Of a stretch of 64,000 nucleotides of DNA, positions 1 through 64,000 are shown one piece after another. Below the pieces are notes generated by a model. That model was not told the DNA's origin, made no database searches, and saw only the letters and a list, made by a program, of their open reading frames with translations. Origin of the DNA: Dasania phycosphaerae (GTDB lineage: Bacteria; Pseudomonadota; Gammaproteobacteria; Pseudomonadales; Dasaniaceae). Where the stretch lies: positions 157,497-221,496 of the forward strand of contig NZ_JAPTGG010000008.1 of the NCBI RefSeq assembly GCF_026891035.1, written 5' to 3'. Within the stretch, counting starts at the first letter, position 1, and each line of letters begins with the position of its first letter. Both the position numbers and the translations under genes were made by a program.

Positions 1-180
1 AAAAAGGCGATTTTTTTAAAAAAATAGAGAAAAAAACCTCAAAAAACTTTAGAAATTTCATTTTTTAGGCTAAGTATTAAGTGGATTTTTTAAAACTGTG
101 CATGCTTCTTATTTAATAAAACTAATCAACCCCTAAGAAGCTGTTGTAACGCACAAGGCCATTGTTGAGGAGAAGGTAAA

Positions 181-1065
181 ATGCCTAAAGCTAAAGCGAA
201 GAAAAAGCCTGCTGCGAAGAAACGCGTTGCAGCAAAAAAAGCACCAGCTAAAACTGTTGTCAGCCCTATGGTTGCGAAAGCACAAGAGGCTATAGATAAG
301 CTGAATAAATCCATTGCTGCCGAGCAGAAAAGCCAGTCTGCTTTACAGAAGAAAGCGGCAGCTGCTAAGAAGAAGGCAGCCAAATCAGGTAAGGCTGCAG
401 ATAAAAACGCTGCTAAGCGTGCCAGGGCAGCTACGGCTAAAGCCGCTGCTAAAATCAAAGCTTTGCGCGATAAGTCGGCTGATGCCAAGCTTAGGCTGAC
501 TAAAGCCAAGTCAGACGCTAAGGCTAAAGCCGCGGCAGCAGCTGTAGAAGCTACCCTAGCTAGCCGTGCGGCAGCGGCAGCGGCAGCGGATAATGCGGCT
601 CTAGCCAAAGCCGTTAAAGCCTTTGAAGCCAATTGGCTGAAGAAGCGTGCTGCAGCTAATAAGAAGAAGTTAGCCGCATTAGCTAAAAAGCTAAAAGCCA
701 AGGCCGCCGCAGCAGCTAAGAAAGAAGCTGCTAAGGTAGCCACAGCGGAGCGTAAAGCCGCCGCTAAAGCTAAAGCCGCCGCTAAAAAGGCAGCAGCCAA
801 AGCCAAAGCAGCGGAGCGCAAAGCTGCAGCCAAGGCCAAAGCCGCCGAGCGCAAGGCAGCAGCAAAAGCCAAGGCAGCAGCTAAAAAAGCCGCCGCTAAA
901 GCGAAAAAGAAAGCTGCACCTAAGAAAAAGGCTGCCAAGAAAAAAGCAGCCCCTAAGAAAAAGGCCGCTGCTAAGAAAAAAGCAGCTCCCAAGAAAAAGG
1001 CCGTCGCTAAGAAAAAACCAGCCAAGAAAAAGGCTGCTAAGCGTAAAGCCGCTAAGAAAAAGTAA
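181..1065 (+). CDS. Lys/Ala-rich histone H1-like nucleoid protein (AlgP/AlgR3-like); low-complexity AKKAAAK / KKAAPKKK repeats
   Basis: 294-aa ORF almost entirely A/K with repeated AAKAKAAERKAAAK and KKKAAPKKKAA units, typical of bacterial histone-H1-like/AlgP proteins; AT-rich A-tract promoter region upstream and a terminator immediately downstream. Confidence 0.8.
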   Translation: MPKAKAKKKPAAKKRVAAKKAPAKTVVSPMVAKAQEAIDKLNKSIAAEQKSQSALQKKAAAAKKKAAKSGKAADKNAAKRARAATAKAAAKIKALRDKSADAKLRLTKAKSDAKAKAAAAAVEATLASRAAAAAAADNAALAKAVKAFEANWLKKRAAANKKKLAALAKKLKAKAAAAAKKEAAKVATAERKAAAKAKAAAKKAAAKAKAAERKAAAKAKAAERKAAAKAKAAAKKAAAKAKKKAAPKKKAAKKKAAPKKKAAAKKKAAPKKKAVAKKKPAKKKAAKRKAAKKK

Positions 1066-1081
1066 TACTTAGCACTATCAT

Positions 1082-1116
1082 AAACCCCAGTTAGCCTTGC
1101 TACTGGGGTTTTTTAT
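1082..1116. terminator. Rho-independent terminator (ccccag...ctgggg stem then TTTTTT), probably bidirectional between the convergent H1-like gene and mobA
   Basis: Stem ccccag (1085-1090) / ctgggg (1103-1108) followed by T-run 1109-1114; lies between the stop of the + gene (1065) and the stop of the - gene (1100). Confidence 0.7.
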
Positions 1117-1696
1117 TGCCTGTTGCTAGCCGCTCAGGACTATTAATATTAAGAAATTGACCTCGCAAATCCGACAAGTCTGCTGCTTGCGCCCTATGTT
1201 GTTGCTGCCAATCCCGTACTCGCCGATTTCCCTGTTGCAAATAACGATTTAAGTTAGTGGCTACCGAGGTTTTTAGCAGGCAAAATAGATATTGGTCCCG
1301 TTCTCCATCATTAACATAGCTAATGTCACCATCGCTACTAAGTAAGCTATGGGTCAATCTGGCGACTAAATCAGGGGGTAATATAGGACTGTCACAGGGG
1401 CAAATAAGGCAGTAGTCAGTTTTAATATGGGGCAGGCAGCTGGCTATACCGGCTAAGGGGCCTTGAAAGTCGGTAAGCTGATCGCGAATACAGGGGTAAC
1501 CATACTGCTGATACTGTTCCAAGTTGCGATTACAGCTAATAACTATATCACTCACTTGCGGGCCTATTTGTGCAATGACATGACTAATCAGGGGCTGATC
1601 TTGCCACTGTACCAAGCCTTTATCACGGTATTGAAAACGGCGACCTTGGCCACCCGCTAAAATAATTGCACTAATATTATTGCGATCAATTTTCAT
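1100..1696 (-). CDS. mobA: Molybdenum cofactor guanylyltransferase MobA
   Basis: 198 aa; N-terminus ISAIILAGGQGRRF matches the MobA nucleotide-binding signature; size typical. Confidence 0.85.
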   Translation of the reverse strand: MKIDRNNISAIILAGGQGRRFQYRDKGLVQWQDQPLISHVIAQIGPQVSDIVISCNRNLEQYQQYGYPCIRDQLTDFQGPLAGIASCLPHIKTDYCLICPCDSPILPPDLVARLTHSLLSSDGDISYVNDGERDQYLFCLLKTSVATNLNRYLQQGNRRVRDWQQQHRAQAADLSDLRGQFLNINSPERLATGNKKPQ

Positions 1697-1806
1697 TATT
1701 TTGCCGTAAACTGCTTGTTGATAAAATCTCCGTGCTTTAGTTTACACCTAAATAGCTAGGCGCCCTAAGTCATTAACCCTTGTTGTAACGGTAGTTCATC
1801 ATAGCT

Positions 1807-3738
1807 GTGAAAAATTCTACAGATTATTCCTCGCTGCTAGGTGAGCATGGGCTGTTTGCTCAGCAGCTTAGTGATTTCGTTGATAGGCCCGGCCAGCTGC
1901 AAATGGCTGAACAGGTGGGCACGGCCATTAGCCAGCAACAAAACTGCGCGATAGAGGCACCATCGGGGCTAGGTAAAACCTGGGGCTATTTGATACCGGC
2001 GTTACTTAGCGGTAAAAAAACACTAATATCTACTGCAGGTCACTACCTACAAAAACAATTGTACTTACGCGATATTCCGCAAGTGCAGCAGTGTTTAGGC
2101 TTAAGTCGTTCAGTCGCTTTATTAAAAGGCCGCAGCAATTATTTATGCCCCTATTACCTAAAAAAACATATACAGGCTGCTGCTAAAAGTACAGCAGGGC
2201 AGATACGGCAAAGCCAACTTAGCCATATTTACCAGCAGCTACGTGAAACCGGCCAGGGTGATATCAGCGCTCTGGGGCTAGCTAGTGATTTGCGGCCTTA
2301 TTTAACCTGCGCCGCTGAAGAGTGCTTGGCCCAGCGCTGCCCTGATTTTAAAGCCTGCCCTTTATATAGAGCCCGCAGCCGTGCTGAACATGCTGATGTG
2401 GTAATCGTTAACCACAGTTTATTGCTGAGTTATGAAAATACCTCTGGCAATGCCTTAATCGCCCAGGCTGACACGGTGGTGGTGGACGAGGCGCACCGTT
2501 TATTGGCCTTGGCGCAGCAATCGGCCGGGCACAGCCTAAGCAGCCGACAGTTGCGGCAATTTATTCGGCAGCTGCTAAATACTTGTCAGCGTTGCACCGC
2601 TGAAGATGCTACGATTTTGCGTTACCTCAGCCAATTACAGCAGTGGTTACAGGCGTTAACATTACCCCCGGCTATCCCGTATCAGCGCGAGGCCCACCTA
2701 CATGTAGTACAGCAATTTATCCAAGTGTTTAAGCAGCTGCTCCCCTGGTTTAATATCGCCAAAGAGCGCGATCATCAATTAACTTTACTGGCGACGCAGG
2801 CGCAGTTGTTGTATCAAACCTTGCAGGCCATAGTCAGTGCTGAAGGGCTGTGCTGGGTGCAAAAGCAGGGCCGGGGCTTTGTACTGCAAAATACACCCGT
2901 GCATGTTTTAGATAAACTGAAAAAAACCATAGCGGCCTACCCACAGCACAGCTGGATACTCACTTCGGCAACTCTGTCTACCGGAACCGAACAGGCAGCG
3001 TTAGCAAGCGAAACCGTATTGCGGCGTACTGGCCTAACCCCACAGCAGTTTCACCGTTTAGCCAGCCCTTTTAATTATGCGCGGCAGGCACGTTTATATT
3101 TGCCCGCCATGCACAACAGCCCTGAACAAAAGGATTTTTACCAAGAGTTTAGTCAGCGCTTGGCTGAGTTTATAGCCCTATGTCCCGGTCGTGTATTAGT
3201 GTTGTTTAGCAGTTACCGGGCATTAAATAGTGTGGCTGAACAATTAGAGCTCGCTGAAAGGTCGCTGTTACAGCAGGCTAGACCCCAACAGGGAGGCGCT
3301 GATAATTACGCGCTACTAAAACAATTTATCGCCTTACCACAGGGCGTATTACTGGCCACTGGCGCTTTCTGGGAGGGGGTAGATTTATCGGGTGCGCCTT
3401 TATCGGCGGTGGTGATGGATAAACTGCCTTTTAGCTCGCCCACCGATCCTCTGAGTAAGTTGCGTAGCCATTATTTACAGCAGCACGGGGTGGATAGTTT
3501 TAATGAGTTTATGCTGCCCGAGGCGATTATTAAATTCCGTCAAGGTTGCGGCAGATTATTGCGGCGAGAAGGGGATAAGGGCGTTATAATGCTGGCCGAC
3601 AACAGGCTGCATACTAAGCCCTACGGTCAGCGTTTTTTAGAGACTTTAGCCAGCCTGCCGCAGTGTCAAAGCTTAGATCAGCTTGCCGCGTTTTTTAATG
3701 AACCAACGCCTAAACAATCAGCACGAATGAATTTATGA
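1807..3738 (+). CDS. ATP-dependent DNA helicase, DinG/YoaA (Rad3-like) family
   Basis: 643 aa with GLGKT Walker A, DEAH box (VVVDEAHRL) and the C-terminal helicase motifs typical of DinG/YoaA; GTG start. Confidence 0.85.
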   Translation: MKNSTDYSSLLGEHGLFAQQLSDFVDRPGQLQMAEQVGTAISQQQNCAIEAPSGLGKTWGYLIPALLSGKKTLISTAGHYLQKQLYLRDIPQVQQCLGLSRSVALLKGRSNYLCPYYLKKHIQAAAKSTAGQIRQSQLSHIYQQLRETGQGDISALGLASDLRPYLTCAAEECLAQRCPDFKACPLYRARSRAEHADVVIVNHSLLLSYENTSGNALIAQADTVVVDEAHRLLALAQQSAGHSLSSRQLRQFIRQLLNTCQRCTAEDATILRYLSQLQQWLQALTLPPAIPYQREAHLHVVQQFIQVFKQLLPWFNIAKERDHQLTLLATQAQLLYQTLQAIVSAEGLCWVQKQGRGFVLQNTPVHVLDKLKKTIAAYPQHSWILTSATLSTGTEQAALASETVLRRTGLTPQQFHRLASPFNYARQARLYLPAMHNSPEQKDFYQEFSQRLAEFIALCPGRVLVLFSSYRALNSVAEQLELAERSLLQQARPQQGGADNYALLKQFIALPQGVLLATGAFWEGVDLSGAPLSAVVMDKLPFSSPTDPLSKLRSHYLQQHGVDSFNEFMLPEAIIKFRQGCGRLLRREGDKGVIMLADNRLHTKPYGQRFLETLASLPQCQSLDQLAAFFNEPTPKQSARMNL

Positions 3739-4436
3739 AAATACTAGCCGTAGATAGCAGCACCGAGGCTTGCTCCGTTGCGCTACTCGATAGCCAATGC
3801 CGCGATGAAAGCGCTTTATTAGCGCTATATGAATTAGCACCTAGAGAACATAGCCAGCGATTACTGCCCATGGTTGATCAGTTATTGGCTGATGCGGGCA
3901 TAACTATACAGCAGCTAGACGCTATAGCCTTTGGTAAAGGCCCCGGTTCGTTTACCGGTTTACGAATTTGCCTAGGCTTAGTGCAGGGCTTGGCCTTTGG
4001 TGCTGATGTGCCAGTAGTGCCGGTGTCGTCCTTGCAAGCCTTGGCGCAAACCGCCCTAGATTTGGGCGAGGTGGATGAGCAGCAGCCAGTGATAGCCAGT
4101 ATTGATGCCCGTATGAGCGAGATTTATTGGTGTGCCTACCGCTGTGAACAAGGCCTAATGCAGCCGCTAATCGATGAGCAGCTCAGCGCCCCAGAAGCGT
4201 TTAAACAGCCGCAAGAGCTGCAGTCTTTTGCCGCCGTGGGTAGCGGCTGGCAATATAAAGAGCAAATGGCATATCAGGGCCTGCACTACTGCAATGATCA
4301 ATTGCTACCTCGAGCGTCAGCGGTCGCTAAATTAGCCCTGCATTATTATCAGACTGGCCTATATTGCGCAGCCGATAAGGCTCAGCCCAGCTATATACGT
4401 GACCAAGTGGCTTGGAAAAAAATCTCTGAGCAATAA
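3735..4436 (+). CDS. tsaB: tRNA threonylcarbamoyladenosine biosynthesis protein TsaB (YeaZ)
   Basis: 233 aa; MKILAVDSSTEACSVAL N-terminus and GPGSFTGLRI motif characteristic of TsaB; 4-bp overlap with the upstream helicase gene. Confidence 0.9.
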   Translation: MKILAVDSSTEACSVALLDSQCRDESALLALYELAPREHSQRLLPMVDQLLADAGITIQQLDAIAFGKGPGSFTGLRICLGLVQGLAFGADVPVVPVSSLQALAQTALDLGEVDEQQPVIASIDARMSEIYWCAYRCEQGLMQPLIDEQLSAPEAFKQPQELQSFAAVGSGWQYKEQMAYQGLHYCNDQLLPRASAVAKLALHYYQTGLYCAADKAQPSYIRDQVAWKKISEQ

Positions 4437-4487
4437 GCCTAAAGCCAATAAAAATAACCAAACAATAATACAGGGAGTCACTGAGTA

Positions 4488-5288
4488 GTGGACCAGTTAC
4501 AGATTATTTTGCTCGCTATAGTGCAAGGCCTTACCGAGTTTTTGCCTATATCCAGTTCCGGTCATTTGCTACTGCCAAAAGAACTGCTGGGTTGGCCAGA
4601 TCAGGGTCTAGCTTTTGATGTGGCTGTGCATGTGGGCTCATTAGCGGCGGTATTACTGTATTTTCGAAAAGACGTCATCAATTTATTACAAGCCTGGTTG
4701 GGCAATGTGGCCGGCAAGGCCGCCAGTGACGATAGCCGCTTAGCCTGGTGTGTAATAATTGCTACCTTGCCAGCGGGCCTAATAGGCTTGTTGGCCGATA
4801 GTTTTATAGAGCAACATTTACGTGGCATAGCCGTAGTTGCTAGCACCACAATACTTTTTGGCCTGCTCTTGGGTTGGGCAGACAAAACAGGTTCGCAAAG
4901 TAAAACCTTGCTTAGCATTAGCTGGCGGTTGGCTTTAATTATAGGTTTTGCCCAAGCGCTGGCCTTGATCCCCGGTACTTCGCGTTCAGGTATTACGATT
5001 ACAGCTGCCTTATTACTAGGGTTTAGCCGCGAGTCCTCAGCGCGATTTTCATTTTTATTATCTATACCGTTGATTGTGGCGGCCGGTGGCTTAAAAACAC
5101 TACAGTTAGCCAGCGCACCGAGCGCCGTGCCCTGGGGGGAGTTAATCACTGGTGCCGTGATTTCGGGTATTACTGCCTACCTGTGCATTTATTATTTTCT
5201 CAAACTGATAGACCGCATAGGTATGATGCCTTTTGTGTATTATCGGCTAGTGTTAGGCGTGGGGTTGCTAGCTATACTGTGGCTATAA
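4488..5288 (+). CDS. uppP: Undecaprenyl-diphosphate phosphatase UppP (BacA)
   Basis: 266 aa polytopic membrane protein with EFLPISSSGHL and PGTSRSG motifs of the UppP family. Confidence 0.9.
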   Translation: MDQLQIILLAIVQGLTEFLPISSSGHLLLPKELLGWPDQGLAFDVAVHVGSLAAVLLYFRKDVINLLQAWLGNVAGKAASDDSRLAWCVIIATLPAGLIGLLADSFIEQHLRGIAVVASTTILFGLLLGWADKTGSQSKTLLSISWRLALIIGFAQALALIPGTSRSGITITAALLLGFSRESSARFSFLLSIPLIVAAGGLKTLQLASAPSAVPWGELITGAVISGITAYLCIYYFLKLIDRIGMMPFVYYRLVLGVGLLAILWL

Positions 5289-5368
5289 GCTAGCAGGCTA
5301 GATTTACAGGGGCCGCAGGCTCAGCCTATAATACGGCCCAGATCGTTTTCTAAGCGAGTTTAACTACC

Positions 5369-5686
5369 GTGCAAATTGCTAACTCAACTATTAGCCCGCA
5401 AATACCCAGCGTTAGCGATAATGCTCAGCGCTCATTGCGCGATGCACCGCAGCAGCGGCCTAACTCCGATACCGTGCCCCCCACGGTAACTGAGTTTGAT
5501 AGCGAGGAGCTGCTGCAAAAACGCCTAGAGTTAAGCCGCGCCATTGCCGCCAGCCGTAGTGCCAATGAGATTGATCAACGTTTACCCCGCAGTAGCCAGC
5601 AGGCTATTAGAGCCTTTGAAAGCAATAAGCCCACCGTAGAGCAGCAATTGGGTGTGCAGCTAATTGGCATAGATACCTACGCCTAA
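5369..5686 (+). CDS. Hypothetical protein (105 aa, polar/Q-rich, no recognisable domain)
   Basis: ORF only; GTG start; weak resemblance to FlgM-size proteins, not convincing. Confidence 0.35.
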
Positions 5687-5732
5687 GCGCTATGCCGCAG
5701 TCACTATTCTTCTTACTTTTTTTACCTGCCCA

Positions 5733-7049
5733 TTGGATGTCAGCATGCAAGAGCTAAACACGTTTAACCAAGACCTAATGGCGTTCCTGGCCGCTTCACC
5801 CACTCCTTTTCATGCGGTGTCTGAAATGGTCAGCCGTTTACAAGCCGCTGGCTATCAAGCCTTAAACGAGGCTGAGGCTTGGGATTTAACACCCCAAGGC
5901 CGCTATTACGTGGTGCGTAATGGCTCAGCTATTATTGCCTTTAGCAACTTAGGGGGCAGCCCGGTAGAAAATGGTTTTCGCATGGTGGGGGCACATACCG
6001 ACAGCCCTTGTTTGCGAGTAAAGCCCAACCCTGAGCTAAACCGTAATGGCTATTTTCAATTGGGCGTAGAGGTATACGGTGGGGCGCTATTAAATCCGTG
6101 GTTTGACCGGGATTTGTCACTGGCAGGGCGGGTTAGTTTCAAAACGAAAGCCGGTGATATTAAAAGCGCATTAATTAATTATGCCAAACCCATAGCCGTT
6201 ATCCCCAGCCTAGCGATTCATTTAGATAGAGAAGCTAACAATACCCGTAGTATAAACCCGCAAAAAGATATACCGCCTATAGTGATGCAGGCCGAAAACG
6301 ATCAACAAGATTTTCGCGCCATGTTATTAGCGCAGTTAAAAAAACAGCAGCCTAATAGCGATGCGGCAAAAATTTTAGATTATGAACTCAGTTTTTACGA
6401 TACCCAGCCACCCGCTATTATCGGTTTAGAGCAGGACTTTTTAGCCAGCGCTCGCTTGGATAATTTATTGTCTTGCTATATAGGTTTGCAGGCACTGCTA
6501 AGCAATCACGATCAAAATGCCCTATTGGTGTGCAATGACCACGAGGAAGTGGGTAGTGCCTCTAGCTGTGGTGCCGATGGCCCCATGCTTAAGTCGGTAT
6601 TAGAGCGCATAGTGCCCGATGCCGAACAGCTAACCCGGGCCTTGGATCGCTCTATGATGGTGTCGGCGGATAATGCCCACGGTATACACCCCAACTACGC
6701 CGACAGGCACGATGCCAATCACGGCCCACAACTAAACCGTGGCCCGGTGATTAAAATTAATCACAACCAGCGCTACGCGACCAACTCGGAAACCTCAGCC
6801 CTAATACGTCATTTAGCTGAGCAAATAGAGGTGCCCATACAAAGTTTTGTGGTGCGCACTGATATGGCTTGTGGCAGCACCATAGGTCCTATTACCGCCA
6901 GTGGCCTAGGGGTTAAAACCTTGGATATAGGCGTGCCCACTTTTGCTATGCATTCCATACGCGAACTGGCGGGCATCAATGACGGCCATTATTTATACCA
7001 ACTATTGGCTGCCTTTTATCAGCAGCACAGTGTTGCCATCGCTAATTAA
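5733..7049 (+). CDS. apeB: M18 family aminopeptidase (probable aspartyl aminopeptidase ApeB)
   Basis: 438 aa; [13 protein letters not shown] and later His/Asp metal-ligand blocks typical of M18 aminopeptidases. Confidence 0.85.
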
Positions 7050-8134
7050 TGCGGCGCATTTTACTGCTTTCGGCCTATCACACCAATAGCCACAAGGCCT
7101 GGTGTGATGGCCTGATCAGCCAGTTTAGTGAGTATCATTGGACCTTGTTAAGTTTGCCCGACCGCTACTTTCGCTGGCGTATACGGGGTAACCCCTTGTC
7201 TTGGTATGAGTCACCGCTATTGGCTCAGCACTACGATTTAATTGTGGCTACCTCTATGGTGGATTTGGCGACCTTAAAAGGGCTACAGCCACAGTTAGCA
7301 GCTACCCCCAGTGTGCTGTACTTTCATGAAAACCAATTTGAATTTCCCGCCTCACAGCAGCAGCACGCTAGCGTAGACCCACAAATGGTGAACCTGTACA
7401 GCGCTATGGCCGCCAATACCCTGGCCTTTAACAGCCAGTGGAATCACGATAGTTTTTTTGCTGGGGTAGAGCGCTTATTCAACAAATTGCCCGATCAAAT
7501 GCCTCAGCACTTACTGGCCACCCTAGCCGCAAAAAGCACCGTGCTACCCGTAGCCATAGCCGATGATTTACAGCCTGTAGCTAGCAAAAAAACGCAGCCC
7601 TACACGCTAGTGTGGGCGGCGAGGTGGGAATACGACAAAGGCCCAGAGCGTTTATTGGCGGCCTTAGAGTTATTAGAAGCCAGCGGGCTAGACTACCGGC
7701 TCAATTTAATAGGCCCCCAATTTAGGCAGTTGCCTGTCGCTTTTGAGCACATTCAACAACATTTTCAGCACCGCTTACTGGCCGTGGGCTATCAAAACAG
7801 CAGGGCAGAGTATCTGGCGGTGCTGCAAAGCAGCGATGTGTTTATCAGTACCGCCATCCATGAGTTTCAAGGTTTGTCGGCGCTAGAGGCGGTAGCCTGT
7901 GGCTGCATACCGTTGGTGCCTGCACGCTTGTCCTATCCAGAACTATTTGCCCCCGAGTATTGCTACGACTCTAGTATCGATTCCATAGCGCAAGAGGCCA
8001 AAGCGCTAGTAGCTAAAATTATCGCTTTTAGCCAAGCCAGACCGCCGTTACCCAAGGTCCATGGCTGGCAGTGGCCACAGCTGCGGCTGCGCTATCAGGC
8101 CTTGCTGGATCAGGCCATACATAAAGCATCGTGA
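7049..8134 (+). CDS. DUF3524 + glycosyltransferase group-1 protein (GTDC1 / tRNA-queuosine mannosyltransferase-like)
   Basis: 361 aa; N-terminus [22 protein letters not shown] typical of DUF3524, C-terminal GT1-type fold (EFQGLSALEAVACGCIPLVP). Confidence 0.65.
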   Translation: MRRILLLSAYHTNSHKAWCDGLISQFSEYHWTLLSLPDRYFRWRIRGNPLSWYESPLLAQHYDLIVATSMVDLATLKGLQPQLAATPSVLYFHENQFEFPASQQQHASVDPQMVNLYSAMAANTLAFNSQWNHDSFFAGVERLFNKLPDQMPQHLLATLAAKSTVLPVAIADDLQPVASKKTQPYTLVWAARWEYDKGPERLLAALELLEASGLDYRLNLIGPQFRQLPVAFEHIQQHFQHRLLAVGYQNSRAEYLAVLQSSDVFISTAIHEFQGLSALEAVACGCIPLVPARLSYPELFAPEYCYDSSIDSIAQEAKALVAKIIAFSQARPPLPKVHGWQWPQLRLRYQALLDQAIHKAS

Positions 8135-8224
8135 AGGTATGGCGAGGCTAGGCCTGACTCTGTATCATTGCCGCCTCTATTTTCAGATTTTCACTTTCGC
8201 TCAGTTTTTTAGGTAAGTAGATTT

Positions 8225-9235
8225 ATGGCTAAGCAACGCGTATTAACGGGTATTACTACCACCGGCACTCCCCACTTGGGTAACTATGTAGGCGCAATAC
8301 GCCCTGCTATAGAGTCCAGCCGCGACAGTAATATTGACGCTTACTTTTTTTTAGCGGATTACCACGCGCTAATAAAATGTGGCGACCCAGCCAAGGTGCA
8401 GCAATCCACCAAAGAAATTGCCGCTACCTGGCTGGCCTTGGGCTTAGATACCGATAACACGACTTTCTATCGTCAGTCTGATGTACCCGAAGTCACCGAG
8501 CTAAGCTGGATACTGACCTGCTTAACCGCCAAAGGTTTAATGAACCGTGCCCATGCCTATAAAGCTGCCGTACAGGTAAATGAAGAAGAGGGCGAAGACC
8601 CCGATAAGGGCATTATGATGGGCTTGTTTAATTATCCCATTTTAATGGCTGCCGATATTCTCATGTTTAACGGTGAAAAAATTCCCGTAGGCAAAGACCA
8701 AATCCAGCATATAGAAATGGCTAGGGATATAGCGCAAAAATTTAATCATCACTACAAGCAAGAGGTATTCACCTTACCTGAAGCGGTAGTCGGCGAGGAT
8801 GCAGCCGTGCTCAGCGGTTTAGATGGCCGCAAAATGAGTAAAAGTTATAACAACACCATACCGTTGTTTTTGCCCGAGAAAAAATTACAAAAGCACATCA
8901 ATAAAATCAAAACGAATTTATTAGAGCCAGGCGAGCCTAAAGACGTAACTGATTCCACCGTCTTTGAAATTTGGCAGGCCTTTGCCAACCCCGAACAAGT
9001 GCAGTACATGCGTGAGCAATTTGCGCAAGGCATAGCCTGGGGGCAGGCCAAAAAAGAATTATTTGGCTTGATTAACGAGCAGCTTAGTGGTGCCAGAGAA
9101 CGCTACGAGGCACTGATGGCCGACGGTTCTTTTATAGAGCAAGAGCTACAAAAAGGCGCAGCTAAGGCGCGTGCTAGCGCCAGGCCTTTAATGGAAAAGG
9201 TACGCAAAGCAGCGGGTATAGCGCCTATTAGCTAA
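8225..9235 (+). CDS. trpS: Tryptophan--tRNA ligase
   Basis: 336 aa; [17 protein letters not shown] (HIGH-type) and KMSKS motifs. Confidence 0.92.
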
Positions 9236-9312
9236 TAGCGAGGCTAGCATTATTAGCGAAGTATTCTAAGCTGTAGGAAAATCGCCAGAAACCAGTAAGG
9301 GCTAATAACCCC

Positions 9313-10212
9313 ATGATAAACAGACCATTAGTTATAATATTAGCGCCTCACGCTCAGGCCGAAGCGCTAATGACAGATAAACTCGAAGATGAGTTTCATC
9401 TACTCAATGCTGAAACCATGGATGAGTTACTAGCCTTAGTCGGTGAAAGAAAACGCGTAGAAATGCTTCTGGTTTATACCGAAAGTTTGGCCGCCGATTG
9501 TGCGCAACTGCGTGCCAATGAGCAGTTGCGTGGCCTGCCTATTTTAGCTGTGGGCCGTTATGGCTCAGAGCAAATGCAGGATGAAGCTATTACCGCAGGT
9601 GCTATAGATTACATAGATGTAGGTAATGTTAGCGCTACTGTTTTAGAGGCTAGGGTGCGTTCCCTATATGAGCTAAAAGCCCGCGGTGATCAGCTAGCTG
9701 AAATTGCCCGGCTGGATGCGCTTACCGCTGTACCCAATCGCTATTACTTTGAAGAGGCCATAGATGTAGAGTGGCGCCGTTGTTGCCGCGAATTTAATGC
9801 CCTTACTTTAATTATGATAGATGTTGATGGTTTCACCGCTTTTAACGAGCATTACGGTGCTGGCGTGGGTGACAATTGTTTAAAGCGCATAGCCAAAGTG
9901 GTAGAAAATAACTGCCTGCGTGCCGCCGATGTGGTAGCGCGTTTTGATAGCGATGAGTTTGTGGTGCTATTGCCAGGCACAGAGTTTGAAAACGCGATGC
10001 GGGTAGGTGAAAATATTTGCCGTGCGGTAGCGGCTTTAGACTTAATACACGAATACTCCGATTGCTCAGATATCGTTACTGTAAGCATAGGAGTGGCTTC
10101 TATAGATCCTAGCCAGGATCAAGATTACAAATTGCTAGTCAATGAAGCTGAGGAAATGCTGCACAGCGCCCAACAACACGGCGGTAATCAGGCGTTGGGC
10201 GTAGCCTTATAA
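9313..10212 (+). CDS. Pseudo-receiver + degenerate GGDEF domain protein (A-site DSDEF instead of GG[DE]EF, I-site RAAD retained)
   Basis: 299 aa; GGDEF fold recognisable (LDALTAVPNRYYFEE ... IMIDVDGFTAFNEHYGAGVGD ... RAADVVARFDSDEFVVLLPGT) but with a non-canonical active-site motif; N-terminal REC-like domain lacks the usual phospho-acceptor Asp context. Confidence 0.75.
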   Translation: MINRPLVIILAPHAQAEALMTDKLEDEFHLLNAETMDELLALVGERKRVEMLLVYTESLAADCAQLRANEQLRGLPILAVGRYGSEQMQDEAITAGAIDYIDVGNVSATVLEARVRSLYELKARGDQLAEIARLDALTAVPNRYYFEEAIDVEWRRCCREFNALTLIMIDVDGFTAFNEHYGAGVGDNCLKRIAKVVENNCLRAADVVARFDSDEFVVLLPGTEFENAMRVGENICRAVAALDLIHEYSDCSDIVTVSIGVASIDPSQDQDYKLLVNEAEEMLHSAQQHGGNQALGVAL

Positions 10213-10390
10213 ACAAGCTTCTAAACACAGCCGCCGCAATGATTGTTTGGCCTGCATATCCAGGCCCTTCATCTCACTAATGCTAATACTGCCAGCCGCT
10301 AAAGCTTTGGCTAAGGTATTGGCATTAATCGCAATATTTATACGTGCCGGCGCTTGGCTCTTTTCATATTTATTCACTTTGTGCTCCTTA

Positions 10391-10933
10391 CTAGTGGCTG
10401 CCAGCCCAGTGAAAACGATTTAAGGGCAGTAGCTCGTTAAGGCCGCTGCGCTGTAGCGGTTTTAGTTGCTGGCTAAGTTTTTGGCTGGGGCGTGATTTTT
10501 TACGGCTGCCAAACTGTTGTATGGCATTGAGTGAAATGGCCAAATAATTATCTAATAACCAGTGTTGCCCAATCAGCTTGGTGCCGTGGCGGCTCAGGTG
10601 ATTGTGTACTCGTATTAAAATATCCAGCTCTAAACTATAGTGCTGCATTTGTTTATAGCACTGTGCCAAAGAGTGACCGGCAAGCATCATGCGCTCGGCA
10701 TAGTTGAGCCTGGTGTTTTTGTGCTCGTTTTCATTTAGCTGCTGTAGCAGCCATTCGCCCACCTCAAAACTACAGCCATAATAGCTTAGCGCCTGCTGCC
10801 AGTTACCACTTTGATACAGCGCTTGGCCATCGGCCATCCATATTTCCCAGTAGCTTATCGCTAAGCGTGCACTGCTTAAGCTGTGGGCTTTATGCGTTGA
10901 GCAAAGAAATTGTGTGGGGCTGTTGCTTAGCAT
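10391..10933 (-). CDS. Hypothetical protein (180 aa), candidate Fur-regulated
   Basis: ORF with no recognisable domain; a near-consensus Fur box lies ~70 bp upstream of its start. Confidence 0.5.
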   Translation of the reverse strand: MLSNSPTQFLCSTHKAHSLSSARLAISYWEIWMADGQALYQSGNWQQALSYYGCSFEVGEWLLQQLNENEHKNTRLNYAERMMLAGHSLAQCYKQMQHYSLELDILIRVHNHLSRHGTKLIGQHWLLDNYLAISLNAIQQFGSRKKSRPSQKLSQQLKPLQRSGLNELLPLNRFHWAGSH

Positions 10934-11001
10934 AGACCTTGTCCTTGTTGAATATATTGGCTAGTGCAGCAAGCTTAGCGCGAGCAATATATTAATGCAA
11001 A

Positions 11002-11016
11002 TGATAATCGTTATCA
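11002..11016. promoter_or_regulatory. Candidate Fur box (TGATAATCGTTATCA)
   Basis: 6-3-6 inverted repeat TGATAA-tcg-TTATCA, 14/15 match to the core of the Fur consensus GATAATGATAATCATTATC; in the divergent promoter region between the 180-aa hypothetical gene (-) and ackA (+). Confidence 0.55.
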
Positions 11017-11280
11017 TTTGTTGGTTGTGGGTGTAGACCCTTACATCTGGGGCATAGCTGCTAAGCTTAAAGCCTGCCTAGTCGTCGCTACTTACAGTTA
11101 GCCTGTGGCTAGATTGCTAAGTATTACAAGGGGTTATCGAAAGTTGAGCTTTAGTTGATCTACTTCAAAAGAAAGTTCGCACCATGCACGTACTATGTTG
11201 GATTAGATATGCGTTTAAAGACACAGTAGTGGCTTGTTACCGCTGGCTATCGCGCTAAACAGCTAAGCCTGTGGCTAGGG

Positions 11281-12486
11281 GTGAATATGGATAGACAGAT
11301 ACTGGTACTTAATGTGGGTTCTTCCAGTATAAAATTTTCGGTGTATCAACAGGCTGCTGATGGCTTGTTGAAGGTATTGCTAAGTGGCCAGCTTACTCAT
11401 CAGGGGCAGAACCGTGAGTTTAAGGTTGATTGTTTTGCAAGCGACTGTTTTGCCAGTGACAGCCGGCAGCAGTGGCAGGAGGCTCGAGTCGATAATAATC
11501 GTAAAGCAGATGTGGCGCGTATTCTGGATTATCTTGCTAACAGTAAAGCTGGTTTTGCTATCACCTTAGTAGGGCACCGAGTCGTGCATGGCGGTACTAG
11601 TTTTGCTAAGCCAGCCCTGATTAATGAGCAGGTGCTAGCTAGCTTACGTGAGCTACAGGATTTAGCGCCCTTGCATCAAGCCCATAATGTTGACGCCATT
11701 GCTGCGGTTGCTGAGCTGTGGCCCTCGGTTAAGCAGGTGGCTTGTTTTGATACTGCTTTCCATCACAGCATGCCCGCTGAGGCTCAAACTTTTGCTATCC
11801 CCAAACATTTTACTGAGCAAGGCATTAGACCCTATGGTTTTCATGGTTTGTCCTACCAGTATATTGCCAGCATTTTGCCTAGTGTTAAGCCCAAACCATG
11901 CTTATCGCGTGTGCTAGTGGCGCATTTGGGTAGCGGTGCTAGCTTATGTGCTATGCGCGATCTACGCAGTGTGGCCACCACTATGTCGTTTACACCTTTA
12001 GATGGTTTGGCTATGGCTACCCGCAGCGGTGCTATAGACCCGGGAGTATTGCTATATTTATTAAATAATAAAGCGATGACAGTAGAGCAGTTGCAGCAGC
12101 TATTAAACCATCAGTCGGGGCTGCTGGGTATGTCGGGTATTAGTGCGGATTTGCGTGAGTTATTAGCCAGTGATCATCCGGCTGCCAGCGCAGCAGTAGA
12201 CCATTATATTTATCGAATAGTACTGGCGCTGGGCTCTATGGCGGCCGCCGCAGGCGGCATAGACACATTGGTGTTTACCGCAGGTGTGGGCCAGCACTGC
12301 GCACAAGTACGCGAGCGGGTATGCCAGCAAATAGCATGGCTGGGCGTTAAATTAAATACACAGGCCAACGCTAGTCACGCCCAGTGTATTAGCCATAAAG
12401 ATAGTCAGGTAGCGGTATATGTCATCGCGACTGATGAAGCATTAATGATTGCTCAGCATTGTCTAGCGTTAGATATTGCCAGCTAA
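11281..12486 (+). CDS. ackA: Acetate kinase
   Basis: 401 aa; [17 protein letters not shown]-terminus and conserved acetate/propionate kinase blocks ([12 protein letters not shown]). Confidence 0.9.
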
Positions 12487-12505
12487 TTGTATAGAGGAAG
12501 TTTAC

Positions 12506-14896
12506 ATGACAAAAAAAAATAATACGGTTACAAGTACGCAAACACCGCTGGATGAGCAGGAGCTAAAACAGTTACATGCTTATTGGTGTGCCTGTAATTA
12601 TCTGGCTGCGGCTATGATTTATCTGCAAGAGAACCCCTTATTGCGCCAACCCTTAGCCAAAGAGCATATTAAAAAACGTTTATTGGGGCACTGGGGAGCT
12701 AGCCCCGGCTTGTCGTTTATGTATATACACATGAACAGGCTGATTAATAAATATGATCTAAACAGTATATTTTTATCGGGCCCCGGCCACGGTGCCCCCG
12801 GTGTTTTGGCGCCGGTTTATTTAGAGGGTACCTATACCGAAGTTTATCCCGATATGCGTGAAGATGAGGAAGGGCTACGTCGTTTTTTTAAACAGTTTTC
12901 TTTTCCCGGTGGCATCGGTAGCCACTGCACACCAGAAACTCCGGGCTCTATTCATGAAGGTGGTGAGCTAGGCTATAGCCTATCCCACGCATTTGGCGCA
13001 GCCTTTGATAACCCCGATTTAATTGTTACCGTGGCTGTTGGTGATGGCGAGGCAGAAACGGGGCCACTGGCTACGGCCTGGCATTCCAATAAATTTTTAC
13101 ATCCCATACGCGATGGTGCTGTGCTACCTATATTGCACTTAAATGGTTATAAAATTAATAATCCCACCCTATTATCCAGAATTACAGGGCAAGAGTTAGA
13201 AGATTTATTTAGTGGCTATGGTTGGCAGCCTTACTTTGTTGAGGGTGACGACCCCATGGTTATGCATCAACAGATGGCGGCAACTATGGAGCGCTGTGTA
13301 AGCGAGATACAAAGCATACAGCAGCAAGCCAGAGCTGGCGGCAACGCCAGCCGAGCGCGTTGGCCTATGATAGTGTTGCGCTCACCCAAGGGCTGGACCG
13401 GGCCTAAACAGGTGGGCGGACATAAGGTAGAGGGCTACTGGCGCGCCCACCAGGTACCACTGGCCAATGTCCACAGTGACGAGCAGCAGTTACAGCAGTT
13501 AGAGCAATGGCTAAAAAGTTATCAGCCTGAATTATGGTTTGATCAGCAAGGTAAACTCATCCCCGAATTAAAAGCCCTAGCCCCAAAAGGCTTGCGGCGT
13601 ATGAGTGCCAACCCCCATGCTAATGGTGGTTTGTTACGCCGTGATTTGTTAATGCCTGATTTTCGTGACTACATGATAGCGGTTACAGAACCGGCAAAAA
13701 GCAGTGCCATGAATACGAAGCCTCTGGGCTGCATGCTTAGAGATATTATGCGACTTAATAGCAATAATTTTCGTGTGTTTGGGCCTGATGAAAATACCTC
13801 AAATAAATTAGATGCGATTTATGAGGTGAGTAAAAAACTATGGCTGGCGGATTACAAACCCGAGGATGAACAGGGTGGTGAGCTCAGCCCCGATGGCCGA
13901 GTGCTTGAGATGCTGTCGGAGCACACCTTAGAGGGGTGGTTTGAAGGCTATGTGCTAACTGGCAGGCACGGTTTTTTTGCCACCTACGAGGCCTTTGTGC
14001 ATGTTATAGACTCTATGTACAACCAGCATGCGAAGTGGCTGGCGATATGTGAAGAGCTGCCTTGGCGTGCTCCCATAGCTTCAATTAATTTATTAATTAC
14101 GTCTACAGTTTGGCGTCAGGATCACAACGGTTTTACTCATCAAGATCCGGGCTTTCTAGACTTGGTGGTTAATAAAAGCCCGCTGGTCACCCGTATCTAC
14201 TTACCCCCAGATGTTAATTGCCTGCTGTCCACCGCAGATCATTGTTTACGTAGCCATAATGATATTAATGTAATTGTGGCTGATAAGCAGATGCATGTGC
14301 AGTATCTCGATAAAGATGCAGCGATAAAACACTGTACCAAAGGTCTGGGTATATGGGAGTGGGCCAGCACTGATAAGGGAGTAGAGCCCGATGTAGTAAT
14401 GGTGGGCTGTGGTGATATTCCCACCAAAGAAGCGCTGGCAGCTACGGCTATGCTAAGGGAATATTTCCCCGATTTAAAAATTCGTTTTATCAATGTGGTG
14501 GATTTATTTCGCATGACTCCAGCCGAAGAGCACCCACACGGTTTAAGCGACAGTGACTTTGATAGCCTATTCACTAAAGATAAGCCCATAGTATTTAACT
14601 TTCATGGTTACCCCTGGCTAATACACCGGCTCGCTTATAGGCGTGCGAATAAAAATTTACATGTTAGGGGTTATATAGAGCGAGGCAATATTAATACGCC
14701 GTTAGAGCTGGCCATAGATAATCAAATTGATAGGTTTAGCTTGGCTATAGATGTTATTGATCGTGTGCCGCGTCTACAGGTAATAGGTGCGCATGCCAAA
14801 CAAAGTCTGCGCGATAAACAAATAGACTGTAGGCATTATGCTCATGAGCATGGTGTAGATAAACCCGAACATAATAACTGGGTGTGGCCCTTTTAA
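12506..14896 (+). CDS. xfp: Xylulose-5-phosphate / fructose-6-phosphate phosphoketolase
   Basis: ~797 aa from ATG 12506 (RBS gaggaag upstream); GHWG, EGGELGY and GDGEAETG ThDP motifs of the XFP family; immediately downstream of ackA in the same orientation. Confidence 0.9.
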
Positions 14897-14933
14897 TCAT
14901 TGATTTATTAACTAAGGCTTTGGCGTTAAATCT

Positions 14934-16655
14934 ATGCAGCAACATTTAATTCTAATAGGTATGTTAGCCGGTGGTTTAGGTTTGTTTATGTTAGCTGTGG
15001 GGATGATGACCGACGGCCTTAAATCGGCTGCCGGTCAGGCCCTGCGTGATATTTTAGCGCGCTGGACCCGTACCCCCGCACATGGCATTTTTACCGGCCT
15101 GGCGATTACCGCCATAGTGCAGTCTTCCAGCGCGGTTACTGTAGCAACTATAGGTTTTGTTAATGCCGGTATTATTTCTATGCGCCGGGCCCTGGGTGTG
15201 GTCTACGGTTCAAATTTAGGCACCACCATGACTGGCTGGTTGGTCGCGGTGGTTGGCTTTAAGCTTAATATAGAGTCTTTTGCCTTGCCCTTAATTGGTC
15301 TAGGTATGTTATTGCGGCTCACCGGGGGCGAGAGTAAACGTGCGCCATTGGGTTTAGCCCTAGTTGGCTTTGGGCTATTTTTTATAGGTGTAGATGTACT
15401 AAAAGATGCTTTTGATGGTTTGGTACTGGCAATAGACTTTAACAAATTTACCGTTGAAGGTTGGCGCGGTATTTTAATGTACGTAGCCATAGGTTTTTTG
15501 ATTACCGTACTAACCCAGTCGTCCAGCGCCGCAATTGCGATAACCCTAACAGCAGCTAGCGGTGGCGTATTAGGGCTGTATGCTGCCGCAGCAATGGTAA
15601 TAGGCGCTAATGTAGGCACAACTTCCACTGCTGCAATTGCCGTGATAGGCGCAACAGCTAACGCCAAGCGAGTAGCCTCTGCCCATATCATATTCAATGT
15701 GGGGGCAGGCCTGCTAGCCTTGCTTATATTACCGGTTTTATTTTGGGTGGTGGAATCCAGTACTAATTTATTAGGCTTAGAGTCTATACCGGCGGTGACC
15801 TTGGCTTTGTTTCATACCGTGTTTAATTTGGTGGGTGTGTTACTGATGTTGCCGTTTAATAACCGACTGGCAGATTTTTTGGAAAAGCGTTTTATTACTC
15901 AAGAGGAAGTCGAGTCTAGGCCACAATATTTAGATAAAACCGTTTTAGTTACGCCAGTATTAGCTGTTAATGCTTTAGTGCTGGAACTCAACAGGCTAGT
16001 AGCTGTGATTAAACGTATGGGTATACAGGTGATGGCCGAGCATCCTAATAATCTGCAAGCGGTTAGTCACGATGAGCGCGTGGTTAATCAGTTGTCTGCA
16101 GCTGTGTCGTCATTTATAGCTCAGATAGAGCGCGCTGAACTAAGTGAAGAAATTGCCCAAGAGCTCGCGAAAATACTACGCGCGGACCAGCATCTATTGG
16201 CGGCTAGTGAACAAGCGCTAGCCTTAGCAAAAAATCCACAGCTGAGTACTGATATTAGCGATGCCAGTGTTAAAATTGGTATGCAGCAATTTAATCAGTT
16301 GGTCTACCACTTTATAGATCAAGCAGATTTATCATCGCCACAGTTTTCTTTGTTATCTGCCCATCAACAATTACAACAAATAGAGCAATGCTATGGAGAT
16401 ATTAAGGGCGTGTTACTGCTGGCTGGTGTTGAACTACGCTTAAAGATTGATGATGTCATTGCCCTTATAGAAATTAACAGCGATAAACGCCATATGTGTG
16501 TGCAGTTAATAAAAGCATTAAGCCTGTTGAGTAATGTGGTGGTAGATGTTGATAGTGAGGGCTATACCCAGCCTGATGTGGCTGAGGATAGCGGCCAGGC
16601 TAACACCGAGCAGCCGCTGGCAACTGTCACTAATAAATCCATTACAGAACCTTGA
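14934..16655 (+). CDS. Na+/phosphate cotransporter family protein (NptA/YjbB-like) with C-terminal PhoU-like region
   Basis: 573 aa; duplicated Na/Pi-cotransporter membrane repeats (QSSSA.T motifs twice) followed by a soluble helical domain. Confidence 0.8.
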   Translation: MQQHLILIGMLAGGLGLFMLAVGMMTDGLKSAAGQALRDILARWTRTPAHGIFTGLAITAIVQSSSAVTVATIGFVNAGIISMRRALGVVYGSNLGTTMTGWLVAVVGFKLNIESFALPLIGLGMLLRLTGGESKRAPLGLALVGFGLFFIGVDVLKDAFDGLVLAIDFNKFTVEGWRGILMYVAIGFLITVLTQSSSAAIAITLTAASGGVLGLYAAAAMVIGANVGTTSTAAIAVIGATANAKRVASAHIIFNVGAGLLALLILPVLFWVVESSTNLLGLESIPAVTLALFHTVFNLVGVLLMLPFNNRLADFLEKRFITQEEVESRPQYLDKTVLVTPVLAVNALVLELNRLVAVIKRMGIQVMAEHPNNLQAVSHDERVVNQLSAAVSSFIAQIERAELSEEIAQELAKILRADQHLLAASEQALALAKNPQLSTDISDASVKIGMQQFNQLVYHFIDQADLSSPQFSLLSAHQQLQQIEQCYGDIKGVLLLAGVELRLKIDDVIALIEINSDKRHMCVQLIKALSLLSNVVVDVDSEGYTQPDVAEDSGQANTEQPLATVTNKSITEP

Positions 16656-17722
16656 GTGATTTTATGAACATGCTTTTAAGCGAGGGTTTAGTGTGGTTGG
16701 GCATAGTGTTTTGTATTAGCCAGTCAGCGATGTTTAGTGGTTTAAATCTGGCTTTGTTGGGTGTCAGTCGCCTTCGTTTAGAGGTGGAGGCTCAATCTGG
16801 TTCGCCAGCGGCATTGACCATCTTAGCCTTGCGTAAAAACGTCAATTTATTGTTGGCAACGATACTGTGGGGCAATGTGGCGATCAATGTGTTGCTCACC
16901 TTGCTCTCTAATTCTGTTATGGCGGGCTTAACTGCCTTTTTATTTTCCAGTGTACTCATTACATTTTTGGGCGAAATTATACCGCAGGCCTATTTTTCGC
17001 GTAATGCTATGCGTATGGGGGCTTTATTGGCACCGGTTTTAAAGTTCTATCAATACCTGTTATACCCGGTGGCTAAGCCCTGCGCCATAGTGTTAGATCA
17101 ATGGTTAGGTAAAGAGGGTATTAGTTATTTTCGTGAGCAAGATTTACATACGGTTATTGCCAAACATATAGAGTCTAGTAGTTCTGATGTGAGCCTGCTG
17201 GAAGGCACTGGGGCGATTAATTTTTTAAAAATAGATGATATTGCCGTTAGTAAAATGGGGGAGTTGATCGATGACAAAAGCATCATACATTTACCTCAAG
17301 CTAAAGGTTTGCCTGTGTTTCCTGAATTTAATCGACAGGTAAAGGATGGTTTTTTACAGGCTATTGCTGCATCAGGTAAGAAGTGGGTTGTTATCACTGA
17401 TGAACAGGGGCTTCCTTACTCTATACTTAATGCGCATGTGTTTCTTAGAAGCATATTGGCGGAGCTGCCTATGTCTGCTCAGGAATACTGTCACCAACCT
17501 ATAGTGGTTACTGATCCTCAAGAACAGTTGGGTAAGGTGTTATCTGAATTAAAGGTGTCACCAGAGCATCAATCAGATGATGTGATCGATAACGATATTA
17601 TTTTGTACTGGGGCGAACAGCGGCGAATTATTAGTGGCTCCGATATTTTAGGTAGATTGTTAAAAGGCATAGTTAGGCGTGATGACATAAACGATAAACA
17701 TTTACATCCTATTTCTTTGTAA
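16652..17722 (+). CDS. DUF21 (CNNM-type transmembrane) domain protein
   Basis: 356 aa; N-terminal 4-TM DUF21 pattern typical of HlyC/CorC family; likely true start ATG 16664. Confidence 0.65.
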   Translation: MSDFMNMLLSEGLVWLGIVFCISQSAMFSGLNLALLGVSRLRLEVEAQSGSPAALTILALRKNVNLLLATILWGNVAINVLLTLLSNSVMAGLTAFLFSSVLITFLGEIIPQAYFSRNAMRMGALLAPVLKFYQYLLYPVAKPCAIVLDQWLGKEGISYFREQDLHTVIAKHIESSSSDVSLLEGTGAINFLKIDDIAVSKMGELIDDKSIIHLPQAKGLPVFPEFNRQVKDGFLQAIAASGKKWVVITDEQGLPYSILNAHVFLRSILAELPMSAQEYCHQPIVVTDPQEQLGKVLSELKVSPEHQSDDVIDNDIILYWGEQRRIISGSDILGRLLKGIVRRDDINDKHLHPISL

Positions 17723-17738
17723 TACAGGTAAAACTATT

Positions 17739-19142
17739 ATGGCAACAGTGACATTTTACGGCGCAATTGAAGGCGTAACAGGCTCAGCCTATTTGCTGGC
17801 AACCGATGAGGCTAAAATCTTATTGGACTGCGGTTTGTTTCAGGGTAGGCGTGAAGAAGAGGAGGGCAATTTAGAGGCCTTTCCTTTTGATGTTACAGAG
17901 CTGGATGCCGTGGTCCTGTCCCATGCTCACTTAGATCACTCAGGCCGGCTGCCTAAGTTGGTTGCGGATGGCTATAATGCCGCAATTTATATGACTAGCC
18001 CCAGTGTTGAACTATTGGAGATTTTGCTCAATGATGCCGTGTCATTGCAGCTGCGCGACGTGGAGTGGGAAAACAAACGCCTACAGCGAGCGGGTAAAAA
18101 ACTCATAGAGCCTATGTATACATTAGACAATGTTAAGGAAACACTGACCCTATGTTCCGGTGAGGATTATGGGCATAGGGTTACTGTGGCGAAAGGCATA
18201 GATGTTTGTTTTAGAGATGCCGGTCATATTCTGGGCTCTGCCATAGTAGAAGTGTTTGTTACTGAGCAAGGGGTAGAGAAAAAATTGGTGTTCTCAGGGG
18301 ACTTGGGCAATAGTTGTTCAGCCTTGTTGCGTGATCCCGAAGTGGTGGAACATGCCGATGTGTTGTTGCTAGAGTCTACTTATGGTGATCGTAATCATAG
18401 GCCTATGGATGAGACTTTAGCTGAGTTTGAAGATATCGTTGAGCAGGCCTCAAAAAACGGCGGCAATATATTAATACCCTCATTTGCAGTCGGTCGTACC
18501 CAGGAAATTATTTTCCGATTAGGTGAGCTTTATCAAAAAGGTAAGCTTAGGCAGCAGGCAGTCTATTTAGATAGCCCCATGGCGATAGCGGTCACGGAAA
18601 TTTATCACCGTTACCAGGATGTGTATAACACCGAGGATCAGGCGGCTATGAAAAAAGGCGCTGCCAGTAGCCTGCATAGTTTTTTGCCGGTGCTGCGCTA
18701 TTCCTCTTCTACGGCCGAATCTATAGCGCTTAATAATATAGAAGCCGGGGCAATTATTATTGCCGGTAGTGGTATGTGCAATGGCGGCCGTATACGCCAT
18801 CATTTCAAACACAATTTATGGCGCCGTAATGCTCATGTGATTTTTGTTGGCTTTCAAGCTATGGGTACGCCTGGCCGGGCGTTGGTTGATGGTGCCAAAT
18901 TTTTTAACCAAGCAGGTGAGAAAATATCGGTTAAGGCAGCGATTCATACCATAGGCGGTTTTTCCGCTCACGCAAGCCAGTCGCAGCTTTTAGACTGGAT
19001 TAATGGTTTTTCTCAAGCTAATAAACCTAGGCTATTTTTGGTACATGGCGAAGAGGACACCAAAGTCATTTTTAAATCATACCTCAAACAGCAGGGCTGG
19101 GACGCCAGCATACCCGCCAAAGGTGAGACTATTACTTTCTAA
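17739..19142 (+). CDS. MBL-fold beta-CASP ribonuclease (RNase J-like)
   Basis: 467 aa; HAHLDHSG metallo-beta-lactamase motif plus beta-CASP and RMMBL C-terminal region. Confidence 0.8.
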   Translation: MATVTFYGAIEGVTGSAYLLATDEAKILLDCGLFQGRREEEEGNLEAFPFDVTELDAVVLSHAHLDHSGRLPKLVADGYNAAIYMTSPSVELLEILLNDAVSLQLRDVEWENKRLQRAGKKLIEPMYTLDNVKETLTLCSGEDYGHRVTVAKGIDVCFRDAGHILGSAIVEVFVTEQGVEKKLVFSGDLGNSCSALLRDPEVVEHADVLLLESTYGDRNHRPMDETLAEFEDIVEQASKNGGNILIPSFAVGRTQEIIFRLGELYQKGKLRQQAVYLDSPMAIAVTEIYHRYQDVYNTEDQAAMKKGAASSLHSFLPVLRYSSSTAESIALNNIEAGAIIIAGSGMCNGGRIRHHFKHNLWRRNAHVIFVGFQAMGTPGRALVDGAKFFNQAGEKISVKAAIHTIGGFSAHASQSQLLDWINGFSQANKPRLFLVHGEEDTKVIFKSYLKQQGWDASIPAKGETITF

Positions 19143-19153
19143 CGGTAATTTAA

Positions 19154-20065
19154 TTGATAAGAGCAACTATGACTGATCTTAAAAAGCCGTATAAGGCTGC
19201 CAAAGTTTTTCCTACCGCAGAGGAGGATGTGGGGGCTGCGAAGCTTAGCCCTAGTACCCCGCAAACGAGTTCGCCAGCCTATAGGTTGGCCTATTCTGAT
19301 AATGAGTTTTTATTACGCGATGAATTACGCCCCTTACGTTTACAGCTAGAGCTGTTAAAACCCGACTTGCTACAAGATGAACAGGGTATAGAGGCGACTG
19401 TGGTGGTATTTGGCAGTGCCCGTATACCTGATGCCGAGACTGCCGCTAACCATTTAGCTGAGGCTAAGCACAAGGCTGAAATGCAGCCTAATAATAGCGC
19501 CTTGCTTAAGCAAGTTGCTGAGGCTGAAAGAGTATTGCGCAATAGTTTTTATTATGAAGAAGCTAGAAAGTTTGCCCGGCTGATCACCCAAGACAGTGCC
19601 AGTGACGACGAATGTGACTTTATGATTATCACCGGTGGCGGCCCAGGTATTATGGAGGCCGCCAATCGTGGCGCTATGGAAGCTGGAGGTAAGAGTATAG
19701 GCTTAAATATTGTTTTGCCCTTTGAGCAGCGCCCCAATCCGTATGTGACACCAGAACTATGTTTTCAATTTCATTATTTTGCCATACGCAAGATGCACTT
19801 TTTAAAGCGTGCCCGCGCCTTATTGGCCTGCCCTGGTGGTTTTGGTACTTTGGATGAACTGTTTGAAACCTTGACCTTAATCCAAACAAAAAAAATCAAA
19901 CCGCTGCCTGTTTTGCTGATGGGTAGTGACTATTGGCGGCGTATGATTAATTTTGAAATGCTGGTGGAGGAGGGCATGATAGAAGAGCAAGACCTTGCCC
20001 TGTTCCAGTTTGTTGACAGTGCCGAGCAAGCCCGAGATATAGTAAGGGCGCACTGGGGGATATAA
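19154..20065 (+). CDS. LOG family protein (cytokinin riboside 5'-monophosphate phosphoribohydrolase-like, YgdH-type)
   Basis: 303 aa; TGGGPGIMEAANRGA and PGGFGTLDELFE motifs of the LOG/TIGR00730 family. Confidence 0.8.
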   Translation: MIRATMTDLKKPYKAAKVFPTAEEDVGAAKLSPSTPQTSSPAYRLAYSDNEFLLRDELRPLRLQLELLKPDLLQDEQGIEATVVVFGSARIPDAETAANHLAEAKHKAEMQPNNSALLKQVAEAERVLRNSFYYEEARKFARLITQDSASDDECDFMIITGGGPGIMEAANRGAMEAGGKSIGLNIVLPFEQRPNPYVTPELCFQFHYFAIRKMHFLKRARALLACPGGFGTLDELFETLTLIQTKKIKPLPVLLMGSDYWRRMINFEMLVEEGMIEEQDLALFQFVDSAEQARDIVRAHWGI

Positions 20066-20095
20066 GTGCAGCGAATATTATTGCTATGGTAATTG

Positions 20096-20132
20096 AAAAC
20101 TGGCAGCGCTACTGAGTAGTGCTGCCAGTTAA
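20096..20132. terminator. Hairpin terminator between convergent LOG gene and leuA
   Basis: Stem ctggcagc / gctgccag with a TTTT run on the minus-strand side (leuA direction). Confidence 0.5.
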
Positions 20133-20151
20133 TATTTATCAAGCTGCTTGC

Positions 20152-21879
20152 TCAGGCTGCGCTGGTTTGTGCCTTGGCGACACAACGATTGACCACATTA
20201 AGCATGGCACGCATAGTCGCCTCTAATACATCCTGACTTTTGCCAACTCCGCACAGACGTTGGCCATCTATGTTAGCCTGTAAGTAGCACACCGCTTCGG
20301 CGCTGCTGCCGCTATGCTCACTGCTGGCTAGGGCATGTTCGGCATATTCCACCACCACTATATTTTTATTGATCTGCTCGCCTAAGGCTTTGGCAAAGCT
20401 CTCTATGGCACCGCTGCCTTGTTGTTGTAGGTTCAGTGCTTGGCCCTGATGAATAAGAGTGGCTTGTAACTGCTCTGTATCATGCTCGCGGCTGAGTTGG
20501 TAACTCTGTAACTGGTAGGCAGCAGGCTGTTGCCAGTAATGCTGCTCAAACAGCGCCGCTATGGTGCCAGGGCTAAGCTCACGCTTTTGACGTTCGGCTT
20601 CGGCCTGTACCAAGCTACTGAATTCTATTTGCAACCAGCGTGGCAATTGTAAGCCTTGCTGTTGTTCCATCACATAGGCTATGCCAGCCTTGCCCGATTG
20701 GCTGTTAATGCGTATGACCTCCTGATAAGAGCGCCCTAAATCGGCGGGGTCTATGGGCAAATAAGCGACTTGCCAAGGTTGCTGGGCGTCGTAATGTTTT
20801 AAGCATTTATTAATCGCGTCCTGATGGCTGCCGGAAAAAGCAGTAAACACCAAATCACCTGCATAGGGGTGACGCGGGTGTACCGGTAATTGCGTACAGG
20901 CTTTAACGGTTTGGATAATTTTATCCATGTTGGCCAAGTCTAATTGCGGGTCTATGCCCTGGCTGTAAAGGTTCATGGCCATGGTGATGACATCCATATT
21001 GCCGGTACGCTCGCCATTACCCATTAAAGTGCCTTCTACTCGGTCGGCGCCAGCCATAACCCCTAGCTCGGCGGCAGCAACGGCACAGCCTCTATCGTTG
21101 TGGGTGTGCAGGCTAATGCTAAGAGCCTCACGTTGTTTAATATGCTGGCAAAACCACTCGATTTGGTCAGCGTAAATATTGGGTGTGCTTACTTCTACAG
21201 TGGCGGGTAAATTGATAATCACCGGCCGCTCAGGGCTGGGCTGCCACACATCTACCACGGCATCGCAAATTGCCACGGCAAAATCCAGTTCGGTGTTGGT
21301 AAAACTTTCAGGTGAATACTCAAACTGCCAGTCCGTGGCCGGGTATTGCTGGGCCTGTTGTTTAATTAAGCGAGCGCCCTCAACCGCAATATCAATAATG
21401 CCCTGTTTGTCGAGTTGAAAAACCTGCTCGCGTTGCACCTTAGAGGTGGAGTTATACAAATGCACTATGGCTTTTTTGCAGCCCTGCAAGGCCTCAAAGG
21501 AACGCTTGATTAGAGCTGCGCGCGCAGGAGTTAAGATTTGTATGCGTACATCATCGGGTATTTTATTTTGCTCGATTAGCTCGCGTATAAAATCAAAATC
21601 GGTTTGCGAGGCAGCGGGAAAGCCTACTTCGATTTCTTTAAATCCTATAGCAACTAATAAATCAAACAGCTGGTGTTTTTGTGCAGGGGTCATGGGGTCT
21701 ATCAATGCTTGATTACCATCGCGTAAATCGACACTGCACCAAGTAGGCGCTTGTGTGATTTGCTGATTGGGCCACTGGCGCTGGGGTAGGTCTACTGTTG
21801 GGTAGGCGCAGTATTTCCTGTGATTAAAGGGGGCGTTATCAAAAGAGCGATGATTAGAAGGTGCGGCCTGTAGGGTCAT
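20152..21879 (-). CDS. leuA: 2-isopropylmalate synthase (long-form, LeuA type 2)
   Basis: 575 aa; HTHNDRG, DRVEGTLMGNGERTGN and C-terminal LeuA dimerisation/regulatory domain. Confidence 0.9.
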   Translation of the reverse strand: MTLQAAPSNHRSFDNAPFNHRKYCAYPTVDLPQRQWPNQQITQAPTWCSVDLRDGNQALIDPMTPAQKHQLFDLLVAIGFKEIEVGFPAASQTDFDFIRELIEQNKIPDDVRIQILTPARAALIKRSFEALQGCKKAIVHLYNSTSKVQREQVFQLDKQGIIDIAVEGARLIKQQAQQYPATDWQFEYSPESFTNTELDFAVAICDAVVDVWQPSPERPVIINLPATVEVSTPNIYADQIEWFCQHIKQREALSISLHTHNDRGCAVAAAELGVMAGADRVEGTLMGNGERTGNMDVITMAMNLYSQGIDPQLDLANMDKIIQTVKACTQLPVHPRHPYAGDLVFTAFSGSHQDAINKCLKHYDAQQPWQVAYLPIDPADLGRSYQEVIRINSQSGKAGIAYVMEQQQGLQLPRWLQIEFSSLVQAEAERQKRELSPGTIAALFEQHYWQQPAAYQLQSYQLSREHDTEQLQATLIHQGQALNLQQQGSGAIESFAKALGEQINKNIVVVEYAEHALASSEHSGSSAEAVCYLQANIDGQRLCGVGKSQDVLEATMRAMLNVVNRCVAKAQTSAA

Positions 21880-22034
21880 GTTAGCTACTCGTGCTGGTTG
21901 CTGTAATGCGAATAAGTATAAAGAAACAGCATTAGCGAATGATTGTTATTGTTGTGCTAATTTCATTAATAAATAGACATAGTCACTAATAACTAGTATT
22001 TATATGAATGTATTCTCTAATTTATGGTGTTTCT

Positions 22035-22541
22035 ATGGTTAAGTTAGATGCTATTGATAAGCATATTTTAAGTTTGATGCAACGCGATGGCCGTATGAGT
22101 AATTTGGAGCTGGCGGATAAGGTAGGGCTTTCACCCACGCCTTGTTCGCGGCGGGTTAAACGCTTAGAAGAGTCGGGGATTATCGACAGCCATGTCACCC
22201 TTCTTAATCAAAGGGCGTTGGGCTTGAAGCTGACGGCGATATTGAGTATTAGCATGGATAAGCACACCCCCGAGCGGTTTGAGCATTTTGAGGCAGCTAT
22301 TGCCGATTTTCCTGAGGTGGTGGAGTGTAATATTGTGACCGGCCAGGCTGCTGACTATATGTTGAAAGTCGTGGTGCCCGATATGGAGTATTACGAGGAG
22401 TTTTTATTGGGGCGTTTAACCCGTATAGAAGGGGTGACCGGTGTGCATAGTAGTTTTGTGTTGCGTTCAGTAATACGCAAGACCGCGCTGCCGCTGGAAC
22501 CCTATCAGCCACGGCCTGCTAAGAAAAGTCGCCGTGGATAG
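22035..22541 (+). CDS. Lrp/AsnC family transcriptional regulator
   Basis: ~168 aa from MVKLDAIDKHIL; N-terminal HTH and C-terminal RAM domain pattern; divergent from leuA. Confidence 0.85.
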   Translation: MVKLDAIDKHILSLMQRDGRMSNLELADKVGLSPTPCSRRVKRLEESGIIDSHVTLLNQRALGLKLTAILSISMDKHTPERFEHFEAAIADFPEVVECNIVTGQAADYMLKVVVPDMEYYEEFLLGRLTRIEGVTGVHSSFVLRSVIRKTALPLEPYQPRPAKKSRRG

Positions 22542-22797
22542 TGCGGGCTTATAAATGTATTGCTAGCTAAGAGTGTGTTTTTAATACAGGCTATAACTTA
22601 TAGTTAGATGGCATAAGTCTGCACCTTGGTACAGTGCTCGCTGGGGCGCAAAGCTACGCGTTTAGGCGGTGTTAGCCTAAATATAGCTCATACTCGCCTA
22701 AACGTTATTAGAGCAAATACGTATAGGCAATGAGGCATAAATATTCCTACACTTAGGCTGTGAGCTGGTATATGCAGTAAATGATGGGGATAGAGTT

Positions 22798-22986
22798 ATG
22801 GAGCAGCGCCAAGGTGAACAAAATAATACGCATTGCCGGGCCAAACGTTTTTATCAAATAAATGATGAATGGTTTTTTGCTACCCGCGAGCAGCTGCAGG
22901 TAGGTCCCTTTGCCAGTTTGGAAGAGGCCGAAATGCAGCTGAACTTCTTTTTACGGCATGCGGCAGAAGGTATTCAAGCGGGTTAG
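22798..22986 (+). CDS. Small hypothetical protein (62 aa)
   Basis: ORF only, in a 600-bp non-coding gap; no recognised domain. Confidence 0.35.
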   Translation: MEQRQGEQNNTHCRAKRFYQINDEWFFATREQLQVGPFASLEEAEMQLNFFLRHAAEGIQAG

Positions 22987-23157
22987 TGCGCTACTTAACT
23001 GGCCATAATTGCTGCCTGCGGCAGTGCAGGACTCTAGAGTATATGACTGCGGGGATGTTAAACTGCGGGGCGTAACTATTTTGACTGAACTAGTCTGCCT
23101 GATCTGGTCTGCCTGATTTTGGTATGCCTAATCTGACTTGCCGCAAAGAGACCCGTA

Positions 23158-23499
23158 ATGAGTGAATCCACTGCTAACCCCATTCCCGAAACAGCCCCCG
23201 AAGAAGACCTGAGAACCAAGCTTAATCGCGAAACCTCCAAAATCAGCTGGCACGAGCTGCAAAAATTTTATGCCAAAGGGGCGGTAATAGGCGTTGCTGC
23301 CGGTATGGATTTAATCGAGGTGGGCGTGCAAATCTCAGCGGATAATAAAACCTTGGTACAGCAATGGCTAGCCGACGGCAGTATTTCACAGGTTAATGAC
23401 CAGCAGGCTCAGGCCTGGTATGAGCAAGAGCAAATGCTTTGGGCAGTAGTGATTATGCCTTGGGTATTGGTGCAGCCAGTGGTTGAGGCCAGCGAGTAG
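23158..23499 (+). CDS. DUF2288-like hypothetical protein
   Basis: 113 aa ORF; recollection-based family call; three 14-bp direct repeats upstream. Confidence 0.5.
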   Translation: MSESTANPIPETAPEEDLRTKLNRETSKISWHELQKFYAKGAVIGVAAGMDLIEVGVQISADNKTLVQQWLADGSISQVNDQQAQAWYEQEQMLWAVVIMPWVLVQPVVEASE

Positions 23500-23768
23500 T
23501 GACTGCCCGAGCCGATTGCCACTTGGCTATACAGCAGCAGCTAAGCGCTATTTTTAGCGCCCTCAAACAGGGCCGTGATGTGCCACCTGCACAGCGCTAC
23601 CGCTGCGAAGGCTATATGCAGGCGGCGCTGCAATTGGCGGCGATTACCGAGGCTGAGCTGTTGCTCTTACAGCAGCAGAGTTACCGCGAGGTTTACGGCG
23701 AGGATGCCGCTGAGCCTATGGAAGTAGGGCGCCTAAGCCTAAAAATGGTGAAGGCGCCGGTCAAGTAG
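23499..23768 (+). CDS. Hypothetical protein (89 aa)
   Basis: GTG start overlapping the stop of the preceding gene; no domain recognised. Confidence 0.4.
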   Translation: MTARADCHLAIQQQLSAIFSALKQGRDVPPAQRYRCEGYMQAALQLAAITEAELLLLQQQSYREVYGEDAAEPMEVGRLSLKMVKAPVK

Positions 23769-23771
23769 CGG

Positions 23772-24536
23772 CTATTTACCCAGGCAGGCCTGATAAGCTT
23801 TTATCGCTTTTTCCAAACCCATGTCAATGGCATCTACGGTTAAAAAATGGCCTATAGATACTTCCAGTAAATTGGGTACCGTGGCAAATTTTTTCAGGTT
23901 ATGCAGGTTTAAGTCGTGACCGGCATTCAAGCCTAGGCCTAAATCGGCGGCTAGTTCAGCGGCTTGATAAAACTGTTGAAAAACCGCTTCTACGTTTTGA
24001 TTTTTTTCTACTGCCGCGGCATAGGGGCCGGTGTATAGCTCTATGCGGTCACTGCCTGTCTGTTTGGCTAGTTTAATTTGTTCCGGGTCAGGGTCCATAA
24101 ACAGGCTGACTCGTATACCCAGTGATTGTAGCTCGGCAATAATAGGGGCAACCTGATCGCCGGTTTGGGTTAAGTCAAAACCGTGGTCAGAGGTTAGTTG
24201 TTGGTCGCTGTCGGGCACCAAGGTGCATTGCGCGGGTTTGATTTCGCGTACTAATTCCATAAAGCCGGGGTAGTCCGAAACCCCTTTGCGGTCGCTTTTC
24301 ATGGGCGCGGCTAAGGGGTTGCCCTCTATATTAAATTCTACGTTCAAAATTTTAGCTAAGGCAAAGCAGTCGTCGGCGCGTATATGGCGTTGGTCAGGCC
24401 TGGGGTGTACGGTAATGCCATCGGCACCGTAGGTTATGCAGCGCAGCGCATGTTCACAAACATTGGGGTGTTCGGTGTCGCGGGAGTTGCGTATCAGGGC
24501 AATTTTGTTCAGGTTAACGCTTAGGTCTGTGCTCAT
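23772..24536 (-). CDS. pdxJ: Pyridoxine 5'-phosphate synthase
   Basis: 254 aa; VNLNKIALIRNSR ... HPRPDQRHI pattern of the PdxJ TIM-barrel. Confidence 0.88.
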   Translation of the reverse strand: MSTDLSVNLNKIALIRNSRDTEHPNVCEHALRCITYGADGITVHPRPDQRHIRADDCFALAKILNVEFNIEGNPLAAPMKSDRKGVSDYPGFMELVREIKPAQCTLVPDSDQQLTSDHGFDLTQTGDQVAPIIAELQSLGIRVSLFMDPDPEQIKLAKQTGSDRIELYTGPYAAAVEKNQNVEAVFQQFYQAAELAADLGLGLNAGHDLNLHNLKKFATVPNLLEVSIGHFLTVDAIDMGLEKAIKAYQACLGK

Positions 24537-24540
24537 GGTG

Positions 24541-25128
24541 TTATAAAATCTCTACAGATTCGAGAATAATGGCTTTGATGGGTAGGTTTTCAAAGCCAGG
24601 AATTGCTTCAGTGGGTTGTTTACTAATACTTTGCGCTACATGCTGGCCTGCTATCACCTCACCAAATACCGCGTAGCCTAGCTTGCTGCCGCGTTTATCC
24701 AGGCTGCTGTTCATGCGCAGGTTAATATAAAACTGCGAGGTGGCACTGTCGGGCTCTTCAGTGCGGGCCATAGCGACCGTCCATCTGTCATTGTATAGGC
24801 CGTTGCCCGACTCGTTGACTATAGGGTCTTTTACCGCCTTGCGTTCAAACTCTTCAGTATCGGCGTCGTAGCTAAAGCCGCCGCCCTGTATTACAAAGCG
24901 TTTTTTAACACGGTGAAAAATGGTGTTGTTATAAAAGCCAGACTTGGCGTAGTCCAAAAAGTTAGCCACAGTGATAGGGGCTTTTTGGGGGTATAGCCGT
25001 ATAGTAATGTCGCCCATGCTGGTATGCAGTATTACCTGGGGGTCTTTGCCGCTAGCTGGTTCAGCTAGGCTGTATAAGCTGCTTGTTAGCAAGGTGGCGC
25101 ATAGTAACAGTCGTATCAATTTCATCAT
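24541..25128 (-). CDS. ppiA: Periplasmic cyclophilin-type peptidyl-prolyl cis-trans isomerase
   Basis: 195 aa with signal peptide; FHRVKKRFVIQGGG and later cyclophilin blocks. Confidence 0.85.
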   Translation of the reverse strand: MMKLIRLLLCATLLTSSLYSLAEPASGKDPQVILHTSMGDITIRLYPQKAPITVANFLDYAKSGFYNNTIFHRVKKRFVIQGGGFSYDADTEEFERKAVKDPIVNESGNGLYNDRWTVAMARTEEPDSATSQFYINLRMNSSLDKRGSKLGYAVFGEVIAGQHVAQSISKQPTEAIPGFENLPIKAIILESVEIL

Positions 25129-25165
25129 TAAAAATCGTTTAAAGTGCTGGCAGTGATAAGTGGGC

Positions 25166-25870
25166 TTAGGCCCACTCAGAAGATTTTGAAGGCCATAGGC
25201 GTGGTACTAATAAGGTAATAAATACACCGATTAATACCGCAAAGGCGCCATTTAAAAAAGCATCGTTGTCTAGCTTGTCGTTAAGATGTTGGTTGTCAGT
25301 AGTTAGCATGTCTACTTTGTTTTGCAATTCTTGCGTTTGTTGCAATAAGGTTTGGTTTTCGCTGTTGAGGCGAATGGCGTTGGCTGAAATAGCTTTTATC
25401 TCAGCGAGTTCTTGCTCGCTATTTTGTTGAGATTTACTGAGCTGGGCTACCGCAGCCTTAGCGGCTTTATATTTGTTGTTGATTTCATTGAGCTCTTTTT
25501 TAAGCTCGGAGCTTTGTGTTTTTAGCTTGGCGTTTTGTAAATTGAGGCTTTCTAATTGCGAGCGCGCCGAAGGCTCATCTGATAAATATTGCGTTTGTAT
25601 CCAGCCCTCTATGCCGTCTTGGGTTTTAACACGGCTATAATCTTCATCTTCAGAAACCTCTAGCAAGGTTAAAGGCGTGCCGCTGACCAAACCTTTGTGC
25701 ACTATGCGATGCTTATAGCTTTGCCCGCTGCGCAAGGGCACAAAAAGGGTGTCACGAATGTAGCGGGTTTCTTGGCTATAAACCTGGCTGCTGGCAAACA
25801 AACTACTAAAAGCCACTAAACTGGCCAAGGTGAAAGAGAGTAAATGGGTGCTTAGCAATTTCACAATCAT
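25166..25870 (-). CDS. TIGR04211-type SH3 domain protein (YgiM-like) with coiled coil and C-terminal TM anchor
   Basis: 234 aa; signal peptide, SH3b-like N domain, long coiled coil (LESLNLQNAKLKTQSSELKKEL...), C-terminal hydrophobic segment. Confidence 0.7.
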   Translation of the reverse strand: MIVKLLSTHLLSFTLASLVAFSSLFASSQVYSQETRYIRDTLFVPLRSGQSYKHRIVHKGLVSGTPLTLLEVSEDEDYSRVKTQDGIEGWIQTQYLSDEPSARSQLESLNLQNAKLKTQSSELKKELNEINNKYKAAKAAVAQLSKSQQNSEQELAEIKAISANAIRLNSENQTLLQQTQELQNKVDMLTTDNQHLNDKLDNDAFLNGAFAVLIGVFITLLVPRLWPSKSSEWA

Positions 25871-25925
25871 TTCCTAGGGTTGGTTTTTATTATTGTATGA
25901 TTCATTAAAGGGTAGTAAAGCGTTG

Positions 25926-26642
25926 TTACATTTCGTTAAAGATGTCATCACTCTTTAAATGAGTCAATTTTTGTATGTGATGCAGTAGGTAAAATAAAGC
26001 AGCCACTAGCACTAAAGTGCTGGGTAGCGCGATAACAGGAAAGCTTAGTGCGGTCATTTTACCCAGCTCCTCAGTGAATTCAACTGTACCAGGCTGGCTC
26101 ACCAGTATCACTTTGGCCAGTACATAATTGAGTACGGAGGATAAAAAGAAAGAACCCGCCACCATGTAGGAGGCATGAGCTAATTTTTGTTCGAAAATGT
26201 GGCTGTTGTTATAGCTTTCCAAAGCGACTTTAACTTTGTTTATTTGCAGCACCTGGTCATTAAAGAGAAAGGTTTTTACCAGAGGGTAGCGGGTGCGCAT
26301 AGAGTAAAGTGTGGCTAGGCCAAATAGTGCGGGTATGGCTGCCTCTTTGATAGCGATGTATTTAGGGTCTAGTTGTAGCAGGCTCATGCCGCCGGTCATA
26401 ATAACGCTGAATATACCCAGCGCTGAGAAAAAGTTCGCCTTGCGGGTGCTGATAAACTCGCGCACGCCATAGCCTATAGGAAAGGCCAGCGCCACAACTA
26501 TGGCGTATACCGGCCCCAGGTATTCTTCACTGCTGAGCTTGGTGAGTATTAGCGTGGGGATAATGATATTAAAGCCTATATTGGCGAGCATATTGCCGGG
26601 CTTTTGTTGCTTATTGGCATTGTTATTTGAAACTGAATCCAC
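25926..26642 (-). CDS. Hypothetical polytopic inner-membrane protein
   Basis: 238 aa with ~6 hydrophobic segments; no confident family. Confidence 0.5.
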   Translation of the reverse strand: MDSVSNNNANKQQKPGNMLANIGFNIIIPTLILTKLSSEEYLGPVYAIVVALAFPIGYGVREFISTRKANFFSALGIFSVIMTGGMSLLQLDPKYIAIKEAAIPALFGLATLYSMRTRYPLVKTFLFNDQVLQINKVKVALESYNNSHIFEQKLAHASYMVAGSFFLSSVLNYVLAKVILVSQPGTVEFTEELGKMTALSFPVIALPSTLVLVAALFYLLHHIQKLTHLKSDDIFNEM

Positions 26643-26841
26643 GGTGTTGCGTCTCCCTGCTTAAATACTTGTCGGTGATTAATACTAAGTACTTAGCCAT
26701 TTACTGTACAAAGTTTTGCCGTAAGGCTTGATTAATCGGTTACTATACGGGCTTTGCGGGTGTCGCTCCAGTGAGATTTTGAGGCCTGTGCTGCAAAAAT
26801 AACCCTTGCTACATCCCGCTTGCCATTTGGAGTAAATCTTT

Positions 26842-27669
26842 TTGTTAGTAGACCTACATTGCCACACTACCGCCTCTGATGGCGGCATGCCCGCCAGCGA
26901 GCTAGTGTTGCGCGCCGTGGATAGAGGGGTGGAGCTATTGGCCATTACCGATCACGATACCTTGGACGGTTATTTGGCGGTACAAGAGCAAAGCTGCTCG
27001 TCCAGCATAGACCTCATGCCCGGTATAGAGTTCTCCAGTGTATGGGGTAAAACCGGGGTTCATATTGTAGGCCTTAATATGGATGTCCAGCACCCACAAT
27101 TATTGGCGGGGGTGGCCCAGCAAAAACTCGCCCGCCAGCAGCGTGCTGAGATGATAGGTCAGCGCTTAGCCAAAAAGGGCTATCAGGGCTGTTACCAGGG
27201 CGCGCAGGCGTTAGCCGGTAGCAGCCAGTTAGGGCGACCTCATTTTGCCCAATACTTGGTCAATCAGGGTTATGTTAGCTCTATGCAACAGGCTTTTAAG
27301 CGTTATTTAGGCGCGGGCAAGGTGGGTGATGTGAAGGCGACCTGGGCCGATATGGCTACCGTGGTGCAGTGGATTACCGCCAGCGGCGGGGTGGCGGTAT
27401 TAGCCCACCCACTGCACTATAAAATGACGGCCACCAAATTGCGGGCACTGATTAGTGATTTTAAAGCCGCGGGCGGCCAGGCCATAGAGGTGGTTAGCGG
27501 CGTGTTGCCCAACGATAAAGTGCAGCACTTAGCCCAGCTAGCTCAGCAATTTGAGCTTTATGCCTCCTGCGGCAGTGATTTTCACCACCCCGATACACAA
27601 TGGGGCGATATAGGTAAAATGTCGCCCTTGCCCAGCCAGTGCCAGCCAGTATGGCAGCTGTGGCAATAG
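26842..27669 (+). CDS. yciV: PHP-domain phosphoesterase (TrpH/YciV, RNase AM-type)
   Basis: 275 aa; VDLHCHTTASDG and ITDHDT PHP motifs; TTG start; followed by yciO as in E. coli. Confidence 0.85.
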   Translation: MLVDLHCHTTASDGGMPASELVLRAVDRGVELLAITDHDTLDGYLAVQEQSCSSSIDLMPGIEFSSVWGKTGVHIVGLNMDVQHPQLLAGVAQQKLARQQRAEMIGQRLAKKGYQGCYQGAQALAGSSQLGRPHFAQYLVNQGYVSSMQQAFKRYLGAGKVGDVKATWADMATVVQWITASGGVAVLAHPLHYKMTATKLRALISDFKAAGGQAIEVVSGVLPNDKVQHLAQLAQQFELYASCGSDFHHPDTQWGDIGKMSPLPSQCQPVWQLWQ

Positions 27670-27688
27670 ATTTTAATAAGGAATAGCC

Positions 27689-28315
27689 ATGAGTCAGTTT
27701 TTTCAAATCCATCCTGAAAACCCCCAAAAGCGATTAATTAGCCAGGCAGCGGATATTATTCGCAGTGGTGGGGTGGTGGTTTACCCCACCGATTCGGGCT
27801 ATGCCCTAGGTTGCCAGTTAGAGCAAAAAAACGCCTTAGAGCGCATACGCCGTATCCGGCGCCTAGACGAAAAGCATAACTTCACGCTTATGTGCCGCGA
27901 TCTATCTGAGCTTAGTATTTATGCAAGGGTGGATAACGTAGCCTTTAGGGCGGTGAAAAATCACACCCCTGGCCCCTATACTTTTATCTTAAAGGCCACT
28001 TCTGAAGTGCCTCGCCGTTTAATGCAAAGCAAGCGTAAAACCATAGGTTTGCGGGTGCCGGCCAATCCCATAGCGCTAGAGCTGCTAAATGAGCTCAACC
28101 AGCCCATGATGAGCGTCACCATGATTTTACCCGGCGAGACGCTACCGCTTACCGACCCCTATGATATACGCCAAACCTTGGAACACGAGCTGGACTTGGT
28201 GATAGACGGCGGCTACTGCGGCATGGAGCCTACCAGCGTGATAGATATGTCCGACGAGGAATGGACGATACTCAGGCGTGGTCTGGGTGATGTGGAGCAA
28301 TTCGAGGCGGTTTAG
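27689..28315 (+). CDS. yciO: YrdC/Sua5-family protein YciO
   Basis: 208 aa; near-collinear with E. coli YciO (MSQFF.IHP.NPQ.RLI.QA ... VVYPTDSGYALGC ... NFTLMCRDLSELS). Confidence 0.9.
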   Translation: MSQFFQIHPENPQKRLISQAADIIRSGGVVVYPTDSGYALGCQLEQKNALERIRRIRRLDEKHNFTLMCRDLSELSIYARVDNVAFRAVKNHTPGPYTFILKATSEVPRRLMQSKRKTIGLRVPANPIALELLNELNQPMMSVTMILPGETLPLTDPYDIRQTLEHELDLVIDGGYCGMEPTSVIDMSDEEWTILRRGLGDVEQFEAV

Positions 28316-28455
28316 GTTTGAGGCTGCTACTACAGCCGCTAAAATTAGCGCTGTGATGCCCGGCTAGATCTCGGTATAATCGCCAACTATTTGAAGGGGC
28401 AGTATAGCCCTGCCTTAGCCCATTGAAGTAAGCAGCAGCGAGACAACAATAAACC

Positions 28456-29424
28456 GTGGAAGACGAGCTAGTTTTAGAACAGCAAGCGCCCCCCAGCACT
28501 AACGAGGCCGCCAGCGATGTGGCAGCCAGCGGCCAGCACCAGCCCGGCGCTGAGCCTGCGGCGGCTGAGGACGCTGAAGCGATAGCGCAGCTACCCGCAG
28601 AGCATAAGTTGAGCTTGCAGCAGTTGCGTAGCATGGGCAGCCAACAAGGCGAAATGCCCTTTGCGGTAGTAGCAGGGCAGGCACTGACCGAAATCCCCCG
28701 CGACCTGTACATCCCCCCCGATGCCCTAGAAGTGTTTTTAGAGGCTTTTGAGGGCCCGCTAGATTTACTGCTATACCTGATTAAGCGCCAAAATATCGAT
28801 ATTTTAGAAATCAACGTCGCTAATATCACTAAGCAATATATGCAGTACGTAGAGCTGATGGACTCCATGCAGTTTGAGTTGGCTGCAGAGTACTTGCTGA
28901 TGGCGGCCATGCTGGCAGAAATCAAGTCTCGCATGTTATTGCCGCGCTCGGAAGAGGCCCAGGACGAAGAAGAGGATCCGCGTGCCGAATTAATCCGTCG
29001 CCTACAGGAATACGAGCGCTTTAAAAAAGCCGCTGAAGACATAGACGAAATGCCCCGCATGGGCCGCGAAGTTTATCAGGCCTCGGCCCAGCCCCCAGAC
29101 TTTAAACAGGTGCGCGCCGAGCCAGAAGTAGAAATGAAAGAGCTGCTATTGGCTTTGGGAGAAGTATTGCGCCGCGCTGATATGTTTGAAAGCCATCACG
29201 TCGCCAAAGAAAAACTCTCCACCCGCGAGCGCATGACGCAGGTGCTGTCGCAGGTTTCGAGTGTGCAATTTATGCCTTTCTCTTCACTGTTTACCATAGA
29301 GGAAGGTCGCCTGGGGGTAGTGGTTACCTTCTTAGCCATCTTAGAATTAATAAAAGAGTCATTGCTTGAGTTAGTACAGACTGAAGACTTTGGCCCCATA
29401 CATGTAAAAGCAAGAGCCTCATGA
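28456..29424 (+). CDS. scpA: Segregation and condensation protein A
   Basis: 322 aa; FEGPLDLLLYLIKRQNIDILEINVANIT kleisin N-domain; GTG start with Ala/Glu-rich N-terminal extension. Confidence 0.85.
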   Translation: MEDELVLEQQAPPSTNEAASDVAASGQHQPGAEPAAAEDAEAIAQLPAEHKLSLQQLRSMGSQQGEMPFAVVAGQALTEIPRDLYIPPDALEVFLEAFEGPLDLLLYLIKRQNIDILEINVANITKQYMQYVELMDSMQFELAAEYLLMAAMLAEIKSRMLLPRSEEAQDEEEDPRAELIRRLQEYERFKKAAEDIDEMPRMGREVYQASAQPPDFKQVRAEPEVEMKELLLALGEVLRRADMFESHHVAKEKLSTRERMTQVLSQVSSVQFMPFSSLFTIEEGRLGVVVTFLAILELIKESLLELVQTEDFGPIHVKARAS

Positions 29425-30413
29425 GTAAAGAAACCGAGCAACTACAGCGCATCGTAGAAGGCGCATTAATGGCAGCGGGCAAGCCCCTTAACATACAAAA
29501 CCTCATTGACCTGTTTGATGCTGAACAGGAGGAGCCGCCCAGCAAAGAGCAAATTAAAACCGCGCTGGAAGATATACAAAGCGATTGCAAAGGCCGTGGT
29601 TTTGAACTCAAAGAAATTGCCAGTGGTTACCGCTTTCAAGTTATTCAAGAAGTGGCACCTTGGGTATCGCGCATGTGGGATGAAAAGCCGCAAAAATACT
29701 CCCGCGCCTTATTAGAAACCTTATCGCTAATTGCTTACCGGCAACCCATTACCCGTGGCGACATAGAAGACATACGCGGCGTAGCCGTAAGCTCACATAT
29801 AGTTAAAACCTTATTAGAGCGCGAGTGGGTGCGTGTAGTGGGCCATAAAGATGTGCCTGGCAGGCCTGCCTTATATGCGACTACCCGGTCCTTTTTAGAT
29901 TATTTCAATTTAAAAAATCTGGACGAGCTACCCACTTTGGCTGAAATTCGCGACTTGGATGATATGAACGGCGAGTTATCATTAGAAGGCGCCGATACAC
30001 CCAACATGGACGCCCAGCAAAGCGAAGAGGCGGGATCAGTAGACCCCATAGATCAACAAGAGCAAGAAGATGCCGCCGACGGCATAGCTACCGAGGCTGA
30101 GCCTGAATCAGTAACAGAAGCTGAAGCTGATCTAGAGGCAGGTGCGCAAAGCGAATCTGCTGATGAAGTAGCGCAAGAAGAGCTCAGCGAAGACGGCGAC
30201 CAGCAAAGTGAAAGGGCCGAACTCGTAGGTGAAGATGATACTGCCTCGGCAGGCGTTGAGGTTGCTGATATAGAAGCAGAAGCAGAGCCTGCAGCCGCGT
30301 CAGAGACCGAAGCCACCACCCATACTATGCTAGATGATGAAGACGACGAACAGGCCGCCTTAGAAGCCGCCGCTGAAGCTGCATTGTTAGCCGAAGAAGA
30401 ATTCAGCCGTTAG
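29421..30413 (+). CDS. scpB: Segregation and condensation protein B with long acidic C-terminal tail
   Basis: 330 aa; ScpB winged-helix core in first ~190 aa (GDIEDIRGVAVSSHIVKTLLEREWV), then ~130 aa of D/E/A low-complexity; overlaps scpA stop. Confidence 0.85.
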   Translation: MSKETEQLQRIVEGALMAAGKPLNIQNLIDLFDAEQEEPPSKEQIKTALEDIQSDCKGRGFELKEIASGYRFQVIQEVAPWVSRMWDEKPQKYSRALLETLSLIAYRQPITRGDIEDIRGVAVSSHIVKTLLEREWVRVVGHKDVPGRPALYATTRSFLDYFNLKNLDELPTLAEIRDLDDMNGELSLEGADTPNMDAQQSEEAGSVDPIDQQEQEDAADGIATEAEPESVTEAEADLEAGAQSESADEVAQEELSEDGDQQSERAELVGEDDTASAGVEVADIEAEAEPAAASETEATTHTMLDDEDDEQAALEAAAEAALLAEEEFSR

Positions 30414-30512
30414 GTATACAGTCGCTAGTTCATAGTCACTAGTCGCTAGCGACTAACAGTAGAAATAAAAGACTCAGTGCCAACAACTCCACCCCTTAAA
30501 AAAGTGTAAAAC

Positions 30513-31367
30513 ATGTCAACAGAGCCAACTGGTGAAAAACTACAAAAGCTATTAGCCCAAGCGGGCCTCGGTTCGCGCCGAGAAATGGAAAAAGTGATTG
30601 CCGAAGGGCGCGTGAAAGTTAACGATAAAACTGCCAAGCTAGGCGATCGCGCCAGCGGTAGAGATAAAATTAAAGTGGATGGCAAAATTATTAAAGCCAT
30701 TACCGCCGAAAAATATGCCGGTAGAGTGTTAATTTACAACAAGCCCGAGGGTGAAATCTGTTCACGCAACGACCCGGAAGGGCGTCGCACCGTATTCGAC
30801 CGCTTACCTAAAATCCCCAATGGCCGCTGGATATCAGTAGGTCGCTTGGATTACAACACCAGCGGCTTATTAATCTTTACCACCGATGGCGAGTTAGCCA
30901 ACGCACTGATGCACCCTTCAACGGTGATAGAGCGCGAATACATGGTGCGCGTATTGGGCAATGTGGATGAACCCATGTTGCAGCGCTTACATGAAGGTGT
31001 ATTGCTAGACGATGGCGTCGCTCGCTTTACCGACATCGTTGATCATGGTGGCGAAGGTGCCAACCGCTGGTTTTATGTGGTCATTATGGAGGGCCGCAAC
31101 CGCGAAGTCCGCCGCCTATGGGAGTCGCAAGAGGTGCAAGTAAACCGCCTCAAGCGCGTTCGCTACGGTGATGTATTTTTACCCTCCAAACTCAAGCAGG
31201 GCCAATGGACAGAAATGCCCGGTAAAGAGGTAGATGCGCTGTATAAAATGGCCGGCCTAGAAGTGTTAAAGCCCGCACCTATCAACCCCAAAGACAGGCA
31301 GTCCTTTGAGCGCCAAGAGCGCAAAAATAAGCCCGTGCACAGGGGGCGTAGGACGCCTAATAAATAG
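30513..31367 (+). CDS. rluB: 23S rRNA pseudouridine(2605) synthase RluB
   Basis: 284 aa; S4 domain then RsuA/RluB catalytic block (GRLDYNTSGLLIFTTDGELAN), basic C-tail. Confidence 0.88.
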   Translation: MSTEPTGEKLQKLLAQAGLGSRREMEKVIAEGRVKVNDKTAKLGDRASGRDKIKVDGKIIKAITAEKYAGRVLIYNKPEGEICSRNDPEGRRTVFDRLPKIPNGRWISVGRLDYNTSGLLIFTTDGELANALMHPSTVIEREYMVRVLGNVDEPMLQRLHEGVLLDDGVARFTDIVDHGGEGANRWFYVVIMEGRNREVRRLWESQEVQVNRLKRVRYGDVFLPSKLKQGQWTEMPGKEVDALYKMAGLEVLKPAPINPKDRQSFERQERKNKPVHRGRRTPNK

Positions 31368-31373
31368 TTTGAT

Positions 31374-31399
31374 GAAGCCGGCAGATGCCGGCTTTTTTG
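31374..31399 (+). terminator. Rho-independent terminator after rluB
   Basis: aagccggc-agat-gccggctt stem followed by TTTTTT. Confidence 0.75.
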
Positions 31400-31564
31400 T
31401 TAGGATTATTTGTGAATAGTTTTCTGCTAGTCATGCCCGCAATAGCGGGCATCCAATTATGAGCGCTATTAATTTACATCCATATTTAAACTTATCATTA
31501 ATGCCTGTAAATAGCGCTTGTTAGCCAGTTAAAGATCATAGTCTAGGTGTTAGGCATTGTGCGT

Positions 31565-32437
31565 TTATTTTTTGCCCCTAATATCCATAATTGGCATCGC
31601 GCCATCCCCCATCATTGTTGAGGGCAGCTTGCCATCCCAGGCTTGTGCCTCGGTTAGTTTTACGATTAAAGGGTTATTTTTTAGCGCTTTGGCTTTAGCC
31701 TCTATGGCTTGCGCCTCGGCCTTACCTTTCAGCAATATGGATTGCGCTTCAGCTTCGGCCACTTTTAATATGCCCTTGGCTTTGGCATCGGCGGTGTTAA
31801 CTGCTCGTAGCGCTTCTAGGCGCTGGCGCTCGAGTTTATGCTCTTCCGCTGCGGCTAAATTCTTTTCAGTTTGTTTGATTTCTATAGAGTTAATGTATTT
31901 TTGAGGCAATACAATATTTTCTATTTGTATATTATCCACTACCACAGGGAAACCGCCCATTTCCTCGGCTAAGCGCCGCTCTATACCTTGTATGGCTGAG
32001 GCTCTATCTTGTATTAGTTGTTCGGCTTCAAATTGGGGGATGGTATCTTTGGTGGCTGAGCGGAATCTTGGATCCAAGATGCGTTGCTCAAACTGAGTAA
32101 GGCCACCGTATTTTTTAAATAGATCCAGTGCTGCTTCTTTATTAACGGTCCAGTTTACTGAGACCTCAATGGTGACTGGCATTTGCTCTTTAGTGCTAGA
32201 GGCCATTTTTTCAGCATTTTTTCTGGTTCGTACCTCAATCATTTCTACTGTTTCAATGAAGGGGATTTTAAAGTGCAGGCCTGGGTTTTCTTGATGCATG
32301 GCCTCACCAAAACGTTTAATCACACCCACATGGCCTTCAATAACAATATAATAGGAATTGAGTACGGCAATAATGGCTAATACTAAAGGTATGGCTTTGG
32401 CGGCATTAAGCGCAGTGAGTTTTTCTTTGATGTTCAT
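31565..32437 (-). CDS. SPFH/band-7 (prohibitin/HflC-like) membrane protein
   Basis: 290 aa; N-terminal TM then band-7 domain and Ala/Lys/Glu coiled-coil C-terminus. Confidence 0.8.
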   Translation of the reverse strand: MNIKEKLTALNAAKAIPLVLAIIAVLNSYYIVIEGHVGVIKRFGEAMHQENPGLHFKIPFIETVEMIEVRTRKNAEKMASSTKEQMPVTIEVSVNWTVNKEAALDLFKKYGGLTQFEQRILDPRFRSATKDTIPQFEAEQLIQDRASAIQGIERRLAEEMGGFPVVVDNIQIENIVLPQKYINSIEIKQTEKNLAAAEEHKLERQRLEALRAVNTADAKAKGILKVAEAEAQSILLKGKAEAQAIEAKAKALKNNPLIVKLTEAQAWDGKLPSTMMGDGAMPIMDIRGKK

Positions 32438-32704
32438 AGCTGTCCTTGTGGTTTGTATGTAGTTGCTTTATTTAAAAGCCATTTTGCAGGTCGTATTTAG
32501 ATGGTTTATTAAATCATTCCATGGTGTGCTGTTTAGGCTATTAATATTTTAGGTAAAACTTTTATATCAGCCTTGATGAAATTTAGCCACGAAAAATAAT
32601 GTGAATATTACCGAGCTGGCCTTTGCTTAAAGGCTGCAGTGGCTGGATGCTAAATCAAGTTCAGCATGACGGGCTGCAATTAATATGGCGCTATAGCAGA
32701 AACA

Positions 32705-32730
32705 AAAATCCCCGTATAAACGGGGATTAG
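32705..32730 (-). terminator. Rho-independent terminator downstream of purC
   Basis: atccccg-tttatac-cggggat stem followed by TTTTTGTT on the minus strand. Confidence 0.7.
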
Positions 32731-32755
32731 CGCTGTGTAGTGCAAGTGGCTGTGG

Positions 32756-33859
32756 CTAGTCTATTAGTCCATACTGCTCACGCAATACTTCAATGATTTC
32801 TGCTTTAGGATTAGCCGATAGTTGTAATTTTTGACCGGTAATCTTTTCGGCAATACCGGTGTAGGTTTTGGATATGTCCATTAAGGCTGACTCGGGTAGC
32901 ACATTGTCTTTAGCCAGTGCGCTGCGTTCATCCATGCGGTCTTTGTTTAATAAAATATCGGGGTCGGGGAAGTGGTTTAATAAAAACTGCCTAAAGCCTT
33001 CTTTGGAGTTTTCTATAATATCACCCTGGCGATAAGCGGCGCCGTCCCAGATGCGTGAAGAGTCGGGTGTGCCCACTTCGTCCATGTAGATGAGTTTATC
33101 GTTGCCGTGGCTGTCACGCACATAGCCAAACTCAAATTTGGTGTCTACAAAGATTTGGTCTAGTGCGGCCAGCGCGTCGCTGATTACATTAAAGCCTTGT
33201 TTTAATAAGCGCTCGTAGTGGTCTATGTCAGCGATGTTTTTAAAATTAAAGGCCGCGTAGTTGTCGGCTATGTTTTGACGGCTGATGTTAACGTCATCGG
33301 CTTCGGGTACGCCGGGCAGGCCTTTTAATATGCCTTTGGTGGACGGGGTGATTAAAACATCATCCAATTTTTGATCTTTCTTTAAGCCTTCGGGTAAGGT
33401 AATGCCACAAAATTCGCGCTCGCCCTTGCTGTAGGCGCGCCACATAGAGCCGGTAATATATTGACGGCAGATGGCTTCTATCATTACCGGTTGCGCTTTT
33501 TGTACTATCCACACAAAGGGGTGGGGGATATCCAGTATGTGGCTATCGGCCAAGCCCTGCTCTTTAAATAATTTAAACCAGTGATTGGAAATGGCGTTTA
33601 AGGCTGCGCCTTTGCCGGGTACGCCATTAAGACCACCCTCACCGCGCCAAATACAATCAAAGGCCGAGATGCGGTCGCTAATCACCATAATCGCCAAGGG
33701 GGTATCGGCGGGCACTTGATAGCCTTTTTCAGCGATGAGGCGCTGGCTGTCGGTGGTGCTTAGCCAATACACCGAGCGCACTTTGCCGCTGTGTACGGGT
33801 TTATCAGTGCGTATGGGCAGGTCGTCGTTAATGGCTAATACAGTATCGGCTAGGCTCAT
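32756..33859 (-). CDS. purC: Phosphoribosylaminoimidazole-succinocarboxamide synthase (long, Vibrio-type PurC)
   Basis: ~367 aa from [12 protein letters not shown]; SAICAR-synthetase motifs ([21 protein letters not shown]). Confidence 0.88.
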
Positions 33860-33935
33860 GGTACTCTCTGATGTTACTTCTTTTGGTAGGGGATTAGGGC
33901 GCAAATCATAGCAGATTACGCCTGTGGCGGCAGTG

Positions 33936-35519
33936 TCAATTTGGCGGTTGCGGCTTGTTATCTAGCAAGGCCAGGCTCTCATCAGCAAAGCCGCTACCGG
34001 CCTCGGTGAAAAAGTTAAAGACCTTATCTATACCCTGGCTAAGTAGTTTTTTCTGCTCATCTTCATAGCGGGCGATAGCGGCGATTTTACCTTTATACTT
34101 AACCGCGTTTAGTTGCTGGGTAACATTGGCGCTGTCTTCTATAGTGGGCAGTGATAGTAAAATCAGCTTTATTTTACTGATATCGAGTTTTTCCCAAAGG
34201 TCGGCATCTTCGCCATCACCGGCAAACACATGCATGCCTTTCTTTTTAAGGCCGCGTATACGACTCTGGTCTGCGTCCATGCCCCACACCTTATCGCCTA
34301 AGCGGCTATGCAGGGCCTGGTAGGCACCTTTGCCTACTCGTCCTAGGCCTATAACCAGTATTTCGGCATCTTTAGGTTGTATATAACGATCACTGGCTAA
34401 AGGCGTTTTGGATTCTAGGCGTTTAATCAGGGTCTTATGTTTGCCGTAGAACCGGTGAGCACCACGATAGAGTATGCTGGTAATTACAAAAGAAAAGGAT
34501 GTGGATAGGGCTAAAATCACCAGCCACTCTTTGCTTATCCAATTAGCATTGGCCCCTAGGGCTACAACGATAAGGCCAAATTCACTAAAGTTACTTAGCG
34601 CCAGCGCGGTTAAGTAGGCAGTACGTGCTCTTAACTTTAGTTTTATAAAGACAGCAAAAAACAATAAAAACTTCAGTACTAGTAATAGGCAGATCAGTGC
34701 GGCGATGGAAATCATCTCTAGGTCGGGCAGGGCAATAAAGCCAATAGAGAGGAAAAAACCGATTAAAAATAAATCCCTAAAGTTCATCAGGGATTTGTTC
34801 AGTTCTGAGGCCGCAGCGTGGTGGCTGAGCAACATGCCAAACAGCAGTGCGCCTAGGTCACCTTTAAGCTGCAGGGCCTCAAATAACTGGTAGCCCCCTA
34901 GGGCAATACAAAAGCCGGTTAAAGGTAGCAGCTCACTGTGGCCTATATTGTTGAGCAGGCGGTTAATTATTGGCCGTACAAATACTAAGGCGATTAGCCC
35001 CACCGCATACTCAGAGGGGACTTTACCGGCACTGACGGCTAAAAAGATAACCGCGATAATATCCTGCATAACCAGCACGCCCATGGCGAGCTTGCCGTGG
35101 CGGGTTTTAATTTCGCCGCTTTCTTCTAATAACTTTATTGCACACACGGTGCTGCTAAAGCTAAAGGCAAAAGCGAGCAGGGCGGCAGCGCCGGGTTCTA
35201 GCTCGGTAAAATAGGGGGCTGATAGCAGGCCGATAAATAAAATAATACCGGTGGCCAAAGCCGTCCACAGGCTCATATGGCTAATCGAACCTATCCAAAC
35301 CTCACGTTTAAATAAATCCTGCAGATGGATTTTTAAGCCTATGGTAAACAGCATTAGGGTAATGCCCATATTGGCGAGGCTGGTTAAGCTGTCGTTAGGC
35401 TGTATGCCCATGGCATTTAGGATAAAGCCGGCAATCAGGTAGCCTACCAGTGGCGGCAGGCCGATAAGCTTGGTGCTTAAACCGCAGGCAAAGGCGATTA
35501 ATATCCAAATAAATTCCAT
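33936..35519 (-). CDS. CPA2-family monovalent cation:proton antiporter with C-terminal TrkA-N/RCK domain (YbaL/KefB-like)
   Basis: 527 aa; ~12 TM Na/H-exchanger domain then Rossmann-type RCK domain ([14 protein letters not shown]). Confidence 0.85.
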
Positions 35520-35645
35520 AGCAGAGCTGCTCGCGAATATGAAAAAGAGCTTAGTTTACCGCCTAGCAGAGCTAAGAGCTATGTTGATGTTTAACCCACA
35601 TCCACTTATCTGTATCATGGCCGCTCAATTTTTTTGGATGTGATT

Positions 35646-36419
35646 ATGAAAGTTATTACCGCCAACGCTAATGGTATTAGGGCAGCGGCCCGCAAAGGTT
35701 TTTTTGAGTGGCTGGCTAAAGAGCAAGCCGATGTGGTTTGCATACAAGAGACCAAGGCACAGGTAGACCAGCTCAGTGATCCTATATTTCACCCCGAAGG
35801 CTATCACTGCTATTACTACGACGCTGAAAAGAAAGGCTATAGCGGTGTAGCACTGTACTGCAAAAAGAAGCCCAATAAAGTCATTAAAGGCTTGGGCTGG
35901 GACCCAGCGGATTCAGAAGGGCGCTATATACAAGCCGATTTTGATGGGGTGAGTGTTATCTCTATGTACCTGCCCTCAGGCTCTAGCAGCGAAGCTGTGC
36001 AGATTAAAAAAGATGGTTTCCTAGAAAATATTATGGAACACTTCAAAGCGCTGCGTCGTAAGCGCCGTGAGTATATTATTTGTGCTGATTGGAATATTTG
36101 CCATAAAGAGATAGACCTAAAAAACTGGAAACCGAATCAAAAGAACTCCGGCTTTTTACCCCACGAGCGCGCCTGGTTAGATACCCTGTATAACGAAGTA
36201 GGCTATGTAGATGCCTTTAGGGAGATCAATCAAGAACCAGAGCAATACACCTGGTGGTCTAATCGCGGCCAGGCCTGGGCTAAGAACGTGGGCTGGCGCA
36301 TAGATTACCATGTGATTACCCCCGGCTTGGTGGATAAAATACAGTCAGCATCCATATACAAAGAAGAGCGTTTTTCAGATCACGCGCCCTTTATTATGGA
36401 ATACGACATAGAGTACTAA
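35646..36419 (+). CDS. xthA: Exodeoxyribonuclease III
   Basis: ~258 aa from MKVITANANGIRAA; EEP-fold motifs (CIQETK, DHAPF). Confidence 0.9.
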   Translation: MKVITANANGIRAAARKGFFEWLAKEQADVVCIQETKAQVDQLSDPIFHPEGYHCYYYDAEKKGYSGVALYCKKKPNKVIKGLGWDPADSEGRYIQADFDGVSVISMYLPSGSSSEAVQIKKDGFLENIMEHFKALRRKRREYIICADWNICHKEIDLKNWKPNQKNSGFLPHERAWLDTLYNEVGYVDAFREINQEPEQYTWWSNRGQAWAKNVGWRIDYHVITPGLVDKIQSASIYKEERFSDHAPFIMEYDIEY

Positions 36420-36550
36420 CAGCAGCGCGCACAGGTGATTGCCTAGGCGCTAGTAAAAGCGTTACAGTATGCGGCGATTTAGCCCGGTGGCGTAGGCCTA
36501 AGGTAATGCCGCTTTTGGTTAAACATTAAACAGTTTATAAGGTTAACAGT

Positions 36551-36880
36551 ATGGATTTTATTTCTCAGGCTCACGCACAAGCAGCAGGCCAAGCTCCATC
36601 CGATGGCGGCATTATTCAATTGGTAATGCTAGTGGGTTTATTTGTGATGTTTTACTTTATCGCTATACGCCCCCAGCGTAAGCGCCAAAAAGAGCATACC
36701 GAAATGGTCAACGCGCTGGGTAAAGGCGATGAAGTGGTAACTACCAGTGGCATTTTGGGCAAGATTGTTAAAATTGAAGGCGATTATCTGCTACTCAATG
36801 TTAGCGATAATGTCGATCTTAAGTTTCAACGCCACTCTATACATGCGGTATTACCTAAGGGTACTTTGAAGAGTATCTAA
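36551..36880 (+). CDS. yajC: Preprotein translocase subunit YajC
   Basis: 109 aa; single TM then RPQRKRQKEH...GDEVVTTSGILGKIVKIEGDYLLLNV, classic YajC; not adjacent to secDF or tgt here. Confidence 0.88.
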   Translation: MDFISQAHAQAAGQAPSDGGIIQLVMLVGLFVMFYFIAIRPQRKRQKEHTEMVNALGKGDEVVTTSGILGKIVKIEGDYLLLNVSDNVDLKFQRHSIHAVLPKGTLKSI

Positions 36881-36901
36881 GTAGGTTCTATAGATTGTGT
36901 G

Positions 36902-36930
36902 AGCGGCGACTTTTTAGTCGCCGTTTTTGC
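36902..36930 (+). terminator. Rho-independent terminator after yajC
   Basis: ggcgac-ttttta-gtcgcc stem followed by GTTTTTG. Confidence 0.75.
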
Positions 36931-37042
36931 TTAAAACACAGTCGCTAGATGGCTAGTCTCTAGTTAATGGTCGCTGGTGTTTGTATTTTTACGAGAGCGG
37001 CCCAATACTCTAGAGACTAGAGACTGCAACATAAGGATTACC

Positions 37043-37945
37043 ATGCCACAGGGCGCAAACGATAAGCTGGTTATTTCTATCTCCTCCAGAGCCTTATTCA
37101 ATCTGGACGACAGCCATTTGGTGTACCAGCAGCAGGGCTTGGCAGCCTATCAGCAATATCAAATCGAGCACGAGGATGATGTGCTAGAGCCCGGTGAGGC
37201 TTTTCCCTTGGTGCGAAAATTACTGGCGATTAATAGCAAGCTAGAGGGTGAGCCGCGGGTAGAAGTGATACTGCTATCGCGTAACAGTGCCGATACCGGC
37301 CTGCGGGTGTTTAACTCCATAGAGCATTACGGCTTGGACATTAGCCGTGCCGCCTTTAGCGGTGGCCAAAGCCCATATCGCTATGTGTCAGCCTTTGGCT
37401 GCCATTTGTTTTTATCCACCGATGCCGGTGATGTGCGCTCAGCACTGGAGAACGGGGTGGCAGCGGCTACCTTGATGCCTTCACCACAGCGGGTATACGA
37501 TGCCGAAGCCCCGTTAAAATTTGCCTTTGATGGTGATGCCGTGCTGTTTTCTGACGAGGCCGAGCAAATCTACAAGCATCAAGGTCTAGACGCCTTTACC
37601 GTAAGCGAGCGAGCCGCCGCTAAAACGCCGTTAACCGGTGGGCCTTTTAAGGCCTTTTTATCGGCCCTGCATGGCCTGCAGGCAGAGTTCCCGCCTGAGG
37701 ATTCTCCCATACGCACAGCCTTGGTTACTGCCAGGTCAGCCCCGGCCCATGAAAGGGTGATACGCACCCTGCGCAGCTGGAATATACGTATAGATGAATC
37801 ACTGTTTTTAGGGGGCTTACCTAAGGGTGACTTTTTAAAAGCCTATGGCGCCGATGTGTTTTTTGATGACCAGCAAGCCCATTGCGACTCCGCCAGCCAG
37901 CACGTGGCCACAGGCCATGTGCCACACGGGGTGGCCAATCCCTAG
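37043..37945 (+). CDS. 5'-nucleotidase (cN-IA-like, Pfam 5-nucleotidase family)
   Basis: ~300 aa from MPQGANDKLVISISSRALFNLDD; the ISISSRALF...GAYQQY opening is characteristic of this bacterial 5'-nucleotidase family. Confidence 0.7.
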   Translation: MPQGANDKLVISISSRALFNLDDSHLVYQQQGLAAYQQYQIEHEDDVLEPGEAFPLVRKLLAINSKLEGEPRVEVILLSRNSADTGLRVFNSIEHYGLDISRAAFSGGQSPYRYVSAFGCHLFLSTDAGDVRSALENGVAAATLMPSPQRVYDAEAPLKFAFDGDAVLFSDEAEQIYKHQGLDAFTVSERAAAKTPLTGGPFKAFLSALHGLQAEFPPEDSPIRTALVTARSAPAHERVIRTLRSWNIRIDESLFLGGLPKGDFLKAYGADVFFDDQQAHCDSASQHVATGHVPHGVANP

Positions 37946-38109
37946 GCTTAAAGCTATGCCTCAGTTCATATCTAGAACAAATAGAAACTTTTGGGCAATT
38001 ATTAGGCGAAATTAGTTATATGGGCTATGTTTTAAAGGTCGTAACCGTATCCGTTTACTAAAACAATAAGTAATAACAAGATAAGCAATAAAACAAGGCG
38101 AGTTAGTAA

Positions 38110-39126
<1,017 letters not shown>

Positions 39127-39148
39127 GCTGCTATTCAACAACTAGTCC

Positions 39149-39175
39149 AAGCCGCACATGTTGCGGCTTTTTTAT
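39149..39175 (+). terminator. Rho-independent terminator after cysB
   Basis: gccgca-catgt-tgcggc stem followed by TTTTTTAT. Confidence 0.8.
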
Positions 39176-39219
39176 GTGCAGCTAAAAACCGTCCGCTGCT
39201 TGTGCATCGTGCAAACCAG

Positions 39220-39650
39220 CCAGCAGTCACTCCAAACTTGATTTGGGGTCCATGGCCAGTGTGCGTATTAGAGCGACACTTAATAGATTCCGGCTAAAGA
39301 CATGCCGGAATGACGGGATGGAAATAACAGCTTGGTGCACAGTCTGTCAGCACATCTCCCCAAACTTGATTTGGGGTCCATAGACTAAGTAGGTGTTTGG
39401 AGTGGCGCTTAATAGATTCCGGCTAAGGACATACCGGAATGACGGGATTGAAATAACAGCTTGGTGCACAGTCTGTCAGCACATCTCCCCAAACTTGATT
39501 TGGGGTCCATAGACTAAGTAGGTGTTTGGAGTAGCGCTTAATAGATTCCGGCTAAGGACATACCGGAATGACGGGATTGAAATAACAGCTTGGTGCACAG
39601 TCCGTCAGCACATCTCCCCAAACTTGATTTGGGGTCCATAAGCTGTGGCA
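39220..39650. repeat. Tandem array A of a ~129-bp structured repeat (about 3.4 units)
   Basis: Units recur with period 128-130 bp (hairpin ccccaaacttgatttgggg at 39357, 39487, 39616; first unit degenerate); units 2 and 3 differ at only two positions; each unit carries two conserved hairpins (ccccaaa-cttga-tttgggg and attccgg-ctaaggacata-ccggaat). Confidence 0.9.
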
Positions 39651-39796
39651 ATAGCAGCGACTGAGGGAGTTGAGCCCAAGCTATATCTTAAGCAACGAGC
39701 TATGGGCTATTTACCTGGCCTCAGGCCATAGCTGAGTTGCAGCAGGGGTGGTAGAATCAGCGCCTTTTACAGCCATGCAAGCCTTTAGGAGTCCAC

Positions 39797-40414
39797 GTGG
39801 AAATAGCCTGTTTAGATTTGGAAGGGGTATTAATCCCTGAGATTTGGATTAACTTTGCCGAAAAAACCGGCATAGAAGAACTCAAAGCCACAACCCGAGA
39901 TGTACCCGATTACGATGTATTAATGAAACAACGTTTACGCATCTTAAACGAGCACGGTTATGGCTTGCCCGATATACAGGCGGTAATCAGCGAATTATCT
40001 CCTATGGAAGGGGCTGCAGAGTTTTTAAACTGGCTGCGTGAGCGTTTTCAAGTGGTAATTTTATCCGACACCTTTTACGAATTCGGTATGCCCTTTATGA
40101 AGCAGCTGGGTTACCCCACCTTGTTGTGTCACAAGCTAGAGGTGGATGAAAACGGCAAGGTTACCGACTACAAACTGCGCCAGGCCAACCCCAAGCGCCA
40201 AGCCGTAATAGGTTTTCACTCCATGTACTATCGCACCATAGCGACTGGTGACTCTTACAACGACACCGCCATGTTAGCCGAAGCCGATGCTGGTATTTTA
40301 TTTAAATCACCGGACAATGTGATTGCTGAGTTCCCACAGTACCCAGCCGTACATACTTACGAAGATTTGAAAAAAGAATTTATCAAAGCCAGTAATCGCG
40401 ACCTTAGCCTGTAA
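39797..40414 (+). CDS. thrH: HAD-family phosphoserine phosphatase / homoserine phosphotransferase ThrH
   Basis: 205 aa, same length as P. aeruginosa ThrH and collinear pattern (MEIACLDLEGVL.PEIWI.FAEKTGI..L.ATTRD.PDYDVLMKQRL); GTG start; flanked on both sides by the tandem repeat arrays. Confidence 0.85.
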   Translation: MEIACLDLEGVLIPEIWINFAEKTGIEELKATTRDVPDYDVLMKQRLRILNEHGYGLPDIQAVISELSPMEGAAEFLNWLRERFQVVILSDTFYEFGMPFMKQLGYPTLLCHKLEVDENGKVTDYKLRQANPKRQAVIGFHSMYYRTIATGDSYNDTAMLAEADAGILFKSPDNVIAEFPQYPAVHTYEDLKKEFIKASNRDLSL

Positions 40415-40436
40415 TAAGCTAGGTTAAGACGAAATA

Positions 40437-40474
40437 AAACGGCGCACTCATCACCATGGGGCGCCGTTTTTTTA
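40437..40474 (+). terminator. Rho-independent terminator after thrH
   Basis: aacggcgc ... gcgccgtt stem followed by TTTTTTTAT. Confidence 0.75.
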
Positions 40475-40496
40475 TGGGGTTGCGATTAGCAGTACA

Positions 40497-40806
40497 ACCC
40501 CGCAGCACGTCACCCCAAACTTGATTTGTGGTCCAAAGGCCGCGCAGGCTTGTACTTGGGCGCTAATGGATTCCGGCTAACAGCATACCGGAATGACGAG
40601 TGGCGAATAAATGAATGCTTCAGTCATCAATAAGTAAAAATGAAAAGGCGTTGCGGCCAACAAACCGCGACAGTGACAGAACCGTAGCACCACCCCCGCA
40701 GCACGTCACCCCAAACTTGATTTGGGGTCCATAGGCTACGCAGGCTTGTACTTCGGCGTTAATAGATTACGGCTAAGGGCATGCCGGAATGACGAAGCGT
40801 CATGGC
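40497..40806. repeat. Array B: two copies of the same structured repeat family separated by ~90 bp
   Basis: Two units containing gtcaccccaaacttgattt(g/t)gggtcca and (g)attccggctaa-cagcat/gggcat-(a/g)ccggaatgacg at ~40502-40600 and ~40696-40805. Confidence 0.85.
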
Positions 40807-41012
40807 TCTAGACGAAGCATACAGTGCCAGCGCCCAAGAAACATGATCAACAAAGCCATGTATTAGCGCTATAAAAACACCAGTAATTACGGTTAAAATC
40901 CGTCGTGCTGATATCGGGTCGTTAATAACAGCCCTGCACACTAAGCAGCATTACACAATAATTGATTATTCATATAGTCACCAACAAGCTAAGCAAGCGG
41001 GCACAAAACCTT

Positions 41013-42293
41013 ATGTATAAACTACTAAAAACACCCGGCGCCATTTTTTATGTGCTTGCTTTATTTCTTAATGCCTTTATAGATTTAGGCCATAAAATCA
41101 TTATTCAAAACACCCTGTTTAAAGCCTACGATGGCCAAGAGCAGGTGATATACACCGCTATAGTCAATGCCCTGATTCTTTTGCCATTTATTTTATTGCT
41201 GTCGCCAGTAGGCTTTATTGCTGATAAATACCCCAAACATCAAGTGATGCGTTTCTCGGCATGGCTGGCTGTGGTGGTGACTTTATTTATCACAGCTTGT
41301 TATTACCTGGGCTGGTTTTGGCAGGCCTTCGCCTTAACGTTTGTGTTGGCTATACAGTCGGCATTTTATTCGCCGGCAAAATACGGTTACATCAAATTTT
41401 TATTTGGGGTAGAGCGCTTGGTGCCGGGCAACGGTTTAGTGCAGGCGGTCACTATAGTTGCCATTTTAGCGGGTACCGTGGTGTACTCTTTGTTTTTTGA
41501 AATGCTTTATCCCGCTGGCGTAGTCGACCCAAAAGTGATTTTACAACATATAGCGGTTATCGGCTGGTTGCTGGTGATTAATGCCATTTTTGAGCTAATC
41601 ATGACGTATAAGCTGCCACAGTTAGAGCAGGGCGACCCTGAAAAAACCTTCCCCGTTAAAGCTTATCTGCAAGGCCGGTTAATGCGCCAGCTGGCTGCAC
41701 TGGTTTGCAAAAAATCGATTATCATCTGGGCTATTATTGGCCTGGCTTTATTTTGGTCGGTGGGGCAGGTGATGCTGGCGGCGTTCCCTGCCTATGCCAA
41801 GGCGCAGTACGGGGTAAGCAATACCTTAGTCATACAAGCGGTATTAGGTTGTGCCGGTTTAGGTATAGTGTTGGGCTCGTGGCTAGCGGCAAAATTATCG
41901 ATCAATCAAATACGCATAGTTTTAATCCCTATAGGTGCTATAGGGGTGGCGCTATGCCTCAGCGTATTAACCTTTGCCGGCTCTATAGTTTTATCCGCTG
42001 TATTATTTGTCGGTGTCGGCGCTATGGGCGGTTTAATGATTGCGCCACTTAATGCGCTGATACAATTTCACAGCCAAGAGCATGAGCTGGGCCACGTGCT
42101 GGCCATGAATAACTGGCTGCAAAACGTCGCCATGGCCAGCTTTTTAGGCTTAACTGTCTGGTTTGCTGTGCAGGGCTATAGCAGTGAGTTGTTATTGCAG
42201 TTGATTGCTATATTGGCTTTGCTGGCTAGTACTTTGCTATTGTTTTATTTCTTTTATAAAAATAACAAGCAGCGTGTACAGCGAAAGCAATAG
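41013..42293 (+). CDS. MFS transporter (12-TM; possibly lysophospholipid-transporter LplT-like)
   Basis: ~426 aa from MYKLLKTPGAIFYVLALFLNAF; MFS hydrophobicity pattern; family assignment tentative. Confidence 0.7.
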   Translation: MYKLLKTPGAIFYVLALFLNAFIDLGHKIIIQNTLFKAYDGQEQVIYTAIVNALILLPFILLLSPVGFIADKYPKHQVMRFSAWLAVVVTLFITACYYLGWFWQAFALTFVLAIQSAFYSPAKYGYIKFLFGVERLVPGNGLVQAVTIVAILAGTVVYSLFFEMLYPAGVVDPKVILQHIAVIGWLLVINAIFELIMTYKLPQLEQGDPEKTFPVKAYLQGRLMRQLAALVCKKSIIIWAIIGLALFWSVGQVMLAAFPAYAKAQYGVSNTLVIQAVLGCAGLGIVLGSWLAAKLSINQIRIVLIPIGAIGVALCLSVLTFAGSIVLSAVLFVGVGAMGGLMIAPLNALIQFHSQEHELGHVLAMNNWLQNVAMASFLGLTVWFAVQGYSSELLLQLIAILALLASTLLLFYFFYKNNKQRVQRKQ

Positions 42294-42331
42294 GCTGATG
42301 TTTTTATATCCCTAGCCCCAAACTTTACGCT

Positions 42332-44947
42332 TTAGCCTTGCCCCGTGAGTTGAAAGGCCGCCCAGTAAAAAGGGTGGTTGTTGCTACTGTTTATCATTTG
42401 CTGCTGTGCACTGCGCAGAGCCTGGCCGTAGTTTTGCTGGCTAATCCCTTGATAAAATAAATTCATAAGTTGTTGGGTGCCGCTGTCGTCTACTTTCCAT
42501 AGGCTGGCGATAATGTTGTCGCTGCCGGCGTATAAAAAGCCGCGGGTTAAACCTATGACTTCGTCACCGTTGGCCAAGCTGCCCAGGCCGGTTTCGCAGG
42601 CGGATAGCACAACTAGGCTGGCGTTGAGTTGTAGTTGGTAAACCTCACCCATAGTTAGTTCGCCATCATTGCTGGCGTCTTTGGCTAACAGCAGGCGTGA
42701 TTGCTGAGCCCGGCGGCTGTTAAATTCGCCATGTGAGGCTATGTGTAAAATACCGTATTGCTGGCCTTGTTGTTTGAGCAGGGTTTCTGTTGCCTGTTGT
42801 TGGGTCACTATAGCGCTGTTATTGATGAGTGTAGCGATGCGTTTAACCTCTTGCTCGGCACCGGGCAAATCTACGGTGGGGTTGCCCATAGCTAATAGGG
42901 AGTGCTGCTTGTTAGCGCTATCACGGTTGAGGAATGCCGCCACACTGGCGCTGGGTAGGTGGCTAATAGCCCTTTGTTCAATCAAAAACTGTTGGCCGCT
43001 GTGTAGCGAGGCAAAGGGTAGGTAGTGCAAAGCGCCACTGGCAACGATGGTGAGTTCGGCGTGATCGTTTAATTGTAGCGGGCTAATAAGCTCTTGATAG
43101 AGTTGCTGCGAGAGTTGCTTATAGCGCTGGCTGTTTTTATTTTGTAATTGTTTTCTATAGTCGCTAATGCGTAAGTTTAGTTGTGCCGCATTAAGCTTAA
43201 GCGTTTGTATGTTATTAGCGGTGACTTTAAAGGCATACCATTGGTCATCTAATTCAAGATATTCCACCAACACTTGTGTAGGGCTGAGTAAGGCTTGCAG
43301 CTCTTGTGCGTTAAAAGGCGTAACGGTGGTTAGTGATTGGGTTTCTATTTGTTTGATAGCGGCACGATCGCGGCGGCTATTTTTTAAACCGCGTAGGCCA
43401 GTACTGGTAGCGGCAGTGGCTGCGGGCTGCGGGTTAAAAGCTAGCGGCGCTAGGCTAATGCTGTTGGGCAGTTGTTCGCGTCGGGCTTGGCTGTCGGCTA
43501 GCATATCTACTAACGCGCGGCTGCGTGCGCGCTCAGCCGTTACAAAGGCTTGCTCATCGCGGCCTAGTTTTATAAGCAGGGCTATGGCGCGTTGATAGGC
43601 GCTGGCTTTGTCGCCAACAAAACCAATTTTTTGAGATTCTACCGAGATATTGCCACGGCTATTTTCTACTAGCTGCATGGCCAGTTCATAAGCCTGTAAG
43701 GCGGCGGCTAGTTGCCCTTGCTGCTCAAGGGCATAGCCTTTTTGGTAGGCGCTTAACCAGCGGATTTCGCTAAAGGAGGCGCTATCTCCATCGTTAAGGA
43801 TATTGTTGGCGTGTTTTAGGCTCAGTGCCCAATCTTTATTGTTAGCGGCAATGAGTGCTAATTGTAACTGCTCCCTAAACTGTAAGCCGGTAAACAGCCG
43901 TTCGGTCAGCGCGTCTAAACCATAGTTTGCGCTAAACCCCGCCATTTTGGCGAAAGCCCCGTTGCTATTAAAACCGCTTAGGGCTGTGACAAAGTCACCT
44001 ACTGCCAGCACGGCGCTGCTGCCCACTGCGAAATAGCCCATTAGGGTTTGGCCTATTTCGCTGGCGCTTATTGTCATGGGGCGCATGTGTTGATAGTCAC
44101 CCAGTTCAAACAATACGGTGTTGAGGTAATACTGCCTGGCCCGCTGAAAGCTGTTGTGTATATCGCCGCCATCGCTGGTTTTGTGTAGCCGAGTAATTGT
44201 TTTTATATGTTCGGCGGCTAGTTGCGGGCGACCTAAACGAATTTCACTTTGGGCCGCTAGCGTGGCGCTCATTAATATATCGTAGGACCAGTGAAATTTT
44301 TCATTGCCGCCGGGCAGGGCATAATCATCGCTGCTGCGTTTGCCTTGATTATCGGGCTGAGGGCCGCCAGCGTATACATACATAAAACTTAAATCGCTGC
44401 GCTGGCTAGGGGCCTGCCATTGTTGTTCGCCCAACTCATAATAATTTTTTAAAGCGCTGTTGGCGTGGTCTAGCGCCTGTGTATATTGCCCTAATTGAAA
44501 CCAGGCTTCAGCCAATAGGCGATGCTTGCGGGCTTCCACCTCTTGTGGAAATAGCGCGGTGGTATAGGGTGTTTCGGCAATTAAGGGCTGGCCGGCACGG
44601 GCATAGCTGGCGTACTCAGGGTATTGATTATGTTTGCGCATAAGGCCTAGGGTGAGGGCGAAAGAGCTGCGTTGCCACACCGCCATGCAATCATAAAACT
44701 GGCTGTAGTGGCCTAGGCTTAAATGGGCGTGGCACAGTGCATCTAAGCGGGTAATTTGGTCTGATAAATCGCGGGGCTGATAGCGTTGGGTTAAAGCCTG
44801 TAATTGCCCTTCATAATGTAACTCAGTGGGGGCCATCATGGCCTCGTCTGTGTCATCACTTAATAATGCCGGGTAGGGTGCGGCTAAGCTGACCGAGGCG
44901 GCAGTCAATAGAGGTAAAAATGAGGCTAACAACAGGGCTTTTTTCAT
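42332..44947 (-). CDS. Exported TPR-repeat CHAT-domain (caspase-like) protease
   Basis: 871 aa; cleavable signal peptide (MKKALLLASFLPLLTAASVSLAAP), central TPR-like helical repeats, C-terminal CHAT domain with His/Cys dyad context (ILHIASHGEF ... LVVLSACETG); start overlaps upstream lipoprotein gene (ATGA). Confidence 0.85.
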   Translation of the reverse strand: MKKALLLASFLPLLTAASVSLAAPYPALLSDDTDEAMMAPTELHYEGQLQALTQRYQPRDLSDQITRLDALCHAHLSLGHYSQFYDCMAVWQRSSFALTLGLMRKHNQYPEYASYARAGQPLIAETPYTTALFPQEVEARKHRLLAEAWFQLGQYTQALDHANSALKNYYELGEQQWQAPSQRSDLSFMYVYAGGPQPDNQGKRSSDDYALPGGNEKFHWSYDILMSATLAAQSEIRLGRPQLAAEHIKTITRLHKTSDGGDIHNSFQRARQYYLNTVLFELGDYQHMRPMTISASEIGQTLMGYFAVGSSAVLAVGDFVTALSGFNSNGAFAKMAGFSANYGLDALTERLFTGLQFREQLQLALIAANNKDWALSLKHANNILNDGDSASFSEIRWLSAYQKGYALEQQGQLAAALQAYELAMQLVENSRGNISVESQKIGFVGDKASAYQRAIALLIKLGRDEQAFVTAERARSRALVDMLADSQARREQLPNSISLAPLAFNPQPAATAATSTGLRGLKNSRRDRAAIKQIETQSLTTVTPFNAQELQALLSPTQVLVEYLELDDQWYAFKVTANNIQTLKLNAAQLNLRISDYRKQLQNKNSQRYKQLSQQLYQELISPLQLNDHAELTIVASGALHYLPFASLHSGQQFLIEQRAISHLPSASVAAFLNRDSANKQHSLLAMGNPTVDLPGAEQEVKRIATLINNSAIVTQQQATETLLKQQGQQYGILHIASHGEFNSRRAQQSRLLLAKDASNDGELTMGEVYQLQLNASLVVLSACETGLGSLANGDEVIGLTRGFLYAGSDNIIASLWKVDDSGTQQLMNLFYQGISQQNYGQALRSAQQQMINSSNNHPFYWAAFQLTGQG

Positions 44948-45525
44948 AGGGCTGCACTCACGCTAACAATTTTCTCAATCACGGCGTCTATAAAATTGGT
45001 TTTATTACGTACGCTGTTAATGGCAAAGAGGTTATTAATCTTTAACTCATCATCCATTGCGGTTAATTGCATGCGTTCTTCATGGCTAAAGGTTTTTTGC
45101 TGCTGTGCTTTGCTTAGTGTTATATCGCCAGCAATAACAATATCCGCTGTAGAAAAAGTGACTAAGGCTTTGAGTTCGCTAGTGATAGTGTCGCTAACAC
45201 GGTTTAGTTTTATGTGTAGGCTTTGCCATTGACAATCACTGTTGCTATTAATAGCTATACGGCCATCATGCTGTAGGTATTTTATAAACTGCTGCTTAAT
45301 CACGGAGTCCAAATGCTGGTGGCTGCTATCTATAAAAACGGGATCGCTAACACTTAGCTGAAACTGGCACACCTTAATAGCAGTTGCATTCGGGTGGGGC
45401 TGTGGCGCCATTAGGCCTATATGTTGTTGATAATAATTAAAATCAACGCAGCCGCTAAGTGCGCTGACTAATATTAGATAGCTACATAGACGGCTTAATG
45501 AATAGCGGGAAATAAGAGTTAACAT
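44944..45525 (-). CDS. Lipoprotein of unknown function (193 aa)
   Basis: Lipobox LSG-C after hydrophobic leader; translationally coupled to the CHAT gene. Confidence 0.65.
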   Translation of the reverse strand: MLTLISRYSLSRLCSYLILVSALSGCVDFNYYQQHIGLMAPQPHPNATAIKVCQFQLSVSDPVFIDSSHQHLDSVIKQQFIKYLQHDGRIAINSNSDCQWQSLHIKLNRVSDTITSELKALVTFSTADIVIAGDITLSKAQQQKTFSHEERMQLTAMDDELKINNLFAINSVRNKTNFIDAVIEKIVSVSAAL

Positions 45526-45576
45526 AGTAGAAGCCTAAGTATGAGGGTAGTTAACATAGCTATGGAATGAAACTGC

Positions 45577-47013
45577 TTAGCGACGCTGAGTAGTAAACAG
45601 TAGTACCGCTTCTGTGGCTGTACTCAGCTCTTGGCTGCTGGTTTTTTTCTTTTTTAAACCACGGGTTTGCATTACCGCCTGATTAATATTGTGGGATAGC
45701 ACATAGTACTCACTGCTGGGTTCATAGTTATAGCTGGGTAATTGATTAACCATGTCGCTGCGGCTGGCAATGACTTGTAAGCTTTCTACACCATAGGGTG
45801 GGGAAACAATAAAACTGCCTATAGAAACCCATTTATTTACTTCATCGGCATTCACATAGTAAACAAAGCGGCGATCGCCTTGGGCCTCGTTAATATCGAT
45901 CAGATAAGAGAGCTCGTTTTGTCCATTTTTAGTGTGGCCTACTACATAAAAATAGCCGGGCTTGTTCACTTTAATCAGTATTTCTATTTCTTCTCCATCT
46001 ACAAACAGCAATTGCCTTTGGCCCTTGTTGGTGGCTACTTGTACATTAAAATCGCTGGCTACTGCATAGCCTGCGTGTAATAGGCGGTCAAAGTCTGGCG
46101 CTATAGGTTTGGTGGCTAAATGTTGATAACTACTGGGTGCCAGCTGTGCCAAGCGACTGCTAATAATATTACCTTGGGTATCACTAAGCGTGTAATTAAC
46201 GCTAATACCTTGATCGTTAATTTGATATTCACCATTAAAAATATAGCGTGCTTGCTCTAGGTTATTGGCGCGCGCAAGTCGTTGGTTAATTTCTGTTAGC
46301 AGGGCGGCGGCAAAGGGGGTTATTTCCCTAGAGTGTTTTAAGGTGGCAGGCTGTGCATAGACCTGCCCCTGTGTTATTCCCTTGGTGAGTAGCTTGGCCG
46401 CTAGGCTTAAGCTAGGGGCGGCGGCCTCTAATTGCGCTAGCTGTAACTTAAGCTGCTGCGGGCTAATGCTGATAGGGGCGGGATGGTTTTGCGGGCTGAG
46501 ATAGAGCAAAACCGTGGCAAACTGCTCATAGCGCTGGTAATCGGCCAATAGCTTGAGTAGCTGGGGGTAGTGCTGCGTGCGGGGTATATTGGCTAAGGCC
46601 GCGTATTGTTGCTGAATTTGTTGGGCTAGCTGCTGGGTTTTAGCATGATACAAGCCGCTGGCTACTTGGCTGTCCATGTTGGCTTGGCATAGCTGGCCTT
46701 CGGGGCTGGGGTAGCAATCTAGCTCCACCCCTATCATGGGTAGGTTGCTGCTGCTGTGGCTGCTACTGCTAAAGTTGCTGGCACCGCTGCTGTCTTCTTG
46801 TAGCGTAGAGCTGCTTTCTATTTGCACAAAAATACTGCTGGCTAAGGCGCTAAGCGCTGCGTTTTTGGCGCTGGCTTCATCGCTGCCATAAGCTTGGGCG
46901 CTGAGTGTGCGAGCTTGGCTAAGGCTGTGGCAGGCGAGGATAAGGATTAGGCTAATGAGTGCTTTGCTAAAGCTGGGGCGGTTATGCGAAGTAATACGGC
47001 TAAACATCATCAT
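45577..47013 (-). CDS. Exported (lipobox ILAC) protein with Ser-rich linker and beta-rich C-terminal domain (DUF4384-like by recollection)
   Basis: 478 aa; first gene of the three-gene CHAT operon; C-terminal block QRQLLFVDGEEIEILIKVNKPGYFYVVGHTKNGQ...RFVYYVNADE resembles the domain family commonly fused/linked to CHAT/caspase proteins. Confidence 0.6.
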   Translation of the reverse strand: MMMFSRITSHNRPSFSKALISLILILACHSLSQARTLSAQAYGSDEASAKNAALSALASSIFVQIESSSTLQEDSSGASNFSSSSHSSSNLPMIGVELDCYPSPEGQLCQANMDSQVASGLYHAKTQQLAQQIQQQYAALANIPRTQHYPQLLKLLADYQRYEQFATVLLYLSPQNHPAPISISPQQLKLQLAQLEAAAPSLSLAAKLLTKGITQGQVYAQPATLKHSREITPFAAALLTEINQRLARANNLEQARYIFNGEYQINDQGISVNYTLSDTQGNIISSRLAQLAPSSYQHLATKPIAPDFDRLLHAGYAVASDFNVQVATNKGQRQLLFVDGEEIEILIKVNKPGYFYVVGHTKNGQNELSYLIDINEAQGDRRFVYYVNADEVNKWVSIGSFIVSPPYGVESLQVIASRSDMVNQLPSYNYEPSSEYYVLSHNINQAVMQTRGLKKKKTSSQELSTATEAVLLFTTQRR

Positions 47014-47150
47014 TCCATAAAAATGCCAAGGCTTAGGTGTTGCGCTGGCTGGTTATTATTCCTATACAGCTTAGCGTATTAATGGCGCTGTATGTTTTTA
47101 AAATAGCTGCGAATGCTCAAAAAACAAACGCCTTGTTATTGCTGGCCAGT

Positions 47151-47942
47151 CTAACGCACTAACTTATCTAGGTGTAACAAAAATAAATTGAATAACTCCG
47201 CCTGTGTGTTGATGTCTAGGCGTTCATAAATATTTTTTCTATGCACCTTCACTGTCGAGGGGCTGATATCCAAAGCCTTAGCCAGTGACTTGGAAGAGTG
47301 GCCCTGTAATATCAGTTGCGCTACCTGTTGCTCTCGTGGGGTTAGTTGTTCACTGCAAAAATTTTCAAAGGCGCTAGCTACTGGTGAGTGATCATTACTG
47401 TGCAGGGGGGGCTGTAGTGCATAAAACTGTTGCACCACAGCATTCAATAGCGGTGTGGTGGCGGCCAAACTGTTGAGGTTGTCACGGGTAAAAACCTCGT
47501 GGTGGTTACGGCGAGCTAGTGATATCACTAGGCTACTTTGTTGATCTACAGGTATAAAAATACCAAGTTCATCGGCTAGGTCCAGATCACGATAGTAAAG
47601 CTGAAAATACTCTGTGTCTTCAAAATTATCGGGGGCAAAGTCATCCAGATGATAAATACCATTAAGCTGTGGCTGTTTTATTAACTCGCTATAAAAAGGG
47701 TCTAATAAATATAGCCCTTGGGTGTATTTAATGACTGCCTTATGCCGCTTGGGGTTGGGGTAGTCATCGTAGAGTAGACTGGGTGCTTGTTGTGTTGAGT
47801 AAAGCAAAACAATGGCAGTATCAAACACTAACCACTGCTGAATAGCGTTAACCAGCTCGCCGGCCATATTGGGGGCTTGCTGGCTGAGTAAAGCCTGTGC
47901 CATGTGCTGGTGCCATTGTTGTAGTGCTGCAAGGTCGGGCAT
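47151..47942 (-). CDS. LuxR-family transcriptional regulator (C-terminal HTH)
   Basis: 263 aa; C-terminal LTPREQQVAQLILQGHSSKSLAKALDISPSTVKVHRKNIYERL LuxR/FixJ HTH; N-terminal domain of unknown type; directly upstream of the CHAT operon, divergent from aguB. Confidence 0.8.
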   Translation of the reverse strand: MPDLAALQQWHQHMAQALLSQQAPNMAGELVNAIQQWLVFDTAIVLLYSTQQAPSLLYDDYPNPKRHKAVIKYTQGLYLLDPFYSELIKQPQLNGIYHLDDFAPDNFEDTEYFQLYYRDLDLADELGIFIPVDQQSSLVISLARRNHHEVFTRDNLNSLAATTPLLNAVVQQFYALQPPLHSNDHSPVASAFENFCSEQLTPREQQVAQLILQGHSSKSLAKALDISPSTVKVHRKNIYERLDINTQAELFNLFLLHLDKLVR

Positions 47943-48132
47943 GGTTAACTCGATAGCGTTGAGGCTGCAAGGGCTTAGGCCTTGCTGTTATTTGGGTGTT
48001 ATTTTGTGGATACGGCTGTTTAAGCTGCAATACTGGCTAAATAAATTTGTAACCGTACCCCTATGGGACTATTCACCCAGCTTAAACCACTTTGTATAGT
48101 TATTTCAAATTGGTTTTATAGAGGTCATGCCA

Positions 48133-49031
48133 TGAGAGAAGTAACCGTAGCAGCAACCCAAATGACGGTAAGTTGGGATTTAGATGATAATGTTAATAAG
48201 GCTGAGCGTTTAATACGCGAAGCTGCCGCGAAAGGCGCTAATATAATTCTGATTCAGGAATTATTTGAAGCACCCTATTTTTGTATAGAGCAAGATGCAA
48301 AGCATTTTAAATTAGCGACCAGTTTAGAAGAAAACACCAACATCAAACGGTTTCAAGCCTTAGCCAAAGAGCTAAATGTGGTTTTGCCCTTTAGCTGGTT
48401 TGAAAAAGCGGGTAAGGCATTTTTTAACTCTATGGCAATGATAGATGCCGATGGCAGTATCTTAGGGGTATACCGTAAATCACATATACCCAATGGCCCC
48501 GGTTATCAAGAGAAGCAATACTTCAACCCCGGCGATACCGGTTTTAAAGTATGGGATACCCAGTTCGCGAAAGTGGGTGTGGGTATATGCTGGGATCAGT
48601 GGTTCCCCGAGTCGGCCCGCTGCATGGCCTTATTAGGTGCAGAAATTTTAATGTATCCTACGGCCATAGGTTCAGAGCCGCCACCAGCGCCACCGTTGGA
48701 TTCTCGCTATCACTGGCAACGGGTAATGCAAGGCCATGCCGGTGCTAACATCATGCCTTTAGTTGCCTCTAATCGCATAGGTATTGAGCGCGCTACTCAA
48801 GATGACAATTATGCCATTACCTTTTATGGCTCATCTTTTATCGCTGATTACACGGGCGAGAAAGTACAAGAGGCTAACGACAGCGATGAGACGGTATTGG
48901 TGCATACCTTTGATTTAGACGCTGTAGCCGAATATCGAGAAAGCTGGGGTGTTTACCGAGATAGACGTCCTGAGTTATATCAACCTATAGCGACTTTAGA
49001 TGGTCAGTTGCCACACCATGCTAGAAAATAA
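48133..49031 (+). CDS. aguB: N-carbamoylputrescine amidase (CN-hydrolase)
   Basis: ~299 aa from MREVTVAATQMTVSWDLD; collinear with P. aeruginosa AguB opening (TVATTQM.CSWDLD.N...AERL.REAAA.GA..IL.QELF..PYFCIEQD). Confidence 0.85.
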
Positions 49032-49051
49032 TTAGTTCCCCTTATATAAAT

Positions 49052-49086
49052 AACGGTCACATAGCTTGTGGCCGTTTTTTGGTTTT
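49052..49086 (+). terminator. Rho-independent terminator after aguB
   Basis: cggtcaca-tagct-tgtggccg stem followed by TTTTTTGGTTTT. Confidence 0.75.
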
Positions 49087-49520
49087 GGGATGATGGATTC
49101 CGGCTAACAGCCTGCCGGAATGACGGGGTGATGTTGGCTTACGAGTACGTCACCCCAAACTTGATTTGGGGTCCATGGGTGCCTAGGTATGCACAGCGGT
49201 GTTGATGGATTCCGGCTAACAGTCTGCCTGAATGACGGGGTGATATTGGAGTGCGGGTACGTCACCCCAAACTTGATTTGGGGTCCATGGGTGCCTAGGT
49301 ATGCGCAGCGGTGTTGATGGATTCCGGCTAACAGCCTGCCTGAATGACGGGGTGATATTGGAGTGCGGGTACGTCACCCCAAACTTGATTTGGGGTCCAT
49401 AGGTTACGTAGGTATGCACAGCGGTGTTGATGGATTCCGGCTAACAGCGTACCGGAATGACGGGGTGATGTTGGATTGAGGGTACGTCACCCCAAATTTG
49501 ATTTGGGGTCCATGGGTGAC
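49087..49520. repeat. Tandem array C of the same structured repeat family (4 units, period ~111-113 bp)
   Basis: gtcaccccaaa(c/t)ttgatttggggtcca recurs at 49152, 49263, 49375, 49488 with conserved gattccggctaacag(c/t)(c/g)t(g/a)cc(g/t)gaatgacggggtga between them. Confidence 0.9.
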
Positions 49521-49603
49521 TGGGCCGGGCCCATTTGGTTGTGGCTAATAGCATAGCGCAATGGCAACTGAGCCGGGTCAGTAAGCTAAGCCGATCTGGT
49601 GCT

Positions 49604-50017
49604 TTAAGCGTTGCTGGTTAGGGCTGTTCGCCAGTCGTCGGGCAGGGCGCTTACTTTTTGTTGCTGATAATCAAAATACACCAAGCCTGTTTTCGCATGA
49701 GCAATAGCGGCGCCGGTTTTTTTATTGGTAATGTTATAAAAAATATCACAGCCGTATTTATTAAAATCGCCCGCTGCTATATCAAAGCTTAAGATATCAC
49801 CGTAAAAACCTTCGCCTTTATAAATAATAGCCGAGTCGGTCATAATTATATGATCTTCGTTATAACCGTGGGCGGCTAAAAAATGTAACCTAGCTTCGTT
49901 GATTAATGCCAGCACGGCATAGTTGCTCATGTGGCCGCCATTGGTGTCGTTAACACGTACGGTTAATTCGGTGTTGAAAGTATAGTGCTCAGGCATATCT
50001 ATGCTAACCCGCGCCAT
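49604..50017 (-). CDS. Hotdog-fold acyl-CoA thioesterase (4HBT/YbgC-like)
   Basis: 137 aa; size and pattern of 4HBT thioesterases. Confidence 0.65.
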   Translation of the reverse strand: MARVSIDMPEHYTFNTELTVRVNDTNGGHMSNYAVLALINEARLHFLAAHGYNEDHIIMTDSAIIYKGEGFYGDILSFDIAAGDFNKYGCDIFYNITNKKTGAAIAHAKTGLVYFDYQQQKVSALPDDWRTALTSNA

Positions 50018-50059
50018 GGCTGTTTCCTTTTATCATTGTTTGTAGAATAAAAATATGTA

Positions 50060-50088
50060 ATACAAAACTCCCCGCTTAGCGGGGAGTG
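50060..50088 (-). terminator. Hairpin terminator downstream of the Cys-rich lipoprotein gene
   Basis: ctccccgc-ttag-gcggggag stem; on the minus strand followed by TTTTG and a U-rich tract. Confidence 0.5.
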
Positions 50089-50130
50089 GCAGAAAAGTTT
50101 AAACAAAGCTTGCAGCAAAGGCTACGCTTG

Positions 50131-50607
50131 TTACAAACATTTACATGAACAAGAGATAGGGTGGGACAAATCCGGCCGCACAATTTCACAACTGTATTTT
50201 TTACGGTTGGCACATACCGATGCCGATACGTCTCTAGAGGTACAGGTTAAATTGCTGGTATTGCCGGGGTAGCTTTGGCATTTTTTGTTGGGGTCTACAC
50301 AGCCGCTGGGGCATTGTGGGTCGGCATTGCCAGAGCAATTTAAGCTTACCCAAGCGCTGGTGGCTTTGCGTTTTGCTTTCTCTTCGTCGCAGTCTTCACC
50401 TCTGCCGGTGAGTTGCGAGTTGGGGGTATTGGGGTTGCCCGGCGAGCAAAAGCCGGCAGTTTTAGTGGGCGGGTTTATCTCTTGTTGTACCGGTGGTGGG
50501 TGTTTTTCGATTTCATTATTTGCAGGGCTGTTGTTACTAACGGGGTCGCAAGCGCTTAGCAGTACCGCGCTTAGGCTAATACTTAGTAGGGTTTTAAAAA
50601 AAGTCAT
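50131..50607 (-). CDS. Small Cys-rich lipoprotein of unknown function
   Basis: ~158 aa from MTFFKTLLSISLSAVLLSAC (lipobox); mature part Pro/Asn/Gly-rich with ~14 Cys (CSPGNPN..., CDEE, CSGNADPQCPSGC, CQSYPGN..LTCTS, CANRKKYSC, CSCKC). Confidence 0.55.
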   Translation of the reverse strand: MTFFKTLLSISLSAVLLSACDPVSNNSPANNEIEKHPPPVQQEINPPTKTAGFCSPGNPNTPNSQLTGRGEDCDEEKAKRKATSAWVSLNCSGNADPQCPSGCVDPNKKCQSYPGNTSNLTCTSRDVSASVCANRKKYSCEIVRPDLSHPISCSCKCL

Positions 50608-50742
50608 ATCACCGCTCCTGTTATCTTGTTGATATTTAGGTTGGGCGAGTAAAGGTCGATAAAACGGTAAATCCTCTGGTTTACTCAGGCTTACAGCGAT
50701 TAAATACTGCGCTAAATTGGCCTTAATGGCCAGCATCTTTTG

Positions 50743-52140
50743 TTATTGGTTTTGCTCTAAGCAATTAAGAATTTTTCCCACCTTGGAGTAGCACTCTTGG
50801 TATTCATCTTCGCATTGTGAATCGGCAACAATGCCGCCGCCGGCCCAGCAGTGTAGTTGCCCTTGCTGGCAGTACAGGGTGCGTATGGCGATATTGGTAT
50901 CCATGTGCCCGTCGCAGCTGATGTAGCCTATGCTGCCGCAGTAGGCGGAGCGGCGATGGCTTTCCAACTCTTCAATAATTTCCATGGCGCGTTTTTTGGG
51001 CGCACCTGTAATGGAACCACCGGGAAAGGCACCGGCTAATAAGTCTAAGGCGCTGGTGTTGGGCTTAAGGCTGCCGCTAATAGTGCTCACTAAATGGTGC
51101 ACGGTTTCAAAGCTTTGCAGCTCAAATAGTTTTTCTACTTTGATAGAGCCTGGCAGGCAGTTTTTGCCCAGGTCGTTGCGCAGTAAATCTACAATCATCA
51201 AATTTTCGGCGCGGTCCTTGTCGCTGTTTAGCAGCTCTTGCGCTAAGGCCGCATCTTGCTCGGGATTGCTGCTGCGTTTGCGGGTGCCTTTAATGGGGGC
51301 GGTGCTCACTTGCTGGCCTATGCACTGTATAAAACGCTCCGGTGACAGGCTGAGTATGGGCTGCTGGTTAAATTCCAAATAGGCTGAAAAGGGCGCAGCG
51401 GTGACAGGGCGCAATTGCTGGTAAGCCAGCCAGGGGTCGCCTTGGTAGGCGGCGCTAAAACGTTGCGCTAAATTAATTTGGTAGCAATCCCCGGCCTGTA
51501 TATAGCGCTGCACTTGGCTAAAGGCGCGCTGGTATTCAGTTTTACTAATACAGGGGGTAAAGGGCTGGCTAAGGCTAAATGCTGATGTGGGTGTCTTATT
51601 AGCAGTAGCGCCTGTATTGACTGCTGTAGTGGGTGTCTCAATAGTAGCTATCTCAATAGTAGCTAATAGCGTTTTCACCTCACTCAGCAGTTGTGGCTGG
51701 CACTGCGGGTGGGCTACCAGTAGGGTTTGTTGCTTTTGGTGATCATTAATTATGGCCCAGGTGTATATCCCTGCTAGGGCTATGGGGTGTTGGCTGTCGT
51801 TAATTACATGGTTGGGTAGTTTGTGCAACTGCCTGCCCAGATCATAGCTAAAGTAACCTATGGCACCGCCAATAAAAGGGAGCTGCTGTGGGTTTGCTAC
51901 CTGTGTATCCAATGTGTTTAGAGCTACAGCCAGGCGCTGAAAATAATGCTCGCTAGTTGGGCTGTCACGTTCATCACTGATTAGGGCTATGGGGGCGGCG
52001 CTGATAATGTCATAGCGCCCTTGTTGGGCGTAGGGTTTGCCACTATCCAAAAAAACGGGCTGTGGCAAAACACGTATTGCTGCAAATAGTGGGCTGCTAT
52101 CAGGGCTGTAAGGTAGCTCCTCTATCGTCAAAGATGTCAT
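50743..52140 (-). CDS. pabB: Aminodeoxychorismate synthase component I
   Basis: ~465 aa from MTSLTIEELPY; chorismate-binding enzyme motifs with PIKGTRKR (PabB-type Lys) and GGSITGAPK. Confidence 0.8.
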   Translation of the reverse strand: MTSLTIEELPYSPDSSPLFAAIRVLPQPVFLDSGKPYAQQGRYDIISAAPIALISDERDSPTSEHYFQRLAVALNTLDTQVANPQQLPFIGGAIGYFSYDLGRQLHKLPNHVINDSQHPIALAGIYTWAIINDHQKQQTLLVAHPQCQPQLLSEVKTLLATIEIATIETPTTAVNTGATANKTPTSAFSLSQPFTPCISKTEYQRAFSQVQRYIQAGDCYQINLAQRFSAAYQGDPWLAYQQLRPVTAAPFSAYLEFNQQPILSLSPERFIQCIGQQVSTAPIKGTRKRSSNPEQDAALAQELLNSDKDRAENLMIVDLLRNDLGKNCLPGSIKVEKLFELQSFETVHHLVSTISGSLKPNTSALDLLAGAFPGGSITGAPKKRAMEIIEELESHRRSAYCGSIGYISCDGHMDTNIAIRTLYCQQGQLHCWAGGGIVADSQCEDEYQECYSKVGKILNCLEQNQ

Positions 52141-52470
52141 TAACGGTGGTACTCGGGGTAAAGGCGGATTGTTGACTATAGTCTTAGCAGTGCTGGCGCT
52201 GCAGGCGCGAAATTGTAGCCTTTTAACCACCCTAAAAGAAGCTGTGGTTTAGTGAAAGCACTGTTTTTGAGTGCCGGTGCATGCTGCAAGAAGCGTTGAA
52301 TTAGTGAGTTAGTGATAATTTATGATACCTATTTTGAGCTTTTATAACCTATTCACTGAACAGCCGTTCAACGATAATCCCCGCCTGCAACGCTGTATAG
52401 CTCGTGCTTAGCCCGCTACAGGCTTATATCAACAGCTGCAATATGACCTACTAATAGAGACTGTTACACC

Positions 52471-54219
52471 ATGACTGAACATGCCAAATCTCAGCCAACT
52501 ACGTTGCCGCCCAGCGTAGAAAACCCCTTTGAAATTCCTAAAACCCAAGCCTTTGATGTGCCGGGGCAAATCGCCAGCGAGCCGGGCATCTACGAGCAGT
52601 CACTACAGGCTGGGCAAGCGCTAATCAATAAGCCTAGGCAGGCGGCAGGCATACCAGCTATAGAAAAACAACACCAAAAAAACCGTATGACGGTATGGGA
52701 GCGCCTAGCGGTGCTGGCCGATGATGGCACTGAGCCCACCATCTTGTTTCAAAACTGGGGGCCTAATTTAGATGGCGCCTCGCTGGTTACTGCCTTGGTC
52801 AAAATTAATCGCCGTGATGTGGCCGTGTATGGCCACGATTTTACCGTGCGCGCAGGCTCCATGGATGCCACCAACGGTAAAAAATTGGCTCGCCTATTTG
52901 AGCTAGCCGCCAAACGCAAAATCCCCTTGGTGGGCATGAACGACAGCGCCGGAGCCTATGTGCCCGCAGGTGTGGGTGGCTTGGATGGCTACGCCGAAGC
53001 CTTTACTGGTTTGCGTCGTTTAAGTGGTGTGGTGCCATCTATCATGTGTATGTTTGGTTTTAATGCCGGTGGCGGCTCTTACTTGCCACGCCAGGGTAGT
53101 TTTGTAATACAGCCCAACAACACGTTTTTTGGCTTAACCGGCCCCGGCGTGGTGAAATCTGTATTGGGTGAAGATGTAACCCCCGAAGAGTTGGGCGGCC
53201 CTAGTGTGCACAGTCAATCAGGCGTTACCGACTTTGTAGTGCCCGATGAAGTGGCGGCCCTGCAAAAAGTAAAACAATTATTAAATTACCTGCCGGCAAA
53301 CAATGCCGAGTTAGCGCCGTTTCAGCCTACCTCTGATCCCATTACCCGTAAAACCTGGGATATAGATATACTGCTGAAAAAAGCCTTTAACTCACCCACC
53401 GGTTTTAATACGCCTTTTGATATCAGCATTTTAATTCAGCAGCTGTGTGACCACGGCGATTATTTTGAAATTCAACCCGAGCGCGCTCGCAATACTATTT
53501 GCGCCTTGGGCCGCATGGGCGGCAATGTAATGGGTTTTGTCGCCAATAACTCAGCAGTAGGCTCTGGCCAAATTGATATCGCCGCCGCCTACAAAAATGC
53601 GCGCTTTATACGTTTTTGCAATCTCTACAATATCCCCATTATTTTTATGGAAGACACCACCGGCTTTTTACCCGGCAAAGAGCAAGAGGCTGGCGGCATA
53701 GTGCAGGCGGGTAGGGCGATGTTAGATGCCATTATCGATTTGCGCACACCGCGCTTTTTATTGATTGTGCGCAATGCCTTTGGTGGAGCTTACGCCTCTT
53801 ACAACAACTATCCCACCGGTGCTGATTTTGTGGTGGCTTTACCAACTTCACGCTTGGCGGTAATGGGGCCAGCCGGTGTTGAATTTGTTTATAAAAATGA
53901 GTTGCGCGAAATTCGTGGCTCAGTGGCCAATCGCATCGCTACTGCGGTAGAGCGTTTAACCGCTGATGGCCTAACTGAGCAAGATGCGTTAGCTGCCGCC
54001 CAAGAGTCAGTAGCTAACTGGGTTAAAGCGCAAGAGGCCGACCTAACCGCCCGCTACGAGCGTGAATTGATGAACCCTAACGAGGCGCTAAGCCTAGGCT
54101 CAATTTCACAAATCGTAATGCCCTCGGACTTAAGACAAGTTTTAGGCGAACAAATGGCTTTCCACTTGCAGCATTATACGGCCGAGCCTTTAAACGCCGT
54201 GCAACGTGAATTTCATTAA
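52471..54219 (+). CDS. Acyl-CoA carboxylase carboxyltransferase subunit (propionyl-CoA carboxylase beta-like)
   Basis: 582 aa; duplicated crotonase-like carboxyltransferase halves; ~60-aa N-terminal extension. Confidence 0.8.
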
Positions 54220-54229
54220 GACTATAGCC

Positions 54230-57100
54230 ATGACCATAATGAACAAGAGGTTGACTACTGTGCAACACAGCAACGATTACTATTTAAATAACCCGCTAAT
54301 CCATCAGCAGCGGCAATTAAAAAATCACCCCTCGGCCTGGGTGCAAAGCTTTCACTGTGAAGATATAAAACCTTTAATCATCTGCCGCGGCCCTATACGT
54401 AAAGAGGCTATGGATGTTTTTGATGAAATGGGTATTAACAACTACGGCATTTTATTATCCGAAAAAGATTCCATCACCTATACCAATGCCCTGGCTCCCG
54501 AGTTGCGTAAACTCACCGACCCCTCGCGGGTACACCGGGTACCCGATTACACCGGCGCCACCAAAGAGGAGCGTGCCGCACGCATACAGCAAATTATCAG
54601 TATTGCTAAAGCCAATGCTTATGATGCGATTTTTGCCGGTTATGGCTTTATGTCAGAAGATGCCGAAATGGTTGAAGCCATGGAGCAGGCTGGCCTTAAT
54701 TTTATAGGCCCAGGTTCTCACACCCAGCGCGCGGCCGGCATGAAAGATCAGGCCAAACGCACCGCCTTAGAAACCGGTGTGTCGGTAACCCCGGGGGTTA
54801 ACAATGCCACTTCTTTAGCGTTGTTTGCTAAATATGGCAGGGAAGGTCTAGAGACCTGCGCCAAAGAGCACAAACTAACGGTGGACTTTACTGCCTGTAA
54901 AGATGATGAAGAAAAAGCCCTGGCTTTGTTAGCGGCTTCATACCGTGCGGGTATAGATATAATCACGGCTGCCGACATAGGCGCGGCCTTACAAGTTGAA
55001 GCCAAGCGTATGTTGGCTGAAAAACCCAACAACCGTTTTCGCTTAAAGGCGATTGCCGGTGGCGGTGGCAAAGGCCAGCGCATACTCAAGTCGGCGAATT
55101 CTTACACAGGTGCAAGCCTGGAGGAAAAAGTAGAAAAAGCTGCTGCTAAAGTACCCGCGTTAGTATTGGAATGTTTAATCGAATTAAAAACCAATGGCGT
55201 GGGTGATAATAAAAACGTACTGATAGAAATGAACATAGACACCACCCGTCACCAAGAAATACAAGTGGTGGGCAATGGTGACTGGTGCATGACCATGGGC
55301 GGCCGTGACTGCTCGCTGCAAATGCATGAGCAAAAACTATTAGAAGTATCTGTTACCGAAGAAGAGTTGCAAACAGCCATCGCAACTGCCGAGGCCGCCA
55401 ATAAAACAGCTGAAGTGCAACAGCTGAAAAAAGACTTAGACATACTGCGCAAAATGGAACACGAAGGCGCGGTATTTGGCGCAGCGGTAAAACTCAACTC
55501 CGTAGGCACCTTCGAGTGCATAGTGGATGGCGAAGCCCATTACTTTATGGAAATGAACACCCGCATACAGGTAGAGCACCGCGTTACCGAACTGTGTTAC
55601 AAATTAAAATTTAGCAACCCCGAAAACCCGCAAGACTTTTTTATTGCCGAGTCACTGGTGGAAGTGATGGTATTAATCGCCAGGCACGGTAATCGTTTGC
55701 CCAAACCTGAGCGCTTACCCCGCGAGCCAGCCTCGGTAGAGGCGCGCTTAAACGCCACCAACCAAGCGTTGCAGCCTCATGCTGGCGGTATGATAGAGCG
55801 ATGGTCTAATCCTATAGCTGGTGAAATTCGCGACGACCAAGGTATCAGCATGCACAACCCCGATACCGATGTGTTTATGAAATATCACTTAGCAGGGGCT
55901 TACGATTCCAATATCGCCTTATTACTTACCACCGGTAATAGCCGTTTAGATAGCTACCAACGTTTGGCCGAAGTTTTACGCCGCACCACCTTACGCGGTA
56001 AAGATCTGGCTACAAACTTAGAGTTCCACTACGGTTTGGTGAACTGGTTTATAGGTAACAACATTAACGCCAGGCCCAGCACCAACTTTATCGTGCCCTA
56101 CTTAACCGCGGTAGGGCAGCTAAAAGAAGCCGCCAATCAAATTGATTTAAACTACGCCTACGGCCAAATACGCAACAATTATTTAAACGATTGTGAAGCC
56201 AGTCATAAAGCCGGTTTTGACCAAGCACTGGATAGAAAACAGGGCTTATTACTGCGCCCCTTGCAGCATTTTGTAGAACAGCCCCATAACTTATCGGGCT
56301 GGCTGAGCATCAATCAACAACACTTTAGTTTTAACGAGCAAGGGCTGGTGTGGCATAAAAACCCTATAGCTTTATTAGCGGATATTTATCACTACCTACA
56401 CATGGATTATGTGGCTGGCAAGCCAGCTGCCAATATGATTTGGTGTCACGATAATGAGCTGCTGCAAAAAGCGCTGAGTTTTTATAACAGCCTAGAGCAG
56501 CGCTTAGGAGTCAACAGTTTTGCCGAATTAGAGGCGGCACTAGCTGGCGATAAACCTGACTCTATGGAGCAGTCACAATGGCAGGCCGTGATTGCTGCCC
56601 ATGCAGGCTTTCAGGCTGGCACCGAAATATTAGCTATCTTGCCTTACTTGGCTAAGCAAACGGGCTTTTATGAGCTGTCCGTAAATGAAGACCTAAGCAT
56701 ACATATACCGGCAGCCTTAACCGATGGTGAGCTACAAGCGGCCATGGCCAAAGTATTAGTGCCACCGCCAGTAGCCAGCTCGGATGAAATCTTAGCGGCC
56801 AGCGGCGGCATGTTTTACCCACGCGAAGCGCCGGGCATGCAGCCCTTTGTAGAGGTAGGCAGCCACTTCAACGAAGGCGACCCGCTGTATATTGTTGAAG
56901 TGATGAAAATGTTCAATAAGGTATATGCGCCGTTTTCTGGTACAATTGACGCGATTTTCGTCGAAACCGATGGTTCAATCATTAAAAAAGGCCAAAAGCT
57001 GTTTAAGATTACCCCTGATGAAGTCGTGGTAGTTGAAACCCCAGAACAGGTACAACAACGCATGCGCGAACACACCAACGCGTTTTTGCTTAGCCTGTAA
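54230..57100 (+). CDS. Atypically long biotin carboxylase + biotin carboxyl carrier fusion (acyl-CoA carboxylase alpha-like)
   Basis: ~956 aa; ATP-grasp biotin carboxylase motifs (KAIAGGGGKGQRIL, YFMEMNTRIQVEHRVTE) with several insertions, ~260-aa extra region, C-terminal biotinyl domain (EVMKMFNKV). Confidence 0.8.
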   Translation: MTIMNKRLTTVQHSNDYYLNNPLIHQQRQLKNHPSAWVQSFHCEDIKPLIICRGPIRKEAMDVFDEMGINNYGILLSEKDSITYTNALAPELRKLTDPSRVHRVPDYTGATKEERAARIQQIISIAKANAYDAIFAGYGFMSEDAEMVEAMEQAGLNFIGPGSHTQRAAGMKDQAKRTALETGVSVTPGVNNATSLALFAKYGREGLETCAKEHKLTVDFTACKDDEEKALALLAASYRAGIDIITAADIGAALQVEAKRMLAEKPNNRFRLKAIAGGGGKGQRILKSANSYTGASLEEKVEKAAAKVPALVLECLIELKTNGVGDNKNVLIEMNIDTTRHQEIQVVGNGDWCMTMGGRDCSLQMHEQKLLEVSVTEEELQTAIATAEAANKTAEVQQLKKDLDILRKMEHEGAVFGAAVKLNSVGTFECIVDGEAHYFMEMNTRIQVEHRVTELCYKLKFSNPENPQDFFIAESLVEVMVLIARHGNRLPKPERLPREPASVEARLNATNQALQPHAGGMIERWSNPIAGEIRDDQGISMHNPDTDVFMKYHLAGAYDSNIALLLTTGNSRLDSYQRLAEVLRRTTLRGKDLATNLEFHYGLVNWFIGNNINARPSTNFIVPYLTAVGQLKEAANQIDLNYAYGQIRNNYLNDCEASHKAGFDQALDRKQGLLLRPLQHFVEQPHNLSGWLSINQQHFSFNEQGLVWHKNPIALLADIYHYLHMDYVAGKPAANMIWCHDNELLQKALSFYNSLEQRLGVNSFAELEAALAGDKPDSMEQSQWQAVIAAHAGFQAGTEILAILPYLAKQTGFYELSVNEDLSIHIPAALTDGELQAAMAKVLVPPPVASSDEILAASGGMFYPREAPGMQPFVEVGSHFNEGDPLYIVEVMKMFNKVYAPFSGTIDAIFVETDGSIIKKGQKLFKITPDEVVVVETPEQVQQRMREHTNAFLLSL

Positions 57101-57223
57101 AGAGAGGGTGGGGGGCGCTAAAGGCGCCCTGTTGTTAATTACCCATATACTTGCTATCGCATTTAGCGATGGTTCAGATAGTTAACAGTGTCGCGCTTGT
57201 TAGGCGACTATAGGACGTATTTA

Positions 57224-57634
57224 ATGATTACAGCACTGGATCACATAGCCATAGCCGTACCCGATTTAGAAAAAAGCATTAAGCGCTTTATGGACGACTT
57301 TGGTTTAACTTTCGAAGGCCGCGAAGATGTCGCTGCCGCCAAAACTTCTACTGCCTTTTTCCCCTTGCCCCCCACCAGCATAGAGCTGGTACACCCCTTA
57401 AATGGCGAAGGCCCCATAGCGGGCTTTTTAGAAAAAAAGGGCGCGGGCCTACATCATTTATGTTTTCGCTCCGACGATATAGAAGCTGACGTTGCCAGGT
57501 TAAAAGCCAAGGGCTATCAGTTTTTATCTGAAGCACCCAGCCTGGGGGCGCACAATAGCAAAGTGATTTTTATACACCCTAAATCTTGCGACGGCGTGCT
57601 AATAGAAATTAACCAGCCCGGTGATGAGCACTAG
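57224..57634 (+). CDS. Methylmalonyl-CoA epimerase (VOC/glyoxalase fold)
   Basis: ~136 aa from MITALDHIAIAVPDLEKSI; HHLCF and C-terminal Glu blocks typical of MCE. Confidence 0.8.
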   Translation: MITALDHIAIAVPDLEKSIKRFMDDFGLTFEGREDVAAAKTSTAFFPLPPTSIELVHPLNGEGPIAGFLEKKGAGLHHLCFRSDDIEADVARLKAKGYQFLSEAPSLGAHNSKVIFIHPKSCDGVLIEINQPGDEH

Positions 57635-57697
57635 CCCCTTTTTACTTACGCTCAGCAGTAGCAGCCAGTGATGTGAAAAATTTTAAAAGGTAGAACC

Positions 57698-59857
57698 ATG
57701 TCAGACCATACATATAACCCTCAGCCCGCCACCTTAGATGAGTGGAAGGCGCTAGCCACCAAACAAATGAAAGGCCTAACGCCAGACGAAATGACCTGGC
57801 AAACCCCAGAAGGCATAGACTTAAAATGCCTGTACACCGCCGCCGATACCGCCGGTTTACAGTACACCAATACCTTGCCCGGTTTAGCACCGTATATACG
57901 CGGCCCGCAGGCCACCATGTATGCTGGTCGCCCTTGGACTATACGCCAGTACGCGGGGTTTTCTACCGCCGAAGAGTCCAACGCCTTTTACCGTAAAGCC
58001 TTAGCTGCCGGTGGCCAAGGTGTGTCGGTAGCGTTTGATTTGGCGACTCACCGCGGTTATGACTCAGACCACCCTCGTGTTACCGGTGATGTAGGTAAGG
58101 CCGGTGTGGCCATAGACTCTGTAGAAGATATGAAAATTTTATTTAACGAAATTCCGTTAGATAAAGTGTCCGTGTCTATGACTATGAACGGTGCTGTGTT
58201 GCCAGTGTTGGCAGGCTATATAGTCGCCGCCGAAGAGCAGGGTGTAGGCCAGGATAAACTCTCAGGCACTATACAAAACGATATCTTAAAAGAATTTATG
58301 GTGCGTAATACCTATATTTATCCACCGGCACCGTCTATGAAAATCATAGGCGATATTATCTCCTATGCCTCCGAGCATATGCCCAAGTTCAACACCATTT
58401 CTATTTCGGGTTATCACATACAAGAGGCCGGTGCCGATGCCGCTTTAGAGCTGGCCTACACCTTAGCCGATGGCAAAGAGTATATACGCACGGCTATTGC
58501 TGCCGGTTTAGACATAGATCAGTTTGCGCCACGGCTGAGCTTCTTCTGGGGCATAGGCATGAACTTTTATATGGAAATCGCCAAGATGCGCGCCGCCCGA
58601 CTATTGTGGGCCAAAATTGTAAGCGAGTTTAAGCCGCAAAACCCCAAGTCTTCTATGTTGCGTACCCACAGCCAAACCTCGGGCTGGTCGTTGACCGAGC
58701 AAGACCCTTACAACAACGTTGTGCGCACTACCATAGAAGCCATGGCGGCAGTATTTGGCGGCACCCAATCCCTGCACACCAACGCTTTGGATGAAGCCAT
58801 AGCCTTGCCCACCGAGTTTTCGGCGCGCATTGCCCGTAACACGCAATTAATTATTCAAGAAGAAACCGGCATTACTCAAGTGGTAGATCCTTGGGGTGGT
58901 TCTTATATGATGGAAAGCCTCACTCAAGAAATTGCCGATAAAGCCTGGGCTCTAATCGAAGAAGTAGAAGAAAAAGGCGGCATGGCCAAAGCTATAGAGA
59001 CCGGCATGCCTAAATTGCGTATAGAAGAGTCGGCGGCGAAAAAGCAGGCCCGCATAGACCGCGGCGAAGATGTTATCGTTGGGGTTAATAAATACATACT
59101 GGACGAAGAAGACGACATAGACATACTCGATGTAGACAACAATGCCGTGCGCGAGGCCCAGGTTAAACGCCTGGCCCAGATACGCGCCAGCCGTGATGAA
59201 CAAGCCGTAGAAGATGCGCTGGAAGCTATTTACCAAGCCGCAGTATCAGGCCAGGGAAATCTGTTAGACTTGGCCATCAAAGCCACCCGTGTGCGCGCCA
59301 CTGTTGGGGAGATTTCATTTGCTATGGAAAGAGAATTTGACCGTTTTAATGCTCAGTCACAAACCGTGTCGGGTGTGTATGGCAGTGCCTACCAAGAGGA
59401 TGAAAACTGGCAGGGCATTAGCGCCGATATCGATAGCTTTGTAGAAAAGCACGGCCGCCGCCCGCGCATGCTAGTGTGCAAAATGGGGCAAGACGGCCAC
59501 GACCGTGGCGCCAAAGTTATAGCCACCGCCTTTGCCGATGTGGGTTTTGATATAGATTTATCACCTATGTTCTCTACCCCCGAAGAAGTGGCCAAACAGG
59601 CTATAGAAAACGATGTACATGTAGTGGGCGTATCTTCTCAAGCCGCTGGCCACAAAACCTTAGTACCCGAATTATTAGCCGAACTTAAAAAGCAGGGCGC
59701 TGAAGATATTATCGTGGTAGCTGGTGGCGTAATCCCCAAACAGGATTACGAGTTTTTATATGCCGCAGGGGTAAAAGGCATCTTCGGCCCTGGCACTAAA
59801 ATACCGGTAGCCGCCCGCGATGTTTTAGAGTCCATTAATGCAGCTTATAACATCTAA
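57698..59857 (+). CDS. Methylmalonyl-CoA mutase (single-chain, with C-terminal B12-binding domain)
   Basis: 719 aa; TIM-barrel mutase region plus [21 protein letters not shown] cobalamin-binding motif. Confidence 0.9.
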
Positions 59858-60816
59858 TGGCTGTTATAGACCTTAACGCTTTGGCTGAGGGCAACCGCCG
59901 TGCCCTCGCTAAAGCCATCACCCTGGTAGAAAGCAAACTAGACAGCCACCGCGAGCAAGCCCAGCACATGCTAGAGCAGTTGCTGCCCAAAACTGGCAAT
60001 AGCATACGCATAGGCATTACCGGCATACCCGGGGTGGGCAAATCTACCTTTATAGAAACCTTTGGCCTGTACTTAATTGCCCAGGGCAAAAAGGTCGCGG
60101 TGTTAGCGGTAGACCCCAGCTCGCCCTTAGAGGGCGGCTCCATATTGGGCGACAAAACCCGCATGGAAATGCTCAGCCGCGAAAGCAATGCCTTTATACG
60201 CCCTTCACCCAGTGAGGGCGCTTTAGGCGGGGTGGCACAAAAAACCCGCGAAACCATGTTGCTATGTGAAGCCGCAGGCTACGACGTAATTTTGGTAGAA
60301 ACCGTAGGGGTAGGCCAAAGCGAATACGAAGTGGCTGGCATGGTCGATTTTTTTATGGTGCTAATGCTGCCTAACGCGGGTGATGAGCTACAGGGCATCA
60401 AAAAAGGCATTATGGAATTAGCCGATGCCTTGGTGATTAACAAAGCCGATGGTGACTCTATTAACCTGGCCCAGCAAACCTGCCGCCATTATAAAAATGC
60501 GATGAACCTATTGCGCCATAACTCCTTTTGGACGCCACAGGTATTAAGTTGCTCGGCACAATTAAAGCAGGGCATAGATGCCGTGTGGGGCATGATTAGC
60601 AATTTTCATATAGACGCCACCAACAACGGCGCCTTTGCCAATAAGCGCACCCAGCAAAATAAAGAGTGGATGCAAAAACTGATCACCGAGCTGCTGGCCC
60701 GCAAACTCAACCAAAACCCACAGGTGCGCGAGCTTAAACCTCTGCTGGAGCAAAAGGTGATTAAGGGTGAAACCACGCCCTTGCTGGCCGCACAACGTTT
60801 AATTGAATTGCTGTGA
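59857..60816 (+). CDS. meaB: Methylmalonyl-CoA mutase-associated GTPase MeaB (ArgK)
   Basis: 319 aa; GITGIPGVGKST P-loop and NKAD motif; start overlaps mutase stop. Confidence 0.9.
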   Translation: MAVIDLNALAEGNRRALAKAITLVESKLDSHREQAQHMLEQLLPKTGNSIRIGITGIPGVGKSTFIETFGLYLIAQGKKVAVLAVDPSSPLEGGSILGDKTRMEMLSRESNAFIRPSPSEGALGGVAQKTRETMLLCEAAGYDVILVETVGVGQSEYEVAGMVDFFMVLMLPNAGDELQGIKKGIMELADALVINKADGDSINLAQQTCRHYKNAMNLLRHNSFWTPQVLSCSAQLKQGIDAVWGMISNFHIDATNNGAFANKRTQQNKEWMQKLITELLARKLNQNPQVRELKPLLEQKVIKGETTPLLAAQRLIELL

Positions 60817-61287
60817 GTGAGTATGAGTAATCATACTGTTACCGCCCGCTACCTTAGCGACTTTTTAAACCAGCACATGGAAATGGCCCAGCATATGGAC
60901 ATGAAAGTGCAACACTACAATGGTGATTGCCTAGCCCTGTCTATTGCCTTAAAACCTTCTCTTAATGATAAGCTCACCGCCTGGGGCGGCAGCCTGTATG
61001 GCCTTTGTGTGATGGCTGGCTGGGGCATGTATTACCTCAAATGCCGGGAGCAGGGCATCAACCCCAATATAGTCGTTAGCCATGGCGAGATAGATTACCT
61101 AGCCCCCGTGGCCGATGAGTTAATTGTGGCGCTATGCCATGGGCAGGCTATAGATTGGAGCAGTGTTTTTGCCCGTGTGCGCAGCCACGGCAAGGCTACG
61201 GTGGCGTTAACGGCTACGGTAAACAGCGCGGGTTCAACAGCGGTCACTTTTAAGGGCCGCTATACTTTGGTCGGCATAAAAAAATAA
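60817..61287 (+). CDS. Hotdog-fold thioesterase-like protein (DUF4442/YiiD_C-like)
   Basis: 156 aa immediately after meaB; pattern consistent with a thioesterase superfamily domain; GTG start (or ATG 60823). Confidence 0.55.
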   Translation: MSMSNHTVTARYLSDFLNQHMEMAQHMDMKVQHYNGDCLALSIALKPSLNDKLTAWGGSLYGLCVMAGWGMYYLKCREQGINPNIVVSHGEIDYLAPVADELIVALCHGQAIDWSSVFARVRSHGKATVALTATVNSAGSTAVTFKGRYTLVGIKK

Positions 61288-61612
61288 TCATCAGCCCGCC
61301 ACTGGCAAAATGATCAAAATAGGCTAGCGGTGCTACCCAATTGTACCTTTGGTAACGCCCACCAAGCTTTTCTGTGTGCTTGGGTTACGGCTCAAAATAG
61401 TAGCCCGTCAGTCGCCACTAACCCCAAGCTCAAGGTTTTATGCACATTTTGGCGTTTATGTGAAATATTCACATATACCGGGGCTTAAATTACTGTATAT
61501 GCATACAAAATAATGTAAGTGATTGATTTATAAGGCTTTAATTTGCTGGTTAAAAAATAAACAATCTGTCTTGGCGTTTGTTATATGGGGCCTATATGAA
61601 TTTTTTATGACC

Positions 61613-61647
61613 TTATCCACTAACTTATCCACAGATTTTGTGGATAA
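61613..61647. promoter_or_regulatory. DnaA-box cluster: TTATCCACT (61613-61621), TTATCCACA (61625-61633) and inverted TGTGGATAA (61639-61647)
   Basis: Two perfect consensus 9-mers in inverted orientation 5 bp apart plus a third one-mismatch box, in an AT-rich 460-bp intergenic region ~180 bp upstream of the dimeric dUTPase start; candidate -10 TATAAT at 61759-61764. Confidence 0.6.
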
Positions 61648-61824
61648 ATACGTACAAGCCCCATATAGCTGGTGCTTATTAAGGCAGGGTCAAGAATGAT
61701 ATTAAAAGTATAAATAAAGTGATCATAAATTGGCGCTTTTAAGCAGCTCTTGAGCCGGTATAATGCGCTACCCATGACAAAAATGTGTCAACAAATAGCG
61801 CAATGGCCTACACGAGGAACAAAC

Positions 61825-62454
61825 ATGAAGCAAGCGTTTATCACCATGCTCAACATGCAAAATAAAATGAATCAAAAAGTGCATGCAGATTGGCCCGCGC
61901 AAAACTTTGAATGGTACCGTGCCACTTGGATAGAGTGCGGTGAGCTAGTAGACCACTACGGCTATAAATGGTGGAAAGCACAAGCCCCCGACATGGACCA
62001 AGTAAAGTTAGAAGTCATCGATATTTGGCATTTTGGCATGAGTGCCTTATTTAAAGGCCAAGCTATAGAGGCCATAGCCGAGGCCATGGTTGCCGAGCTA
62101 GAGGGCTATCAATACCAAAACCAAGGTGTAATCGCAGCCACCGAAGCACTGGCACAAAACAGCTTAGCGACCAAAAGCTTTTCGGTAGCCTTATTTTGGG
62201 ATTTATTAAATGCCTGCGAAATGAGCTTTGACGAGCTATACCGCCAGTATGTAGGCAAAAACGTGCTCAACTTTTTTAGGCAGGATAACGGCTACAAAGA
62301 CGGCAGCTATGTAAAGCAGTGGCAGGGCCGTGAAGATAACGAGCACTTGGTAGAAATACTCAACGAGTTAGATGCCAGCGGCAACGGCTTTGCCGAGCAG
62401 GTCTACCAGGGCTTAAACCAGCGCTACCAAAACCTAGCCCTGGCGGCCACCTAG
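61825..62454 (+). CDS. Dimeric all-alpha dUTPase (dUTPase_2 family, Campylobacter/trypanosomatid type)
   Basis: ~209 aa from MKQAFITMLNMQNK (RBS gaggaa); WYRATWIECGELVDHYGYKWWKAQ...KLEVIDIWHFGMS aligns with the C. jejuni dimeric dUTPase motifs (WRRCIYMECAELIDSF.WKHWK...IEIVDIWHF). Confidence 0.75.
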   Translation: MKQAFITMLNMQNKMNQKVHADWPAQNFEWYRATWIECGELVDHYGYKWWKAQAPDMDQVKLEVIDIWHFGMSALFKGQAIEAIAEAMVAELEGYQYQNQGVIAATEALAQNSLATKSFSVALFWDLLNACEMSFDELYRQYVGKNVLNFFRQDNGYKDGSYVKQWQGREDNEHLVEILNELDASGNGFAEQVYQGLNQRYQNLALAAT

Positions 62455-62557
62455 CAGCTGCTAATAATTACTGCCCATAATAACTTTAACGGCTGTACTG
62501 ACTACCACCTTAATCGGCGGCTGGTGTCCAAAAACCCTGCCGCCACAGGCCACAGAT

Positions 62558-63433
62558 ATGACAGATACGGATCATCCACTCTCTACCAGCGCCTTAGCCA
62601 AGGCTTTGGCCATGTCATCACAGCAATTGTTTGGCAGCCTAAATGACTACGGCTGGATTAAGCGGGTAGACGATGCCTGGGAGCTAACCAGCAAAGGCGA
62701 GTTTGAGGGCGGCGAATATGTACATAGCAAAAAATATGGCCGCTATATCGTTTGGCCCCATAAAATTATCCAGCACCCACTATTACAGGCCATGGAAGAT
62801 AACCGCACCATTTCCGCCAAGGCCTTGGGCGAAAAACACCAGCTTAGCGCCCGCGAAGTTAACCGCGCCTTGGCCGAACTGGGCTGGATTAGGCCCAGCC
62901 CCCAAGGCTGGGAGCTAACCCGCATAGGCGAGAAAAAGGGTGGGCTGCAATTTGAAAACGAACAAAGCGGTACTTTTTATGTGCTGTGGCCGGAGCAGGT
63001 GCAAAGCGACCCACAACTACGGCAGCAGTTACATTATTTTGGCGAAGTAAACAGCGATAAACCCGCCCCCATAGGTGATGATTTATTTGCCAGCGCTAGT
63101 GATTACCCCGCATTGGATGGCCACAGCCACAAGAGCAAACCACTACTAAAAATTTGCCACTGGCTGTATACCGCAGGCTTTGCCCATGCCTGCAACCGAC
63201 GCCTGCCCTGCGAGCAAGAGCTATATGCCGATTTTTACCTGCCCAAGCACCACCTTTATATAGAGTACTGGGGGGCGGCACAAAGCGGCCATGCCCTAGC
63301 CGAAAAAATGCAACGCAAAAGCCAATACACCGCCCTAGGTTTAAAGGTGGTGGAATTAGAAACCAAAGACATCCCCCAACTTGATGCCGTGCTCACCAAA
63401 GCCCTGCGTAAACTGGGCGTAAGAGTGTATTAA
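62558..63433 (+). CDS. Hypothetical protein: two tandem winged-helix-like N-terminal repeats + C-terminal DUF559/Vsr-like (restriction-endonuclease-fold) domain
   Basis: 291 aa; internal repeat (LAKALAMSSQQLFGSLNDYGWIKRVDDAWELTSKGEFEGGEY vs ISAKALGEKHQLSAREVNRALAELGWIRPSPQGWELTRIGEKKGGLQ); C-terminal ADFYLPKHHLYIEYWGAAQSGH...RKSQYTALGLKVVEL resembles the DUF559 D..(V/I)E.DG..H...R...G(W/Y).V.R pattern. Confidence 0.55.
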   Translation: MTDTDHPLSTSALAKALAMSSQQLFGSLNDYGWIKRVDDAWELTSKGEFEGGEYVHSKKYGRYIVWPHKIIQHPLLQAMEDNRTISAKALGEKHQLSAREVNRALAELGWIRPSPQGWELTRIGEKKGGLQFENEQSGTFYVLWPEQVQSDPQLRQQLHYFGEVNSDKPAPIGDDLFASASDYPALDGHSHKSKPLLKICHWLYTAGFAHACNRRLPCEQELYADFYLPKHHLYIEYWGAAQSGHALAEKMQRKSQYTALGLKVVELETKDIPQLDAVLTKALRKLGVRVY

Positions 63434-63816
63434 TGCTAAGCAGAAAAACCACCATCATCGCCGCCATCGCTTTCTTCTGTGTTGTTGTTATCGCCACCGG
63501 CTATGTGCTGTGGCATATGAGCACACCGCGGCAATACCAGCTAGACATTAGCAACGAAACCGATCAAGCCATTACGCAAGTCACCGTGTTTGGCATGGGC
63601 GTTTTTCACGCCCAGTCCGCCAGCGATATAGCACCGGGTCAGTTTTCCTCTATCATCGTTAACCTCAAACCCGAGGGTGACTTACGCTTTTCGGTAGAGC
63701 AGGGCTATAACAGTATCGATTATTCGCTGGCGCAAGATGTGCAGCGGCTGGAGCAATTTAAGCAATGGCTAACGGTAGAGCCGGGCAATCGCTTTATTGT
63801 TAAGGATGTGGAATAG
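63433..63816 (+). CDS. Hypothetical membrane-anchored protein (127 aa)
   Basis: N-terminal TM helix (TIIAAIAFFCVVVIATGYVLW) then soluble domain; start overlaps previous stop. Confidence 0.45.
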   Translation: MLSRKTTIIAAIAFFCVVVIATGYVLWHMSTPRQYQLDISNETDQAITQVTVFGMGVFHAQSASDIAPGQFSSIIVNLKPEGDLRFSVEQGYNSIDYSLAQDVQRLEQFKQWLTVEPGNRFIVKDVE

Positions 63817-63870
63817 GGCCTAACACAGCGGCGAGTGGCGGCGCTGTAACGTTAATTGCAAGGAGGCAAT

Positions 63871-64000
63871 ATGAATACAATAAAAACTCAAGTCGTTAAA
63901 ACCTTAAAGCCGGGGCAGACCGGCACCAGTCGCTTCACACGTAAATACGGCGCTCAACTTGTTGCCGTGCGCTATAGGCGTAAGCCCCTTGATAATAAAA
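63871..64000 (+). CDS. Hypothetical protein, 5' fragment (truncated by window end)
   Basis: Strong RBS aaggagg 8 bp upstream of ATG 63871; basic N-terminus MNTIKTQVVKTLKPGQTGTSRFTRKYG. Confidence 0.4.
   Translation, partial: MNTIKTQVVKTLKPGQTGTSRFTRKYGAQLVAVRYRRKPLDNK

Follow-up and report, generated by a model that had tools for sequence, protein, structure and literature searches.

Three clusters of short structured repeats lie in the 64-kb window of Dasania phycosphaerae DNA that was analysed (the whole stretch of 64,000 nucleotides), and they are local clusters of an already described class of hairpin repeat, here in a marine gammaproteobacterium. With a probability of about 0.7, the repeats consist of CGTC-tagged REP hairpins, also termed Ssn-related motifs (SRMs), paired head to head as heterodimers that settled as such and were then amplified at two of the three loci (A and C). 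The preliminary description of this DNA had proposed an apparently undescribed family, and had itself named membership of a known family as what would overturn that claim. As the modules have the defining features of the CGTC-tagged REPs (Di Nocera et al.; PMC3733652), and as the published SRM pattern matches five of the nine copies of one of the two hairpins (0.16 expected; PMC11893778), the proposal was abandoned.

The repeat unit is a head-to-head hairpin dimer

Two hairpins, H1 and H2, recur at the three loci. The H1 core (CCCCAAACTTGATTTGGGG) was found ten times at ≤1 mismatch, every copy on the + strand (0.06 expected by chance), and the H2 pattern (ATTCCGG-N11-CCGGAATGAC) nine times on the + strand (0.04 expected). 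H1 is laid out as CGTC-ACCCCAAA-CTTGA-TTTGGGGT-CCA, and H2, when read on the - strand, has the same layout, CGTC-ATTCCGG-loop-CCGGAAT-CCA, with a loop of 9-11 nt. The module consists of a 5' (C/T/A)GTC tag, a stem of 7-8 bp, a loop and a CCA tail, and every copy of both hairpins shows these four parts. The two conserved hairpins of the preliminary description were thus upheld as to their presence, but they are a single kind of module in opposite orientations rather than two motifs, and the stem is broken by substitutions in 4 of the 19 (H2 at 49209, 49321 and 40766; H1 at 40513). H2 is also found, on the opposite strand, by a covariance model that was derived from the H1-like units present in other genomes, at E-values of 3e-5 to 0.65. 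Since the H1 tag lies on the + strand and that of H2 on the - strand, each dimer offers one oriented hairpin per strand, with both tags pointing outward. Alignment of the units showed the hairpin cores to be conserved far above the spacers. In array A the H1 tag of copies 2-4 has degenerated to CATC-T and the H2 tail reads CTA; together with the broken stems, the degenerate tag suggests that the arrays may be decaying in part.

The conserved unit is a head-to-head H1/H2 heterodimer of about 95 nt (H1, spacer, H2), which is common to all three loci with a mean column identity of 85%, while the linkers between dimers are specific to each array (40 nt in A, 108 nt in B and 25 nt in C). Array A (39225-39640, + strand) comprises three repeats of H1, spacer S1, inverted H2 and linker, followed by a solo terminal H1, with a period of 129; its H1 units lie at 39225-39252, 39353-39380, 39482-39509 and 39611-39638 (+) and its H2 units, tagged on the - strand, at 39284-39315, 39413-39444 and 39542-39573. 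Array C (49094-49516, + strand) repeats inverted H2, linker, H1 and S1 with a period of 112-113, the H2 units (tag on -) being located at 49094-49125, 49206-49237, 49318-49349 and 49431-49462 and the H1 units (+) at 49148-49175, 49260-49287, 49372-49399 and 49485-49512. Tandem Repeats Finder returned 39232-39640 for A (period 129, 3.2 copies, score 697) and 49091-49518 for C (period 112, 3.8 copies, score 721), in agreement with the periods of 129 and 111-113 bp first reported. The head-to-tail arrangement originally described for all three loci was not seen at B, where two units of about 95 nt lie 196 nt apart and are separated by an unrelated linker of about 108 nt. Both B dimers read on the + strand: the first (40504-40603) consists of H1 at 40508-40535, with one stem mismatch, a spacer and inverted H2 at 40567-40598, and the second (40700-40799) of H1 at 40704-40731, a spacer and inverted H2 at 40763-40794, the latter with one stem mismatch. 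Arrays A and C probably arose when a dimer and its linker were duplicated in tandem. The second and third units of A differ at 2 of 129 positions (98.4% identity), as had been noted, the first and second at 31 of 129, and unit identities in C are 104/112 and 107/112.

Genomic setting and comparison with Dasania marina

All three clusters are intergenic and each is placed directly past a terminator, an observation that was borne out by the scan for two of them and by eye for B. The LysR-family gene (38152-39126) has an intrinsic terminator at 39149-39176 (+; 8-bp stem, T-run; scored by the scan at 39149-39169), which precedes array A by about 50 nt and is kept in D. marina. The CN_hydrolase gene (48063-49031) has one at 49052-49083 (+; 10-bp stem, T-run; scored at 49052-49076), some 10 nt before array C. 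A terminator-like hairpin with a T-run (40441-40475, +; acggcgc...gcgccgttttttt; read by eye at about 40441-40473) lies between thrH (39797-40414) and array B, which follows it after about 30 nt; it gave a weak terminator-type Rfam alignment and was not scored by the scanner because its loop exceeds 8 nt. The suggestion that the arrays assemble an accessory segment found no support, as no array borders the CHAT island (42332-47013), which is the only block that is clearly accessory.

Two more copies of the element class, outside the region first described, bracket the SPFH gene with their tags outward. The hairpin at 31427-31458 (+) is of another sequence type, AGTC-ATGCCCGC-AATA-GCGGGCAT-CCA, with a stem of 8 bp, a loop of 4 nt and the CCA tail (model score 20.8 bits, E=7e-4). 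The one at 32641-32673 (-), CGTC-ATGCTGAA-CTTGA-TTTAGCAT-CCA, contains one G-T pair (37.2 bits, E=6e-9) and has an orthologous copy in D. marina (L160, 3316-3348).

In D. marina, the nearest relative of the source species, the LysR-thrH spacer is 155 nt long and lacks array A, and the CN_hydrolase-thioesterase spacer is 97 nt long and lacks array C. The thrH-MFS spacer, the site of array B, contains CGTC units, two of which are of the H2 type, but no H1. Arrays A and C thus appear to have been gained or expanded since the two species split, which is partly shown by these orthologous spacers and which, with the near-identity of two units in A, agrees with the recent amplification first proposed.

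Related elements in other genomes and their association with GIY-YIG genes

A search with the unit in other genomes, as had been recommended, located the exact H1 23-mer at 77 loci in about 14 other genomes, which are marine and mostly alphaproteobacterial. An inverted tagged partner followed within 170 nt in 63 of 93 H1 copies, compared with 39 of 385 random positions. Across 28 stem types the CTTGA loop and the GTC...CCA flanks are conserved, double changes occur in seven of eight stem pairs, and 96% of stem cells are paired, compared with 15-51% once the partner column has been shifted; as this set was collected by requiring perfect inner five stem pairs, the outer three alone provide an unbiased test of covariation.

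At one locus (L038) two H1 copies in opposite orientation enclose a small GIY-YIG gene (Pfam PF01541), and at another (L060) such a gene lies between H1 and an inverted partner. Among 80 metagenome loci carrying the GIY-YIG family, the density of model matches was 7.3 per kb up to 100 nt from the gene, compared with 0.23 per kb elsewhere; 35 of the 80 genes were bracketed by a + unit upstream and a - unit downstream, and 58 had at least one match nearby, the published counterparts of these shares being 42% and 71% (PMC11893778). The published gene-repeat association was in this way re-derived independently. From their size, single domain and flanking repeats, the flanked proteins are putative members of CDD family cd10448. 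No GIY-YIG gene was found in the 64-kb window by clusters or by BLAST of its ORF set, and no Dasania Ssn homolog was present among the best 120 matches to a related Ssn, although this last search is uninformative.

Relationship to known repeat families

CGTC-tagged REPs (Di Nocera, De Gregorio & Rocco 2013, BMC Genomics 14:522; PMC3733652) have a CGTC/TGTC tag, a stem of 8-9 bp, a loop of 4-5 nt and a CCA tail; most are paired head to head at distances of 20-100 bp, often as heterodimers, and lie downstream of ORFs. The Dasania elements share the tag (CGTC/TGTC/AGTC), 8-bp stem, CTTGA loop and tail, the head-to-head heterodimers (with spacers of 38-40 nt) and the location in intergenic DNA past unidirectional or convergent genes; the likeness to REP-type repeats noted at the outset was therefore well founded. 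By text description only, H1 resembles sub-family CGTC-2, of the class with an 8-bp stem and a 5-nt loop. However, the class is found mainly in Alphaproteobacteria, the second stem pair in it is usually T-A (C-G in H1), its stated loop is shorter than that of H2, and clusters are called rare in it, whereas whole dimers are tandemly amplified here.

In 2025 the class was generalised as SRMs, single-stranded hairpin targets of GIY-YIG nucleases of about 95 aa, with the degenerate pattern HGTCWYN(0-2)YYVSBRHN(0-5)WNVSBRGN(0-2)RNCYNB (PMC11893778). As in the NTS/SRM and Ssn family (Chenal et al. 2025, Nat Commun 16:2388), the Dasania hairpins are oriented, with GTC upstream and a C past the palindrome, H2 agrees with the pattern in the copies given above, the H1 type brackets small GIY-YIG genes elsewhere and an SRM-gene-SRM configuration surrounds the SPFH gene; they differ in that H1 does not match the pattern, that ssn is absent from the window and that the arrays are known from sequence alone. 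Di Nocera et al. also place Neisseria dRS3/NTS, Rickettsia RPE-4/RPE-6 and Wolbachia CGTC-4 in the CGTC superfamily. Neisseria dRS3 and the Neisseria intergenic mosaic elements (NIMEs) likewise have ATTCC...GGAAT palindromes with CGTCA/TCCA flanks (compare ATTCCGG...CCGGAAT in H2), form mosaic intergenic clusters with semi-conserved intervening segments and border variable genes, but their stems and loops differ in sequence and they are mosaics of several RS families rather than strictly periodic duplications. Copies of Wolbachia CGTC-4 are clustered too, and Wolbachia Ssn cleaves the SRM of Wolbachia itself (PMC11893778); the Wolbachia and Rickettsia elements have other stems and intracellular hosts, and the Rickettsia RPEs often lie inside genes.

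Alternative explanations

A less probable but still credible explanation is that the same elements are orphans, with no active cognate nuclease, and are decaying selfish or neutral DNA with passive effects only, for instance as homologous stretches for recombination or slippage, or through secondary structure formed locally past terminators. The broken stems, the degenerate H1 tag of array A and the lack of a nuclease gene in the window are consistent with this, as are the suggestion of Di Nocera et al. (PMC3733652) that CGTC families may be heading for extinction and the report that 19% of genomes with >200 SRMs have no ssn homolog (PMC11893778). The changes since the D. marina split and the 98.4% identity of two units point instead to recent activity, although duplication itself could proceed without the nuclease, and the hairpin cores are much better conserved than the spacers.

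It is very unlikely that the repeats are REPIN/BIME-type elements moved by a REP-associated tyrosine (Y1/HUH) transposase (RAYT). The general architecture of inverted hairpin pairs, a conserved unpaired tag and mosaic clusters is shared, and in REPINs and E. coli BIMEs it is likewise the hairpin doublet that replicates, the same hairpins lie on both sides of a single-copy nuclease gene and recognition probably takes place on single-stranded DNA. However, their tag is GTAG rather than CGTC, the gene found between such hairpins encodes a GIY-YIG nuclease and not a Y1/HUH transposase, and published surveys found no RAYT gene with CGTC repeats at its flanks (PMC3733652). No RAYT-like ORF turned up in the window, nor in 575 kb of related loci, although this is a weak test, the E. 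coli RayT query being approximate.

Slightly less likely again is a role as tandem small-RNA genes, one of the functions first suggested, or as 3'-UTR stabilisers or attenuators acting at the RNA level. At five of five loci the elements are downstream of a gene whose sense strand is the H1 tag strand, and many REPs are argued to be transcribed (Di Nocera et al.). Nevertheless, terminators precede all arrays, these contain neither promoter-like sites nor terminators within their units, neither hairpin is followed by a T-run, and no Rfam family was matched at gathering or permissive thresholds. Whole units folded no better than shuffled sequence in two of four tests (z -0.2 to -3.2), the two short hairpins accounting for most of the folding stability, stem mismatches show no wobble bias, and SsnA does not bind the RNA form (PMC11893778). 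A CRISPR array, integron attC/VCR-like sites or an assembly duplication artefact, although short palindromes do stand at regular spacing, can be dismissed, as spacers are conserved from unit to unit (the ground on which CRISPR had already been rightly rejected), no cas or integrase genes were found nearby, units have diverged within each array and the same architecture occurs in independent assemblies of other organisms.

Proposed origin and role

Ssn, from Neisseria and in Wolbachia homologs, is a single-domain GIY-YIG protein of about 95 aa that binds the tagged hairpin in single-stranded DNA and cleaves strand-specifically a few nt 5' of the tag, being inactive on duplex DNA, RNA and the complementary strand (PMC11893778). 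As its cleavage tolerates loop extensions (PMC11893778), the longer loop of H2 is compatible with recognition. Among the functions first suggested, protein-binding or recombination-related arrays come nearest, the known binder being this single-strand-specific nuclease. We propose that the empty dimers are probably related to SRM-ssn-SRM cassettes as their non-autonomous counterparts, that they would have settled just past terminators in the Dasania genome, and that at loci A and C dimer plus linker would then have been amplified by tandem duplication, through unequal recombination or slippage, after the D. marina split. Since the window holds no nuclease gene, function in Dasania is suggested by analogy: a cognate Ssn would bind hairpin and tag when the DNA becomes single-stranded in replication, transformation or conjugation. 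Incoming or exposed single-stranded DNA would then be cut at the array sites, and the hairpin pairs may serve as boundary marks of exchangeable gene cassettes.

Organisation of the repeat arrays

The presence and location of the repeats, as claimed in the preliminary description, were confirmed by Tandem Repeats Finder, which reported a period of 129 with 3.2 copies (score 697) at 39232-39640 and a period of 112 with 3.8 copies (score 721) at 49091-49518, and by motif counts far above expectation. Within the window, the core of the first hairpin module, H1 (CCCCAAACTTGATTTGGGG, at most one mismatch), was found ten times, always on the + strand (0.06 expected), and the pattern of the second module, H2 (ATTCCGG-N11-CCGGAATGAC), nine times on the + strand (0.04 expected), the copies being clustered in arrays A (39225-39640), B (40504-40799) and C (49094-49516). 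H1 has the form CGTC-ACCCCAAA-CTTGA-TTTGGGGT-CCA. As H2, when read on the - strand, shows the same layout, CGTC-ATTCCGG-(9-11 nt)-CCGGAAT-CCA, the two hairpins of the initial description represent a single type of module, inverted relative to each other so that both tags point outward.

Eight H1>...<H2 dimers were present, with a tail-to-tail spacer of ~31 nt (38-40 nt from stem to stem), and their aligned H1-spacer-H2 stretches, drawn from all three loci, had a mean column identity of 85%. This stretch was common to all loci, whereas the segments between dimers were peculiar to each array and measured 40 nt in array A, 25 nt in array C and about 108 nt in array B; the shared unit was therefore determined to be the ~95-nt dimer, arranged head to head. 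In arrays A and C the dimer has been duplicated in tandem together with its local linker, and at locus B two dimers flank a stretch of unrelated DNA. Among the successive units of array A (A1, A2 and A3), A2 and A3 differ at only 2 of 129 positions, the same figure as originally given for adjacent units, and A1 and A2 differ at 31; the units of array C are 93-96% identical. When whole units were folded as ssDNA, the two short hairpins alone were robust and no larger conserved fold was found, the stability being no greater than that of shuffled sequences in two of four tests. Each cluster is preceded by a terminator hairpin and T-run (the one ahead of array B was read directly from the sequence), so that all three lie 3' of terminators, arrays A and B between unidirectional genes and array C between convergent ones. 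The neighbouring genes are ordinary, encoding a LysR regulator, ThrH, an MFS transporter, a CN_hydrolase and a thioesterase.

Relationship to CGTC-tagged REPs

The CGTC REPs are defined by a CGTC or TGTC tag (also a CCTC variant), an 8-9 bp stem whose first two pairs are "almost invariably" A-T and then T-A, a loop of 4-5 nt, with other lengths occurring as exceptions, and a CCA tail (Di Nocera et al. 2013, PMC3733652). They occur mainly as head-to-head dimers 20-100 bp apart, frequently as heterodimers with conserved spacers, and lie 3' of ORFs; for the most part they are alphaproteobacterial, taking in Neisseria dRS3 and Rickettsia RPE-4/6, and they were reported to lack a dedicated transposase (PMC3733652).

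The layout of the window repeats is that of this superfamily, in agreement with the REP-like nature that had already been sensed in them. The 5' tag CGTC was seen in 6 of 10 H1 copies and, on the - strand, in 9 of 9 H2 copies, the H1 variants including AGTC in one copy and a degenerated CATC-T in three copies of array A. The 3' tail is CCA, as in the superfamily, in every H1 and H2 copy except the H2 copies of array A, which end in CTA. The H2 stem, ATTCCGG(C), is 7-8 bp long and begins with the AT typical of the superfamily; the 8-bp H1 stem, ACCCCAAA, has A-T as its first pair and C-G as its second, where the superfamily has T-A. Loops of 5 nt in H1 (CTTGA) and 4 nt in a single copy at 31427 fall within the 4-5 nt definition, and the 9-11 nt loop of H2 falls outside it. 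The window dimers are arranged head to head at 20-100 bp with their tags outside, and all three arrays occupy the position expected of the superfamily, in intergenic DNA 3' of ORFs, with flanking genes that are unidirectional or convergent. The repeats, first presented as an apparently undescribed family, therefore belong to a described class, that of the CGTC REPs and Ssn-related motifs (SRMs; Ssn is a small GIY-YIG nuclease). New are the stem types, the host and the unusual periodic amplification, and a full-text literature search found no publication containing the H1 sequence.

Relatives in other genomes

Searching one genome from each species for the 23-mer CCCCAAAYTTGATTTGGGGTCCA yielded 77 loci, all outside the window's own genome, from Woodsholea maritima, Litorimonas, Maricaulaceae and Caulobacterales MAGs, several Rhodospirillales MAGs and one MAG each of Rickettsiales, Sphingorhabdus and Pseudomonadales. 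An inverted partner, GGAT-stem-ATCAAGT-stem-ATGAC, followed 63 of the 93 H1 copies of these other genomes, the spacer varying in length (median 60 nt); of 385 positions chosen at random in these loci, 39 had such a partner. Collection of every CTTGA loop with at least five perfect flanking pairs gave 227 hairpins of 30 stem types, where about one hairpin was expected, and the flanks were conserved as GTC...CCA. Across an alignment of 28 stem types, changes on both sides were observed in seven of eight stem pairs, and 96% of cells were paired as against 15-51% with the partner slid, the inner five pairs being perfect by selection and the outer three not; at the second pair, 19 types had T-A and 8 had C-G. 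R1, a covariance model built from this 33-nt CTTGA-loop module, recovered every H1 in the window and, on the - strand, all nine H2 copies, as well as two single copies at 31427-31458 (+) and 32641-32673 (-), and found 330 copies across 575 kb of related loci.

At the loci from W. maritima (L001, L005, L008, L011, L025, L033, L068 and others), further palindromic repeats, ccacctcccccgc-ttcg-caggggagg and ccgcccgcagcgaagcgagga among them, were regularly found upstream of H1. These mosaic intergenic clusters of H1 and other palindromes are reminiscent of the NIMEs of Neisseria.

Association with small GIY-YIG nucleases

Partner genes were sought without prior assumption by clustering all ORFs of the H1 loci, and small GIY-YIG genes (PF01541) were found to adjoin H1 in four genomes. 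An ssn-like gene is enclosed by two inverted H1 copies at one locus (L038, H1> gene <H1); at another (L060), such a gene stands between H1 and the partner that commonly accompanies it, with an empty dimer immediately adjacent. Locus L060, from a Rhodospirillales MAG (- strand, about 340-965), is itself a periodic array in which the GIY-YIG gene replaces the short spacer of one head-to-head dimer; as the neighbouring dimer is empty and its 31-nt linker identical, both versions of the element stand side by side. A metagenome scan with these GIY-YIG proteins gave 80 loci, in which R1 matches were denser close to the GIY-YIG gene (7.3 per kb at distances of up to 100 nt) than elsewhere (0.23 per kb). 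At least one R1 match lay near 58 of the 80 genes (72%), and 35 (44%) were enclosed between an upstream + unit and a downstream - unit. Outside the window's own genome, the H1-type hairpin is thus associated with small GIY-YIG genes.

An association of such repeats with GIY-YIG genes has already been published (Chenal et al. 2025, PMC11893778). The Ssn nucleases, single-domain GIY-YIG proteins of ~94 aa, bind the hairpin repeat NTS (CGTCATTCCCGCGMAVGCGGGAATCYRG, with dRS3 inside) solely as ssDNA, cut it a few nucleotides upstream and are inactive on duplex DNA, RNA and the reverse strand, strand-specific recognition and cleavage of ssDNA hairpins being established for the Neisseria and Wolbachia homologs only (PMC11893778). 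NTS-type repeats were generalised as SRMs, with a motif near 71% of Ssn homologs and on both sides of 42%, and in N. meningitidis the system reduces transformation by DNA in the NTS-gene-NTS configuration (PMC11893778). The 72% and 44% obtained here are close to the published values. When applied to the window, the published degenerate SRM pattern matched 5 of 9 H2 copies (- strand; 0.16 expected) and 0 of 10 H1 copies.

On the favoured reading, a cognate Ssn nuclease would be encoded by this Dasania genome, the empty dimers would be descended from SRM-ssn-SRM cassettes, and the dimers would affect ssDNA processing or cassette exchange. The main rival explanation is that the arrays are orphaned relics. 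No GIY-YIG ORF was found within the 64-kb window. The best 120 of 4381 homologs of a related Ssn included no Dasania entry, a result that carries no weight for or against either reading.

Other explanations

Several further readings were each contradicted by specific tests. REPINs driven by a RAYT (REP-associated Y1 (HUH) transposase) were rejected, the tag being CGTC and not GTAG; a BLAST search of the window and the 77 loci, a weak test given the approximate E. coli RayT query sequence, found no RAYT-like ORF, and published surveys found no link between CGTC REPs and RAYTs (PMC3733652). Tandem sRNA genes had been another candidate, and the Rfam search proposed at the outset returned no family at the gathering threshold in the window; at E values up to 10 only chance-level matches appeared (window and both array regions), and 18 related loci gave one tRNA and nothing else. 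A CRISPR array was dismissed on its recurring spacers (66-98% identity) and on neighbours that are not cas genes (LysR regulator, thrH, MFS transporter and CN_hydrolase), and attC sites and an assembly artefact were ruled out on the sequence itself.

Comparison with Dasania marina

The window derives from a Dasania species, a marine gammaproteobacterium (47.9% GC): its gene order is syntenic with that of D. marina DSM 21967 (GCA_000373485.1), LeuA and ThrH being 87% and 97% identical to the D. marina proteins. No record identical to its LysR protein was found. In D. marina, the LysR-thrH spacer measures 155 nt and retains the terminator without any hairpin repeat, and the CN_hydrolase-thioesterase spacer measures 97 nt, also without a repeat; because the repeats are missing at both sites, arrays A and C, whose presence is lineage-specific, were gained or expanded after the split from the D. 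marina lineage. The D. marina thrH-MFS spacer holds two H2-type units and other CGTC units, without H1.

Homology to D. marina restarts at window position 39640/39641 (about 9926 of the D. marina locus, L160) with aagctgtgg..., exactly where the CCAT tail of array A's last H1 ends; the insertion thus has its right edge at the end of a hairpin module. Three metagenome contigs with a D. marina-like thrH (L162, L163 and L164) all end about 310 nt past thrH, inside the repeats that correspond to array B; these repeats evidently interrupt short-read assembly.

The interval between the rluB-like gene and purC contains an SPFH/Band 7 gene (290 aa; 31565-32437, - strand) that is flanked by two outward-facing CGTC/SRM hairpins (31427-32673). 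At the same locus in D. marina (L160, 2693-3348), homologous hairpins surround an unrelated 97-aa ABM-domain gene, and the locus looks like an exchanged repeat-gene-repeat cassette.

A three-gene block at 42332-47013 (- strand), between MFS and LuxR/GerE genes and missing there in D. marina, has as its products a TPR+CHAT protein (871 aa), a protein of 193 aa that matched no Pfam family and a DUF4384 protein (478 aa). PADLOC gave a single weak BovA-like match (E=5.5e-6), and the block may be an accessory or defence-type island. As no hairpin arrays lie at its borders, the suggestion in the preliminary description that the arrays assembled this accessory segment was dropped. Elsewhere, an ORF at 181-1065 (+ strand) consists largely of lysine/alanine-rich repeats (AKKAAAK-type; DNA periods of 15-36 nt), its product resembling histone-H1/AlgP-like proteins.

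Implications

The broadest reading is that H1 (ACCCCAAA/CTTGA) and its heterologous partner constitute a distinct Ssn specificity class that the SRM pattern misses and that has spread horizontally, with arrays grown by the nuclease and hairpin pairs acting as cassette boundaries. It is put forward tentatively, with a probability of roughly one in five. If it is correct, the H1 class would move as SRM-ssn-SRM cassettes between marine Alpha- and Gammaproteobacteria, periodic arrays would expand by nuclease-dependent insertion or repair beside existing copies and not by plain slippage, and outward-facing hairpin pairs would form the boundaries of gene-cassette swaps, as exemplified by SPFH and ABM in the two Dasania species.

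Of modest but concrete value is the placement of the CGTC REP/SRM-Ssn system in a cultured marine gammaproteobacterial genus, together with a natural case of very recent amplification, arrays A and C being missing at the sister-species sites. H1 is abundant and brackets ssn-like genes elsewhere, yet it escapes the published SRM pattern, so that counts per genome obtained with this pattern are too low. The apparent exchange of hairpin-bracketed genes between the two Dasania species provides a testable "repeat-gene-repeat" example outside Neisseria, and every new combination of hairpin and nuclease may represent a further site-specific ssDNA endonuclease specificity, the property for which the Ssn family is said to be of biotechnological interest.

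Follow-up and report, generated by a model that had tools for sequence, protein, structure and literature searches.

A predicted envelope module in Dasania: an exported CHAT protease beside a lipoprotein and a DUF4384 protein

The question raised by this locus is whether a caspase-like protease of the CHAT type works outside the cytoplasm, and what the products of the genes around it would do there. Within the window, which is the whole stretch of 64,000 nucleotides that was analysed, from the marine bacterium Dasania, four ORFs, all on the minus strand, occupy positions 42332-47942. These are a VqsR-like LuxR regulator (47151..47942, 263 aa) located 137 bp upstream of g1, g1 for a predicted exported DUF4384 protein (45577..47013, 478 aa), g2 for a lipoprotein (44944..45525, 193 aa) and g3 for a predicted exported TPR-CHAT cysteine protease (42332..44947, 871 aa); all features described below lie on the same strand. 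The neighbourhood of g3 is made up of g2, g1, the LuxR gene and an MFS transporter gene, the locus is flanked by housekeeping genes and its base composition is unremarkable. The preliminary description had joined g1, g2 and g3 by 4-bp ATGA overlaps; such an overlap is present at the g2/g3 junction (44944-44947), but g1 and g2 are 51 bp apart.

The CHAT protease, its coupled lipoprotein and their export

The C-terminal part of g3 (residues 611-870, 42338..43117) matched the Pfam CHAT family (PF12770, clan CD) at 244.9 bits against a cut-off of 24 (E 1.5e-72) over profile positions 2-289 of 289, and both expected motifs were found, HIASHGE with the catalytic His739 (42725..42745) and LSACETG with the catalytic Cys784 (42587..42607). 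The two residues were unchanged across 30 g3 homologues and aligned with H585 and C627 of Csx29 (7x8a_D), which we take, from the Craspase literature, to be catalytic. Judged by sequence, g3 retains the complete His739/Cys784 dyad of a CHAT protease, as had been claimed. A g3-family profile run against structures matched Csx29/TPR-CHAT at E 4e-7, and the protein is 100% identical to a CHAT domain protein of Dasania sp. GY-MA-18. The TPR repeats also ascribed to it held in part, as its own TPR matches are all under the Pfam cut-offs but homologues, together with a profile that matched consensus TPR proteins, are the main support for a TPR character. The N-terminal ~350 residues could be aligned only among g2-linked CHATs, and the N-terminal helical region contains Cys72 and Cys87 (44687..44734), invariant in 30 homologues, which probably form a periplasmic disulfide.

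The product of g2 is a predicted lipoprotein of 193 aa, as proposed earlier, with a classic lipobox LSGC (residues 23-26, Cys26) that fits [LVI][ASTVI][GAS]C and whose Cys is kept by 90% or more of the family members. This family is tiny, with 9 relatives among 1.84 billion representatives. An AF2 model built from a 10-sequence alignment reached a pLDDT of 83, and its Foldseek comparison with proteins of the LptE/PqiC(DUF330)/PelC type returned probabilities of 0.98-1.0 with TM of only 0.35-0.58 and E of 3e-4 to 7e-3; the modelled fold may resemble those of HpaA and of the outer-membrane lipoproteins LptE, PqiC, PelC and CsgG. A g3-type CHAT gene follows g2 directly in 6/6 contexts (the window, D. 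marina, Marinobacter nauticus and three metagenome contigs), with an overlap of 4 bp in five of them and of 1 bp in one (L086). In the wider family, a small lipoprotein is not encoded next to most SPase-I type CHATs, and the one beside the Alkalimarinus CHAT had no detectable relation to g2. What recurs in gene neighbourhoods is the strictly coupled g2-CHAT pair; the three genes do not form a fixed triad, the triad with LuxR is not a recurrent module, and g1 comes from a larger family.

The signal peptide of g3 is of the SPase-I type (MKK...SLA/AP; residues 1-22, MKKALLLASFLPLLTAASVSLA / AP, 44882..44947), and an N-terminal signal peptide or lipobox was detected on 80/83 CHAT ORFs in 80 related genome loci, compared with 39% of the other genes. 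All g2-linked CHATs carry SPase-I signals, and in the wider family 50/83 CHATs are lipoproteins. A crude signal-peptide test flagged 27/32 close g3 homologues, and the five unflagged ones comprise three truncated gene calls and two with signal peptides recognisable by eye. Signals or lipoboxes were also present in 34/35 homologues of g1 and about 9/10 of g2, both g3 (C72/C87) and g2 (C53/C98) have an invariant Cys pair, in g3 consistent with a periplasmic disulfide, and in the ORF listing no alternative upstream start was seen, the hydrophobic segments coming directly after the first ATG. Taken together, these sequence features support export of CHAT proteins as a conserved family trait and not as a start-codon artefact. 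The statement that all three proteins leave the cytoplasm stood as regards the signals on g1, g2 and g3, which are conserved in homologues, but not as regards g1 being a lipoprotein. The literature yielded no paper on exported CHAT proteases, and the module appears to be a conserved envelope counterpart of the cytoplasmic CRISPR/anti-phage caspase-like proteases.

The DUF4384 protein g1 and the regulator

For g1 the preliminary description gave a lipobox, a Ser-rich linker and a beta-rich DUF4384-like C-terminal domain, and it is the last of these that we could confirm. The lipobox is doubtful because Cys28 is missing in most of 35 homologues, whose signal peptides end instead at A-x-A type sites aligned with SQA/RT, the predicted SPase-I cleavage site of g1 (signal peptide residues 1-34, 46912..47013); the alignment makes it most likely that g1 is soluble in the periplasm and not a lipoprotein. 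The Ser-rich stretch (residues ~76-90) is a segment of conserved length with predicted beta strands and sits inside the folded N-terminal domain, not in a linker. DUF4384 (PF14326; residues 337-419, 45757..46005) was marginal at 27.8 bits against a gathering score of 27, an HMM made of DUF4384 domains from the neighbourhoods found g1 at E 5.6e-22, and the domain was modelled confidently as a beta-sandwich, which resembled generic Ig-like domains at least as closely as macroglobulin domains. Ahead of it the model places two LPP20/TolB-N/LpoB-like alpha/beta domains and a helical hairpin, and the g1 domains are structurally like LpoB-C, TolB-N, HP1454 and a Campylobacter flagellar periplasmic scaffold. 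The C-terminal element (45580..45672) consists of a basic loop, MQTRGLKKKK..., and a terminal strand, EAVLLFTT; R451, L453, E468, T474 and T475 are invariant or nearly so, and the loop, modelled at a pLDDT of about 54, is a candidate protease cut site.

Among 80 metagenomic g1 loci, a C14 caspase gene was present in 31 and a CHAT gene in 6-7, i.e. the g1 family adjoins exported C14 proteases more often than CHAT. The protease gene lay at most 300 bp from g1 in 22 of the 80, and where at least 3 kb was available on both sides it was found within 3 kb in 9/17 loci; complete C14 neighbours had a hydrophobic N-terminus in 27/29 cases. Genes of the g1 family are strongly linked to those of exported caspase-fold proteases (C14 or CHAT). 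About half of the g1 loci have no nearby protease, and Vibrio sp. HA2012 has g1 and LPP20 without CHAT; the function of g1 is therefore not strictly dependent on a neighbouring protease. In the wider exported-CHAT family, DUF4384 occurs in 18/80 loci, including C14-DUF4384 fusions, and CHASE2 cyclase genes stand beside the CHAT gene in 11/80 related loci. True LPP20 lipoprotein genes adjoin g1 in several loci, a lytic transglycosylase gene belongs to the module in D. marina, Alkalimarinus and some metagenome loci, and the Dasania marina operon holds four additional genes.

The regulator showed a GerE HTH (PF00196) at 59.8 bits against a cut-off of 23.5, and its residues 9-146 matched PDB 5xhx (E 1.8e-13), which is VqsR (PMC9144697), so by sequence it is a VqsR-like LuxR solo. 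A LuxR/GerE gene does lie upstream as described, but its dedication to the operon was not borne out, since a homologue was found in 0/82 related loci (phmmer E <= 1e-3), with the gene absent from those of D. marina, Alkalimarinus, Marinobacter and Psychromonas, and since it is also divergent to an adjoining CN-hydrolase gene. It may control the operon.

A proposed tethered periplasmic protease and the rival explanations

We favour, with a probability of roughly 0.5, a periplasmic protease that is tethered or regulated by g2 and that targets the DUF4384-bearing g1 or docks to it, where we infer the g2-CHAT and g1-CHAT contacts from gene linkage alone. Once exported, the soluble TPR-CHAT protein would be held at the membrane, probably at the inner face of the outer membrane, by g2, which would act as its tether and probably also as its controller by binding the N-terminal helical region found only in this CHAT subtype. 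g1 would be the cognate docking partner or substrate of g3 and its DUF4384 beta-sandwich the handle that the protease recognises; the cut would most likely fall in the conserved, basic and disordered loop TRGLKKKK just past DUF4384 and would change an outer-membrane/cell-wall associated assembly of LPP20/TolB-N/LpoB-like domains. The module of relatives also includes an LPP20 lipoprotein and a lytic transglycosylase. Several points count against this reading: the many g1 loci with no protease nearby, the SPase-I type CHATs that lack a neighbouring small lipoprotein, the unrelated lipoprotein of Alkalimarinus, the unspecific Ig-like likeness of DUF4384, and the fact that CHAT proteases are not known to cut at basic sites.

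A possible but distinctly weaker explanation is that g1 serves as a scaffold, adaptor or inhibitor that places the protease on an outer-membrane/peptidoglycan-associated ring, the true substrates being other envelope proteins such as cell-wall hydrolases (cf. NlpI-Prc, LbcA-CtpA). The structural likenesses of the g1 domains, the lytic transglycosylase genes in D. marina, Alkalimarinus and some metagenome modules and the many loci with g1 but no neighbouring protease all fit such a role. However, the window operon contains no hydrolase gene, the conserved exposed basic loop resembles a processing site, and DUF4384 is found fused directly to the Csx30 substrate as well as to C14 proteases, which agrees equally well or better with a part in recognition or as a substrate.

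We consider it improbable that the module is a periplasm-facing conflict or defence system, in which a triggered exported CHAT effector would damage the own envelope or invader proteins like the gasdermin, CBASS and type III-E proteases. CHAT and C14 proteases are frequent effectors of conflict systems (PMC10907252), and the fast-evolving g2 with its tiny family, paralogue expansions such as the four tandem lipoprotein CHATs of Psychromonas ossibalaenae, the different genomic sites of the module in two Dasania species and a ParDE pair near the module on one related contig are in line with this explanation. Yet a known anti-phage defence system was rejected, as no system of PADLOC-DB 2.0 matched the operon proteins: the CHAT core gave a weak, partial, domain-level match to BovA (E 5.5e-6), LuxR matched by its HTH only, and g1 and g2 had none. 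Moreover, the adjacent genes include no NTPase, sensor, gasdermin or cas gene, the housekeeping flanks and the unremarkable base composition speak against it, and the partners in relatives, LPP20 and the lytic transglycosylase, are envelope-structure proteins.

Release of g3 from the cell as a protease of broad specificity, used to acquire nutrients or to interact with a host, would suit its signal peptide and the marine origin of the bacterium, protease secretion being common among marine gammaproteobacteria. It is very unlikely, however, as most homologues are cell-anchored lipoproteins, specific recognition of other proteins is suggested by the TPR region and the dedicated partner genes, and characterised caspase-fold proteases are narrow-specificity processing enzymes. 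That the signal peptides are mis-called starts and all the proteins cytoplasmic is effectively refuted by the conserved signals, the Cys pairs and the ORF listing, nothing having been found in favour except three database homologues of g3 without an N-terminus (P0010, P0015 and P0019), which start no earlier than the first conserved motif and seem truncated.

Comparison with known systems

The Anabaena protein HetF is a CHAT protein at the membrane and divisome that is linked to cell-wall synthesis via FtsI (PMC8406250). It differs from g3 in architecture and partners, its CHAT domain being N-terminal (aa 1-555) and a signal peptide being absent. Some g1 homologues are named LPP20 family lipoprotein by NCBI, which recalls LPP20/HP1454 of Helicobacter and the FlgP-like ring proteins, but g1 as an LPP20 lipoprotein was excluded, as it scored 17.5 bits with Pfam LPP20 (PF02169) against a cut-off of 25.9 and has no conserved lipobox Cys; it also adds a helical hairpin, a second alpha/beta domain and DUF4384. 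As a working analogy, NlpI-Prc and LbcA-CtpA likewise combine an outer-membrane lipoprotein, a soluble periplasmic protease and a TPR region, and the link to cell-wall enzymes has its parallel in the relatives of our module. The serine proteases of those systems belong to a class unrelated to the Cys/His caspase fold, and the TPR region is here on the protease g3 and not on the lipoprotein.

The C14 orthocaspases and metacaspase-like proteins with DUF4384, FGE-sulfatase or WD40 belong to the same caspase-hemoglobinase fold superfamily as g3, share the association with DUF4384 with the g1-g3 operon, adjoin g1-family genes more often than CHAT does and also have signal peptides when they do so. 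In contrast to them, g3 is a CHAT (C50-like) protease with TPR, DUF4384 is on a separate protein and the private lipoprotein g2 is added. Csx29 of the type III-E system (Csx29/Csx30, Craspase) has, like g3, an N-terminal TPR-type helical region and a C-terminal CHAT domain with aligning catalytic His and Cys, and its gene lies beside that of a partner protein that can carry DUF4384. However, g3 as a type III-E Csx29 was excluded, as NCBIfam NF041237 gave it 61.7 bits against a cut-off of 300 and no gRAMP/Cas7-11 gene is present at the locus; in place of Csx30, Csx31 or RpoE, g3 has a lipoprotein and an LPP20-like protein as partners. g3 also has a signal peptide and would therefore act outside the cytoplasm, unlike Csx29. 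More tentatively, and with some doubt on our part, DUF4384 proteins like g1 might serve periplasmic caspase-fold proteases of the C14 or CHAT type as dedicated substrates or switches, with regulated cleavage in the conserved basic loop remodelling an outer-membrane/cell-wall assembly and, in the CHASE2-cyclase relatives, a proteolytic signal passing into cyclic-nucleotide signalling. If true, such dedicated substrates would define an unrecognised class of these proteases, the envelope counterpart of Craspase-Csx30 or caspase-gasdermin.

Organization of the locus and the neighbouring LuxR-type gene

Four ORFs were listed on the minus strand across 42332-47942: a LuxR-type gene (263 aa; 47942-47151), g1 for the exported DUF4384 protein (478 aa; 47013-45577), g2 for a lipoprotein (193 aa; 45525-44944) and g3 for the TPR-CHAT cysteine protease (871 aa; 44947-42332). 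The three genes g1, g2 and g3 are co-oriented as first described, but of the several ATGA overlaps claimed only one exists, at 44944-44947 between g2 and g3; g1 and g2 are 51 bp apart, and 137 bp separate the LuxR gene from g1. The neighbouring genes are ordinary: one flank has genes for a LysR regulator and a HAD hydrolase together with a convergently oriented MFS transporter gene, while the other begins with a divergent CN-hydrolase gene and has those for a thioesterase and PabB. Base composition was unremarkable, tRNA and Rfam scans of the whole window returned no match, and promoter and terminator scans of 42100-48200 gave counts no higher than in shuffled controls, with no terminator-like site on the minus strand between the LuxR gene and g1. 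A 201-aa ORF without Pfam match at 50131-50736 (minus strand) has a lipobox-like sequence (LLSAC) at its N-terminus and is very rich in Cys in its C-terminal half.

The LuxR-family protein carries a GerE HTH and shows relatedness over its N-terminal domain to PDB 5xhx (E 1.8e-13), the VqsR of P. aeruginosa (PMC9144697). Its role as a dedicated regulator of the operon is unsupported, because every related locus searched lacks a homologue, the gene is divergent from that of the CN-hydrolase with a short common intergenic region (47942-48132), and the promoter and terminator scans were uninformative. The start of the CN-hydrolase is probably annotated too far upstream (48063), since the Pfam CN_hydrolase match begins at residue 28 and an internal Met stands at residue 24.

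The CHAT protease family and its export

g3 matches Pfam CHAT along the entire profile (E 1.5e-72) and is 100% identical to the "CHAT domain-containing protein" of Dasania sp. GY-MA-18. Across an alignment of 30 family sequences, its H739 (HIASHG) and C784 (SACETG) do not vary. With full-length g3, phmmer found no match in the PDB, and a family profile was needed to reach the structures of Csx29, the Craspase protease; the CHAT-domain profile matches the solved Csx29/TPR-CHAT structures and places H739/C784 on residues 585/627 of chain 7x8a_D, which we take from the Craspase literature to be the catalytic dyad. The CHAT domain with its His/Cys context was therefore correctly recognized. The TPR repeats hold in part: homologues show them clearly, as do profile matches to consensus TPR proteins, but in g3 itself the matches are sub-threshold.

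The N-terminus of g3 reads MKKALLLASFLPLLTAASVSLA|AP, and almost every close homologue likewise has an N-terminal signal peptide or lipobox. By a crude hydrophobicity and lipobox test, an export signal was flagged in 80/83 CHAT ORFs (at least 650 aa) of related genome loci against 39% of the other genes, 50 of the flagged 80 having a lipobox; the few ORFs without a signal start no earlier than the first conserved motif and are apparently gene calls cut short. Cys72 and Cys87 of g3 are also invariant in the 30-sequence alignment, a pair that would fit a periplasmic disulfide. Exported CHAT proteins are common in sequence databases, as at least 500 stretches encoding relatives were matched in a scan of one genome per species, while full-text literature searches on exported or periplasmic CHAT, CHAT with CHASE2 and CHAT with lipoprotein found no relevant paper. 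We thus show a large CHAT family with conserved predicted export, an intact dyad, and conserved predicted export signals on g1, g2 and g3. The preliminary description was largely right, and its core reading, an exported caspase-like module of unknown function, stands.

In the wider exported-CHAT family, CHASE2 proteins, mostly adenylate/guanylate cyclases, were found with a CHASE2-specific HMM in 11/80 loci (L003, L013, L023, L038, L040, L042, L045, L049, L056, L075 and L082), the gene lying within 300 bp of the CHAT gene in five of the 11. This hints that exported caspase-fold proteases may act with CHASE2 sensors, for which we know of no ligands. A higher count from single-linkage neighbour clustering (CHASE2 cyclases in 30/77 loci) was discarded, being produced by chaining via cyclase, kinase and receiver domains. 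CHASE2 genes near exported CHATs are often accompanied by fusions of DUF4384 with Peptidase_C14 (C14), another caspase-fold protease type, and by MlaD/MlaE genes.

Partners of the protease: the g2 lipoprotein and the DUF4384 protein g1

As first called, g2 is a predicted lipoprotein, and its lipobox (LSGC, Cys26) is of the classic type. Only nine relatives were recovered when 1.84 billion representative proteins were searched exhaustively with HMMER, and nearly all family members share the lipobox Cys, two more Cys that are invariant, and G[LF]MAP and NSVRN[RK]T motifs. The AF2 model (pLDDT 83) resembles the outer-membrane lipoproteins HpaA-like 3bgh, LptE, PqiC/DUF330, PelC and CsgG with Foldseek probability of about 1, yet the TM-scores are modest (0.35-0.58). 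In every recovered context (the window, D. marina, Marinobacter nauticus and three metagenome contigs) a g3-type CHAT gene lies directly 3' of the g2 homologue, the two genes mostly overlapping by 4 bp (by 1 bp in L086). These CHATs have in common an N-terminal region of about 350 residues that is missing from the wider CHAT family, and all of them carry an SPase-I (non-lipoprotein) signal; most wider-family CHATs are themselves lipoproteins. From the strict pairing, the subtype-specific N-terminal region and the SPase-I signals, we read g2 as tethering and/or regulating a periplasmic protease that would otherwise be soluble. As an adjacent small lipoprotein was found for only 3/28 SPase-I CHATs of the wider family, the tether idea is confined to the g2-linked subfamily. 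The small lipoprotein encoded 3' of the Alkalimarinus CHAT was considered as a g2 analogue and rejected, hhalign aligning the lipobox region alone with no detectable relatedness.

Two further observations concern g2-CHAT loci. In Marinobacter nauticus (L006) the position expected for g1, directly upstream of g2-CHAT, is taken by an 870-aa signal-peptide protein of unknown family rich in Thr, Asp and Cys (6590-9202). On a 5.9-kb metagenome contig (L085) a ParD-like/ParE-like toxin-antitoxin pair (4883-5387) lies about 1 kb downstream of g2-CHAT.

g1 had been described as a lipobox protein with a Ser-rich linker. The lipobox rests on Cys28, which is usually absent among 35 homologues, and their signal peptides have ends of the A-x-A type that align with SQA|RT, which makes g1 probably a soluble periplasmic protein. 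The AF2 model (pLDDT 85.6) comprises an alpha/beta domain (residues 36-114), a helical hairpin (115-172), a second alpha/beta domain (about 200-291), a low-confidence true linker (about 300-320) and a DUF4384 beta-sandwich (324-440), followed by a helix, a low-confidence basic loop (TRGLKKKK) and a conserved terminal strand (EAVLLFTT). The beta-rich C-terminal domain was accordingly well called; the supposed Ser-rich linker is a conserved portion of the first domain. In fold searches the alpha/beta domains resembled HP1454 (LPP20 family), TolB-N, LpoB-C and a flagellar scaffold protein of Campylobacter; the DUF4384 domain resembled macroglobulin-type and other Ig-like domains to the same degree. 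In Alteromonas (L017/L021, 8287-9159) a DUF4384 protein that is shorter (290 aa) and encoded immediately upstream of a lipoprotein CHAT ends similarly to g1 ('RTRGIK ... terminal strand'), so the basic loop and terminal strand may be a general DUF4384 extension.

The gene neighbourhood of g1 varies. The D. marina operon runs 250-aa protein, g1, lytic transglycosylase, 366-aa protein, LPP20 lipoprotein, g2 and CHAT; Alkalimarinus alittae has 250-aa protein, LPP20, transglycosylase, g1, CHAT and small lipoprotein; in Psychromonas ossibalaenae four lipoprotein CHATs in tandem come after g1; and Vibrio sp. HA2012 has g1 and LPP20 without CHAT. None of these extra genes (transglycosylase, LPP20, 250-aa, 366-aa) occurs in the window. 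The Psychromonas CHATs (L010, NZ_KB907020.1, 4160-14327) are paralogues of 805-834 aa directly downstream of the g1 homologue, each with an LSGC/LSAC lipobox; just past them, the other strand carries a gene for an LPP20-type lipoprotein. In Vibrio (L084, 5539-8666) g1 and LPP20 adjoin genes with SIS-domain, AnmK and Glyco_hydro_3 Pfam matches that resemble the peptidoglycan-recycling murQ, anmK and nagZ, which may be coincidence or a cell-wall link.

In a metagenome contig scan yielding 80 g1 loci, with neighbours called by domain-specific HMMs, a C14 gene was present in 31/80 (unchanged when recounted with a domain-specific HMM, as for CHASE2) and a CHAT gene in 6-7/80. The protease gene lay at most 300 bp from g1 in 22/80 loci, and within 3 kb in nine of the 17 having at least 3 kb on both sides. 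The C14 domains were Pfam-confirmed and combined with PEGA, FGE-sulfatase, WD40 or PDZ domains, and 27/29 complete C14 neighbours have a hydrophobic N-terminus. Conversely, DUF4384, free-standing or C14-fused, occurs in 18/80 loci of the wider exported-CHAT family, and it is also present on Csx30, the Craspase partner protein. Judged from these counts, the conserved rule is a DUF4384 protein with a predicted exported caspase-fold protease, C14 and CHAT being interchangeable; on this evidence DUF4384 may credibly serve proteases of this superfamily as a recognition or substrate module. The gene order establishes strict g2-CHAT pairing with overlapping reading frames and strong linkage of g1 to putatively exported caspase-fold proteases. 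The three-gene module hence stands in its g2-CHAT part, but g1 is a partner shared with exported C14 proteases, and a g2-CHAT pair with this DUF4384 partner added describes the module better.

Proposed mechanism and relation to known caspase-like systems

We propose that g2 would tether or control the protease via the subtype-specific N-terminal region of the CHAT protein, that g1 would dock through DUF4384 and then be cut in its basic loop, and that this cleavage might change an outer-membrane or cell-wall associated assembly. A rival explanation makes g1 a scaffold rather than the substrate, and another takes g3 for a secreted digestive protease. A periplasmic defence system is a further rival; g3 matched no PADLOC system and none was detected at the locus. 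The window holds a compact version of the exported-CHAT family, a protease with two private partners, the lipoprotein g2 and the DUF4384 protein g1. DUF4384, a domain of unknown function, is thereby given a specific role that can be tested, as a recognition or substrate module of caspase-fold proteases. The findings suggest that regulated proteolysis of a caspase-like kind takes place in the Gram-negative envelope, a subject that to our knowledge has not been studied so far, and the three-gene Dasania operon offers a minimal system for testing these ideas.

g3 is not an orthologue of Csx29, scoring 61.7 bits against a cut-off of 300 for the Csx29 model. Every bacterial CHAT or caspase-like protease of known mechanism that we are aware of is cytoplasmic (Craspase, gasdermin activators, HetF). 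The nearest membrane-associated case is HetF, which differs from the exported family in that its CHAT domain is N-terminal and a signal peptide is absent.

Follow-up and report, generated by a model that had tools for sequence, protein, structure and literature searches.

The non-coding gap upstream of a dimeric dUTPase gene of Dasania phycosphaerae contains a DnaA box module of ~210 bp that is probably a chromosomal DARS-type element, with a predicted role in a DARS2-like exchange of the nucleotide bound by DnaA in concert with IHF. We put the probability of this reading, whose functional part is drawn from E. coli, at about 70%. The evidence is the spacing and orientation of three DnaA boxes, the conservation of this core and of its accessory sites in other Cellvibrionales and in environmental sequences, and a comparison with E. 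coli DARS1, DARS2 and datA.

A DnaA box module in an AT-rich intergenic gap

The module is held by a 537-nt gap (61288–61824 of the window, which is the whole 64,000-nt stretch of DNA analysed here). The gap is flanked by a YiiD_C thioesterase gene, which ends a methylmalonyl-CoA operon, and by the dUTPase gene, as an earlier sequence-only reading of this DNA had placed it; the dUTPase assignment is borne out by Pfam PF08761. The features are listed in Table 1. On the minus strand boxes I to III form a core, TTATCCACA-aaatc-TGTGGATAA-gtt-AGTGGATAA, i.e. a 9-5-9-3-9 arrangement with the orientation →←←; boxes I and II are head-to-head across a 5-nt spacer, and boxes II and III are head-to-tail across a 3-nt spacer. 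The inverted pair of exact boxes with a third box that had been noted at 61613–61647 is thus present, and the 3-nt spacer (aac) was given correctly, although the other spacer, read as the 6-nt gatttt, is 5 nt long (gattt), the extra T being the first base of a box. Box 4 has the orientation of boxes II and III.

Table 1. Features of the module and its neighbourhood, by position in the window. The Fis and IHF sites are matches in sequence only.
Feature	Position	Strand	Description
Whole module	61438–61647	minus	order: box I, box II, box III, Fis-like site, IHF-like site, box 4
DnaA box I	61639–61647	minus	plus-strand letters TGTGGATAA, minus-strand letters TTATCCACA
DnaA box II	61625–61633	plus	exact consensus TTATCCACA
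DnaA box III	61613–61621	plus	TTATCCACT, 1 mismatch
Fis-consensus site	61548–61562	minus	GTTTATTTTTTAACC (GNNYANNNNNTRNNC); +50 nt past box III
IHF-consensus site	61516–61528	minus	AATCAATCACTTA (WATCAANNNNTTR); +84 nt past box III; A/T tract before it
LexA-like sequence	61493–61508		CTGTATATGCATACAA; CTGT-N8-ACAG with one half-site mismatch; accessory, lineage-specific
6-3-6 palindrome	61459–61473		TGTGAAATATTCACA; two overlapping DnaA-box-like 9-mers
DnaA box 4	61438–61446	plus	TTATGCACA, fits TTWTNCACA; +166 nt past box III
21-nt block	61403–61423		GGTTAGTGGCGACTGACGGGC on the minus strand; beyond box 4; lineage-specific
Probable -10 hexamer of the dUTPase promoter	61759–61764	plus	TATAAT; outside the module
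Dimeric (all-alpha) dUTPase gene	61825–62454	plus	Pfam PF08761, E = 4e-30; module neighbour on the box I side

Exact matches to TTATCCACA occur only twice in the whole 64-kb window, at boxes I and II; the chance expectation of an exact inverted pair within 0–20 nt is ~2.5e-5 per 64 kb. For the full core, defined by exact boxes I and II, a box III with at most one mismatch and fixed spacers, it falls to ~3e-10 per 64 kb, or 2.5e-8 per 5-Mb genome. The AT-rich stretch described in the sequence-only reading is equally evident: positions 61436–61750 have 32% GC, whereas the window as a whole has 48%, and no other stretch of 315 nt is as low.

Several further sequences in or near the module have a narrower distribution. 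The sequence at 61493–61508 is a candidate LexA (SOS) box, for which we take CTGT-N8-ACAG to be the consensus, and it is kept, as TTGTAT-N4-ATACAG, only in the window, in loci L003 and L005–L009, and in O. sagamiensis. The 21-nt block beyond box 4 is kept in only the closest seven to eight species. The palindrome to which the sequence-only reading had also pointed does exist, and resembles a DnaA box with one mismatch on either strand, but its conservation is limited to locus L146, from the closest relative, and does not extend to 13 species that are more distant. A 10-nt inverted repeat around the core (TATATGGGGC / GCCCCATATA) was considered as part of the element and rejected, as it is unconserved past the closest relative.

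An Rfam scan of 60800–62600 returned no RNA family at E ≤ 1, and there is no tRNA near the module site in the window. Taken with spacing that differs by numbers not divisible by three, the absence of an Rfam hit speaks against a coding element and against a known RNA element.

An AT-rich region that contains four DnaA boxes plus an IHF site could in principle be a replication origin or its remnant, either the chromosomal oriC or the oriV of an integrated element, and a few of the environmental copies described below do lie near plasmid-type genes (KfrA, ParA, TrwB). Such an origin is nevertheless very improbable. GC skew, which the sequence-only reading had put forward as a check for an origin or terminus here, shows no sign change across the window. 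Neither the origin genes dnaA, dnaN, rpmH and mnmG nor rep or iteron features were found in the window or beside ~100 environmental copies. GATC is not enriched, with two sites in the 537-nt gap, one genome carries two copies of the module within a few kilobases of each other, and nothing is conserved beyond box I, the side on which an unwinding element would be expected. As far as sequence goes, skew and gene context exclude an origin.

Conservation of the module in Cellvibrionales

Across 14 other species of Cellvibrionales the core is kept at 15 loci, of which L003 (Oceanicoccus) has two complete copies of the module 4.3 kb apart. A nhmmer profile of the module recovers the window at 61651–61436 with E = 1e-40, along with 15 further Cellvibrionales copies with E values of 1e-28 to 1e-45. 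Identity of the dUTPases among these loci falls to 58% and the upstream genes vary; in HTCC2143 the neighbours of the module are glnS, dUTPase and trmA. The orientation relative to the dUTPase gene is constant across the Cellvibrionales loci, with box I toward the gene.

The elements of the module keep both their sequence and their spacing across species. Box I is invariant in all 14 species except for its first base in three of them, and box II is kept in all 14, with a single substitution in one. Box III is present throughout with one to two mismatches at a fixed spacing of 3 nt, and the spacer base adjoining box II never varies among the species; it is a C on the minus strand, as it is in DARS1 and DARS2. 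Six positions of the Fis-like site (G1, Y4, R5, Y11, R12 and C15) are kept in 14/14 species though the bases vary, and its offset is 50–51 nt in every one. The IHF-like site is exact in 11 of the 14 species and has one mismatch in the remaining three, and box 4 is found in all 14, with differences at the degenerate N position alone.

In alignments, only the boxes and the accessory sites beyond box III are conserved, and the remaining intergenic DNA is unalignable. Among the aligned species we found no conserved sequence beyond box I and no conserved low-affinity boxes beside box 4. A small gene that lies beyond box 4 in relatives has no NCBIfam or Pfam assignment.

The O. sagamiensis module is located at ~3.574 Mb of the 4.472-Mb genome (CP019343.1, about 3,573,727–3,573,943). 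The local GC skew at this position is positive, which would not fit an origin at coordinate 0.

Environmental copies of the module

The core was also found in at least 120 metagenome loci, most of which share the layout. Counts for the accessory sites in 86 non-redundant environmental cores can be set against those of the control side. The IHF-like site is present at +83–88 in 57 of them versus 7 or fewer on the control side, and box 4 at +150–191 in 61 versus 2. The Fis-like site is present at +47–52 in 48 versus at most 8, its consensus being degenerate (~1 match per 256 nt per strand).

The family spans Cellvibrionales, Competibacteraceae and other uncultured lineages, and is represented in marine and wastewater Gammaproteobacteria. 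Its environmental neighbours are diverse, with proS, gltA, rdgB and priA among them, and no match to UvrB, BioD, MutH or RppH was found across the 120 environmental loci. One group of copies has the order gltA-module-rdgB, rdgB/Ham1 being another nucleotide-sanitising enzyme. We note that dUTPase, rdgB and priA beside the module, and uvrB and mutH beside the E. coli DARS sites, are all nucleotide-pool or DNA-maintenance genes.

Comparison with E. coli DARS1, DARS2 and datA

In the DARS core, box I is opposed to box II across a 5-bp spacer and box III lies along box II after 3 bp, and the 5-nt head-to-head pair is the determinant of ADP release (PMC6868365). The head-to-head contact needs Gln208 and Leu290 of E. 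coli DnaA. The geometry of the window core is that of both MG1655 elements, which read TTATCCACT-5-TGTGGATAA-3-TGTGTATTA in DARS1 and TTATTCACC-5-TGTGGATAG-3-TGTGAAGAA in DARS2. The window site thus has the three-box geometry of a DARS core, with spacing and orientation conserved in relatives and with a non-coding chromosomal location that is not itself an origin.

The box III flank of E. coli DARS2 comprises Fis sites along with IHF sites at +58 and +74, and it includes a DnaA box of consensus sequence at +176 (PMC4245941, PMC11724364); the likeness of the window site to DARS2 extends to this flank. By our estimate from map positions, E. coli DARS2 is located ~40% along its replichore. The two share the 9-5-9-3-9 core with the same orientations and the C before box II, and in both the accessory sites are on the box III side only. 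The putative IHF site of the window has the orientation of IBS2 and a comparable distance from the core (+84 in the window, +74 for IBS2). Both elements also have a Fis-consensus site and, at comparable distances, an extra DnaA box (+166 in the window, +176 in DARS2). The functional sizes are also similar, with a 256 bp minimal DARS2 and ~210 bp in the window.

There are also differences from DARS2. Its core boxes are weak, whereas boxes I to III of the window are consensus or near-consensus and so of the high-affinity type. There is a single IHF site in place of the IBS1-2 pair. The Fis-like site at +50 occupies the position of the dispensable FBS1, whereas the essential FBS2-3 lie at +110, beyond IHF; the DARS2 arrangement of Fis sites beyond the IHF site, with low-affinity boxes by box V, is not found in the window. 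Box 4 runs opposite to box V, and no low-affinity boxes are conserved beside box 4. The site is not syntenic with DARS2 (rppH/ygdT-mutH). An engineered E. coli DARS2 that carries the high-affinity boxes I and II of DARS1 over-initiates, and the window has as its natural state the combination that was engineered there, a high-affinity core in a DARS2 context.

DARS1 resembles the window site in its core geometry and in the high affinity of boxes I and II, box II being an exact consensus. It needs the flank on the box III side for full activity, and it is located upstream of a DNA-maintenance gene as the window site is. It differs in being only ~101 bp long, in not needing IHF and Fis, and in its location (bioD-uvrB), which is non-syntenic; no IHF, Fis or DnaA box consensus is present in the 150-nt box III flank of DARS1. 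Synteny with DARS1 and DARS2 was looked for and is absent, the position of the window site being neither bioD-uvrB nor rppH-mutH, and we do not regard it as an ortholog of either.

The sequence-only reading had suggested a datA-like or a DARS-like locus. The DARS-like part is strongly supported by the exact 9-5-9-3-9 core and the predicted accessory sites, whereas datA has a different geometry. datA is likewise a non-coding group of DnaA boxes in which one IHF site, itself essential, stands between an isolated box and the others, and an element of this kind would promote IHF-stimulated ATP hydrolysis, or would simply titrate DnaA, and in either case lower the initiation potential. Four near-consensus boxes would titrate DnaA regardless, and sequence does not tell in which direction the biochemical effect would go. 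We consider inactivation or pure titration unlikely, however. In datA box 2 stands alone, 56 nt from the IBS, boxes 7/3/4 form the cluster, and there is no 9-5-9-3-9 arrangement and no 5-nt head-to-head pair, the sole inverted pair (boxes 3 and 4) having a 3-nt spacer. ATP hydrolysis needs head-to-tail oligomers of ATP-DnaA, whereas here it is a head-to-head 5-nt pair that is strictly conserved. With titration alone, orientation, spacing and the IHF site would stay unconstrained across lineages. The context also differs, datA being downstream of glyV-X-Y (tRNA-Gly), an operon that is absent here, and its biochemical outcome is the opposite of that of DARS. Identity with datA is rejected on box geometry, and the window site has neither the box arrangement and tRNA context of datA nor the skew switch, unwinding element and gene context of oriC.

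DARS-like sequences have been predicted by core and accessory sites in Enterobacterales, Vibrio cholerae and Shewanella denitrificans. Those published are at the uvrB and mutH positions and have been described as confined to relatives of E. coli, whereas the family reported here belongs to other lineages and is found in many gene contexts.

Relationship to the dUTPase gene

The dUTPase gene begins with an ATG at 61825, preceded by a ribosome binding site (GAGGAA, 61814–61819). Its likely -10 hexamer, the only good one, is 110–150 nt downstream of the core; no full -35/-10 pair was found in a consensus scan, and a plus-strand scan for promoters and terminators gave nothing useful. The TATAAT block is conserved with L146; the leader after it diverges and includes a 29-nt indel. 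Exact look-ups of the dUTPase and of the methylmalonyl-CoA mutase encoded in the window returned no recorded protein. Genes of 291 and 127 amino acids downstream of the dUTPase gene have no NCBIfam or Pfam assignment.

The sequence-only reading had proposed, by analogy with nrdAB, that DnaA controls the dUTPase gene. The site would then be an operator of the dUTPase promoter at which DnaA activates or represses, coupling dUTP sanitation to initiation. In 11 of 15 Cellvibrionales genomes the module does adjoin the dUTPase gene, lying 130–460 bp upstream, with box I always facing the gene; E. coli DARS1 similarly lies in the upstream region of uvrB, and a second sanitising gene, rdgB/Ham1, is found beside the module in another lineage. 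We nevertheless consider an operator quite improbable. The centre of the core is ~130 nt away from the -10 hexamer on its upstream side, and 133 to 460 nt separate the core from the ATG, depending on the species. Nothing is conserved between the core and the dUTPase gene, whereas 200 nt are conserved on the far side. Of the 120 metagenome copies 115 are away from a dUTPase gene, as is the second copy in L003, and a simple operator would need neither an exact 9-5-9-3-9 core nor an IHF site 84 nt off. Moreover, in four species (L005, L007, L009 and O. sagamiensis) the module and the dUTPase gene are separated by a 3-kb sensor kinase gene, and control of dUTPase by DnaA is therefore unlikely to be the conserved function. 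Promoter distance, far-side conservation and broken linkage thus leave the proposal unsupported as a conserved function of the site. The module may have a secondary effect on dUTPase transcription, but the dUTPase gene is probably a neighbour by Cellvibrionales synteny and not the target that explains the conservation of the module.

Proposed function of the module

As a DARS-type element, the module would be a non-coding site on which DnaA assembles and releases its bound ADP, allowing ATP to rebind. By analogy with E. coli, ADP-DnaA would first bind the consensus box II, and further protomers would then join it at boxes I and III. On boxes I and II the head-to-head dimer, across the 5-nt spacer, would distort the nucleotide pockets and promote ADP release, and the protomer on box III would stabilise the complex through a head-to-tail contact. 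A bend introduced by IHF ~84 nt away could fold the DnaA bound at box 4, and possibly Fis, back onto the core, resulting in either stimulated exchange or feedback control. Folding of box 4 onto the core is suggested because the two arms are nearly equal in length, at 84 and 69 nt. We assume that Fis and IHF are present in Dasania phycosphaerae; tblastn with E. coli queries gave no match to fis, ihfA or ihfB in the window or the compared loci, a result that bears on these sequences and not on the rest of the genome.

Implications

DARS is one of few known mechanisms for recharging DnaA, and it is not known to have been characterised outside E. coli. Its core geometry is now seen in distant Gammaproteobacteria at unrelated loci, with near-perfect boxes and another accessory layout that is itself strictly conserved. 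This sharpens the consensus by which such elements may be recognised in genomes and accounts for what would otherwise be a blank AT-rich gap in the annotation. The cultured hosts O. sagamiensis and HTCC2143 allow the generality of DARS-type control to be tested.

A broader and more speculative reading, which we consider possible though doubtful, is that these modules constitute a widespread and perhaps ancestral class of DnaA-IHF elements distinct from DARS1, DARS2 and datA. The class would be marked by a high-affinity head-to-head core, an inverted fourth box at a nearly symmetric position across an IHF bend, from which it could fold onto the core, and, in Oceanicoccus/Spongiibacteraceae, a LexA-like box, and would tend to be located near nucleotide-pool or DNA-maintenance genes. 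If this is so, DARS-type control of initiation would be general in many Gammaproteobacteria rather than an enteric speciality, the E. coli sites would be degenerate derivatives, and the LexA-like box in Oceanicoccus/Spongiibacteraceae would tie the recharging of DnaA to the SOS response.

A three-box DnaA core beside the dUTPase gene

The boxes sit in a 537-nt intergenic gap (61288–61824), and gene calls together with the PF08761 match confirm the sequence-only reading in placing them between the methylmalonyl operon and the dimeric dUTPase gene. The AT-rich stretch reported there is also borne out: positions 61436–61750 are 32% GC, compared to 48% for the window overall, the lowest value among all 315-nt windows of the 64 kb. 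GC skew, which that reading had proposed to check, is positive or flat across the whole window, with no sign change anywhere within it. No Rfam family matches the gap region.

The plus strand at 61613–61647 reads TTATCCACT-aac-TTATCCACA-gattt-TGTGGATAA; these coordinates were correct from the outset, although the second spacer is 5 nt rather than the 6 nt first described. On the minus strand the core is thus TTATCCACA-aaatc-TGTGGATAA-gtt-AGTGGATAA, a box-5-box-3-box layout with the first box (I) opposed to the other two (II and III). Only two exact matches to TTATCCACA occur in the 64-kb window, both within the core. Base composition predicts 2.5e-5 exact inverted pairs no more than 20 nt apart per window and ~3e-10 complete three-box arrangements, so that the boxes, suggested to be unlikely by chance, are far beyond it.

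Nine-mers within one mismatch of TTATCCACA number 27 in the whole window, against 13.2 ± 3.7 expected; this twofold excess was reached in 0/100 shuffles, and the sites are dispersed, not clustered. The inverted repeat flanking the core is partly retained in the closest relative and missing elsewhere. Downstream of the dUTPase gene, two genes keep their order in relatives; neither was assigned to a family, and the 291-aa product has winged-helix/KilA-C-like matches, weak ones only.

Features of the window and of relatives' dUTPase loci (L-numbers); offsets are in nt from the outer end of box III
Feature	Position (strand)	Sequence	Remarks
YiiD_C-type thioesterase gene	one side of gap		last gene of propionyl-CoA carboxylase / epimerase / methylmalonyl-CoA mutase / MeaB operon
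Dimeric dUTPase gene	ATG at 61825, other side of gap		PF08761
Fis-like site	+50	GTTTATTTTTTAACC	exact fit to consensus (sequence match)
IHF-like site	+84	AATCAATCACTTA	exact fit to consensus, A/T tract before (sequence match)
DnaA box 4	+166	TGTGCATAA	oriented as boxes II and III
Inverted repeat	61582–61591, 61658–61667	TATATGGGGC / GCCCCATATA	10 nt
LexA-like element	61493–61508	CTGTATATGCATACAA	between IHF-like site and box 4
21-nt block	61403–61423	GGTTAGTGGCGACTGACGGGC (minus strand)	beyond box 4; relatives AGTTAGTGGnCAATGACC
Downstream gene	62558–63433		291 aa
Downstream gene	63433–63816		127 aa
Module copies, Oceanicoccus MAG	L003 1399–1611 (+), 5586–5802 (-)		full; inverted, 4.3 kb apart
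Hybrid sensor kinase gene	L083 2921–5815 (-); also L005, L007, L009		7TMR-DISM, HisKA, HATPase, receiver domains
Small gene beyond box 4	L083 2176–2532 (-), L008 5107–5421 (-), L006 4451–4750 (-)		33–57% interspecies identity, hydrophobic N-terminus

Conservation at the dUTPase locus

The closest relatives of the window dUTPase protein are from marine Cellvibrionales (Oceanicoccus, Spongiibacteraceae, Porticoccus, HTCC2143). One genome per species was scanned, giving 80 loci, and a script scored the 9-5-9-3-9 arrangement with no more than three mismatches over the 27 box positions. The core was detected in 13 of the 80, and later in O. sagamiensis too, with box I facing the dUTPase gene at every core-bearing locus; no module was found within 6 kb of the gene in Halieaceae, Zhongshania, or most other loci of the set. 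The core lies 130–460 nt upstream of the dUTPase ATG in ten core-bearing loci and likewise in the window. At L005, L007, L009 and in O. sagamiensis an opposite-strand gene of ~960–1000 aa, a 7TMR-DISM hybrid sensor kinase in O. sagamiensis, separates the two, and module and dUTPase gene are therefore separable. On its other side, the module is flanked by a gene that varies by species. In several relatives a small gene (99–127 aa) begins 80–126 nt past box 4, with transcription directed away from the module; it has no Pfam or NCBIfam family, and is absent from the window, L003 and L007, all of which retain the module.

Accessory sites

An alignment across 14 species, taking in the core and 250 nt to either side, shows nothing conserved in the stretch from box I to the dUTPase gene; conserved blocks run beyond box III. 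The Fis-like site fits the consensus GNNYANNNNNTRNNC used by Kasho et al., and G1, Y4, R5, Y11, R12 and C15 are retained in 14/14 species despite base differences. The IHF-like site matches WATCAANNNNTTR exactly in 11/14 species and with one mismatch in 3/14, and box 4 is present in all 14, with variation confined to the degenerate N of TTWTNCACA. Spacing is rigid, at 50–51 nt from box III to the Fis-like site, 16–21 nt from there to the IHF-like site, and 161–182 nt separating box III from box 4. That the differences do not come in multiples of three speaks against coding sequence. A profile search of the Cellvibrionales loci collected here recovered 16 module copies (E 1e-28 to 1e-45), among them the second one in the Oceanicoccus MAG. 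Both copies in this MAG have the core, Fis-like site (+50), IHF-like site (+86) and box 4 (+169), and the second does not adjoin a dUTPase gene.

The element CTGTATATGCATACAA resembles, with one half-site change, a gammaproteobacterial LexA box, CTGT-N8-ACAG. It is kept as TTGTAT-N4-ATACAG only in the closest relatives of the window and O. sagamiensis, and could tie the module to the SOS response. The 21-nt block, kept in the 7–8 closest species, has GTTAGTGG in common with the core's spacer plus box III, and might serve as a weak DnaA box or as a site for another protein.

Distribution in metagenomes

Metagenome contigs were scanned with TTATCCACA-N4-C-TGTGGATAA-N4-G-N-GGATAA, for which essentially no chance matches are expected given its 26 specified bases. 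At least 120 loci carry the core; among the matches listed, a dUTPase gene is present at only 5, and UvrB, BioD, MutH and RppH homologues at none. Motifs were tallied around the 86 non-redundant cores with enough flank among these matches, taking as control the best window from the side of box I. The IHF consensus lies at +83–88 from box III in 57/86 (control 7), the Fis consensus at +47–52 in 48/86 (control 8), and a DnaA box in the II/III orientation at +150–191 in 61/86 (control 2).

Among the matches listed, nearest flanking genes varied: those on the side of box I included proS (17), citrate synthase (10), priA (5), ECF sigma factors (5) and dUTPase (3), those on the side of box 4 included rdgB/Ham1 (19), peroxiredoxins (7) and guaA (4), and dnaA, dnaN, rpmH and mnmG were never nearest. 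Within the same matches, the proS group is Competibacteraceae and the gltA-rdgB group an abundant marine lineage. Nucleotide-pool sanitation and DNA maintenance genes often adjoin these environmental copies (rdgB/Ham1 19/98, priA 5, also HhH-GPD glycosylase, SRAP and RadC), as do the plasmid-type genes KfrA, ParA and TrwB in a few, again among the matches listed. Much of this pattern may be due to a small number of abundant lineages and not to any general rule.

The probable dUTPase promoter

By analogy with nrdAB, the site had been suggested to place the dUTPase gene under DnaA control. The only good -10 hexamer, TATAAT at 61759–61764, lies in a stretch that is conserved in L146, the closest relative (dUTPase 93% identical), after which the leader diverges. 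This puts the centre of the core ~130 nt upstream of the probable promoter, and that position, together with the variable distance to the ATG, the kinase gene intervening in four species and the many copies unlinked to any dUTPase gene, makes a DnaA operator very unlikely as the primary role. The same points speak against it as the conserved function; a secondary influence on dUTPase transcription is possible.

Relationship to E. coli DARS1, DARS2 and datA

Read from the MG1655 genome, the DARS1 core is TTATCCACT-attcc-TGTGGATAA-cca-TGTGTATTA and that of DARS2 TTATTCACC-ttttc-TGTGGATAG-agt-TGTGAAGAA; the window core has identical geometry, including the C before box II. This arrangement is described as the essential DARS core, in which box III points the same way as box II and stabilises the complex (Sugiyama et al., PMC6868365). 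Of the earlier alternative of a datA- or DARS-like locus, the DARS-like half is thus strongly supported. The datA-like half does not fit the box map: box 2 of E. coli datA stands by itself, 56 nt away from its IHF site, and the spacer of the sole inverted pair (boxes 3 and 4) is 3 nt, as against 5 nt in the window.

Mapped with the same consensus motifs, MG1655 DARS2 has two IHF sites (+58, +74), its essential Fis sites (from +110) and the consensus DnaA box V (+176), each of them on the side of box III (PMC4245941, PMC11724364). The window module therefore has the parts list and polarity of DARS2; IHF orientation is also shared, and IHF and extra-box distances are roughly alike. Unlike in DARS2, the Fis-like site lies core-side of the IHF site, box 4 is inverted relative to box V with no conserved low-affinity DnaA boxes beside it, and the core boxes are high-affinity, as in DARS1. 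DARS2 given the high-affinity boxes I and II of DARS1 is still stimulated by IHF and Fis and causes excess initiation in E. coli (PMC11724364), and the natural module of the window resembles this chimera.

Neither the window locus nor that of HTCC2143 shows synteny with E. coli DARS1 or DARS2. Every testable feature of the DARS core is present in the window module, whereas orthology to DARS1 or DARS2 fails on synteny and on the Fis and box V layout. In the papers surveyed, all later than Fujimitsu et al. 2009, descriptions of DARS-like sequences come only from E. coli-proximal species (Enterobacterales, V. cholerae, Shewanella denitrificans) and place them at uvrB and mutH.

Proposed mechanism

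The site is best explained as a DnaA-reactivating module of DARS type, in the style of DARS2; we put the probability of this biochemical role, assigned by analogy, at about 70%, and are far more confident that the module is a functional DnaA-IHF nucleoprotein site. Architecture and conservation are what the sequence establishes. By analogy with E. coli, ADP-DnaA would bind the consensus box II and recruit protomers to boxes I and III, a head-to-head dimer on boxes I and II would let ADP go, and apo-DnaA would depart and then rebind ATP. Arms of nearly equal length (84 and 69 nt) flank the IHF site, and an IHF U-turn would thus return box 4-bound DnaA to the core, along with any Fis bound at +50. 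The outcome could be stimulated exchange or occupancy-dependent feedback, comparable to what IHF looping and box V have been proposed to do in DARS2.

If positive skew means that the plus strand is the leading one, the fork would reach box 4 first and box I last. From its map position, E. coli DARS2 has the same order, extra box first, although this is a weak, one-in-two coincidence.
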